64,000 bases of DNA from positions 204,228,001-204,292,000 of the forward strand of contig OX597815.1 in assembly GCA_951406725.2 (NCBI GenBank), given 5' to 3'. Below, piece after piece: positions 1 to 64,000 of the stretch (positions are counted from its first letter, which is position 1; each line of letters begins with the position of its first letter). The position numbers and the translations under genes were made by a program. Under the pieces are notes generated by a model. The model had not been told where the DNA came from. It made no database searches and saw only the letters and a list, made by a program, of their open reading frames with translations. This DNA comes from Octopus vulgaris (Eukaryota).

Positions 1-149
1 GTTACTTAGCGGTTCGGCAAAAGAGACCGATAGAATAAGTACTGGGCTTGCAAAAGAATAAGTCCCGGGGTCGAGTTGCTCGATTAAAGGCGGTGCTCCA
101 GCATGGCCGCAGTCAAATGACTGAAACAAGTAAAAGAGTAAAAGAGTAA
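1..149 (+). mobile_element. SINE family A, 3' portion (cut by window edge)
   Basis: Matches the 3' half of the full copy at 63116-63535: ...GGCGGTGCTCCAGCATGGCCGCAGTCAAATGACTGAAACAAG followed by (TAAAAGAG)n. Confidence 0.9.
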
Positions 150-173
150 TACATACACATAGATAGATAGATA

Positions 174-287
174 AGTTTCTTTATTGGCCACACAGGGCTG
201 CACACAGATGGGACAAGTTACAAGGTAGAGCTTTTCTTTTGGGGGATGAAAAAAAACAAAAATCAAAAAACAAAAGAAAAGGTGGCG
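174..287 (-). mobile_element. 5'-truncated non-LTR 3' end with Tx1-family tail, inside a (GATA)n tract
   Basis: Minus strand ends TTGTCCCATCTGTGTGCAGCCCTGTGTGGCCAATAAAGAAAC, similar to the tails at 2153-2210 and 7660-7715. GATA repeats lie on both sides. Confidence 0.6.
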
Positions 288-288
288 T

Positions 289-355
<67 letters not shown>

Positions 356-554
356 TGCATATCCATGTACAAGGAGATAAAATGAACAGACTTTAATCTA
401 AATCAGATGAACACTTTCTGTACATTAGCAACAGCTGATAGCGGCTGAGTACCCCACATGTTATACATATTATTATATAAACATTATATGATCATGATCC
501 AGCAATAGCTGTGTGCTAGAACGTCATCAGGTGTGTGGCTGTGTGTGCATATGC

Positions 555-555
<1 letters not shown>

Positions 556-604
<49 letters not shown>

Positions 605-664
605 TGTATGTATTAATATATATACATAAATATATAGGTACATATACATATTACATGTCCATAC

Positions 665-695
<31 letters not shown>

Positions 696-760
696 TAAAT
701 ATATATATGTATATATATGTATGTATATACATGTATATATATGTCTGTGTGTGTATTTAC

Positions 761-803
<43 letters not shown>

Positions 804-905
804 TATACATATATACACATACATATATATATATACAGATGATTTTGCATATATGTATGTATTAATATATATATACATAAATATATAGGTATATATACAT
901 ATCCA

Positions 906-993
<88 letters not shown>

Positions 994-999
994 TATGTG

Positions 1000-1030
<31 letters not shown>

Positions 1031-1088
1031 GTCTGTGTATGTATTTACGTATGTATATATACATATATATATGTACATATACATATAT

Positions 1089-1127
<39 letters not shown>

Positions 1128-1170
1128 TGATTTTGCATATATGTATGTATGTATGTGCGTATGTATGTTG
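556..1170. repeat. Compound (TA)n/(CA)n microsatellite with an internal ~250-290 bp duplication
   Basis: Distinctive words recur: ACAGATGATTTTGCAT near 835 and 1123, and ATGTCTGTGT..GTATTTACGT near 741 and 1029. Confidence 0.9.
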
Positions 1171-2053
1171 ACGTGCATGTATTTCGTCCAACGAACAATT
1201 CGTGTAATCCAATCATGATTAATACAAGTTACAGCAACACTGATAACATTAATTACTCTGCTTTAGCAAATGTGTGTAATGCTGTGTGCTAAAGGTTTTG
1301 ATCGTTTGACCTCTAAATTCTTTAAACAAACGTCGGTGTATGGGGTGAGAAAATAATAGCCTTCTAATAAAATATTCATTCCAAATTGTAACCATAAAAT
1401 TAGCGTATCTGCTATCGCTCTTTTTTAGTACATTTGGAACAGCTCGGGTATATTTTTTGAAATTTTTTTGAAATTTTTGTATTATTTTATTTTAGTTTTG
1501 GTTATTCTGACTCTTTTGTTCCCAATGAAACTAAATGTCTTAAATTTTCCCATCGAAATTAGAGCACCATTAATGCTCTTTTTATTATAATGTTTCGGCA
1601 TACTTCTTTAAAACGTCCTATTCTGCTGCGTTCGTTTATAGTCTTATGGTGGTAGATTACAAGCAGAACTGAGCTGAGAACAAGTTAACTTTCTGGGCCT
1701 TCGACTGTCGCATTCAGCCTGTGTATGTTAACTAATAGAGAAAGATGAAACAAAATTTTCTGAAAAACTTCATGTAGTTTTATCATTTAATGAACTCTAT
1801 AAACTATATCATGAAATAGTAGTATGAATTAGATAATACTTGTTTGAAATAAATATACTAGACATCTTCTACTGAGTTGCGACTCAGAATAGACAGTCGG
1901 TATTAATAAAGTGACTCCTCAACTAAACGCCGTATTATAAGAAAGTATGCGAAAATATTTACTTATACAGTCACGCACGCACATAAACATATGTGTACAT
2001 ACATGCAAGTACATATACGCAGACATACATACATGCTCATATATCTATATATA

Positions 2054-2092
<39 letters not shown>

Positions 2093-2152
2093 CGCTTTTT
2101 GGGTGCAGACATTATCGAAGACCACACATAACCTCGATATCTGCCGTTCTCG

Positions 2153-4452
2153 GTTTCTTTATTAGCCACAAGGGCCCAAACATAGAGGGGGGACAAACAA
2201 GGACAGACAGGACACCACAGACGGGACAATACATAGACCGAATATGATGAGATGATTATATAATAATGGGATTATGAATGGCTGAATGCGCCCCTCATTA
2301 CTTGCATTGCCATTAATCTTTTTAAACTGTCCGTTTTTATCATGTATTTACATAATTAATTATCGTCTACCATTACAATTATTTGAACCGTTATATGTTC
2401 TCTAAGATTGTTCTTCTATTTTCCGATATTATTAAACATAACCTAAAACACTTACTCTTTCTTTTTCCTTTTTTTTTTCCTCTTTCTTTTTTCCTGTCCA
2501 TTTGACATACGTATTTACTTTTTAGTAATATTTCATCAGTGGTTCAATTTCTACTAAATCCACTACTGGTGGCAATTCTTTGAATTCCACCCTTACTCCT
2601 GGTAGGTCAATATAATCTCCACACATTTCTTGCAGTCTCTTATAACTTACCTCTTCAATTACTATCTCCTTCATATCCTCTGCATACATGTATGCTGGTA
2701 CCTTTACTCTTACTATTTGGTTGAACTTGAGTATTTTCTTTTCTGTTTCTATATTCTTCGGGTAGGTTACGTAATACCATACGCCATTTCCTTTTATTTT
2801 CTTTCCTCTATTTTGGCTTTTCTGTTCTCTCTTTTCCTCCTCCACTCTAAACAGTCTCTCCAACTCTTCTTCGGCCAGCTGAATTTCCGAATACTTTTCT
2901 ACCGGAGTAACTGGTATTTTTACTTGTAGCTCCACTTTCTTTTTACTTTCTTTCTCTGTCACCCTTTTGTCCGCCTTCCTGCTGACCTCTTTCACGGTTT
3001 CTTTTCTCATATCTTTTTTCTGGCGGAGAACCTATCCCTCCGCCCCACCTTCTCTTTTTTACAACAGTAGAATCATCATCTGTTTCCTTTGTCTCAACCT
3101 GTTCTACCCGGTCCCCGCTCTCTTGTCTCTGTACCTGCTCTGCTTGTTGCTTTTTCTGGGTGCACCATGCCTTCATGTGGCCTTTCTCACCACACCCAAA
3201 ACATAAAGGCGGCCTGCCCTCTACCTTCATTCGCAATGCAAAGCCGTCAGGCAGTACTATCGCTTCCGCAATCCTTTTTAAATCGTACACTGTTGCCTGG
3301 ATAGTGAGCTCTATCCCATATCCCCAGTAGTTGAGCTTGTTGGTTCTTGTGGCCTTTAATATTTTGGCCCCATCTTTCATATTGAACCTTATGGCTGTCA
3401 TGAGCCTTGCCTCTAGTTCTAGTTCTGGGGGTATTTGGCCTACTCGTACTCTGGCTACACGTTTGCCGCAGTACGACGGCAAAAGTATCCACCCCTCCGA
3501 TTTTATTGCCTCTGTTGCGTGTTTGATTGCCTCTTCTGACGTGAAGCACACATCCACGGTGGCACACTTCTTTCCTCTTGTTCTAAAAGTTGTTAACTTT
3601 TTAATATTTTTCAATACTTCTATCTCTTCCACTGTCGCAATCTCTATCTTTCTTGTTGCAATTCTCATAGTTTTATACGTGACTGTTCGCTTCGTTATGC
3701 TGTTTGTTAGCTCTGCAGGTGGCGTCAACTTTAACGTCTTGCCTTCCTTTTCCAGCAACTTTTCGCATGCTTTCATTTTTCAAGGTTCAACCTTCATTTT
3801 AAATGTCTCCAAAGTTTTATCTTCAGCTCATTTTCCAGTTGCGGCCGCATAACGGGGGCCGCCCGCTGGTGTTTTCTCCAATTTCATCAATGGGAAAAAT
3901 TACCATAAAAACAATAATTAACAATATCAACAAACAGCAATAACGAACAATTATTTAACGCTCTACTCACAAGAAAAACATTCCGTCTTTGAATACTTCA
4001 AAAGCGACACCTGCTATTCTGCTCTTCTCGGTTTCTTTATTAGCCACAAGGGCACAAACATAGAGGGGGACAAACAAGGACAGACAGGTCACCACAGAGG
4101 GAACAATACATAAAACGAATATGATGAGATGATTATACAATAATGGGGTTACGAATGGCTGCATGCGCCCCTCATTACATGCATTACCATTAATCTTTTT
4201 AAACTGTCCGTTTTTATTATGTATTTCCATAACAATTAATTATCGTCTACCATTACAATTATTTGAACCGTTATATGTTCTCTAAGATCGTTCTTCTATT
4301 TTCCGATATAATTAAACATCACATAAAACACTTATTCTCTCTTTTTCCTTTTTTTCTCCTTTTTCTTTTTTCTTTTCTTTGTTCCTGTCAATTTGACATG
4401 CTTATTTACTTTTTAGTAATATTTCATAAGTGGTTCAATTTCTACTAAATCC
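2153..4452 (-). mobile_element. ORF1-only (HAL1-like) Tx1-type non-LTR element plus an upstream 5'-truncated second copy, within one TSD
   Basis: TSD CTGCCGTTCTCG at 2141-2152 and 4454-4465. The segment 2147-2561 is repeated, diverged, at 4026-4451. The element has one gag-like ORF and no endonuclease or RT, and ends ...GTGGCTAATAAAGAAAC. Confidence 0.8.
2522..3887 (-). pseudogene. Disrupted ORF1/gag-like protein with CCHC zinc knuckle (~450 aa reconstructed)
   Basis: The ATG at 3887 is in frame with ORF 2943-3776, with two TGA stops in between. Contains CFGCGEKGHMKAWC (CX2CX4HX4C). A frameshift near 3010 continues into ORF 2522-3010. Homologous to the ORF1 remnant at 8915-9200. Confidence 0.8.
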
Positions 4453-4609
4453 GCTGCCGTTCTCGTTCTCCTTCGGAGGAGGGTCGTCTCGTCTGGTCTG
4501 AAACATTGAATGTCTTTTATCACCCGGCATCGTGAAGGTACGATATCCAGGTAGAAATCCCGCATCTAATGCGCGTATAAACAAAACACATACACAATGT
4601 GTCATCGAT

Positions 4610-5347
<738 letters not shown>

Positions 5348-5348
<1 letters not shown>

Positions 5349-6951
5349 GTTGCGGTAGACGCCCCCAGGTGAGAAGTGGGCTGGTCCACTACAAATAAAG
5401 AGTGGATTGACGCAGTCAGTCAGCGAACTACGCCACAGTGTACTAAAAGTGTCATATGTTGTTGTTTTTTTTATTCTGTTAATGTGGTAGACACCGTTAT
5501 TCCGAGGTTCCGAGTTCGCGTAAGTCGCTCGTTTGTTTCATGTAATTGTAACGTTATACTGTTGTTTTGCGTTTTTCTGCACTCAGTTTTTGCTGCCTTG
5601 CGGTGGTACTGCTAGCGTTTTTCCTCGGTTGAAGGGAAGATCGCTGTGAATGCTAAGACGGACAATGAGAGTCTTAGTTCGTCCCCTATGACCTCGTCCG
5701 AGGAGAACCTGAGAAGTCTGGAGAGGATTGACCAAGGAGTAGAAGAAAGGAAGAAAATAGACTTTGCAGCTGCGGCTAGTGATAAAAAAAAGAAGTCTGT
5801 ATCAACAAAAAGGAAATGCAAAAATACAAAGAAATGTTGAAGAGAGAACGATCGAGGTGAAGCTGTCAGCCGCCATCGACAACAGAAGATGTATCAAGGA
5901 AACCAGTATTGCATTCGGTACATATAACCCGAAATCCAACAAGGCGAAAATAGTGGCAAAAGAATAAATAGAAAAAGCAATAAGACCCATCTAGCAGGAT
6001 ACTATCTACTTTGCTAGAATAGAGAGAGGTGGGCAAGAAGAGGAAAAGAAGAAAACAGCAAATCAGTGAAGAAGAGCCCCAATCCATTCCCCCCACCCTT
6101 TCCCTCCGGCTCCACGTCACAAACACCCTCCCCCTGAAGACACCAGCCTTCTCCTTACCCCACCAGACACGAACACAAATAATTCGAACACGCAAGAGCC
6201 ACAAATTCCCAATCCCCCACCCGGGGAAAGGTACCTTTTCGTTTTATACAACGGTGCAAAGGTTTCAGTGAGAAAAGAAACTGAGATGGTGAACTCTGAC
6301 ATAGAGATGGACACGAAGGATTGTAAAGCGTTACACCCGAGTGTAAGGTGTTCCCCCATGTTGAAGGAGAATTATCACCAGCTAAGAGACAAATACAGGA
6401 GAGTGTCTACTATAGTGGAAGAGACATCGACCTGAACTCGTTACAGCCTAAGGTAAGATTGAGTGAAATTGCCCAGGGACAATAGGACTGAACGGTAGTT
6501 GTAACGTTAAAGCTTAGACTCAATTTTGGGCAGTAATTGTCACAGTAATGTTTTAACGGCATAAGTAAATGTTTTGTGATTGTGTACAAAAAGGGGGGAA
6601 AAAGAGCATGTAATTGCGCATAATAGGATCCAAGTATCATAGTATTTTGATTGTGTAGATGATGTTTTAGAAGAAAAAAAATGGTAAAAAGGAATTTAAT
6701 TTGTTGTAAAAAAAAAAAAAGATTCAAGAAACTCGGTCGTGGAGTCAAGGGGCATTCATTTCATTTTTCAATTCCATCTTTTCATTCGTTTTCTTTGTTT
6801 TTTCTCCCACTTTGTCAGTCCTTGTTTGTTCCCCCCCCCCCCTATATTAGGCCCAGTATGGCCAAATGCAGAAATACAGTCAGCGAGGTACGCTGTTCGG
6901 GCCAGTCCCGCCGAGACGACGAGACACGTCGTCATAATGCGGGACATAACA
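5348..6951 (+). mobile_element. Putative short solo LTR (~145 bp) interrupted by the 5427-6876 insertion
   Basis: Starts TGTT (5348) and ends AACA (6951). AATAAA lies near 5394. The segment is GC-rich and flanked by microsatellite. No clear TSD. Confidence 0.45.
5427..6876 (+). mobile_element. Second non-autonomous Tx1-tail element with decayed ORF1-like coding and no RT
   Basis: TSD CAGTCAGCGA at 5417-5426 and 6877-6886. 3' end TGTCAGTCCTTGTTTGTTCCCC...TATATTAGGCCCAGTATGGCCAAATGCAGAAATA. Broken K/E-rich ORFs span about 5646-6490. Confidence 0.7.
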
Positions 6952-6984
6952 ATATATGTGTGTGTGTGTGTGTGTTTATAATGA

Positions 6985-7297
6985 ACTCTCCCGCCGAAGA
7001 CTACGTAGTATGTGCATTCAGCTTTTGCCGAACGACCTGCACAAATGATTCGTTTATAGTGATCAGTTGTCTGTGCCGTACATTAATTCACTCCCTCCAA
7101 CAAATCGACGTTGCCTGAACAGGTGCAGGCGTCAGGTGCAACAACAACAGGCCACGTGTCAGGTGTCGAAGTGGTCAAAGAGCAGCATGAGATGAAGTAG
7201 TTTGCTCAAGAACCAACGCATAACCCGGTCTAGGAATTGAAACCACGATCTCTCGATCGTGAGTGCAACACCCTAACCACTTAGCCATGCGTCCCCC
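6985..7297 (-). mobile_element. Older tRNA-derived SINE family E
   Basis: Minus-strand head GGGGGACGCATGGCTAAGTGGTTAGG (A box) ... GGTTTCAATTCC (B box). The body matches the oppositely oriented copy at 7415-7654. Confidence 0.7.
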
Positions 7298-7362
7298 AAC
7301 ACATACACGCATATATACATATATGTGTGTATGTGTGTACTATGTATGTATGTATGTATGTA

Positions 7363-7399
<37 letters not shown>

Positions 7400-7414
7400 A
7401 TGTATGTATGCATG

Positions 7415-7654
7415 TTAGAATGTTACACTCACGATTGCGAGATCGTAGTTTCGATCCCCAGACCGAGCGCTGCGTTGTGTTCTTGATTGAACAAAGCATT
7501 TCATTTCACATTGCTCTGCGATCATTTCGTCGTCTGACATGGGGCACACGGTGCACCTGTGCAGGTAATGTCGATTTGATGGAGGGAGTGAGCCTATGTG
7601 AACACAAACATTTGATCACCAGAAACAAATCATCTGTGTGGTTGTTCGGCAAGA
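7415..7654 (+). mobile_element. SINE family E, partial; 3' side abuts the Tx1 LINE tail
   Basis: Shares TGCACCTGT..GTCGATTTG.TGGAGGGAGTGA..GTTCGGCAA with 6985-7297. Confidence 0.7.
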
Positions 7655-9865
<2,211 letters not shown>

Positions 9866-9999
9866 CAGGGAGCTTCAAAAATGTATTCATACTTGAACAG
9901 CTGATAACTCAGTTTCCATTTCATTTGAAATTTAAAACATTTGACATAATGACTGGTGATAGTCGTTAGTACCGGAAGTTTGAAAACAGCTGAATTATA

Positions 10000-10727
10000 A
10001 GAGACATAATAGGCGAAGATCCACCTATGCGAATTAGAGATAAGTTTGTAGCAGATGGAACTACAGGAAACGCTCCGGAAGACGGCCGACATTGACAAAC
10101 TTCACAAAATGAGAAAGGGTACTAGATATATTTCGCCAGATTTCAAGAAAATTTGTGTGGCATGCGAGTCATGAGATAACATTTTCAAAATGAAACATCT
10201 TTCGAATTTTGAAGTGCTGTCATGGAGAAATTTACATTCCAAGGATAGTCTATGCTCTCATTGAGCAGTTTTGCTGGTGGTGCCCGGAATAATGTATCGA
10301 AGATGCACACTTTCCAAAAATGATCGTTTGGAGTGATGAGGCTACATATAAATCAAATGGCTCAATTTACTGTCACAGTTGCACTCTACTGGAAATTTGT
10401 GAACCTGCATATAACAAAGAAGCAACATAATTACTTTAGGAGGAGTGACAGTATGGCATATCATCAAAAGGATCAGTTGGACTGTTCTCTTTTGCTTGTA
10501 GTGTGATTACTCTCATTTGCTTGAACTTTTATTTGATGCTTGCGATTCCATTGTTTCGCATAATCAGCAGTGCGCAATCAAAACAGTCATGCGTTTGAAA
10601 AACAGGTTTTCATAAAATCTTAAATTGTGTTAGTAGATTCTATTCAGATTTGAAAGCGAGATGCATTTTAATAAACGTTGACTTTATAATCGTTCAATGC
10701 GTCTATACATTTTTTGGACACCCTGTA
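10000..10727 (+). mobile_element. Decayed Tc1/mariner-superfamily transposon, 3' part
   Basis: [14 protein letters not shown] near 10326 (first catalytic D motif). Right terminus TTTTTTGGACACCCTG followed by TA. Confidence 0.6.
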
Positions 10728-10794
10728 TACATACACAACGAGAAAATGAGATCAATGACACATTGACGGCAGAAGTCTTTCTTCTCTCATACAT

Positions 10795-10904
<110 letters not shown>

Positions 10905-11283
10905 TGTATGAAATTTATATATTGTACTTGGAAGGTAAGGAAAATTGTTCCCTTCAACTGAATCGCATATTAAATGTTAATCATAATATATATTTCAAAC
11001 TGAATTAGAAACCACACATTTGCTTAATAATTAAGATTTAGTTTCAGTCCTAGAGAGTAATGGTTTATTTGCTTCTCCAGGGACCATATAAATGCAGTAT
11101 ACATGTAGATACGTACATACATTCTTACATATACGTGAATATACATATGTTTGTATATGTGTATATATATAACTATATATATATATATATAATATATATA
11201 TATATATATAGTTAATCCAAACATGAACAAAGAGAAAGCACAACAACGCGAGGACGTGAAACAAGTATAGTGTTATTGGATGC

Positions 11284-12527
11284 TAGGGTCATCCCATAAA
11301 TAATGCGGTTTTTTTTTCAATTGCCTGAATATTAGAGGGAGATAGAATAAACTGCATCAACTTGTTATAAAAGCAAGTGGTAATTTTACCTTGTACTTAT
11401 TCTTGGTGCAACTTTTGGAGTGTGTAGTTCGATTTTAATAGTTATTTTTTCAAAGCTATAATGGAGGTAACAAAGGAGATATTTAGAATATTTTGCTTTA
11501 TGAGTTCAAGAAAGGCAACAACGCAACGGAAAGTGCGAGGAATATTAATGCAGTATATGGGGATCAGACAATAAGCGTAAGGCAGTATCAACGATGGTTC
11601 CAGAATTTATAAGCCAAAAGCTACAGCCTTGAAGACGAGCCTTGTCCTGGAAGATCTGTAGAGCTCGACGAGGACGTTCTGCAAAACTTAGTGGAACAAT
11701 ATTCCATTGTAGCTGATCAGGAACGAGCGGAGGATCTTAGATCTGATAATTCAACCATTAATCGACACCTGTGTGGCATCGGAAAAGTCAGCAAATTGGG
11801 TCAATGGGTTCTTCACAAATTTACCGAGTCTAATCACGTGCAGAGAATGAATGTGTCCTCTTCTTTGCTGTCGTCTCCCGAATTTTTCGGACTGAATAGT
11901 CACTCGTGACGAGAAATGTGTTCTCTACAAAAATGTTAAATGCCGAAGACAGTGAGTAGGGAAAGTAGAAACACCAGTACTCCGGGCTAAAGAAGGTCTT
12001 CATCCACGTAAGGTATTGTTATTTGTTTGGTGGAATAGTTCACTTTGAGCTTTTAAACCCAAACTAAATGATAACAAAGGAGATCTAAAGCGAGCAGCTT
12101 GAGCGGCTTAAGTCAGCGCTAGAAGAAAAACGACCATCTTTGATTTCAAGACGAAAGGTGTTCTTCCATGAGAATAATGCTCGGCCACATACAGCGAGGA
12201 TGACATTCCAAAGGCTGGAGCAGTTTGAATGGGAAACGATGCCTCATCCGCCATATACGTCGGACTTTGCCCCATCTGATTATCATATATTCCGCTGTCT
12301 TCAAAATCATTTGGACAGAAAAAAATATGAATTCCGTAGACGAAGTCAGAACAGCACTGGAGGAATATTTTTTATTACGAGCAAGTGAAAGTCTACTATA
12401 TAGATGGAACAGCATTGTAGGAAATTAAGAAGAGTATACTTTAGATTAAAAAAGAACCTTGTTTATGTTAATTTTGAAAAATAAAAGAGGCATAAAATAA
12501 AACCGCATTATTTATGGGGTGACCCAA
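11284..12527 (+). mobile_element. Full-length decayed mariner (DD34D) element
   Basis: TIRs GGGTCATCCCATAAATAATGCGGTTT and AAACCGCATTATTTATGGGGTGACCC. The transposase pseudogene starts at ATG 11461 and includes HENNARPH and HPPYTSDFAPSDY, with many stops and frameshifts. Confidence 0.93.
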
Positions 12528-12537
12528 TGTATATATG

Positions 12538-13211
12538 TGATGGTGAGGCCATATTATTCGAATGGCAGATGAACGCATGCCGAAATAGCTGTTTTATGGT
12601 GAGCTTTTCAGAGGGGAAACGCTATCGGCGTAAACCTAAAAAAAAAGGTTTAAGGACGGCATAAGGACTACTATGAAGTTACTTGGAATGGATCGAGAAA
12701 ACATAGAAACCCTTGCTTCGGATTGAGTTGGATGGCGAACAAAAGTGTGGAGAGGGGTGAAAGCATTTGAAGAAGCCAGTATAACACAAGTAAGACTCAA
12801 AAGAGATCTAAGGAAGAATGTAACGATCGAGAAGGTGAATGATAATGACTTTTTTATGTGCAGTCTGTGACAGACCATGCTTGTCTCTTGCTGGGCTCAA
12901 ATCTCATCTGTGAACCCATGGAAAACGAACCTCCACCAACTATTCTATTATTCTGCCTATATGTTTGTGCATACCTTTGAATGCAGTGTATGCCAGAAGG
13001 TTTGCAAATATAACGGAAGCCTCAAAAGACATTTTAAGATCCACAGAGATCAGAACTTAACTGCAGCCCTGGTGACCCAAATCGGATGTGCAATCTATGT
13101 GGGTGTCTTTTCAGCACTTGTCTGGTTTACAAAGCCACATCATATGCCATGATGGTGCTAAGGTGTAGGTACAGGAGATGGTCAAACGCTGCATAAGGAG
13201 TAGACAACCAC
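12538..13211 (+). mobile_element. RTE-clade LINE 3' fragment with C-terminal C2H2-type fingers
   Basis: GHIIRMADERMPK*LFYGEL...RFKD (RTE C-terminus), then FLCAVCDRPCLSLAGLKSHL*TH and FECSVCQKVCKYNGSLKRHFKIH. Confidence 0.8.
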
Positions 13212-13287
13212 CATACACACACACACACACACACAAGCATATGTGTGTGTATGTATGTGAGTGCTTGTTGTGTGTGTATATATATAT

Positions 13288-13472
13288 CTTTTCTACTCTA
13301 GGCACAAGGCCCAAAATTTTGGGGGAGGTGGCCAGTCGATTAGATAGACCTCATTACGCAACTAGTACTTAATTTATCGACCCCGAAAGGATAAAAGGCA
13401 AAGCCAACCTCGGCGGAATTTGAACTCAGAACTAAAGACAACATCTTGCCCGGCGTTTCTGCCAGCTCGCCT

Positions 13473-13473
<1 letters not shown>
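13288..13473 (-). mobile_element. SINE family C (Meta-domain-like), variant tail
   Basis: Minus-strand head GGCGAGCTGGCAGAAACG...GAGTTCAAATTCCGCCGAGG and core CCTTTCGGGGTCGATAAATTAAGTAC. Confidence 0.8.
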
Positions 13474-13527
<54 letters not shown>

Positions 13528-13559
13528 TGTCTTGGTGTATCTCAGGCAACATAGTTAGA

Positions 13560-13801
13560 ATAAGGGCGTTCGTACTAGAGGTTGAGAAGGTAAAATAAAG
13601 GTGTGAAATGAAACATAATAAACGATAAAAGTTCAATAAAAAGTGGTACAGTACACGGAACTATGAGCAGGTTTAATTTTCATATTAGTTTTATGGATAT
13701 AAACGTTTCCAAAACTTTTACGGATGTAAAATATTAAGGATATATAAAAGGTTTATGGATGTATAAATAGGTAGATATATAGACAGACAGATAGGTAGGT
13801 C

Positions 13802-13883
<82 letters not shown>

Positions 13884-16675
13884 CAGATAGAGTTTACCTT
13901 ATATGTGGCGTGTGACATGGAGAGAATCTTGTTGATAGGTGTTATATTTTGTGAGAGTTTTCGAATCAATGATCTTCCATCAAACTTTCTTAATCCTTCG
14001 TTTTCGCTCTTTCTTGACGATGCCCAGTGTCTGTGGCAGTGAAAGATCCTGGAAGCAGTAGATGTGCTTCCGTGCATGTAGTTCATCACGGCGGCATAGG
14101 ATAGGTACCTTCTTCCTCGTGAAGCATGTCTCTTTAATCCTGAGGTTAACTGCAAAACGAGCCATTGAGAAGCGCCTAGAATGCGGTCAGAAGCAAGTAG
14201 CAGATTTCCTACCCACGAACCTTAGATCCATCCTCAAATTCTGCGCTGCCAACACTTACTTCTTTTGTAAAAAAAACCACCTACGGGCAACGCAGTGGCC
14301 TCCCAATGGAGCCCAAGCTCAGTGGGATTTTGGCTACTCTGATCTTGTGTGACCCGGATTGCATGGCCCTCCATGCAGGACGGCTCGTCACATTTTACCG
14401 GAGATACGTCGATAACGCCCTTATTTTAACCTGTTTCCGTAGCGAGGTGACCAGGATCTACAATGTCTTCAGAAACTTCTACTATAACATCCAACTCGAC
14501 ACTAAACACCCAGCCGTAAATAGCTCGTTGAGCCTCTTGGATTTTATCGCCTCCTATTCTTTGAGGCATGCAACAATCCGAATCTTCACGAAAGAGGCGA
14601 AGAGAGACATCTTCCTCCACTTGGATTTGGCATATAAAGTCGTTGAAGTACAGTGTGGCCTTTAACCCGCTCGACCGCCGCTTATGCATGTTTGACGAGG
14701 ACGAAACAGGAAATTCAGTAGGATTTTGCTATGAAGCTGTATACAAGAAAATACAGGCCACTCTTCATAGAGAAAGTGTGTGACACACTAAAAACACGAG
14801 CACAAGGGCGCCAAGATGAGACCGTACACAAGGCCAAACAGAATAGCAAGCCCCACATCAACGAATGCCGATAACACAGTCAACATCACAGAATTCAGAT
14901 TCGCCTTCTATCAAATCCTAGCATCGTACGGATACATAATAGCAGAATCGATGCCATAAACGGCTGACGAGCTGAGGACGACAAAAATCACCACGGTAAC
15001 AGCAGCAGCAACAACAATGACAACAGCATCAACTACAATAACCACAACAACAAACACAGCGACAACAATGACAACCGTAGCATCAACAACTTTTAAAACA
15101 ACAACAACAACAACAGCGGCAGCTACATCAGTAGCGACAGCATTTATAGTAACCAGACTGGCGCTGCAGAGAGTAGAGCCAGAAGTGGCCGAAGGAGTGG
15201 CAGGATTGACGAAGAAGGGAAGAATGACCTTCAGAAGGCAAAAACGGAAGAAAAGTACACACTGGGTCTAAGTTAATCTGCTATACTACGGACAGAGGAT
15301 AGAAAACAAGTTTTTTTTTAAATAGCATTAAAAGATCTGGCCTCCCTGTCAGAATCACGAGAAAGGTGCACAAGCTCAGAAACTACCTCTCCCACATCAA
15401 TAACACACCGAACGCATACTGCCTAAACCAATGTCTAATCAGAACAGCAAAACCAACGGACAGCGTTTGGCTGTGTTTTAAATCCAACGCTGTGTGCCAA
15501 ATGACGTGCTCTTGGTGGGGACATACTTAGGTCTGACCAGAGACAACTTCACCTTAGAATGAAAGAGCATCACCAAAAGGCTACACCACTCAGCCCCGTG
15601 TTCAGTCACCATCAAAACTGTAATGGGGATTACCCCAAACTGATACTGGCGTGGGGGATGGTTGCAGTTAACCTCAGGATTTCAGATGTCGCTTCTTTAG
15701 GAAGAAGGTTCTTAGCCTGAACTGCCGTAATGAGCTATAAGCATGGAAATACATCTACTGCTTCCAGGATTTTAACCGGCACCTGGCGCCAGCCGTCATC
15801 ATGAAAGAGAGAAAAGATTAGAAAGTCTGATGAAGATTCATTGATTCGGATGCGCTCGCAAAATAACCTATGACACCATGCATCAAGGCTCTCTCCAGCT
15901 CACACGCCACATTTAGAGTAAACTATCTATCCATCTATCTGCCTAGCTATCCATCTACCTATCTATCTATCGATCGGTCTATCTGTCCATCTACCAATCG
16001 AACCATTTATCTTTCTATCGATCTGTCTATCTGTTTATCTACCTACTTCTACATCCATATACCTTTTATATATCCTTCATATTTTACATCTATGAATTTT
16101 TTTTTTAATTATATACTCTCTCTTTTACTCTTTTACTTGTTTCAGTCATTTGACTGCGGCCATGCTGCAGCACCGCCTTTAGTCGAGCAACTCGACCCGG
16201 GACTTATTCTTTTTGTAAGCCCAGTACTTATTCTATCGGTCTCTTTTTGCCGAACCGCTAAGTAACGGGGACGTAAACACACCAGCATCGGTTGTCAAGC
16301 AATGCTAGGGGAACAAATACAGACACACAAACACACACACATGCATATATATATATATACATATATACGACAGGCTTCTTTCAGTTTCCGTCTACCAAAT
16401 CCACTCACAAGGCATTGGTCAGCCCGGGGCTATAGCAGAAGACACTTGCCCAAGATGTCACGGAGTGGGACTGAACCCGGAACCATGTGGTTGGTTAGCA
16501 AGCTACTTACCACACAGCCACTCCTGCGCCTATTATACATAAAGCTATTATGAAAATTAAACCTTCTCATATCTCTCTGTACCATTTCTACCATTTATTG
16601 TATTTTATCTTGTTTTGTTTTATTTCATTTCATTCTCCTTTACCTTCCTAACCTCACCTACTAAATGCATTACCC
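13560..16675 (+). mobile_element. Penelope-like element (RT plus probable GIY-YIG remnant) with an inverted 5' pseudo-LTR
   Basis: RT remnants LKFCAANTYF, GLPM..KLSGILA and FYRRYVDN at 14160-14700. The segment 13560-14157 is a diverged reverse complement of 15661-16675, including the (ATCT)n tract. CTGATGA at 15827. Confidence 0.8.
16116..16530 (-). mobile_element. SINE family A, full length, inserted in the PLE 3' pseudo-LTR
   Basis: Head GGCGCAGGAGTGGCTGTGTGGTAAG, B box GGGTTCAGTCCC, CORE-like CTTGGGCAAGTG, internal microsatellite, and standard tail. Confidence 0.92.
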
Positions 16676-17132
16676 GTGTATGTGTGCGTGTGTGTGTGTG
16701 CAGTGAAGAATACATATCCGATTGGTTAAAACATTCGGTTTGCATTCAGGAAATCCTCTGACTGGTCCTGCTGTGTGTTATCTTCGACATATGACTGTTA
16801 CCATTGGCATGTTAGAAACTCGATCAACAAAATGGTGTGTGAGAAAGCTAAGGAGTGTGAAATAATACAAAGATATAAAAGTAATTAATTTAAATTCCGT
16901 AATAACAGTATATAATACGAGTATAAAGATTCAAAACGCTAGCAGTCAAAAGTCCAATTGCTCGAGGAAATAATCAGAGTTTAAACATAGAGAGGTAAAC
17001 ACTTATTAGTTACTAGCAGTATCGAGCTTTTCTTTTACTGCGTTTATGACATGAACCGAAATGAAACATTTCTCTATCAAACACCGCTTACACACAAGTT
17101 CAAAAAGGAGGTTCCATGGCTGTACAGTACAA

Positions 17133-17530
17133 TCTTTATATATAAAAGTAAGGTTGTGTGTCTGTCTCCTACGATTTAGATTCCTAACTACTCCCACATT
17201 TTGCGGTGCAGTTTAACCAAAACCGGGTATCTTATAGTCGTGATTCATATCGTAGACTCATTGTAGACGCGCGCTAATACGCTGAGTCTACGATTTAAAA
17301 AAAATTTACCATCATTTTCTTTCCATTTTAATGCATTTTTTCGCTATTATATAAGGGAAGTAACTCTCTAAAAATGTCTACGATGAGTCAACGATTTAAA
17401 AAAAAATTTACCATCATTTTTTTTCCCATTTTTAATGCATTTTTTTGCTATTTTTTGGCTATAACTCTCTAAAAATGCTTATATAGTTATTTCCCTTACA
17501 AACCCGAGCAACGCCGGGCGATACTGCTAG
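17133..17530 (+). mobile_element. Non-autonomous Helitron
   Basis: 5' A|TC, 3' hairpin CCCGAGCAACGCCGGG then CTAG|T, and no TSD. Near-identical ends at 41606-42000. Confidence 0.9.
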
Positions 17531-18049
17531 TTTAATCTAAACGTCTGCTTCTCTAAAAATAAATGGTTTGAGATAGACGAGTTAAAAATTTAGTTTGCGA
17601 AGGCTAGAAAAAGTGAATATGCTGGTAGGAACGAACCTTGAAGTTATTCCTAGTTATTCCGGTTTAAAGTTTAAACACTCAAATTTATATTTTTGTATAG
17701 CTATGATTGTACTTTAGATACATGTGCGGATATATGTGTTTTTTCATACTTAAGTTTGCATATACGTACGTGTATAGCCGTATGTGAGAGTGTGTATGTG
17801 CTGGTATATATGCATAAACATATATATACATACGCGCATATACACACGTACCTTTACCTATATATATATGTGTGTATATAGGCATATGTGCATATATGTT
17901 TACAAATGATTATATGTCGGTGTGTGTATGCGTATAAGTGAGCGCATGAGTGTATAGTTATATATATATATGCTTATGCGTACATATCACAGAGAGAGAA
18001 ATGGAGAGTGGGGAAGAAAGAGAGATTTATATGTATATAAATTCACAGC

Positions 18050-18690
18050 TAGCTATGCGTGTGATGGTTCTCTGGCGGACATTCGTCCTCAGCCGCCTGG
18101 ATTACTGCTCACAGCTATGGTCACCCACCAGTGTGAAATTAACAGCGGACCTTGAAGCAATCCAGAGAAGAATCACAAAGAAGATCGTCTCTTTGCAACA
18201 GCTCTGCTACTGGGAAAGGTTGAAACAGCTAAGACTCTACTCCCTGGAGAGAAGACGGGAGAAGTATGCAGTAATATACATCTGGAAGATCCTGGAAGGA
18301 ATTGTTTCAAATTTTGGCATTGGAAGCTACACCAATGCCAGAACGGGACGACAGTGCATAGTGCCAAAGATCCCAGCAATGCCATCGCGCTTCAGGACCA
18401 GTTACTGCAACAGCCTGGGTTTCAAGGGCCCACAGCTTTTTAATATTCTCCCAAAGAGTCTGAGGAACTTGCACAAAATAGATGTAGGGGTTTTTAAATC
18501 AAAGCTGGACCTCTTCCTGTCGAGAGTCCCAGATGAACCTACCTCACGGAAAGAGGTGCAAATGAGGGTAGCTATATCAAACTCCATTCTTCACCAAGTG
18601 CCACATATTAGAGGAGGCTTTAGTAATAACAGTGTAGCAAAATGGTGGTGCATCAGCATGGCCGCAGCTCTGAGCTGAAACTAGAGAGAA
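18050..18690 (+). mobile_element. CR1-group LINE 3' fragment (ORF2 C-terminus)
   Basis: FVLSRLDYCSQLWSP...LEAIQRRITK...YWERLKQLRLYSLERRR. 3' end GGTGGTGCATCAGCATGGCCGCAGCTCTGAGCTGAAAC. Confidence 0.9.
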
Positions 18691-18754
18691 AAAATATATA
18701 GATATCCCTCCATCTATCTATCTACCTATTTATTTCTCTCTCTCTCTCTCTCTC

Positions 18755-18793
<39 letters not shown>

Positions 18794-19033
18794 GAATGTA
18801 TATCCATTTCAACGGTTCTTACCAATTGGTTTGGTGCAGGAATATTTTTCCATACCTGCCATATCTGAAGAGCATGTGATGTTAGTTAACCACCCTATTA
18901 ACTAATAACCGGTTATCTAATACAAAGCCAATAGGTAAGGGCGGGTGAATTGGATCTGTAATGATCCATACTTTGATTAATATATCCACCCTGTCGGCCA
19001 ATATACGAATACTTGGTTTTGTGAATATACACT

Positions 19034-19076
<43 letters not shown>

Positions 19077-19515
19077 CTTTTAAATTCGTTTATGGTAGCG
19101 TTAAGGGTATGCAAATAAAGTTTCTATTTCATTATGTCGGCTACCATCTAATGCACTACCATCCTTAAATCTGCTGCATGAATGACCATCCTTAAAATCT
19201 GCAGAATGATCCTCATATTACACCTCCATCCGCGTATTACTACCATTCCTTCCTCTACTCCCATCACCTACCTCCCCCCCACCAAGTACATACAGAAATA
19301 CCCACAGAGCTAGATTGGCCTTCATACGAGCAAGCAGGGATAAACATTCGTCTCTGATTCACCCACCAATGCAGCATCGCCTGATGAACTGAATCAAGGA
19401 TGATCACCAACCGGATGCCCAAGGATACGGACTCTGATGATAAAGACATGCGATTTGTGGAAACGCGTGTAGCGTCACATTTAGCATTTACAAATTACAT
19501 GCAAGAATTATTGTT

Positions 19516-19552
<37 letters not shown>

Positions 19553-19560
<8 letters not shown>

Positions 19561-19693
19561 GTTGTATACAGTCAACATAACGTGACAGTCCCGTAAGAGA
19601 ATTACACTACCGCTGTTTAGCCCTAGGAAGCATCGGTGGTGTAATTCCCTTACGGGACTGTCACGTTATGTTGACTGTATACAACCACTCTAT
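19553..19693. repeat. ~60-bp inverted repeat with a 21-nt loop between TA tracts
   Basis: GGTTGTATACAGTCAACATAACGTGACAGTCCCGTAAG (left arm) versus its reverse complement in 19634-19693. Confidence 0.9.
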
Positions 19694-19740
19694 CGCTCCA
19701 CCACCGATCATGTCTCTTTGAGACATTTAGAAATTCAATA

Positions 19741-19788
<48 letters not shown>

Positions 19789-19789
19789 G

Positions 19790-20900
19790 AAGATAGTTGA
19801 AGAAACATTCCTCTTAAAAATTATGGCCGGGCGAGTTATCTTCCTTCGCTTGATAGCTAGGTTTTCCAATTTTTAAGTAAAAATTTCCGAAAATGTGGAC
19901 AACTCCCCACGGCTTCCGTCCTGGAGTTCAGTTAGCCTCCTGGTTCATGTGAGTTCATAAGGATTATATATTTTTTCTGACATACACAATTTACATAGCC
20001 TTGTTCCATTGCGTTAGGGTTCACAAGTTTCTAGTAATTTCCACCTGATATTAAAGGGCGTATGATCGTATTTTAGGAGCCATACATATGCTGTGAGTAT
20101 GTTTGTGTTGCGTCTCTCCTGCACCCTGAAAGAAGATCTGTTGTTGTCTAGGCGAATTTTCAATTTGAATTCACAAGATCCGACATAAATTTTAGTGTGT
20201 ATCCCTGTGTTGGCATTGGTGTTAATGATATTTGTGCTGCTCCTGTTTGAGTCTACCGTTAGTTGGTACGCTGTAGCCTCACTGTTATATCGGCCGTCCA
20301 CTGGGCATTCATTTCTAATGCTGCATGAACAACCTGCCTTTGTCCGTGGCTTAGGAATGCAAAGTAATTTTTTCTTAACATTGGATGCACAACTGAAAGA
20401 GATCCTTAAATTAAGTCTGATAAAGATCTTTCTATATATGTGCGATCGCTTGAAATGCTTATCTACCAACCTAAGAAATTTCTTCACTGCGCATGGAGTT
20501 TAGGGAGAAGCGGGGAGCGAACCATAAGGTCCTGCGGTGGCGTTTGCTTTTATGGTTGCTCGATCCTGGTGTATATACTATATGGTCCTTGAACCCGCTG
20601 GCCGCTAGCGCCACATTGTAAGTGGGAACCGCTGCGTCAGAAATATCTTTATTTGAAGATAAGTTCGAAATCCGTTTACCAATACTTTTTATTAGGTTTT
20701 TAAACACTGTGGGTGGGTGGGTGGGTGGCAGGATGCTGTATTAATGTATGAAAATCTATCATTCGGTTTGCGGTATGGTCTGTAGTTGCCACTGTCTAAA
20801 TCATGCGCGACAACCAAGAAGTTCAGCACCGTGAGATATTTCTCTATGATGATTTTGAGGCCAAGGTTGTTGAGGGTGTGTATGATGTCTTTTCTAAAAT
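19790..20900 (-). mobile_element. Penelope-like element 3' half (RT thumb, Cys linker, GIY-YIG endonuclease)
   Basis: YRPYRKPNDRFSYINTASCHPP; CSCSIRNECPVDG; AYQ...IYVGSCE...R; CKLCMSEK...LNSRTE...CPHFRKFLL. Confidence 0.88.
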
Positions 20901-20907
20901 ATATATA

Positions 20908-21335
20908 CAAGGTGTAATCCAAAAATATCCGACTTTGATTTTTTTTCTGTACAAAATATTAATACGGGAGCATGCGCAAAAATGTTCGTGTCTGTAAACC
21001 GCAGTGACGCGTTGAGTACAGAAATGAAGAGTATGCTGTGCGATTTTTCTTTCTGAGTCAAGGTGAGAGATGGCCACACCTCAGTGGACAGTGAGCCACG
21101 TTGTGGCAGACCATCAACCAGCAGAAAGGACGAAATGATTGCAAAGGTTCGACGAATAGTCTATGAAAACCATTGTGTGACTATTGAGATTGTTTCTCAG
21201 GCTTACTACTCCCCAGACTTGGCTCCATGTGACTTTTGGCTATTCCCAAAGCTCAAAAAAAAAAAACACTCGAAGGGGGAAGATTTGAGTCAACAGAGGA
21301 CATTAAGCAAAATTCGACGGCACAGCTCTACAGCC
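20908..21335 (+). mobile_element. Internally deleted mariner derivative, right TIR not found
   Basis: Begins TA|CAAGGTGTAATCCAAAAATATCCGACT. The HTH region PRCGRPSTSR is joined to YSPDLAPCDFWLFPKLK. Confidence 0.8.
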
Positions 21336-23094
21336 GAATCATGGTGATACAAGTAATTCAGTTCCTATATTCTGGTTGCTTCTAATCCTACGTGTGTACA
21401 TATTTGATATTCTTGTACATACGAACTTCATATTCATGTAACTTGTGAATGAAAATCTTTGTAATAAATTTATATCTGCAACCAACCCCCACCCTTAGCA
21501 ACATAATACAATAATATTCTATTAACTACTATACTTTTTATCACAACTTTTCTTCAGTCACTCTCTAACAGCCTAAACTTTCTTTGATTTTGAATATTCT
21601 GTTGTAGCTAGTTGACATGTTTTAAAGTACTTCTAACTTGGTATATATTTAGAAAACACTTGGTTTATTTTCCCTCTTTCTGACTTACAGATTATTGTAT
21701 GGCATTTCAAGTCTTTCGGGTTAATTCTTAAAGGAATTTTTCCAAGTTATTTTCAGTAAAATTTGGCTTCAATAAGTGCTATTTTAGTTTTTCTCATATT
21801 CTTACGGTCTTTTGCTTTGTGTTTTGCATTTTTGTTTAATGTGTGATATAATCTCAGTATTTGTTGTCTCCATCTCTTAGTCAGTCAGTCAAGTCCCTTT
21901 AAAAACCACTTTTAGAATAACATTTTGCAAATATTTCTTCGTGTTTACGATGCTTTATTTTCTCAACATAGTTATGTTTTTTATCTGCGAAGATATTAAA
22001 GAATTCCTGAAACTTACAACTTCTTCATTCTCAGTGAGCATCTGCTGGCATATATTCCCACCAGTCCCCTACTGTGGCTCATATAGTACCCAATGAATGA
22101 TTTGCTGTTATAATATTATTGTTTCTCTTCTCTTTTGGGGTGGGGGTTAAATATTACGTGTCTGGTCACGTAGAATGTCGTTTCTTCTTTATATTTTCGT
22201 CTTCATGTTGTTTTTGTTTATTCCTTTTTTTATTTCATTTCAAATTATACAATCTATTCAGGTCCTAACCATTTAGAAACCTTACTTTTTAAGCAGTGCT
22301 TAGCAAAGGGTTTCAGAAAACTAGAGACTGCCTTTTCTCTAAAACACATTTTAGCATCATTTACTGTATCAAGTGTCACAAAACCAGAATATTATACATA
22401 GAATTTATCTTACTGCTTGCTATGTCTGTTGAAGTCGGTTGTCAATATGCTATCATTCTTTGTTATGGATACAGCAAAAAGTTTTTATTGTTTTACGAGT
22501 TGTTCTTGTTTTCTTTCATTTTTTTAAAAATTCATTTATATCTTCTTATGAAAAAAAAAATTTTTGGAGCAGAATATACGTAGGTTTTATAATTCTTGTA
22601 ATTCTGTATAAAACAGGAGCATTTAAGTTATGAAAACATTCATTGAAATTATGGAACCGTGAAATGCAGATTATTTATCATGCACAAATTCTTTTCTCAA
22701 AACAACTATAAATACTGCAATAATTAATGTAACAGTGGCTATGTTGCAGATGAACAGTAGATGACTGATAATGCAAGCTGTAAACGGACACAAAAAAAAA
22801 TGAAGAGGAATATTGTTTTATAGAACTATACATATGACCATAAATTTATACATTGCAAAATGACTGAGAGGAAGTTAAGTTAAGTTAAATTGTAGGTAGA
22901 GATATCATTTTACTAAAGAGATCTAAAGAGGGAAGTAAAACAAACAAAGTGAAAAGCAAAGTAGGCGGTGGATAAAGTCAATATTGGTGCGTTAAGAGAG
23001 TATTATTTGGTGATTGTTCCGTTCTTTTCCGGAAATTTTATTCTCTTTATTGTAGACTGCATGTGTGTAAGTTATTTCCAGTGAATTCCACATA

Positions 23095-23271
23095 GGCGCA
23101 GGAGTGGCTGTGTGGTAAGTAGCTTGCTAACCAACCACATGATTCCGGGTTCAGTCCCACTGCGTGGCATCTTGGGCAAGTGTCTTCTACTATAGCCTCG
23201 GGCCGACCAATGCCTTGTGAGTGGATTTGGTAGACGGAAACTGAAAGAAGCCTGTCATATATATGTATATA

Positions 23272-23324
<53 letters not shown>

Positions 23325-23524
23325 TTGTGTATATATATGTATGTATGTATGTATGTGTGTTTGTGTGTCTGTGTTTGTCCCCCTAGCATTGCTTGACAAC
23401 CGATGCTGGTGTGTTTACGTCCCTGTCACTTAGCGGTTCGGCAAAAAGAAACCTATAGAATAAGTACTAGGCTTACAAAGAATAAGTCCCGGGGTCGATT
23501 TGCTCGACTAAAGGCGGTGCTCCA
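23095..23524 (+). mobile_element. SINE family A, last ~40 nt missing
   Basis: Head, CORE-like segment and internal TA/TG tract are present; stops at GGCGGTGCTCCA. Confidence 0.9.
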
Positions 23525-23808
23525 TGACTGATACCGCTACTATATTATCTTCTCTATTTTGATCTTCTTCATTAAATTAAGGAAAATATTCTACAGAAAC
23601 CTACACGATTCATGTCGGAGTGTCAGTGGCAGAATATAAACTTAAAATATTTCGGTTGAAATGTTCTATTCTATCTCCTCTGTACATTGTCAGCAGCTCC
23701 TCTATCCCTTTGTTGGGCAAAATAAAAGTTGAAAACTTCAGGTTTTAAACAATATCATTATTCAGATCGTCAATTGTCTAATGACACTTTAGTTATATTA
23801 CTAACGAT

Positions 23809-24199
23809 GTGGAGGCGCAATGGCCCAGTGGTTAGGGCAGCGGACTCGCGGTCGTAGGATCGCGGTTTCGATTCCCAGACCGGGCGTTGTGAGTGTTTAT
23901 TGGGCGAAAACACCTAAAAGCTCCACGAGGCTCCGGCAGGGATGATAGTGATCCCTGCTGTACTCTTTCATCACAACTTTCTCTCAATCTCACTCTTACT
24001 TCCTGTTTCTGTTGTACCTGTATTTCAAAGGGCTGGCCTTGTCACACTCTGTGTCACGCTGAATATCCCCGAGAACTACGTTAAGGGTACACGTGTCTGT
24101 GGAGTGCTCAGCCACTTACACGTTAATTTCACGAGCAGGCTGTTCCGTTGATCGGATCAACCGGAACCCTCGCCGCCGTAACCGACGGAGTGCTTCCAG
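23809..24199 (+). mobile_element. SINE family B (tRNA-like head), full length
   Basis: A box TGGCCCAGTGG, B box GGTTTCGATTCCC, and TSD ATTACTAACGAT at 23797-23808 and 24200-24211. Confidence 0.93.
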
Positions 24200-24444
24200 A
24201 TTACTAACGATATAAGTATAACTCTTCCATGCTTTCAGTGTTTGACCAGAATAGACAGCCATTTTTCTGGCATACTGACGCCGCCAAAATGTAATTGTTT
24301 CGAAACAACTGTTGTATATCTGCCTAAAATCCATGCCGAGATATTCAGTTTAGCAAATTACTACATTTAGGAAAATAATTCATTAGATAAATATAACCTT
24401 GCCGAATGATTTTTCGATTCCATTCCATATTCTAATCTTATGAC

Positions 24445-24472
24445 TGCACGTGTGTGTACGTGTGCATGTGTA

Positions 24473-24510
<38 letters not shown>

Positions 24511-24697
24511 TGTGCGTGCGTGTGTGTGTGCGTCTGTGTGTGCGTCTGTGTGTGTGTGCGTGTGTGTATGCGTGTGTGTGCGTGTGTGTATGTGTGTGTG
24601 TATGAGTGCGTGTGCGTGTGTGTGTGCGTGTGTGTGTGCGTGCGTGTGTGTATGTGTATGTGTGTGCGTGTGTGCGTGTGTGTGTGTGTGTGTGTGT
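24445..24697. repeat. (TG)n compound microsatellite
   Basis: Direct inspection. Confidence 0.95.
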
Positions 24698-25114
24698 AAA
24701 CTGCTCATTTGATGATAGTCAAGATGGTTGGCGCAAGGGTTAATGATTGTGTTTCACTTTTGGATATTTTACAGTTCAATTACTAGAATTAAGAATTAAT
24801 TACATCTTTGACAAGGCAATAATCAACCCATCCCCAATTTGTCCCTCGTTCTACTGTTTCTCAGTTAAGAACAGAGTGAGATAACAATTTAGTAATTTAG
24901 AACTAGCGTAGTTAGTTCACTGAAATGGAAATTGAGTGGGTGTAATTTTGTTGATGTGCGATGCTGAGATCGAAAGATCGAATCAATAAATTATTCAGGG
25001 AGTGTCATGTTCGTGCGTTACGTTAAACACTTTCTCTTTAAATTAACTGTTTAATATTCCTGATATTCTATTCTTCAGACATGCAACTATATACTGTGTG
25101 TGCACACATATATA

Positions 25115-25174
<60 letters not shown>

Positions 25175-26257
25175 GTGTGTGTGTATGTGTATTTAAGAAC
25201 CTGGAGTCTCTGGAATCGTTACTCTGAGTACTCAGTAATTCGAGTTACCGATTTTCAATCGTTTCATCAACCATTAACAAAGTAAGTCACATTTTACGGG
25301 CTGAGAAATCGAGGAGTCAAAGATAAGTAACTGAAATACTTCAAGCCAATGAATGATCCAAGCAGTAGCAGCTAAATCTCTCTCAGATTATCGAACAATA
25401 AGAAAACCTCTATGTGGTTACTCGACCTACAGAAGCTAGCAGCAAAATCATTTTGAAATTCATGGAGCCAACAGAATATCTTTCACTGGTAGCTCAAATT
25501 GTTAGAAGTAGCTGCCAAACTTCTTCATAGTTACTTGATTCATTTCCAACCGGAACAACTTTGAATTTAATCTTTCCTAGATCACTAAAATAACAACACT
25601 AATCAAATACTGGAAGTGATTTAATCAACGAAGCCACTAGCCAGCAGCCAATCACCTTCCTTCAAAAACGATTAATTGTATGGCGTTGCACTTATACAGA
25701 AAACTCTTATTTAGAACTTCATTCCAACGTTTATGGTTCTAAGGTTCTACTTAATATAAAACCATCGAAGGTGTGTGGTTTTCCCTATTAGTGTAATGAA
25801 TTGTAGTTAAACCAGTCAACTATAGCAAATTACATATAATTTTCATTTTCTATTAATCTAATATATTATTTGAAGGTCAATGAAGAGTGATGAATTGGCA
25901 GAATCGTTAGAGACAAAGTGGTCGGTGATATTCCGTCTAACGTTATACGCTTTGAGTTCAAAGTTAACAGGGGTTAAGTATTTTGAACTCTCCGAAGATC
26001 GAGGGAATAAAATAATTAAGTCAAGAACTAGAGTAAATGTAAACGATCGGCTTCTTATTCGAAAATTAAAGCATTGTGCTTTTATTAGAAATAATTTAAA
26101 GATGTTGGATTAGCAGAATATCGGACAAAATGCATGTGGTATTAGTTCCAGATCTTTACGTTATACATTTAAATCCCGCCGATATCACTTTACCCACCAT
26201 CGTTGTGAGGCCGGTAAAATGAAGTATCAGCCAAGTACAGAGAGAGAGATTCAGTCG

Positions 26258-27030
26258 ACTAGTAAGAGGCACCCTTCGGTTTCGAGAGGCCATGGGTCTG
26301 CGCCCGCAGGAATCGTGTCAACTGCTGGTGGTGGTGCAGCGTATGTTGAGGTTGCACAGGCCCACACGGGAGTGGCAGTCACGCATACAGCGACTGCATT
26401 TGGAGGCGCTCTCTGCCGGCGTTACTAGTTCTTCCTTCTGTCGAGTGCACTTTTCTTTGGTGGCGAGTTCCTGTTTTTCTTCTGCTCTCTTCATCACCTT
26501 TTGTGTATTTGTCTCCAGTGTGGGGGATCATTTGCAGCCCCCTCCCATCTCAGGACGTCCAGATCAAGTGACTTCACACCCTTTTTACAGACGTCCTTGA
26601 AACGTAGATGAGGTCGTCTTCGTGCTCTTGTACCGGTGGCCAATTCCCCATACAGGAGGTCTTTGGGGATCCTTCCGTCCCGGCATGCGATGTACGTGAC
26701 AGAGCCAGCGCAATCGACGCTGCTGAGGCAGGGTGAGTATGCTGAGTATCTTGGCTTGGTTGAGGACTTTGGTGTTGGTGATGTGGTCGGTCAACTTGAT
26801 ATCCAAGATGCGTCTCAAATTACAAAGGTGAAAATCGTTGAGACGCCGCTCCTGTCTGGAGTAGAGTCTCCACGTCTCACTGCCGTAAAGTAGCGTACCA
26901 AGGAGGCACGCCTTATAGACAGTAATCTTGGTATTAGGGTAAATGGGGGTGGGATGCTTGTCCGATTTGTCAGTTCATCTCAGGGTCCAGGGGGAGGTCA
27001 TCAGCGATGGTAGATCGAGATAGTTGAATT
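26258..27030 (-). mobile_element. RTE (BovB-like) LINE 3' fragment
   Basis: RRILDIKLTDHITNTKVL...QRRLRWLCHVHRMP, then after a frameshift DGRIPKDLLYGELATG...RFKDVCK and a terminal CSRCMRDCHSRVGL. Confidence 0.9.
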
Positions 27031-27244
27031 GATGGACTACTTCCAGCTTGTGGTTGTTGATGGTGATGCTGGGGGGATGTTTGACACTTTGGGCTACCTA
27101 TAACAACAACATCTGCAACAACAGCAACACTCACACAACCAGAGTCGCCGATATGTCTATTTTTATAGCTGTTGTTATTGTTCGTTGTTACTCTTGTAAT
27201 TGTTATCATTTGTTTAGCTTCAAAACTATATCTCAATTGTTTGC

Positions 27245-27304
<60 letters not shown>

Positions 27305-27419
27305 TTTCCTAATAAGCTTACCTTTCATAAATAGGATTGTTTTTTGTTTTTATTTTCTCTGCATCAATCCATCCAGTACATTAGCACCGACGCCAAACTC
27401 CGACAATGGCGTCCTATAG

Positions 27420-27830
27420 GCATCGCTGTCGTCTTCGTCATCTTCGTTATCGTCGTCGTCGTCGACGGCACGGTCATCATCAACGTTATATTCATCATCA
27501 TCACCATCATCATCCTCATCAGCAGCAGCAGCAGCAGCATCGTCGCCGTCATGGTGATCACTATCAGCATCATCATTATCACTGTCATTGTTGACGTAGT
27601 TGTCGTCACCGTCCTCGTCATTATCATCATCATCATCATTCACCACCATCATCATCATCATTCACCACCATCATCATCATCATCATCACCATCATCATCC
27701 TCATCATCCACCATCATCATCCTCATCATCCACCATCATCATCATCATCATCATCATCACCATCATCATCATCCTCATCATCATCATCATCCTCATCACC
27801 ATCATCACCATCACCATCATCATCCTCATC

Positions 27831-27862
<32 letters not shown>

Positions 27863-27902
27863 CACCATCATCATCATCCTCCTCACCATCATCATCATCA
27901 TC

Positions 27903-27934
<32 letters not shown>

Positions 27935-28063
27935 TCACCATCATCATCATCATCATCATCCACCATCATCATCCTCACCATCATTCACCATCATCCTCAT
28001 CATTCACCATCATCCTCATCATTCATCATCATCGTCATCATGATCGTCGTCGTCGTCGTCATC
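27420..28063. repeat. Long imperfect (CAT)n/(CGT)n trinucleotide tract
   Basis: Direct inspection; it produces the poly-H, poly-I, poly-M and poly-D ORFs. Confidence 0.95.
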
Positions 28064-28984
28064 TGACGCGGAAGTAAAATGCTAGCATCCTTGTCGTTTA
28101 TGACTAATTGATTAAAGAGTTTTCAACAGCTTTTGTCTAAATAGACAATGGTACACATATTGTTTAGGTACATTAAACGGGGTGGCAACAGCGGCGACGG
28201 TGCAGTGTGATGTGGTGTCGTTGGCAGGGGGGAAGTTGCAGAACTTGGAGCAGATTGGTTGATCTTGACAATGAGGATTGAGGTGATTGGTCTGTTTTGT
28301 GTTTTGTGATTGTGTTTTGGAGGGGTGATGGCGGTGGCGATGGTGGTGATTAAGAATATGATGGAAGTAGCTATGATCAAAGCATCCGCAAAGTATGGTG
28401 ATGGTGACGCTAGTGATAGTGGTGGTGGGGTTTACTGGAGACGATGCTGGTGGAGGTGATTGTAATTGTGGATATGATGGTAGTAGCTATGAGCAAAGGT
28501 GTGAAGGATGATGATGGTGGCGGTGGTGGTGGCGGTGGTGATTCCGGAAGGTGTTGTGGTGGCGGCCGGCCGGCGGTGTAAAGGTGACGATATTTGCGGT
28601 AGGGTTGCTGGGGTGTGGTAATGCTATGAGGGAATAAATGAGGTGAGAACCAGTGGACTTCTGGCAATAATTAGGCTTGTACAGGTGGTGATATTGGTAA
28701 ATACTTGTAGTTTACCTTAGCGATAAGGATAGTCATCATAGTTTGGGCGGTGGCGTTGGTAGTGATGATGAGAGGTGATGAGGGAATGATGGTAACGGTG
28801 GTGGTGGTGGTGGTGGTGGTGGTGGTGGTGGTGGTGGTGGTGGTGGTGGTGGTGGTGGTGGTGGCGGTGGGGGTTTGAACCGATTGGAGAAGGTGTCAGC
28901 TAGAATGTTTTTTATGGAATTTGTAACTATTCAAAAATACACCTTGAATTCCAGGAAATAATTGTCTTATACGTAGATATATAA

Positions 28985-29422
28985 AGGTGCGACCATGAGG
29001 TAGAGAATAGTAAGCCAGACATAGTGGTAATTGAGAAAGAAAGCAAACGATGCTGGATCATAGATATAGCATGCCCAGCAGACAACAAGGTATGCGATAA
29101 GGAAGAAAGAAGTCGATAGATATGACAGGTTAGCGTGGGAAGTTAAGCAGTTGTGGTCGATGAAAAAGATGGTGGTGGTACCAATAATTGTCGGAGCCCT
29201 GGGAACAGTGAGTAAAAATTTTAAGAAGTACATGGAACAAATAGGGGCTGCAATAAGGGTGGAGCACTTGTAGAAAACAGCACTACTTGCAACCGCTCGA
29301 ATACTCGGGATGTTGCTCGAAAAATAAGAGGAGTTACCTTAGCTAACTGGTAATGAACACCTGACACCGTAGCACACCTCCGGCGTTAGAAGCTGTACAA
29401 AGACAATAAATGATAATAATAA
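28985..29422 (+). mobile_element. R4/Dong-type non-LTR 3' fragment (restriction-like endonuclease)
   Basis: SKPDIVVIEK...WIIDIACP..., then VVVPIIVGALGTVSK...KTALLATARIL. Ends in a TAA-rich tail. Confidence 0.85.
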
Positions 29423-29945
29423 AGGTTTCAAATTTTAGCACAAGCCCAACAATTTCTTATGGGCCTCTCTATTTCTGAAGAAAGCTGGCACACTTCGGTG
29501 CACAAAATGTGTTGAGCTTTTGACCTCTCAGAAATGATTTTTCCTCTCCATTCATGTTTATAACAGAAACGAAGGGTGAATACATATAGTTTTTGTTCTT
29601 GACGGCGTGATATAGTTTAAATGAGTAGCTTTTTCTTTGTACATGTTAATATTTTGCATTTCAGGTTTTTGTTTTGTTTTCTCTGAACGAAATGTAATAT
29701 TTTGTAAACTTTCAGTTTTCTTATCGGAGGCGAGGTATGAAACGTTCATTGCCATTTCTTTTGTAATTAATATAACACGAGCCGTAATGTTTCTTTTTTC
29801 ACCCCCTGTAAGGGAAGAATCCGAGCTGTATGAACTTAACTGTATGTGAGATGTTTTGGTAAAAAAGCTATTTCATCAATTAAAATTCCCACTTCAAACA
29901 GAAATTTATAAAAACACGTCTATTTTGTCAACAGAGAAGAATGTA

Positions 29946-29985
<40 letters not shown>

Positions 29986-30202
29986 AGAGAGAGAGAGAGT
30001 TTGCCCGTCTTTGCATTTGTGCTCATCTCCCCACCGCATGAAAATTGATGTTGATTTGTTCAACTTTTTTTTGTTTGCTAATTCAGTAGTACGTACATAT
30101 ATATGAATATGTGTATGCGTGTTTGTATACACAATTATGTGTATATACATATAATATATGCATGCGCGCGCACACACTCACATACATACATATATATATA
30201 TA

Positions 30203-30264
<62 letters not shown>

Positions 30265-30265
<1 letters not shown>

Positions 30266-30552
30266 CGGGAGGGTTTACGAAAATAAACAAAAGACGAAGG
30301 CAGGTTTACGAAAATAGACGAAGGCAGGTTTACGAAATAAACAAAAGACGAAGGCAGGTTTACGAAAATAGACAAAAGACGAAGGCGGGTGGAGTACAAA
30401 GAAACAAATGTATTAGTATAGCGCTCAGGAATAGAAATAGAATAAGTCTTTTACGTTTCGAGCCTACGCTCTTCAACAGAAAGATACACAGAAAAGAAAC
30501 AAGGAGAGAAACAAGGAGAGAAAAAAATGCGTGTAGGAGCTAACGGTTCATT
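30265..30552 (-). mobile_element. Short PLE pseudo-LTR-like element with a hammerhead-like motif and an internal minisatellite
   Basis: Minus strand TTGAAGAGCGTAGGCTCGAAACGTAAAAGAC. Four 24-32 nt GGTTTACGAAA...GACGAAGGC units. TA tracts on both sides. Homologous to 39690-39895 and 54244-54410. Confidence 0.65.
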
Positions 30553-30757
30553 ATGTATATATATATATATATATATATCATCGTAGAATCCAGAAGTGAG
30601 AGAAAATAACATTTAATTCCGTGTCGATAAATTCGTTTCGTAATCCACTTTCGGTAACATCATCGACTCTAACGCGTAATTAAATATACACTATATATAT
30701 ACTTCATATATACATTATATACATATATGCACAAATAAAGAAATAATTGAAGAAAGA

Positions 30758-30804
<47 letters not shown>

Positions 30805-30815
<11 letters not shown>

Positions 30816-31660
30816 CCAAAGTGTACGTACGCCGCTATATTAATAAAATGCAAAAATGGGACAAGAACGCAAAACATCCAGACAGTTAGGTGATACAAAA
30901 AAAGGGAGAACGAAACATCCAGAGAGACGATACAAACAAAACAAAGACGGGTCATTCGGAGTTTTCCATCCTCAGTCGAGTTCCAGATTATCTTTGCAAT
31001 TTCGTCTGGTTATACTCGAGATTGCTCCAATCTGGCCAGCCCTGAGGAAAAATTAAGCTAAGAACAAGGGCGAGAAAAACAGGGAAATGTTATACAAATG
31101 CAATTAACAGGACATAACAACAGGTGTCTTTCGACTAAGGACGAATTAAATTAAGCTGGCGTGTGTGGAAGTAATGCCTTACGACAGGGACATAAGGTTT
31201 AATAGGCACGGGAATATAGATGTTGATTATATTGATTGCCTACCTGCAGCCTGTTTTTAATTTGGGGCCCCAGTCTGTCTCTGAGGATAGCTTCCTTAAT
31301 TCTTGAATTATCTAAATTTCTTTCATTGGCCTCAATTGTGACTGTTATGGATTAAAGAAAAATACCCTTCTAACAATTTTCCTAAATTTCCGAATTTCTC
31401 TCGGATTCGTGAATTATGAAATGGCTGTATCCATACAAAATTAAATCTTATACTGCCTCTGATTTCTCCTGGATTTTATGTTCATCGTTATTATGCACTC
31501 AACTCTCCTAATGTTTTAGGGATTTTCAGATGCGTTGTCATATCAGATGAATTTCTAAATTTAATTATTATATAACCTGATAACCGTTTCCCAGCGGGAG
31601 TGCTTACCGTGAGCTCCGCTTGATTCTCCGAATATATCTTTCCATTTTACTTGTTTAAAT
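30805..31660. mobile_element. Unclassified repeat-like insert between TA tracts, possibly PLE-derived
   Basis: Complex sequence bounded by (TA)n, with an internal short duplication (AAACATCCAGA...GATACAAA). No recognisable protein motif. Confidence 0.3.
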
Positions 31661-31672
31661 GTGTATGTATGT

Positions 31673-31739
<67 letters not shown>

Positions 31740-31819
31740 ATAATACAATAATTGTTTCTTGTCAGGAACAAAATGTTTAATAGGACTGCCATAGAAGTGC
31801 TCTATTAAAAGAGACAAAT

Positions 31820-32743
31820 ATATCAAACTAAAGTTATTGAACAAACAAATGCAAGGTCATCCGCATATCATTTCATAATTCGAACATTTAATCATAGAAT
31901 ATACATATAAACATCCCGCAAGATGGAACATAATTCATCTGTACAAGCATACAAGCATATAATAAGGTGCGACAAAAAATTTTTTTTCATCACAGTTTGG
32001 AGTTAATACAGTGATTCACAAAAATACATTTTTAAAAAAAAAAACCTAGAAAGCAAAAATATAATATAAAGTAATATATAAAAATATATAGGTATATAAA
32101 AATATATAAAATATATATATATACATACATATATATAATAGAAATATTAAAAATTACTAAGCTAAACGATGAACTTTATTTTATTTACATGATATATATT
32201 ATATATTTTTTATATGTCCTATATGTATATATTTATTTTATATTATATACCTATATATTTTTATATATTACTTTATATTATATTTTTACTTTCTAGGTTT
32301 TTTTTTAAAAATGTATATCCAAACTGTGATGTGTTTTATATATTTTTATATGTGTGTCTGTTTTCTCGTATATATTTTTATATAGCCCAATTACATAATT
32401 TATATTATAGTTCCCCCAGTTCTGAAAAAATTTTACTTTCGAAAATCAGAAACCCAAACCACAGACCGTCTAGGGGACGCAACTTTTTTAACTCTCAAAA
32501 AAAATTTACCATCATTTTTTCCCCATTTTATGTATTTTTGTGAATCGCTAAAGTATTAACTCCAAACTGTGATGAAAAAAAAAATTTTTGTCGCACCTTA
32601 TTATTATTATATCCTTGTATGCTTGTACAGATGAATTATGTTCCATCTTGCGGGATGTTTATATGTATATTCTATGATTAAATGTTCGAATTATGAAATG
32701 ATATGCGGATGACCTTGCATTTGTTTGTTCAATAACTTTAGTT

Positions 32744-32748
<5 letters not shown>
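31820..32748. mobile_element. Fold-back/MITE-like element with ~210-bp near-perfect arms and a nested inner inverted repeat
   Basis: Outer arms 31820-32029 and 32530-32748. Inner arms about 32023-32120 and 32226-32318. The segment 32415-32530 resembles Helitron internal sequence. Confidence 0.85.
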
Positions 32749-32787
<39 letters not shown>

Positions 32788-33919
32788 GTATGTGTGCGTC
32801 TGAAATGACTTGCCAAAATGGGATGATTTACAGAACTCAATACGCGTAATTAGAATGTTATTTAATAACCTTTTACTGAATTACATAAAAATAAAAGTAC
32901 TCAGAATTTTGTGTCACCACTCTTCTTGTTGACAATCCGTGCCTCTTGGGTCTTAAATCATAGGATATTTAGATATATTTTCATTTATAAAAGCATGTCA
33001 GGAAAAGCTTTTCTTAATATCGTTTTTAATAATATTCATGTTAGCGATATTATACAAAAACGTTTGTTTTGAGATTGCTTTTATTATTTCCTTTCTGGCT
33101 TTCCTAACAATACAAAATATGTACGACTTCACGGGGGGTTTTTTTTTGGGGGGGGGGGGCAACTATTCATTTAGAATCTAACCTAATACAAGGCAGGTTA
33201 CTCTAAAACCATTTAAAACCATTTTCCTATAAAGTTCCGTTGCTATTTAACATTTTGCTTTCAAAGCACTCATACGAAGAGAATTGTAACATCGAAATAT
33301 ATTTTCATTCGCTGAACCAGGTCGAAAATGAAAGAGGTTAGTTTTTACGCAAAAGATGGTTCATTGTGTGAATACAAGGCACCAACGTCTCTGCTCTTTG
33401 GTTCAAACCATTCTATTGTGAGATAAAACTTCACACTCTATCGGTAAAATGTCACATCGCATTTTGAAATTACTCTTGTTATTTCTTGTCACAGCAAGGT
33501 ACATTATTTCATAACTAGGTTACCCATTACTTTATGTGAAAATTTTTCATAATTTGGACTAATTTTCTTTTTTCATTCCTTTGCAGTTCACTAAAAATAA
33601 TGATTGATGTTTCTTTTATTTTTCTCACTTGTTTCGAGAGAAAAGGCAGTTATTTTGAATAGTTTCTTATGTTAAACCGACGTTCAAACAAGCATGATCT
33701 CGAAACACGTCCGCAACAAAGGCAAAAGTCCAAACGTTTTGTACATAAAATACACAAGAATAAAATTGATGAATGAAATGATAATTCTAAGCTTTTGGTA
33801 TAAATGTCTGTGCTGATTATAAAATTGATACCTTGCTTAATGTATACACATAAAATTAATCTTTGCTAGAATGAACAGGCGTGACTAACTGAGACTATAT
33901 CTATTATACAGTCATTTTC

Positions 33920-35600
33920 TCTTAATCTACCTCTGGGTCTCATGCAGCTCAGCTCGGCTCGGCTTGAATGTCTGGCGATTCTTCCCTGCAGCATTCAAAT
34001 CACATGTGGATAGGCCGAAACAGAGAACTTTCAGTATGGAGAAGTAGTGCCCCGATCTGGAAAGGCCCATCGATCATTGAGTTATGTACCCTGTCGAGTA
34101 ACGCTACTTCTGAGACCCGGAACTACGTTTTGGCTGCTTGTATTCGCAATCGTACTCATTTGGTTACTGCCCAACATCCATGACTGCCGGTGGGGATAGG
34201 CACAAAAACCGAATTGAAGATAGCAAGTTTGTCTGCCTTACCAACCTCTCCTGTGATGATGATCGAATGCTGAAGCTGACACGTAACTGTACCAACACCT
34301 GCAATTCTGTCATCCAATTCGGGCTTCTGCTTTCCATCACTCATAAGTACGGTTCCGAGGTAAATGCCTTATTGATGTTCAACCCATTTAGTGCATGTCG
34401 AGGTACCTTTCTGAGGAGGCAAGTAGCATTATGTTGTCTGCAAATATCAGTCGACCAATCCTACACCCACAGATTGTAAGATCACTTCTACAACGTCTGC
34501 TCATGTCAGTTCAGTTCATAAAATTATGAAAAGGAGAAGAGACAATTCGCAACCCTGTCGTTTGCTTTCAAGAAAGAGAATAAGAAAGTCAATTACTGAA
34601 CAATCGACAAAAACTGAGTAGCTTCTTTCATGTTCACAAAGGAACAATTAGAATGGATTTCGCTGACGTGTGAAGCATTCTCTTGTGCATCGGTCCAGGA
34701 AAGTTTGCTGAATCGTTGACCTCAGTTTTAATTCTGTGAATAGGGCAGTTAAAGGTCGAGTTCTAACGTCACGCACATACCCATACACTGGAGTCGGAAT
34801 ATTTAGGTCGATGAAATACAACGGCCAAAGATATTGACAACGACGTCGGACATTGGATCGTCGTCATCTTTGAGGTATAAACATGTGATGAACGCCCGAA
34901 TTTGCTATGCGTAACATGTGGTTGAATGGCTATAGAAGTCTTAATGAACTTCAAAGAGCACAGGGCCATTTCTGGTGGGTTGAGCCATCGAGGTACAGAG
35001 GATGTCATGAGACTGATAGTACAGTACAACAAGCTTCGTTACTATAAACATGGTAACAAAAATCATTTCAGATCTTTCTGTTTCAAAGTGGCAATTAGAG
35101 AAATTGAAATGTCAGCAAGTCGCAGAATAGTACAGTTGTTCACTAAGCACTGCCTGTTAAAGTTCCGGAATCACCGAAAGAGAATGACCCATTATAACTT
35201 CCAAAAGCTGACCGAGAGGCCGAAATAATTTTTCCTCGCAATATCCAGCGGTGAAAGTGAGAGAGAGGAGGAGAAGGGTTGGAAACGACTATGGTTTCCT
35301 GCACTGGCTCACCAGTGGGTCACATTTCCGCAGATAGCGAAGAAAGTCAGTTATGCTCGGCCCTGTAAACCAGAAGCTAACTTCATGTTCCACATCTCCC
35401 TAGCATAACTTGTAGTACTTCACCATCGCCAGAAGATAATTAAAATACCTTGGTAGCTGGAAAAATTCCAAACCGTTGGAGAGAGTACGAAAGGAAAATT
35501 AGGGAAAAACTTCAAAAAAGAAGACCGAAACTGCGGGAGATTACCAGAGGGGATTAAGACGAGCGCTTTCCCAAGACGATGACGCTGCAGACAACGTGAG
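33920..35600 (-). mobile_element. Highly decayed LINE-like sequence, unclassified
   Basis: GC-elevated complex sequence with short broken ORFs. No diagnostic motif was read with confidence. Confidence 0.3.
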
Positions 35601-36072
35601 ATTCACAGTCCTTCGAAAGATGAACTAGTGTCTCTTAAATAGGAGAGATTGAATGCAGTGGATATTATCTTGATGTGTTAATCACAGTATACCAAATATT
35701 GAAATACAGCTGAACTTCAGCGAACAGACTTTCAGTAAACAAAGACACAATTTCATCATTTGCTGAAGCGGACATAACGAGAGGATGTCGGTGGTTTCTT
35801 GTCTCATCCCACGTAGAATCTATTGACAGAATATTTAGGTGTACCAGTCACCAGTATAAATCATGATCGGGAGGAAAAGGCGTGGGCGTGATAACTCAAC
35901 CTAAACCGAAGGTTTCCCATTCTTTTGTGCGTGGGTGACTCTAAATTATATTTCGTGTGTATATACGTTTGTATATACGTTTTAGATAATCTCATACTTT
36001 ATTTCTTGTGTATTTTCTGTTCAAGAATTTTGTGTATTATATGACTATTCTTATATACATTATTAAGTGTAT

Positions 36073-36385
36073 TAAAATAATAATATAATGAAATTATTGT
36101 ATACAGTGCTCAGGTGCACCACAACTTGTCAGAAAGTGCATATAAAGTACATGCAGTAATGTAGAAATGTCTGGAAAGCGAACAAGGTATGAGTCAGATA
36201 CATGCTTGTGTGTGTATGGAGGGGAGAAAATCAAGTGTAGTGTTGGCGAATCTCAGGAAGCATGGAAGTTTTGAAGGATGCAGTGCTCCGACAACTAACA
36301 ACTGATGCCGACAGTTTGTTCCATGCTTCAGCAACTCTCAGCGTGAAAAAATGTTTCCTGAAGTCATGGGAGCTGTGCTGTTTTC
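36073..36385 (-). mobile_element. CR1 LINE 3' fragment
   Basis: HDFRKHFFTLRVAEAWNKLSASVV...SFK. TSD TTAAGTGTAT at 36063-36072 and 36386-36395. Confidence 0.88.
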
Positions 36386-38079
36386 TTAAGTGTATAACAT
36401 CCCTAAACTATTCTTTCATCTTTATACATACCTTCTTTGCTTTATCTCTAAGTTTCTGTGAAAATTCCTGCCAGACCCAGTGTATCAAGGATCGCATTGT
36501 TAAAACTGTCCATCATTGAGAAAGGAGAGAGTGTTTTCATGAATATTTTCAGTTATTTCTAGCAGGTCTTGAATCACAGAGCAATTCTTGCTTTGATGAT
36601 GGTGCGATTAATGGTGTTGGCTATGGTGTTGGTAATAGTGACAGTTACAATTGTAGCAACAGTACGAGTTGTTGTAATACTAATGATAGTGCCTGTGAAA
36701 TGCTATAAGCCTCACCATCACTTACGTCTAATCCATTGTCGTCTTCAACATCGTGAGGACACTGATGAGGTTATTGCTATTGGTTGTGTTGTTGTTGTGG
36801 CTATTGTTGTTGGTGGTGGTGGTGGTAGAAGGGGAGCTGGTGATGGTGATAGTGGTGTTTGTAGTTGTGGTGGTAGTACTAGTGCTTACATCAGTGGTGG
36901 CATCGCCTGAAGCCTTGGTTTTTGGAGCTTGTTCGGTGTTGTGATGATGATGATAGTGGTTCAGAATAGTAGACAAGATGGTTACATCGATAGTGATCGT
37001 TAGGCGAGCGTGTAATCAAGTTACTGAGATAAATAGCTGAGAATAAGAATGATAAGGGATTTGGAAAAAAATCAGCAGTGATTTGTCCATGCGTATATAC
37101 GAGTACGTGCGCGCGTGCGGTGTGTGTGTGAGAGAGAGAGATAGAGGGAGTGAATGAGAGAGAACGTGTGAGAAAGAGAGAATGTTTCTGTATATATATA
37201 TATGTGTGTGTGCGAGTGTGTGTAGGTGAATGTTATTGGTATTAGTTGTGTGTTTTATTTATTCGTTGACTGTGTGATATTAGTTATAGCCAGTTTTTTT
37301 TTAATGTTATCTTTACAGGATGTGTCTTAATTTAAATTGGCGTTTAAATCGAATTGCATTCTAATTATTTATTTATTTAGAAATGTTTCCTAATTTCAAC
37401 AATCAATAAACAAATAAAATAAATATATACTACTTTTCCGACCACAATTAATCAATAAAAAGCAAATTGTTAAATATTATTTATTTATCTCATGCACAAA
37501 TGCAATAAAATTTGCCTCTGTTTGATTTTTACTAGATTTCTCTTAATTAAAATTATTCATCCATCAATGGGTGACCATACCAATTAACTTTTGTTCCAGA
37601 AATGTTAGTGAATTTTGCTAGGTGAGATGAATCATTTCCTAAACTAAAACCTTCAATGAAATATCAGTAAAAAGTTTAGATTCGCGTCCAATGACAGCAA
37701 GTCAATAATTTGTCTCGGTGTTAACTTATTTTCTATAGTGTTAAGCTTATTACACTATCTGTGTTTGCACTTAGCTATTGTGTTTCATGTGTAAGGTATG
37801 CCTACATTACTTCCCTTAGTCGTCACAGCAACATAATGACAATTCTTGTAGATCTCTATAATGATTTGCAATCACTAGATTTCTTGAACAACGGAAAGAC
37901 GCTTAGCTGAGATCTCGAGGACCACCGTCGTTTAAGGTTAATTATGCATTTGCATGCGTATGTGTAAATCTGGGCAAAACTATTTGAAGGCTGTTGGTTA
38001 TCTATGCATGCGAATCTTCTCTTTCCTCGTCGTCCATGAGTATCCAAGAGCCAGTCCGCCGACAGGACCCGGCACAGTA

Positions 38080-38275
38080 TAGGACAAACAAGGACTGATA
38101 ACGGATTAAGTCGATTATATCGATCCCAGTGCGTAACTGGTACTTAATTTATCGACCCCGAAAGGATGAAAGGCAGAGTCGACCTCGGCGGAATTTGAAC
38201 TCACAACGTAACGGCAGACGAAATACCGCTAAGCATTTCGCCCGGCGTGCTAACGTTTCTGCCAGCTCGTCGCCT
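38080..38275 (-). mobile_element. SINE family C
   Basis: Head, GCCTTTCATCCTTTCGGGGTCGATAAATTAAGTACCAG core, and partial GTCCTTGTTTGTCC tail. Confidence 0.88.
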
Positions 38276-38318
38276 AAATCATTACTAACAATATATTAAG
38301 CCTAATTCCTCGGCGTTT

Positions 38319-38361
<43 letters not shown>

Positions 38362-38935
38362 TCTCTCTCTCTCTCCTTCTCTCTCTCTCTCCTTCTCTCT
38401 CTCTCTCTCTCTGCCTCTTTCTCTTCTCTCTTTCTATCCTCTCCGTCTCTCTCATGCTTTCTCTTTCTCCTTCTCTCTCTCTCTCTCTCTCTCTCTCTAA
38501 CTGTTGCCATCTGCTCAAAAGTAATGGTTGTTAACCCTTCCGCATCCCTCGCTGCCTTACTGTCTAGCTATCTGGTTAAGAATACAGTTAAGAATAACAG
38601 CTGATCCCAAAATGAGGTCATTTCCTGTTGTGAGCGTAACATTCGAACACATGTCGTGACAAGCAGAATAATGTTCTTGATCCTCGAGCTAATGTTTTCA
38701 TTTCCTCGCCGCCGCCTACTTAATTCAAATCTTAATCAAGTAAAATTTACCATTTCCTTTGATCAGATTGTATTAGAATTAGGCATTAAACCAAATTTTT
38801 ACTCTTATACAATCTAAAGATAATTTTGGCTAATTAAAATTTGCTTTTTCACTACATTAACATGTTAGTGTCAACTTAAATATTGTGTTTATAGAGTTGG
38901 TGTCCCTGCGTAAATTCCTTCAGTCATTACATAAT

Positions 38936-39324
38936 TTTTGAAGCACTCCGTCGGTTACGACGACGAGGGTTCCGGTTGATCCGAATCAACGGAACAGCCT
39001 GCTCGTGAAATTAACGTGTAAGTAGCTGAGCACTCCACAGACACGTGCACCCTTAACGTAGTTCTCGGGGATATTCAGCGTGACACAGAGAGTGACAAGG
39101 CCGGCCCTTTGAAATACAGATACAACAGAAACAGGAAGTAAGAGTGAGAGAAAGTTGTGGTGAAAGAGTACAGCAGGGATCACCACCATCCCCTGCCGGA
39201 GCCTCGTGGAGCCTTTTAGGTGTTTTCGCTCAATAAACACTCACAATGCCCAGTCTGGGAATCGAAACCGCGATCCTATGACCGCGAGTCCGCTGCCCTA
39301 ACCACTGGGCCATTGCGCCTCAAC
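38936..39324 (-). mobile_element. SINE family B, full length
   Basis: Reverse match to 23809-24199. TSD CATTACATAAT at 38925-38935 and 39325-39335. Confidence 0.93.
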
Positions 39325-39689
39325 CATTACATAATAGTTTATCTGTGCAGTCGAAAAAAGATAATTCGACAATTTACCTATCATTCGACAGTAACTGATA
39401 TTATAACTATTGATTTCTAACATTTGTGCCAGGCCGAACACTTGGGGTTAATATTAATATATTTATTCGTTTGCTATTCATTTCCACACACTATTATCTG
39501 CTCACCCACACACTATCATCCACACACATTACTGTCGCACACACTTACACACCCACAGACGTCAAAGTCACTAGCCCCTATCCACACACATACACATTCT
39601 CACATACACACACGCACGCGCACCTTCGTCTTGAGATCACCAATACTTAATTATCTCCCCTTCTTTCTACCTCTCCTGTCAAACCTTTT

Positions 39690-39895
39690 TTATTTTCAAA
39701 CCAGTCGCTAAATCCATAAGTTTTTTTATCCTCTCTGTTTTTATTTTCTCTTATTCCTCTCTCTGCTGAAGAGCGTAGGCTCGAAACGTAAAAGACTTTC
39801 GCACTTTCTCGAGCGAAATATACCTTGTTCATATACCTTCTTCTTGTTCATACACCTGTCTTCGTCTTTTGTTTTTTCTGCAAATTTCAACAATA
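39690..39895 (+). mobile_element. Short PLE pseudo-LTR-like element with an intact minimal hammerhead core
   Basis: CTGAAGA (39766-39772), GCGTAGGCTC, GAAAC, GTA (to 39790). Homologous to 30265-30552. Confidence 0.65.
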
Positions 39896-39988
39896 TATAT
39901 AAATATATGTATTTATGCATGCATGCATGTATGTATTTATGCATGCATGTATGTATGTATGTATATATAGCTGGTTTTTATATATATA

Positions 39989-40302
39989 CTAGCAGTATCG
40001 CCCGGCGTTGCTCGGGTTTGTAAGGAAAATAACAATAAAGCATTTTTAGAGAGTTATAGCCAAAAAATAGCAAAAAAATGGAAAAAAATGATCGTAAATT
40101 TTTTTTTGAGAGTAAAAAAAGGTTGAGTTGCGTCCCCTAGACAGTCTGTGGTTTGTTTTTTTATTCTCGACCCCATGTCGAATTTATCGATTTTTTCAGA
40201 ACTGGGGGAACTTTTCAAAATTTTCGCTGCGTTAGTTTTGAATTATGACATTGGGCCATGTGTGTGTCAAGTTTATATAGCTGGTTTTTATATATATATA
40301 GA
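39989..40302 (-). mobile_element. Non-autonomous Helitron, related subfamily
   Basis: Same 3' hairpin and CTAG end on the minus strand. 5' TCTATATATATATAAAA at 40302. Confidence 0.85.
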
Positions 40303-40314
40303 TAGATAGTTAGT

Positions 40315-40380
<66 letters not shown>

Positions 40381-41154
40381 TGACTTGAAAATCCGCTTTT
40401 GTTCTCTACAGTTAATTGATGTACTGCCATTGAGAACGATCGGCTGAAATAACTAGGAACTTATTTAAGGACTTCTCAATCGTATCTCTATTTTTAAGCG
40501 AGGTCTCAAAGGATCTCTTATATTTCCGACGATAAGAGATCGGAACTGAGCTCCAAATGCACAACGCAGAAAGAGATGCCACAAGATATTTTATGTTGTG
40601 AAATATCATTCCGTCAATCTGTTACGCTTGACTGATACTTTATTTATCGACCTCGATATGATGAATGGCAAAGCTGACCTAAGCAGGACTGAACTGGCAC
40701 AAATGCCATTAGACATATTATCCAACGCCCTAATGACTTTTCCAATTCAGTGCAATACATAATATATTGCTGATTAGTATATCATTATTTAGTATATTAC
40801 TGGTTGGTATATTATTAGTTAGTATATTACTGATTAGTATACTGTGCTTCAGGATATGACTTGAAGTTATGATATCTGCCCCAAGTGCATACAAAGAAAA
40901 GATTATTCTAGAGTGATTTGAACTTGAAACTTAAAAGAACGTTGTAAATATCACAGCTTTAAGTATTACCATAGTTACTAATTTATTTTTATGCACAAGT
41001 TTTTGAGTTTCTCAAAAGCAAATTAAGCTTTTTTTAAAAAAAAATTCGTAGTAACGTAAATGGAATGGCTTCACCAGAATTGAAATCGGAAAGTAATCAT
41101 GGCTCCGGTTTAACAGGTAACATATTTTACCACTATTATTTGGATTTGTTTATA

Positions 41155-41385
41155 TGGCGGCGAGCTGGCAGAATCGTTAGCACGCCGGGCGAAATACGTA
41201 GCCGTATTTCGTCTGCCGTTGCGTTCTGAGTTCAAATTCCGCCGAGGTCGACTTTGCCTTTCATCCTTTCGAGGTCGATAAATTAAGTATAAGTTACGCA
41301 CTGTAATCGACATAATCCGTCTGTCCGTCTGTCTGTCCTTGTTTGTTCCCTCTATGTTTAGCCCCTTGTGGGTAGTAAAGAAACA
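41155..41385 (+). mobile_element. SINE family C, full length with Tx1-type tail
   Basis: GGCGGCGAGCTGGCAGAATCG...GAGTTCAAATTCC, Meta-like core, then GTCTGTCCTTGTTTGTTCCCTCTATGTTTAGCCCCTTGTGGGTAGTAAAGAAAC. Confidence 0.9.
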
Positions 41386-41605
41386 TATTATTTGGATTCT
41401 GAACCTCATCTAAAGATAAGATCAGGAAACCGAATAGTTGATAAGATTAATACTGTTTAGCTAGGAATAACAAAAAATGAAAATTTACATCATTACGTTT
41501 CAATTGGTTTCATCTCCAATCAACGTTAGATATTTCTGATACTCGCTATTTAAATAGTACCTAACTAGATTTGAATTAGATATATTCATTCCTAAACAAA
41601 GGATA

Positions 41606-42000
41606 TCTTTATATATAAAAGTGAAGTTGTGTGTCTGTCTCCTACGATTTAGATTCCTAACTACTCCCACATTTTGCGGTGCAGTTTAACCAAAACCGGG
41701 TATCTTATAGTCGTGATTCATATCGAGCCCGTCTGGGTATTAGCGCGCGTCTACGATGAGTCTACGATTTTAAAAAAATTACCATAATTTTTTCCCCATT
41801 TTTAATGCATTTTTCTTACTATTATATAAGGGAAGTAACTCTCTAAAAATGTATTATTAAATCTCAGAACGTAAAAAGCTACAGTAACACCCCACTTTGT
41901 GGTTAGCCATATTGAGATGGCTATTATACTTTACATCTCTAAAAATGCTTATATAGTTATTTCCCTTACAAACCCGAGCAACGCCGGGCGATACTACTAG
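41606..42000 (+). mobile_element. Non-autonomous Helitron
   Basis: A|TC start, CCCGAGCAACGCCGGG hairpin, CTAG|T end. Confidence 0.9.
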
Positions 42001-42039
42001 TTACATATAACTCTAATATTATGTGCACATTATGAAAAG

Positions 42040-42480
42040 CAGCGAGCTAGCATAATTGTTCCCGCGCCGGAAAAAGTGCTTAGCAGCACTGAGCTGTCTT
42101 TACGTTTTCAGTTCACATTCCACAGACGTCGACTATGCCTTTCATCCTTTCGTAGTCGATAAAATAAATACTAGCTGAGCATTGGGGGTCGATGTAACTG
42201 ACTTACCCACTTCCCCGAAATTGCTAGCCTTGTACCAAAATTTGAAACCAATATGCATATATCTGTCAGTAGGCTGGCAGAACCGTTAGCATGCCAGCAA
42301 AATGCTCTGTAGCATTATGTCTGTCTTCACATTCTGAGTTCAAATTCCACCGAGATCGACTTTGCCTTTTATGTTCTCGGAGGCGATAATATAAGTACCA
42401 GTTAAGCACTTGGGTCAATGAAATCGCCTTACCCCTTCCTCCAAACTTGCTGGTCTTGTGCCAAAACTTGAAACCAATAT
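42040..42480 (+). mobile_element. Two tandem old family-C-related SINEs with the alternative tail (CCTTGTGCCAAAATTTGAAACC-like)
   Basis: Degenerate head plus GCCTTTCATCCTTTCG core, twice. Similar old copies lie near 25880-26230, 40620-40750, 56325-56760 and 57990-58420. Confidence 0.75.
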
Positions 42481-45400
42481 TATGAAAACATTTACAAATT
42501 AGATCTGAAGACGATCGTAGATTTTCATTCTTAAAACTTAGCGTAGATATGTAAAATATGCTTAAATGAGAAAAATATCTCAGTAACAGCGTATCTCAGA
42601 CATTTCCCTTACCATATATCATCTCAAATGTTGTGCATAAGACGAATAGGGTTTAACGGCTCATCTGAACGCAGGCTTTGAATAGAAACTGCAAATATAG
42701 TCATAAGGTTTTCATATAAAAAGAAAATCATTAGAAAGAGCTGCAATTACAAAATAACTTTGCAAGTTAACTTACTGGAACCCAATATATTTTTAGATAT
42801 AATATTCACTATTTTACTGACCGATATATCACCCATATGTCTCACCCTTAATCTTTATTCAAATATATAGAAGCAGAACACTGTATAGTTGTTACCACCA
42901 GATGAAAGACCATGTAACTCTGCTTCAATCAAGTCTGATAATGACCTCAAATCCATAATGATAAATCTTAAATTGTAATCGCTGATGTTTCTTTATCAAA
43001 GTTCCTTCATTATAGAAACTAATTGACTTGTATCTCAAAATAACTAGACAGGAAGACTATATATGTTTTCAGATTTGCTGCCATATATGTTTCATAAATA
43101 TTTTCTTGTGAGAGATTTATCAAATATCTGTATGTCTTCTTTTTTATGTCACGTCTTGAAATCAGTGGCATTTATCAATGAGCGATTTCCTTTATTCGAT
43201 TCAAAAATGAGGAAGTGAATTTCGTAATGGTGAAGACTTTCCCACGAGTATACTTGACGTCAACTACTCAATAATTCAATCAACCCATATATTTCCTGTC
43301 CTAAGGCCAGTAATTTACCTGAATGGGTAAAGCGACGTACAAAATATTGAGCTGTATTTAGCTACTTCTTTTCACGTTCTGAGAGCATATGTAACCGAGG
43401 TCGACGTCATGATCCATCCTTTCAGAATTGATAAAACAAAGTATCTGCCAAGAAGTGGAGTAGATTTAATCAACTATGTCTTACCCTAAGTTGTATGACA
43501 TCACAACTCTATTGATCGTTAAAAGAAAGTATTAAAGAGTAATTGTTCAAATTTAGTCAAGTATAAACTCCTACCAATATCCGTGACATTCTACTATGCT
43601 TAAAGACCAATATCTATATCACAGTAGCAAGTGCCTCAAAATGATAAATAAATTACTCTCATGCCAAACTCTACGACGCGGGTTCTGTTCCTCGTTGAAC
43701 ATGTTTACTGCTGTTTAATGACCTTAAAAATTTATGGAAGTCATAACGTCTTATTTTCTTTGCCTCCCCTTAAATGTAGTTCCTTGTTTTGATAAAATGA
43801 AACTAATATAATCTGTTTGGAAAAATATCATCAGCCAACAAATACCATGCTTGCAACTTTGAATTACAAAGCGGCTTCAAACCCCAATCGAAATTATCTC
43901 GTGGACGTGCACCTTGGATAAAGCAGTCGTTCATACAATATGTCAATAAAAACAATGGAATGGTTATGTCAGGAATGCCTTTCACCATGGAATTTTTTTT
44001 CTGGATATGATATAGTGCTTAACAATAATGACTAATTGTCTTGCTAGTGGCAAGAACATCATTTATATTATCCTTCGGATAAGACTTTTAATGTGATATT
44101 GTTCCTCTCTTTTAAATTATAAAGTATAGTATCTTTATTACAATCGAGATAATTGCTTAAATTTTAATCATTACTGGTTTATTTTAAATAAGATATATAA
44201 AAAAGAGAAAACTGGACTTTACGTGAATATTGTTCTTTAAAAATAAGCTACAATTTCAAACATCCAAATCATCTCACTGACTGTCCCATACCTCACAAGT
44301 AGAATTCTTGCTTGTTCTGTCTTTATGTAGTGAATGGCCTACGTAAGAAATGAAATGAAATCAGTCTGACACATTTCCAGCAGAAAACGTTAAAGTTAGC
44401 CTCGCAAATCAACGGAACGCTGGTTGATTTCAGTGATGGCTCTTTTTAAACTGATTTAGTTTACCATAAAAGTTTACCATTGAATTCTTTGGTACCTATT
44501 TACAGATATGTAATTTAGTTGAGAGGTGAGTGTTCTTACGGGTAACAAATTGCTATGCTGATAACTTTTACGAATAATCGACTCGGATCTTTTTCGAGCT
44601 GATCGATTTGGCTAACTATAGTTCCCTTTTTCTCATAAGACTTTAATATATTCTAATACACTGTGAGAAAAAGAAGTATCTTTAATTTCTGTATGCAATT
44701 CACATTATATATTTATTGCAAGATTTTATGGATTTTCGGTGCTATAGTTTCATTGCATGCTTCAGGCATTATATTATATTTCTGTATAAGATACTTAATT
44801 TTAACTGCTACAGTTTACCATACTGTACAACGAACACCAGGTCTTAATTGATAAAATGTCACAGATAGTTTAGCATCAACGTGAAGGATATTAGCTTTTA
44901 CTTGCTGAAAGCCTGCAGAAATTTTAGTTAATCATCAGTTCTATAGAGTTTTTGGAGATTGAGAATGCATAAAATATTCCCACATCTGTTTTAATATCTC
45001 GTCGAAAATACCTTTAAGTGTTCAATTGTACCAAAAGAAAGCAAATTTATAACTCTTGACCATTCATAATCTTACGTTGCGACTAGGTCAGTACTGGAGA
45101 ACAAGAGATAAGCGCTCTGCGAGAACTGTGTTGATGCAAGTTTAATTGACGACATATCCTTTCCTTGCCTTCCTAATGCTCATAAGGAAGACAAAAATTA
45201 CTGCACCCTATTTCTTCTACCTTATAATTTTTCTTGCTGAATCGGGTGGGAGGGATCGTAGCCATTACCATTGTAGTCCCTCCGAGACTGATAAGTTAAT
45301 ATTCCGTTTAAAATATTGCAGGTAAGGTTGAACAGAGAAAAAATTCCAGAGAACAACGTTCTGGAGAAGAAAGGCAGGGTATAGAAATTCATCCGGAAGA

Positions 45401-46184
45401 AAAATATATAAAAATCCATTTTATTTTATATAAGACTATTTTTATGACATAGAAAGATAATTCGATTAGTGAACATGGTTTGATCTCATGACCTGTCAAT
45501 GTCATAATCAGATCAATATCCCGAGTAATGGCATTATAAATAAAAGTTCACATTGCATTAATGTAGCTTATCTTTTATATTTGGAAATAATTTGGGTCAA
45601 ACAATAATCTAGTCCTAGGGGATCTATCATCAACTAATTAAACTAAACTAAATGGTCCTGCAATGCTCTGTTCAAAGGTTAGGACAATTTGTATTAGTAA
45701 AGTAGTCGTAACTCAAATGAAATGTTAACGACTTCTGGTTAAATGCCCCATCAATTAACTTATGGCCTGCTGTTTTCAATTGATAATAAAAAGAATATTG
45801 ACACAGACGAAAAATATTTTACTTCAAAGGATATCCGTATGTGTGCGCGCGTATATATATGTGTATGCATGCATCTTCGTGTGCGTCTATGTATGTATGT
45901 ATGTATGTATGTATGTATGTATGTATGTATGTATGTATGTATGTATGTATGTATGTATGTATGTATGTATGTATGTACTGTAGACATATATATGTATATA
46001 CTGCATACGTACATACATATATATAGAGAGAGAGTGAGAGAGAGAAGGGTAGAAACGTAGTGATATAGTGGTACCCAAGCATGGCCAATTTTCTTTGAAT
46101 GAAGAAGTAAACAAATAAAAGGAAATATATATATGTGTGTGTATGTATGTATGTATGTATGTATGTATGTATGTATGTATGACG

Positions 46185-46461
46185 TGGCACTCCGTCGGTT
46201 ACGACGACGAGGGTTCCAGTTGATACGATCAACGGAACAGCCTGCTCGTGAAATTAACGTGCAAATAGCTGAGCACTCCACAGACACGTGTACCCTTAAC
46301 GTAGTTCTCGGGGAGATCCAGCGTGACACAGAGTGTGACAAGGCTGGCCTTTTTGAAATACAGGTACAACAGAAACAGGAAGTAAGAGTGAGAGAAAGTT
46401 GTGGTGAATGAGTAGAGCAGGGTTCGGCACCACCACCACCCCCTGCCGGAGCCTCGTGGAG
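46185..46461 (-). mobile_element. SINE family B, 5'-truncated
   Basis: Matches the body of 38936-39324 and is joined to the mariner fragment at GGAG. Confidence 0.9.
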
Positions 46462-46920
46462 ATCTAAAGCGAACGGCTTGAGCGGTTAAAGTCAGCGCTA
46501 GAAGAAAAACGATTATCTTTGGTTTCAAGACGAAAAGTGTTCTTCCATCAGGATAATGCTAGGCCACATACAGCGAGGATGACATTCCAAAGGCTAGAGC
46601 AGTTTGAATGGGAAACGGTGCTTCACTCACCATATTTGCCGAGCATCGTCCCATCTGATTATTATGTCGTCCGCAGTCTTCAAAATCATTTGGACGGAAA
46701 AAAATATGAATTCCGTAGACGAAATCAGAACAATACTGGAGGAGTATTTCGCGTCATGGAAAGTGAATTTTGGAAGAGGGGCCTTGCAAGTCTACCAAAA
46801 GGATGGAAGAGCGTTGTAGAAAATGAAGGAGAGTATGTTTTAGATTTAAAAAGAACATTATTTTAATTTTGAAAAATAAAAGCAGTATAAAAAATTCGCA
46901 TTATTTATGAGATGACCCAA
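46458..46920 (+). mobile_element. Mariner 3' third, same family as 11284-12527
   Basis: HQDNARPH...HSPYLPSIVPSDY. Right TIR GCATTATTTATGAGATGACCCAA|TA. Confidence 0.92.
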
Positions 46921-47496
46921 TACATACATATATGAGTACATGTATAAGCGCTTGTGCATGTTTGCGTGTACGTGTATCTTTATGTACGCCTTATGAAAGT
47001 TAAGTTAACTTCCAGTTCACCCGGACATTCTTGCATCAGTCAGGACACCTTGGACAAGTGCATTCGCCAAAGTGTCGGGTCGATCCATGCCTTTTGGGTG
47101 ACATTAGATAGACAGAAGCTGGTTGGAAGCCAGTCGAAATGATTGTCTCTAATTACAGTCAGTTTTGTCAAACTATATTTCTATGATTCCGTCTGGGCAT
47201 TACGCTAAAGTATTCATGTTGTTGGAATACTCAACCGGTTACAGTATAATTCATATTGTAGGTAGCTCAGTTGATCGAAAAACAGGAATACTTTATTTAC
47301 ATCGAAACTGACGGAAGACTCATCAAATTTCAATTACTTATGTATATTGAATGTATATATATCTGCGTGTGTGTCTGTGTTTGGCTGTGTGTGTGTGTAC
47401 CGATGTATATATGTACGTAATATGTATACATATATATATTTCAAACCTTCTTTCGTATATAATTCTACTCGTGCGGTACCCTACAACTCCACTTTG

Positions 47497-47935
<439 letters not shown>

Positions 47936-48733
47936 CGTTAGAATTGAATGCAATGCTTTTAATTTGGTTGATGTTTCTTAGGTCTTCCTCGAATGTAGAT
48001 CATGTGGAAAATGTAATGGCTGCAATATACATGGAGATAATTAGATAATTCTGTGAATGCTTCCTAAAAGCAACAACCAACTCATAAAATAACACAAAAT
48101 AAACACAACGCGTGGGTGACAATTACAACAAATTCGGGTAGCAACCATTACTGAATAAATGGCTTTTGATATAAAGTTGAGCATCAAACAAAATTTCAAA
48201 CTCCAGATTACGAACATTGCTCAAGGAGAGAGCAAAGTGAAGCATCGTTTGTGGGCCGAGATAGCGGAAGATAATAAAAGGAATGGTTAGATTTCAAAGA
48301 ACAGGGAATTATTTACTTAATCAATATAAGCGTGGGCCAAATAACTAATCGTTTCACTTACAAAGGAGTGACATCACTTTCATCGTCTGACTACATGCAA
48401 ACTGATAAGCAGAATGTAATTTATATATATATTAGATGGATATCATAAGTACTCTATGAATACGTAGCGTCTATGTCCGAAGAGTGTTAGTGGTGAAAAC
48501 GTGACAAGTTATAAGATACATACATATACAACACGCACACACGTAGGTATCACACACGTCCACGTATACGCATTTACACATATATGTACTTACATATATA
48601 TATGTACTTACATATATATATGTACTTACATATATATATACAGATATATATACATCTACATATATATATGTACATATATATATATATACAGATATATATA
48701 TACATATATATATATACATATATATACACACAC

Positions 48734-48790
<57 letters not shown>

Positions 48791-48895
48791 CAAATATATA
48801 TATATATACATACATACATACATACATATATACATACATACATATATATATATATGCATACATATATATATATATACATACACATATATATATAT

Positions 48896-48926
<31 letters not shown>

Positions 48927-48971
48927 CATACATACATACATATGTATATATACATACATACATACATATAG

Positions 48972-49420
48972 CTTTTATCTTTTATCATTTACTTGTTTCA
49001 GTCATTAGACTGCGGCCATGCTGGGCAACACCTTTAAAGGTTTTTAGTCGAATAAATTGACCACAGGATTTATTTTTTTTAAAGCCCTATACTTATTCTA
49101 CCGGTATATTTTTACCGAATCGCTAAGTTACGGGCACGTAAACACCCCAACACCGGGTGTCAAGCGGTGCTGAGAGACAAACACTGACACACAGACACAC
49201 ACACAAACACACAGATACACATACACATACACGGCATGTATGATATATATATATACTGCAGACTTCTTTCAGTTTCCGTCTACCACATCCACTCGCAAGG
49301 CTTTGGTCGGTTCGAAACTATAGTAGAAGACACTTGCCCAAGGTGTCATGGAGTGGGATTGAACCCGGAACCATGTGGTTGGGTAGCAAGTTTCTTACCA
49401 TACTACCACGCCAGGGCCAT
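48972..49420 (-). mobile_element. SINE family A, diverged
   Basis: Reverse match to the family A head, body and tail. Confidence 0.85.
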
Positions 49421-49674
49421 GTATATATGATGGCCGCCAGTTCGATTTCGAACATAACCACACTTTATTGCTGGTGTTCGCCACATGTGGTAGGTTTAAT
49501 GGCTTTTCTGTTATGGTGTCTCGTATGACTACCAACGTCTGCATTGTTTTAAATATTTCGAAACTAAGGGACGCATAATTTTTTCAGGAATTACACCAAC
49601 AGCTACTTTTGCATTCATCTCTTTGTCCAATATAAATTTTCAATGCAGCAGATGAGCACACATTTGGATATAAT

Positions 49675-50059
49675 GGAGTGGAAGCACTCCGTCGGTTACG
49701 ACGATGAGGGTTCCGGTTGATCCGATCAACGGAACAGCCTGCTCGTGAAATTAACGTGTAAGTGGCTGAACATTCCACAGATACGTGTACCCTTAACGCA
49801 GTTCTCGGGGATATTCAGCGTGACACAGAGAGTGACAAGGCCGGCCCTTTGAAATACAGATACAACAGAAACAGGAAGTAAGAGTGAGAGAAAGTTGTGG
49901 TGAAAGAGTACAGCAGGGATCACCACCATCCCCTGCCGGAGCCTCGTGGAGCTTTAGGTGTTTTCGCTCAATAAACACTCACAACGCCCGGTCTGGGAAT
50001 CGAAACTGCGATCCTATGATCACGAGTCCGCTGCCCTAACCACTGGGCCATTGCGCCTC
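49675..50059 (-). mobile_element. SINE family B, full length
   Basis: TSD CACATTTGGATATAAT at 49659-49674 and 50060-50075. Confidence 0.93.
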
Positions 50060-50365
50060 CACATTTGGATATAATATACACGCACACATATATAAATGTG
50101 TGTCTGTGTGTGCATGTGTGTGCTACGTTTATCCAACAGCGTTACACCGCTAAAACTTAGTGGCTATTCAAGCAGTGAATTAGCGGATAATTAATGGGAT
50201 GGATGTGGTACTGAGGGAGGAGCAGGAACTCCTGAAATATGCATATACGTCCATTACATATTTCTCTATCTTCGATCACACTGTTTATAGGGACGTATTC
50301 GCATACGCAATGTCATATCTTTCAGCGCTGGCTCTGGATTCTATAAAAATCTGTAGAGATACACT

Positions 50366-50429
<64 letters not shown>

Positions 50430-51086
50430 TAATAAAATATTAGGAAATAAATCCAAACTTACAGGGAAAAATCAGATATAGGATTAAATCCAATTTTAAA
50501 GTATAAATATATTATATTTTATTATAATAATAAATTAGAGATAAAACCACTATTAGGCAAATCAAACAATGAAAAACATAAGCCAATACATAAAATTAAT
50601 TTAATTTATATTATTTTAAATATATATCATATTGGTGTGTGAAAGCACGTGGTTGGATATATAGAAAATAGTAAAAAGTGAAAAAACTACAGAAGGCTTG
50701 TTTTATAAGGTTAAAGAAAATATTTGAGTCATTATGTTGGAAGAATGTTATAAAAATTTTTGATACAGTAACATAGTTTTTGAAGAAATTACCGGTTTCG
50801 TGTTAACTTTTCAAATTTCTCAAGTGTCTTTACCTACGTCATGTTATGTCTTTGTTATGAAGTGCAAAGAGGAGTTCCAGGTAGGGGGAGGTAATGAGCG
50901 ATTTCTTCCGGTATAAGGGAGATAATCGCTTTATATTTCTTTTCCCTTTATCTAATGGGGTGAGTTTGTCTGTATAAGAATGTTAGAGTGGTTTAGTTTG
51001 GGTTTATATTTTTCAATGAAGAATGTTTCCTTGTTTAATCTAATTTGTGTTGGTGTTCCAATAGCACATTGATAGAATGGAAAGAT
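50430..51086 (-). mobile_element. Penelope-like 3' end (GIY-YIG C-terminus plus pseudo-LTR)
   Basis: IFPFYQCAIGTPTQIRLNKETFFIEKYKPKLN. Degenerate ...CGAAACCGGTA near 50790-50800. Confidence 0.7.
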
Positions 51087-51187
51087 TAAAAATTGTGGTA
51101 GTAGTTGCTTTGCGCATTTCTCAATATGCTCACTATTTCAGGCCTTGTGCCTATACTAGAAAGGATATATATACATATACATACATG

Positions 51188-51223
<36 letters not shown>

Positions 51224-51833
51224 CATATGTAAACACACACACACATATATATATATATATACATATGTATACATATACATACATACACATATATATACAT
51301 ATATATATATACTTACATATATATATACATACATATATATACTTACATATATATACATACTTATATATATATATATATATACACATACATACATACACTC
51401 ATGTATATATAGTAGCTGGTCCTGTGCCGTGAAAAATGACAGCTATATATAGTATTTTATATATAAATAAGATACAGATTAATCAAATATAAAAACATTC
51501 ACATACTTCCCTTGTACACGCACACACATACACACATATACTCACACAGTTGAAACGCCGTTTGATTTTTCTTTTCAGCGTTGAATGTTCATCATCCCAC
51601 TTCCATTGCACTACACACACACAGTCACACCGACACACACACGCACACAAAGATTCACATACATCCCTTTTATATACACACGCATGTACTCACACAAATT
51701 TGAAACGCTGTTTGACTTTTTTTCACCGTAGAACTTCCATCGTCCCACTACCAGCTTTTCCATCACCGCTTCATGTCTCATTCAATATGTTGGGACGGAG
51801 CAATACACAAGAGTATTATTATAATAGATGCAT

Positions 51834-51873
<40 letters not shown>

Positions 51874-51935
51874 TCAAATGAAATAAAAAACAGAACATAA
51901 AGGATATCGCGGTGCACGTTTTTCAAGCTTTATAA

Positions 51936-52260
51936 ACATCAATGTGTAATCGACATAATAGATGGTTTAAAGCTCTCTTCAGCCGCATGCAATCTACTCA
52001 ACATTCACTCTATGTTGACTGATGATAGAGTATGGACGGATTTTTGAAGTCCAATGGTACCCTACACACATATTTGATTATGAAGATTTACAAACATACT
52101 TTCTCAGTGAAACTCAATATACCCACCATTATAGATAATACCAAATGTACATTTTCGGATTTTTCATGATTTCATAATGTGATGTAATTCTTTGGTATAG
52201 CAATTGCATGCGGCTGAAGAGAGCTTTAAATCATCTGTTATATTGATTACACATTGATGT
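51936..52260. repeat. ~58-bp inverted repeat pair (MITE-like remnant)
   Basis: ACATCAATGTGTAATC...TTTAAAGCTCTCTTCAGCCGCATGCAAT at 51936-51993 versus its reverse complement at 52203-52260. Confidence 0.8.
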
Positions 52261-52685
52261 AAGAATAGGTTGTTGATCTGGGGTGAGAGCTATATCTTGG
52301 AAATCCGCCGGCCCAATGGTTTCCCTTCGTGGCAGAATTAATAGTCAAAACTATTTAAGCATTTTATTTTATCAAATTCATCCTATCGTTGTGGAACTGT
52401 TTCCGGAGGGTAACGCAATCTTTCAGAATGATAAAGCACCAATTCACACAGCTAAAGTTGTTACTGAATGGCTCGAGGAATATTCTAGTGAAGTTGAACA
52501 TCTTATCTGGCCACCACAGTCCCCAGATCTCAATATTATTGAACATTTATGGTGCACTTTAGAAAAACAAGTAAGGAGTCGATATCCTCCACCATCATCA
52601 CTACAAGAACTGAGAATTGTTTTAGCTGAAGAATGGACAAAAATTCCTTTTAAAACAATTCAAACTTAGTACGAGTCCATACCTC

Positions 52686-53357
52686 TTGGTGGATTCCTCC
52701 TTTTCGCCTTCGGCCCAGTGCGTCCATGCTGCCAACAAAGCACGCGGAATTCTGTTCTTGATTCGACGGTCATTCGGAATGCTCACAGCAGCCATATTCC
52801 TACCACTCTATGTCACGCTGGTGAGACCCATATTGGAGTATGGGATTCAAGCCTCTTCTCCTTATCTCCTCAAAGACATACAGCATCTCGAAAGAGTCCA
52901 GAAGCTGGCTACCCGCATGGTTCATGGTCTCAAAAATTTGTCCTACGAAGAAAGGCTGAGGACGCTCGACCTTTATTCTCTTGAAAAACGCCGCCGCCGT
53001 GGTGATCTCATTCTCGCCCACAACATCATAAGCGGAAAGTGTAACCTCTCGAAAGAGCTGTTCTTCACTCCTGCTCCAGAGCGTCGGCTGCGGGGTCATT
53101 CCGAAAAGCTCTACCTGCGACGATTTCATCTCAATCGAAGGAGAGGAGCTTTCTCCGTCCGGGTTGCGGATCCGTGGAACAAGCTGCCAGACGAGATGGT
53201 GAAGATGCCGACGAACGCTTTGTTCAAAGCCTCCCTTGACTTCAAGTGGCCTGAACTCTTTACATGAACACCACCCTGTACTTAACTCCATGTCCCCCTA
53301 CATGGCCTTGCTATTTGCTTTTGAGCCAAATTAACTAACTAACTAACTAACTAACTA
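52686..53357 (+). mobile_element. Young CR1-clade LINE 3' fragment, copy 1, (TAAC)n tail
   Basis: Uninterrupted 193-codon frame (LYVTLVRPILEYG...LERVQKLATRMV...LSYEERL...FSVRVADPWNKLP). TSD ACCTC at 52681-52685 and 53358-53362. Confidence 0.93.
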
Positions 53358-53418
53358 ACCTCGTAGAATTCAAGCTGTCCTTTTAAAACAATTCAAACTT
53401 AGTACGAGTCCATACCTC

Positions 53419-54060
53419 TTGGTGGATTCCTCCTTTTCGCCTTCGGCCCAGTGCGTCCATGCTGCCAACAAAGCACGCGGAATTCTGTTCTTGATTCGAC
53501 GGTCATTCGGAATGCTCACAGCAGCCATATTCCTACCACTCTATGTCACGCTGGTGAGACCCATATTGGAGTATGGGATTCAAGCCTCTTCTCCTTATCT
53601 CCTCAAAGACATACAGCATCTCGAAAGAGTCCAGAAGCTGGCTACCCGCATGGTTCATGGTCTCAAAAATTTGTCCTACGAAGAAAGGCTGAGGACGCTC
53701 GACCTTTATTCTCTTGAAAAACGCCGCCGCCGTGGTGATCTCATTCTCGCCCACAACATCATAAGCGGAAAGTGTAACCTCTCGAAAGAGCTGTTCTTCA
53801 CTCCTGCTCCAGAGCGTCGGCTGCGGGGTCATTCCGAAAAGCTCTACCTGCGACGATTTCATCTCAATCGAAGGAGAGGAGCTTTCTCCGTCCGGGTTGC
53901 GGATCCGTGGAACAAGCTGCCAGACGAGATGGTGAAGATGCCGACGAACGCTTTGTTCAAAGCCTCACTTGACTTCAAGTGGCCTGAACTCTTTACATGA
54001 ACACCACCCTGTACTTAACTCCATGTCCCCCTACATGGCCTTGCTATTTGCTTTTGAGCC

Positions 54061-54098
<38 letters not shown>
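53419..54098 (+). mobile_element. Young CR1-clade LINE 3' fragment, copy 2
   Basis: Identical translation and the same 5' truncation point as copy 1, offset by 733 bp. Confidence 0.93.
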
Positions 54099-54100
<2 letters not shown>

Positions 54101-54203
54101 CTCGTAGAATTCAAGCTGTAATTATTGCCAAAGGTGGTCCTACCCCATATTAAAATAAATTTGTCTGAAATTTTAAGGTGTTTCCATTATTTTGTCCAAC
54201 CGT

Positions 54204-54243
<40 letters not shown>

Positions 54244-54246
<3 letters not shown>

Positions 54247-54410
54247 AGAATTCGCAAAAAAAAAAGATAGGTGGTGTAGACAACAAAGAGATGTATTGGT
54301 TTAACTCTCGGGAAATGAAAAAGTATTTAACGTTTCGAGCCTACGTTCTTCCACAGAAAGGAACAAAGAGAGAAAATAAAGAATGAGTAGTGGCTAGCGA
54401 CCTATCATGG
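54244..54410 (-). mobile_element. Degenerate copy of the short hammerhead-bearing element
   Basis: Minus strand GTGGAAGAACGTAGGCTCGAAACGTTAAA, within TA tracts. Confidence 0.6.
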
Positions 54411-55369
54411 CATATATATATCACACGTGTATATGACTGCGGGGAAATTATGCCTAGTGGGTATTGGCTAAGTCCATAAACGATGCTTGTTGCAGCGTAT
54501 TCAAATAGATGTGTTCAATAGGCTGCAAATGGCGACACTTGAAGTCCCTGGCAAACCAATACGTATAATAAATGTGATTCTGCTGTATCTGTTGAGTCTT
54601 TTGACTACTTGGTCAAGTTATTCTCCCATTGCTTTGGGTCTACCGAATCCTTATCACGGAAGTTCTGTTGAGGAGAAATTATTTTGGTAGCCTGTCTTAA
54701 GCACTTTACATATTTGGGGGTAGGAGACAGACTTAATCTCGTATTGGGTTTAACAACACGACGTGCTTTGCAGGCCCTTTAATGAAATGCAATTTGTTGA
54801 ATGCATTGGAACCAGTTCTTCTGTCTCAGAATAACTGTCCAGCAAAGAGTTATGGTCCTTGTCTTCCCTACTTTGATAAAGTTTTCAAAATGTTTGTGCA
54901 TCTTATTTCTTTTATTCTTTAGCTTATGGTCAACCGTGATTGCACACACCTATGAACAGAGGTATTGCTTTCGTTACTGTTCCGTGCAGGAAACTCGGGT
55001 CTATGTTCTGCAATGTATCTTTTATCTTTTTTTAATCTTTGAAACGTTCACGCAGTCCTTCTGAGGGAAACATGGCTATCATTTCTAATAGATTCAGCGA
55101 GTGCATTGAGGCTTCATAGTTGGTGAAATGTGAGTTAGTTTGTGTGCGTATATGTATAGACATGTGTTCTGGTATGTATGTGTATTTATGTAATTGTGTG
55201 TGCACTTACATGTGAACCTATTTGTACCGAACTTGTAGATATGGACATGGATATAAGCTGCACGCGTACGTACACACATCTGCATGTATGTATATACACA
55301 TATATGTATGTATATTATATATATATATATATGAGGTATAGATAGATACATACATACATACATACATAC

Positions 55370-55400
<31 letters not shown>

Positions 55401-55446
55401 TGTATGTATGTATGTATGTATTATGTATGTATTATGTATGTATGTA

Positions 55447-55482
<36 letters not shown>

Positions 55483-55606
55483 TGTGCGTGTTTGTGTGTG
55501 TGTGTTGCTATGTGGGAATAGGTTGGTAGTTGCATGTGGGTGGATTCGAGTATCAGAAATTCAGCGAGTGTGCTGATAACGATGACCACGAAGATGATAA
55601 CGATGA

Positions 55607-55640
<34 letters not shown>

Positions 55641-56231
55641 GGTGGTGGTGGTGGTGGTGGTGGTTTTGGCGGCGGCGGTGCTGGTGGTACTAATGACTAC
55701 GTCGATGATAATGATGGCGAGGAAAAAGGGGTGGTGGTGACAGGAGAGACAGACATGAATGGCACAAGAAATCGATGGGTTTTAGCTACATCAACAACAA
55801 CAACAAAATGAGCGTTTTGCAAATAAGGAAGAAATGGCTGAACAGTTTGCGAGAGTAAATGTGTATGAGAGGGAATTAACAGGGGAGTGGGGGCCGGCTG
55901 GAAGCGTGAAAGTTTGTGAAGCACTAAGCTCTTTGTATTTTTTCGCATAAAAATATAAAATAAGAAAGAAATTAGAAAGGATGGGAGAAATAGTTGGAGT
56001 GTGAGAGTGTGAGAATCTATGTGGGTGACGGTGTAAGAGAGGGAATGAAATCAATTCACTATGATTGGCTAATTAAGAGTTGACGTCACTGAACTGTACT
56101 TTCCAGTTGTTAACATTCTCGAAGAGGTGGTCAGAGGTGCACTCTGCGACAGTTGTGCCTGTCTAGGAGACTAAAACAAAGGTCATAAAATGTTTTACAA
56201 ACTTTTTCACCATTACTTATTATCATTATTG

Positions 56232-56274
<43 letters not shown>

Positions 56275-56280
56275 CACTAC

Positions 56281-56325
<45 letters not shown>

Positions 56326-56766
56326 AGGCGCGGCGATCTGGCAGAATCGTTAGCTCACGGGATAAAATCCTGAGCGGCATTCTGCCCGTCTTCATACTCT
56401 GTGACCAGATTCCGTTAAGATTGACTTTGGTCTTCACCCTTTCCGGGTCGATAAAATAAAGTACCAGTCCATCACTGGGTCGATATAATCGAATGGCTCC
56501 TTTCCCCTCAGAATCGCTAGCCTTCCGTCGAAATTAGAAGGAATTATTTAAAGCATCGAGATGGCAGAATCATTTGCGAGTTGCACAAAATGCTTAGCAG
56601 ATTTCCTTCCGGTACTTTACGTCTTGAGTTCAAATTTCGTCGTTGTAGAATTTGTCTTTCATCATTTTGGGGTCGATAAAATAAGTACAAGTTGAACTCT
56701 GGCATCGAATAATCCCGTTCTCTCAACTTGTTGTCCCTGTGCCTATATTAGAAAGAATTATTATTA

Positions 56767-56822
<56 letters not shown>

Positions 56823-57325
56823 GAGTGAGAGAGCAGCGCATGCCATCAAAGTGACACTGGGGTAAAATATACGAAGCCCAGTATACCCATCATGACTACC
56901 CGTCTAATAAGGGTACACCAGGCACATGCATCACAACCATATGTGCGCGACATGGTGATCTCATATCAAGATAAACAGCACATGACCTTGCAGGTGGGGC
57001 CCAGTTAGAAATTTCTTCAGGTTGAGTAGCCCATCCCGCTCAAACGGTCCCTGAATAAGGGTTGTTTAAGGATGTTGAACGAAACACACGGCTATGATGC
57101 TCCCCCACTACTTCTGCTCGTGATCAGAGAAGCACATATCGTCAGCCACTAAGGGACATGCTCAACTGGTTACGGTCAAACAACTGACAAACAAATCTGT
57201 GGTACTAAGCAGAATATTTGCTGTAGACCATCTTTTATACCAAGACAAAACAATGTACATGATAACACTTCCAATCAGTTAAGATCAGAAGCCATGAGAG
57301 CCACTGGCTGGTACTGCATCAGGGC

Positions 57326-57328
<3 letters not shown>
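56823..57328. mobile_element. Non-coding interspersed element in (TTA)n, copy 1 (about 50 bp deleted)
   Basis: GAGTGAGAGAGCAG...GCATCAGGGCAT, bounded by TTA repeats. Confidence 0.8.
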
Positions 57329-57377
<49 letters not shown>

Positions 57378-57933
57378 GAGTGAGAGAGCAGTTCATGCCA
57401 TCAAAGTGACACTGGGGTAAAATATACGAAGCCCAATATACCCATCATGACTACCCGTCTGATAAGGGTACACCAGGCACATGCATCACAACCATATGTG
57501 CGCGACATGGTGATCTCATATCAAGATAAACAGCACATGACCTTGCAGGTGGGGCCCAGTTAGAATTTTCTTCAGGTCGAGTAGCCCATCCCGCTCAAAC
57601 GGTCCCTGAATAAGGGTTGTTTAAGGATGTTGAAAGAACCACCCATGTTTCCAGAGGTGAACTATTCAAACCCCAAAGAATCCCTCTCAACACATGGCTA
57701 TGATGCTGCCCCACTACTTCTGCTCGTGATCAGAGATGCACATATCGTCAGCCACTAATGGACATGCTCAACTGGTTAAGGTCAAACAACTGACAAGCAA
57801 ATCTGTGGTATTGAGCAGAATATTTGCTGTAGACCATCTTTTATACCAAGACAAAACAATGTACGTGATAACACTTTCAATCAGTTAAGATCAGGAGCCA
57901 TGAGAGCCACTGCCTGGTACTGCATCAGGGCAT
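57378..57933. mobile_element. Non-coding interspersed element in (TTA)n, copy 2
   Basis: Same termini as copy 1 with scattered substitutions. TTA repeats on both sides. Confidence 0.8.
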
Positions 57934-57942
57934 TTATTATTA

Positions 57943-57982
<40 letters not shown>

Positions 57983-58539
57983 GTGTATAAGGCGGCGAGC
58001 TGGCAGAATTTTTATTGCACCGGACAAATTACCTGCATTTTTTCGTATTTATGCTGTCTATTCAAATTCCGCCGAAGGTGATATTACCGATCATCCTGCT
58101 GGGTTGATACCAGCTAAGCACTCGGTCAATAAATTTGACTTGCCTCCTCCCGCCAAGTTACTGGCCTTGAGCCCATAGTAGAAAAAATTATTGTTGTTGT
58201 TGATAGGGCAGCGAGCTGACCGAGTCGTTAACGCATCGGGAAAAATACCCGGTAGCATTTTATCTTCCTTGACGTTGTGAGTTGAAATTCCGTCGAGATC
58301 AAATTTGCTTTTCATCCTGTCGAGGTCGATAGAGTAAGTACCTATTGAGCACTGGGATCGATGTAATCGACTTACCCTTCTCTCAAAACTATTGGAGTTG
58401 GGCCAAACTTTGAGACGAATAACTATAATTGTCGATAGAAATATCAATCCTTTGTATTAATGCAAAAGTATACTACGTGCATGTCTATGCATGAATGTAT
58501 ACCTACACGTGCAAGTACACATAAATGTGTGTATTTGTG

Positions 58540-58584
<45 letters not shown>

Positions 58585-58667
58585 TGGATCGAGAAAGTGA
58601 AGTTCGAATCACAGGATCTAAGACTGAGATATAGGCTTTAATAACCATAGACAACTTCTCCCCTTCG

Positions 58668-59365
<698 letters not shown>

Positions 59366-59400
59366 GCATGTATACGTTATATACACACACACACACACAC

Positions 59401-59750
59401 ACTGGCTGTGTGGTAAGTAGCTTGCTTACCAAGCACATGGCTCCGGGTCCAGTTCCACTGCGAGGCAACTTTGACAAGTGTCTTCTACTATAGACTCGAG
59501 CCCACCAAAGCCTTGATTGGATTTGGTAGACTGAAACTGAAAGAAGCCCGTCGTATATATTTATACATATGTATAGATGTGTATATGTGTGTGTATGTTT
59601 GTGTGTATGTTTTTCACCCTACCATCGCCTGACAACCGATGCTGGTGTGTTTATGTCCCCGTAACTGATCGGTTCGGCATAAGATCCCGATAGAATAAGT
59701 ACTAGGCATGACCGCAGTCAAATGACTGAAACAAGTAAAAGAATAGAAGA
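59401..59750 (+). mobile_element. SINE family A, diverged, with a deletion near the 3' end
   Basis: TGGCTGTGTGGTAAGTAGC...CGCAGTCAAATGACTGAAACAAGTAAAAG. Confidence 0.85.
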
Positions 59751-59799
59751 AAATATATATGTATTATATATAAAAAATTTTATTTCGTAATGAGATAAA

Positions 59800-60360
59800 A
59801 AAAAAACCAAGGCTGTGTAGATTTTAGAACATTTATAGATAGAAGATCTTACAGCTGTTTCTAGGATATTTATTATATCCCTTCATCGGGGTTGGTGTGA
59901 GGATGGTTAAGAAGTAGTTAATTTAGATAAGATATAAAATAGAGAGTGAGGTGGAGGAAATAAAAGAAAATAGATGTGAGATATATAAGGATATTGCATT
60001 TGTAGATCCATTTTTTTAGGCAGAATGGTATACATAGAATATTCCAATACCTTATGAGTAAAATCCAATAGAATTTGAAATTGGCCATTCCAAGTATAGA
60101 GTTTATACACAGTGTTATTGAATCCAGGGTTGTGCTTAAAGTGACCTAAAAATAGGGAGTGTATTAGTAGGGTCAAGTCGAAAATAGGAAGAGAGGAATG
60201 GCGAAAGAGAAAAAGAGAAAATAAGGGGAAAAAAGTAAGAAGAAAATAATAGAATAACAAAATAATATAATTAAAAAAATAAAAAACAAGAAGAGAGGAA
60301 TAAAGGAAAGAAAGAAGGAAGAAAAAGGAAAACAAAGATATAGATAAGGGGAAATGTACC
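59800..60360 (-). mobile_element. Probable PLE 3' end/pseudo-LTR with a hammerhead motif
   Basis: Minus strand 59889-59850 reads CCGATGA AG GGATAT AATAA ATATCC TA GAAAC AGCT GTA. Confidence 0.55.
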
Positions 60361-60609
60361 ATTTAGTGGTCAGTGGAGATAATTTGAAAGAAGGAGTGGG
60401 GACATATAGGGTGATAGAGAGAAAAAGGTATCAAAGTGTAAGATAGAAGGAATGGGTGGAGTAATAAAAGGTAAAGGAGTGACACATGTGTAGTGATAGA
60501 GTCTAAGTGATGGGGCATGGAGGTAGTAAAGAATGAAGAATTAAGGTTTGGCAGGTCAGTGTTTAGTAATATAAAGAAATATATATGTGAAGATGTATAC
60601 ATATGTATA

Positions 60610-60920
60610 TGCCCAATTCAAGATCACAACATATATGTACACTGCAACATAATTTCTTTTCCTCAACAGGCCCTGCCCTATTTAACATTGTCCCGAGGGT
60701 GATCAAGGAGGAAAAGGATCCCATCAACTTTAAACGGAGTCTGGATAGATTCCTTCAAAGAATACCAGATAAGCCACCCATAATTGAATACAACTCACCC
60801 AACAAGAACTCACTACTTGAACAAAACTTGACTTAAACAGGATTCGAATAATCCTATCAGGTAGTGCTATTAAGTTAGACATGGCCTGGGCCAATCTTTG
60901 GTCGAAACATATCTAAGTTA
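60610..60920 (+). mobile_element. CR1-group LINE 3' fragment related to 18050-18690
   Basis: NFFSSTGPALFNIVPRVIK...FKRSLDRFLQRIPDKP...NSLL. Confidence 0.82.
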
Positions 60921-60929
60921 TCTACGTTA

Positions 60930-60973
<44 letters not shown>

Positions 60974-61010
60974 TTATATATTATTATTATATATATTATA
61001 TTATATATAT

Positions 61011-61042
<32 letters not shown>

Positions 61043-61051
61043 TATATATAT

Positions 61052-61098
<47 letters not shown>

Positions 61099-61099
61099 G

Positions 61100-61132
<33 letters not shown>

Positions 61133-61395
61133 ATTATTATTATATTGAGGGTACTACTATTCGTAGATACCAACAGAATTTACGGATTTTTTCTCTTACG
61201 AGGTTTTTCACGCTGACAACTGATAATTTCTTTTAAAGATTTTATTCTCAATTGTTAATATATATATATATATAAAACATTTAAATAATGAGGGATATAA
61301 ATGTAATATTAATTTAATTAATATCAATTTAAAACCAGTAGCTTAGCATACAATAATCTGAAAAATCAGAGAAAATTCTAATACATGTGTATATT

Positions 61396-61613
61396 TAAAG
61401 AGCAAAAACCAACAGGTGGTCAGCCGTATGCTAGAAGTAGATCACCTACGATCAAACTACAAAGAAAAGAATGTTCTCTAGAGGAAAATTCAGCGGACAC
61501 CAGAACAATATGCGGGCAAGACATGAAAATTATATAAAAAACCAGAATTCTGGTTTGATCGTAGGTGATCTACTTCTAGCATACGGCTGACCACCCAGTG
61601 GTTTTTGCCCTTT
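61396..61613. repeat. Inverted repeat with a 43-bp perfect core and 95-nt spacer
   Basis: GGTGGTCAGCCGTATGCTAGAAGTAGATCACCTACGATCAAAC at 61415-61457 versus 61553-61595. Confidence 0.9.
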
Positions 61614-61923
61614 ATATATATATATATATATTTATACGGATGTTTATACATATCAATATCCACGCATACAACTCTTCGTCATATGTATAGGCACACATGC
61701 CATTTCTATATTTCACTTCCAAGAAGAAAGCACCCACGAATAAGTTGCGCGAAATATCTCCTGAAATCACTTGAGGTAAACATATCTATACCGAGGGATT
61801 TGCCTAAACCAGTTGCACAGTATCTCACTCACAGAGGATCGATGCCATATGGGTCGAATCGATTGCAGTGATCAACAAAGATTCTCGTATCTTCTATCTT
61901 CCGTCTCTCTCAATAATTATATA

Positions 61924-61956
<33 letters not shown>

Positions 61957-62011
61957 TGTATGTATGTATGTATGTATGTATGGCAATTGATTTAAAAAGA
62001 TATATATATAT

Positions 62012-62389
62012 AGTGGTTGTGCGGTAAGAAGCCTGCTTCCCAACCACATGGTTCCGGGTTCAGTCCCACTGCATGGCACCTTGGGCAAGTGTATTTTACT
62101 ATAGCCTTGTATAAGCTCGTTGTATATATATATATATATATATACATATATGTATCTATGTGTGCGTTTCTTTGTGTCTGTGTTTGTTCCCCCACCACCA
62201 TCATCGCTTCACAACAGGTGTTGGTGTTTTTAAGTTCTCATAACTTAACGGTTCGGCAAAAATACCAATAGAATAAGTACTAGGCTGAAAAATAAGTCCT
62301 GGAGTCGAATTGCTTAACAAAACATTCCAGGACGGTGCTCCAGCATGGTCGCAGTTAAATGACTGAATCAAGTAAAAGAATAAAAGAAT
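62012..62389 (+). mobile_element. SINE family A, diverged
   Basis: Head, CORE-like segment and tail are present. Confidence 0.85.
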
Positions 62390-62463
62390 ATGCACGCACT
62401 CATGCGTTTGTGAGTGCCTGTGTGTTTATGAATGTATACTCGACGAAATTCTGTAGAGTTTCC

Positions 62464-63044
62464 TATTTCTTTATTGCCCACAAGGAGCTAAACATAGAGG
62501 GGACAAACAAGGACAGACAAAGGGTTTAAGTCGATTATATCGACCCCAGTGCGTAACTGGTACTTAGGTTTTTCAACCTCGAAAGGATGAAAGGTAAAGT
62601 CGACCTCGGCGGAATTTGAATTCAGAACGTAACGGCAAACGAAATACCTATTTCTTTATTACCCACAAGGAGCTAAACACAGAGAGGACAGACAAAGAGA
62701 TTAAGTCGATTACATCGACCCCAGTGCATAACTGGTACTTAATTTATCGACTCCGAAAGGATGAAAGGCAAAGCCGACCTCGGCGGAATTTGAACTCAGA
62801 ACGTAGCGGCCGACAAAATACCTATTTCTTTATTACCCACAAGGGACTAAACATAGAAGGGACAAACATAGGTATTAAGTTGATTACATCGACCCCAGTG
62901 CGTAACTGGTAGATATTTAATCGACCCCGGAAGGATGAAAAGCAAAGTCGATCTCGGCAAAATTTGAACTCAGAGCGTCACGGCAGACGAAATACCGCTG
63001 AGCATTTCACCCGGCGTGCTCACGATTCTGCCAGCTCGCCGCCT
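62464..63044 (-). mobile_element. SINE family C trimer: one head and three core+tail units
   Basis: Unit boundaries near 62647 and 62820. TSD TGTAGAGTTTCC at 62452-62463 and 63045-63056. Confidence 0.88.
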
Positions 63045-63115
63045 TGTAGAGTTTCCGTAGAGTTTCCATCTATTAATTTTCTTGTCAGGATTAAAGATAC
63101 TATCTTCAACTTACA

Positions 63116-63281
63116 TGCGGAGTGGCTGTGTGGTAAGTAGCTTGCTTGCCAACCACATGGTTCTGGGTTCAGTCCTACTGCGTGGCACCTTGGGCAAGTG
63201 TCTTCTACTATAGCCTCGGGCCGACCAAAGCCTTGAGTGGATTTGGTAGACGGAAACTGAAAGAAGCCCGTCGTATATATG

Positions 63282-63312
<31 letters not shown>

Positions 63313-63535
63313 ATGAGTGTATGTTTGTGTGTCTGTGTTTGTCCCCCTAGCATTGCTTGACAACCGATGCTGGTATGTTTATGTCCCCGTCACTTAGCGG
63401 TTCGGCAAAAGAGACCGATAGAATAAGTACTGGGCTTACAAAGAATAAGTCTCGGGGTCGAGTTGCTCGACTAAAAGCGGTGCTCCAGCATGGCCGCAGT
63501 CAGCTGACTGAAACAAGTAAAAGAGTAAAAGAGAG
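63116..63535 (+). mobile_element. SINE family A, near full length
   Basis: Complete head, internal microsatellite and (TAAAAGAG)n tail. Confidence 0.92.
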
Positions 63536-64000
63536 AGAGAGTTACATGACTGTATATTGATGAAGTCTACTGTTTCATAGTTACAATTCACAGCTTAGAC
63601 ATTCTGACTGAAATTTGGTGGGATTGAAATGGCCAACGCACTGAGCTAACCACGCATATTTCATTCTATAATGATTCAATTTTCATCGATGTTATCACTA
63701 GTCATCAGATTTCCATAGAATGATCCATTCGGAACATTGGCATCCTATACAGAGATATCTGTGTTTCTCTTTTCCTTCGTACATTGAAAGTTATAGCTAA
63801 CTATTCGTTCTCAAAATTATCTTCGCCTGGGATACAGCATAGTACTGACAGCATGTACATTCAGTCTTGAATCTATTCAGCATATGAATATTGATTTGTA
63901 CAAATTTAAATCTATAACCAACTAGTCTGCGATGGTTTAGTATGTTGTAGGTTTGCTATTTCTTATTCAGACTAATAAAATTTATGTAATCCATTCTTAT

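Follow-up and report, generated by a model that had tools for sequence, protein, structure and literature searches.

A decayed retroelement with ORF1 as its only gene was found on the minus strand of the window, which is the whole 64-kb stretch of Octopus vulgaris DNA that was analysed, and a 5'-truncated copy of it, overlooked in the first-pass annotation, directly adjoins it (Table 1, elements 1 and 2). The locus probably, though by no means certainly, represents an octopod HAL1-like non-autonomous family whose members relied on a common 3' tail to borrow ORF2p and re-inserted at a preferred site, and the data are best explained if this ORF1-only family arose when an L1/Tx1-type LINE lost its ORF2. 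Element 1 is now a fossil, and because its ORF1 is broken it cannot supply a chaperone. The anatomy fits the ORF1-only L1/Tx1-type element proposed in the first-pass annotation.

Table 1. Coordinates of element 1, its target repeats and related elements in the window
Feature	Positions	Strand	Support or remark
Element 1, full-length ORF1-only non-LTR retroelement, ~1.87 kb	2153..4018	-	
5' leader, 131 nt	3888..4018	-	5' end placed by target repeat only
ORF1, ~455 codons, broken	2522..3887	-	P0002 covers N-terminus and both pieces
Two RRM-like beta-alpha-beta domains (predicted)	3213..3689	-	model pLDDT 80; Foldseek
Single CCHC zinc knuckle	3156..3203	-	PF00098 E 0.018
Conserved ~90-aa C-terminal ORF1 domain	2525..2800	-	4 octopus proteins
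3' UTR of element 1, 369 nt, without poly(A) and without ORF2 remnant	2153..2521	-	
3' tail of element 1, common to SINEs and L1/Tx1-type ends	2153..2210	-	~58 nt
Target-site repeat copy A, flanking the 3' end of element 1	2141..2152	.	12/12 to 4454-4465
Target-site repeat copy B, between elements 1 and 2	4019..4030	.	10/12 to A and C
Target-site repeat copy C, truncated 5' end of element 2	4454..4465	.	2-nt microhomology
Element 2, 5'-truncated copy	4031..4453	-	90.0% over 439 nt; C-terminal peptide match
Second, divergent ORF2-less element, 1.44 kb	5434..6876	+	same tail type
Internally deleted L1/Tx1-type LINE, RT/zf-RVT ORF2 remnant, related tail	7665..9800	-	5' end approximate
SINE copy with same 3' tail, 13-bp TSD	41150..41384	+	
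Three head-to-tail SINE copies with same tail	62466..63043	-	

Anatomy of element 1 and of its ORF1

The minus-strand unit with a short leader and the 3' UTR of about 370 nt that had been described from the letters alone were both recovered, at 131 nt and 369 nt, respectively, and the homologues P0002 and P0007 start at 3881, beside the leader. Element 1 terminates in AATAAAGAAAC with no poly(A), and all three frames of its 3' UTR are short and closed. The earlier claim that endonuclease (EN) and RT are missing was borne out, in that the related ORF2 proteins P0157, P0159 and P0160 match the window only at 7972-8915, and the comparison of the ORF2 remnant of the LINE at 7665-9800 with element 1 gave a single match with an E of 0.41. 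Among the public runs listed, 17 of 24 contain part of 2093-4612 (best share 0.39); no RNA run containing it was listed, and these runs were not used as evidence.

The single ORF of about 450 codons claimed earlier proved to be one gene of about 455 codons, but its frame is interrupted by two TGA stops (3828-3830 and 3780-3782) and by a frameshift near 3025-3058, and it is split into pieces of 278 aa and 169 aa. That the pieces belong to one gene is shown by P0002 of Octopus bimaculoides, a protein that aligns with the N-terminus and then with each piece in turn and has the same endpoint. The CCHC knuckle noted earlier was likewise found, with a PF00098 match that lies below Pfam's cut-off in element 1 and exceeds it in the close homologues P0001, P0002 and P0005. 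With the ORF1 model as the Foldseek query, the best matches were tandem RRM proteins with E values of 2.1e-4 to 1e-2, and in a wide structure search residues 103-189 were ferredoxin-like, which is a common fold, with a best Z of 9.0 and an rmsd of 2.5 over 80 aligned residues. The predicted RRMs together with the single knuckle mark the product of element 1 as a type I ORF1p; Transposase_22, the type II ORF1p, gave no Pfam match in it.

Four octopus proteins share the C-terminal domain at 49-72% identity and terminate at the same position as ORF1, and the domain is predicted to fold with a pLDDT of 84. Compared with known folds it gave no clear match, the best Z being 5.7, no Foldseek match having an E below 0.001 and the Atlas value being 0.87. 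In 7 of the 154 proteins fetched, the same seven that also went into building the profile of the domain, it lies at most one residue from the end of the protein; since it closes these proteins, ORF1 is whole and the domain is not a remnant of ORF2. In most comparisons with homologues, all of them taken without genomic context, the domains were kept better than the linkers, with 77/106 for domain sequence in comparison to 21/51 and 22/61 for the linkers in P0001, and 63/77 in comparison to 18/53 and 26/67 in P0004. At the level of sequence conservation, this pattern shows that selection acted on the ORF1 protein family, with no implication that it did so in ORF2-less copies; because the homologues lack genomic context, their conservation may stem from autonomous LINEs. 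No intact ORF1 linked to an ORF2-less unit was present among the material examined.

The 278-aa piece had seven close relatives among 880 candidates, six of them named Octopus, and at E 0.001 it matched 349 proteins among representatives clustered at 50%, the 150 of these that were listed being mostly fragments. By source name, 22 of 24 proteins picked by hand from the 154 fetched were from Octopus or Argonauta. Four of the 154 (P0008, P0009, P0081 and P0117) match through knuckle repeats only. Pfam listed no EN or RT family in any of the 154 (the best five families being shown for four of them), and no fused ORF1-ORF2 protein was seen among 2752 longer candidates; this absence is weak evidence, because ORF1 and ORF2 lie in separate frames. 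No related locus was found in viral or metagenome contigs, and a 22-nt tail pattern had no match in three collections, none of these sources being expected to contain octopus DNA.

Several gene models were unusual. In the O. bimaculoides models P0013 and P0138 the order of the ORF1 parts is disturbed, as splicing between ORF1 copies in tandem would produce, and the octopus models P0020, P0105, P0129 and P0149 fuse ORF1 pieces with other sequence, including WD40, LDL-receptor A and RGS domains in the first three; these four are likely annotation chimeras or cases of exonisation. The results suggest that a group of gene models annotated in octopus as 'CCHC-type' represents copies of retroelement ORF1.

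Tandem copy, shared tail and neighbouring elements

Element 2 retains ~13 codons from the end of ORF1 together with its stop and the whole 3' UTR, and has the same end as element 1. The junction of the ORF1 stop with the UTR is therefore not single-copy, and the question raised in the first-pass annotation of whether this junction is unique was answered in the negative within the window. The 12-bp TSD claimed there was correct in part: a repeat identical at 12/12 exists, but at 4454-4465, and the repeats directly flanking element 1 agree at only 10/12. On both strands of the 64 kb, the 12-mer occurred at 10/12 or better in four places, three of which are these junctions, the fourth, at 8497, being unrelated. 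The truncated end of element 2 coincides with a target repeat and shows a 2-nt microhomology, as is typical of 5'-truncated LINE copies. Over the 3'-terminal 288 nt the two elements had 270 identities, 17 substitutions and 4 gap columns, and their divergence, counted with a low-complexity T-rich segment omitted, was ~6% (17 substitutions in 287 aligned bases). Two stops were seen in ORF1, in comparison to 2.5 expected at 3% decay per copy and 8.5 at 10% (P 0.01). The divergence and the stop counts indicate that the two elements derive from nearly the same source; being adjacent, they are not independent loci and do not demonstrate dispersal.

The tandem was inserted into a non-microsatellite island of ~210 bp (2093-2152 and 4466-4612) that is bordered by TA repeats and, by eye, resembles a Penelope end. 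No second copy of it was found within the 64-kb window, and Rfam gave only microsatellite-driven matches below threshold, with no match for the right flank.

The last 70 nt of element 1 are matched by seven other ends in the window, each with 0/1000 shuffles. The matches were 59/70, 49/56, 40/50 and 43/50 for four SINE copies, 39/58 for the LINE, 45/62 for the end at ~6870 and 39/53 for a fragment at 175 that lies within a GATA repeat; the seven were picked by eye or by blast, and the same set ranks first in a window-wide blast. The tail itself is 87.9% identical over 58 nt to 41329-41384 and 87.5% identical over 56 nt to 62466-62519. Since the SINE uses the same tail, it probably depends on the same ORF2p. 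The body of the SINE was matched 13 times in the window, and the match reached the tail in 4 of the 13. No unusual fold of the tail was seen against shuffles (six tails, z of -1.2 to +0.8) and no stable stem-loop was detected; a tRNA gene search of the SINE head, which we presume to be tRNA-like, found nothing. The SINEs at 38084-38274, 42039-42410, 56330-56715 and 57986-58368 resemble the 41150 SINE in head and body, the match stopping before the tail, and may carry other tails. The fragment at 175-288 on the minus strand is a short 3' end with a related tail inside the GATA microsatellite, which suggests another family with a microsatellite target.

The likeness of ORF1 to that of an RT-bearing LINE, read by eye in the first-pass annotation, was upheld by an ORF1 profile built without any sequence from the window, which matched the ORF1 remnant of this LINE (about 8944-9426) with iE values of 1.1e-17, 4.1e-13 and 5.3e-5. 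When ORF1 of element 1 was compared directly with the remnant, the score was reached in 0/500 shuffles for two frames and in 27/500 for the third. The ORF2 remnant of the LINE matches P0157 from 8915 to 7972, and relatives of its RT piece contain RVT_1 in 6/6 cases and zf-RVT as well in 4/6, an arrangement we take to be the L1/Tx1-type ORF2 layout; none of these relatives bears the name of a clade. Its tail is related to that of element 1, but the body of its UTR is unlike (43/300 shuffles). The LINE passes from mid-ORF1 to mid-RT at 8915-8944, that is, through a large internal deletion, and no TSD was found for it. An autonomous partner of element 1 was not found in the window. Elsewhere, two identical 213-codon frames in tandem (52626-53267 and 53359-54000) resemble the C-terminus of a LINE ORF2 and are candidates for a recent duplication or an assembly artefact.

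The divergent element at 5434-6876 has an ORF1-family remnant at 5830-6018 (iE 7.8e-6), no ORF2 match, a tail of the same type and a TSD of 15/17 at 5417-5433 and 6877-6893. Its C-terminal frame had been considered by eye as the C-terminal domain of ORF1, and was rejected because the profile did not match. This element also lacks much of ORF1, so that it lends support to an ORF2-less lineage of wider extent without proving one. It splits a GC-richer sequence of ~170 bp (5347-5433 and 6877-6950) that has a TG start, a CA end and AATAAA and is, by eye, a candidate short solo LTR; some crocodilian Tx1 families favour LTR elements as targets, according to the available part of PMC4494074.

Proposed mechanism and alternative origins

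Under the family reading, a source element would be transcribed from its short leader and would make its own ORF1p (RRM-RRM-CCHC), which would coat its RNA in cis. The ORF2p of an autonomous partner would bind the conserved ~58-nt 3' tail, nick a preferred target and copy the RNA by target-primed reverse transcription, and the insertion would leave duplications of 12-17 bp. Because the duplication recreates the target, a second insertion, 5'-truncated, could have landed beside the first.

The points that count against the family reading are that there is one tandem locus, that its ORF1 is broken, that no autonomous partner was found in the window, that the tail shows no unusual fold and that the middle target repeat agrees at 10/12 whereas the outer pair is identical. 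The repeats would be explained equally well by a one-step dimer, in which one event copied the read-through RNA of a tandem located elsewhere and was truncated in the upstream unit. This origin of the tandem, which would be compatible with the family reading, is unlikely, since it is no rare event for 12 nt to carry two changes when divergence is ~6% (estimated at about 0.13), and comparable tandems are read as sequential insertions in the part of PMC4494074 available. It is also conceivable, though quite unlikely, that a full-length LINE lost its ORF2 once, either in the DNA or in one insertion, and that element 2 is a local duplicate or re-insertion with no family behind it. The adjacency of the two elements agrees with this, the two could have separated shortly after insertion given their ~6% divergence and the two stops, and the LINE at 7665-9800 shows that internal deletions happen. 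On the other hand, a duplication of DNA would require that a subsequent deletion stopped precisely at the target repeat, the missing part is exactly ORF2 with ORF1 complete to its stop, and 1 kb separates the tandem from another ORF2-less relative that has a TSD.

The junction common to the two copies could arise with no selection on ORF1 if RNAs of an autonomous LINE repeatedly lost ORF2 at the same cryptic sites, by splicing or template jump, and were then retrotransposed as dead-end products. Spliced L1 insertions have a precedent in the available part of PMC5860796, although the SpIREs of human L1 are spliced within the 5' UTR/ORF1 and not across ORF2. If this were so, a full-length parent should be abundant, and its ORF1 and UTR should be almost identical to those of the copies; the lack of EN/RT in the 154 proteins and of a fused protein among the longer ones speaks against such a parent, weakly given the separate frames, and we regard this origin as very unlikely. 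A domesticated ORF1 host gene of the L1TD1 or ZCCHC3 kind, or its retrocopy, is hardly credible: the look-alikes by features do include ZCCHC3 RNA-binding-domain clusters (score 0.90) and the homologues are annotated as host proteins, but the frame is broken, there are a TSD, a tandem partial copy and a LINE/SINE-type tail, and 349 proteins match at 50% clustering, those among the 150 listed being mostly fragments.

A wider proposition is possible but doubtful, namely that octopods hold an old and diversified ORF1-only lineage, of which two or more divergent kinds occur within 5 kb here, and an abundant SINE, all gathered around one L1/Tx1-type enzyme through the shared tail, and that ORF1p, with a C-terminal domain of no named family, may be provided in trans by the ORF1-only members. 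If such a guild existed, the partner of a major octopus SINE would be named, and an L1-clade element of an animal would, as is rarely seen, recognise its 3' end stringently.

Relation to published work and to known systems

No report of a cephalopod or Tx1 ORF1-only family was found in the open literature searched. The curated O. vulgaris library contains 80 L1-Tx1 families, so that an ORF1-only family may sit there unnamed; the available part of that work (PMC13282606) does not refer to HAL1, to ORF1 or to non-autonomous elements, and the available parts of PMC9115989, PMC8967140, PMC4758252, PMC4824008 and PMC3747384 contain neither such an element nor a LINE partner for an octopus SINE. SINEs make up 11.6% of the O. 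vulgaris genome, and of 900 SINE families with recent activity 893 have no classification (PMC13282606, in part). The additions of most use are the tandem copy and the tail common to a SINE, an ORF1-only element and a LINE, and the common tail provides a testable partner for an octopus SINE. If the family reading is true, ORF1-only parasitism arose once more within L1/Tx1, this time with an ORF1 of another architecture, and would support the view that ORF1p is required in cis and ORF2p can be borrowed (PMC3627910, in part).

ORF1-only LINEs are already known in HAL1, HeT-A and Ag-Sponge, and element 1 would work in the way that they do. HAL1 (half-L1) of mammals is a non-autonomous member of the L1 clade that encodes only ORF1p and retains the 5' and 3' parts (PMC5753468 and PMC5786205, in part), with ORF1p acting in cis and ORF2p borrowed in trans (PMC5786205 and PMC3627910, in part). 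Element 1 is similar in being an ORF1-only derivative of an L1-type LINE, but the ORF1p of HAL1 is of type II (Transposase_22) and that of element 1 of type I (RRM and CCHC), the types being those in the available part of PMC5203782, and element 1 has in addition no poly(A), a tail shared with SINEs, one target site used again and a mollusc host. With its type I ORF1 and without a poly(A) end, it falls outside strict mammalian HAL1. HeT-A (Jockey clade) and Ag-Sponge (CR1 clade) are bipartite non-autonomous LINEs bearing ORF1, as described in the part of PMC5786205 available. They belong to other clades, whereas element 1 links to an ORF2 with RVT_1 and zf-RVT and, judged from the window alone, is not telomeric.

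In non-mammalian animals, a type I ORF1p of RRM and CCHC agrees with membership of the Tx1 clade (PMC5203782, in part), although type I ORF1 is not exclusive to that clade. Tx1, Keno, Kibi, Koshi and crocodilian Tx1-Mar insert into other repeats, target preference being defined as more than 20% of flanks of one kind, and copies of the Tx1-mobilised SINEU-3 occur in tandems that sandwich a TSD and are read as sequential insertions (all from the available part of PMC4494074). The tandem at 2153-4453, with two copies at one 12-bp site and the TSD between them, resembles these tandems. The Tx1-clade families named encode ORF2 and SINEU-3 encodes nothing, whereas element 1 encodes ORF1 only. SINEs with L1-clade 3' ends are rare, with only three among 58 pairs, and include ZmSINE2/3 with LINE1-1_ZM in maize and SINEX-3_CR with L1-1_CR in Chlamydomonas, as given in the part of PMC3472496 available. 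As in the maize and Chlamydomonas pairs, a SINE and an L1-type element of the octopus have a common 3' end, but here the host is an animal, the tail is common to a SINE, an ORF1-only element and an RT-bearing LINE, and no stable stem-loop was detected in it.
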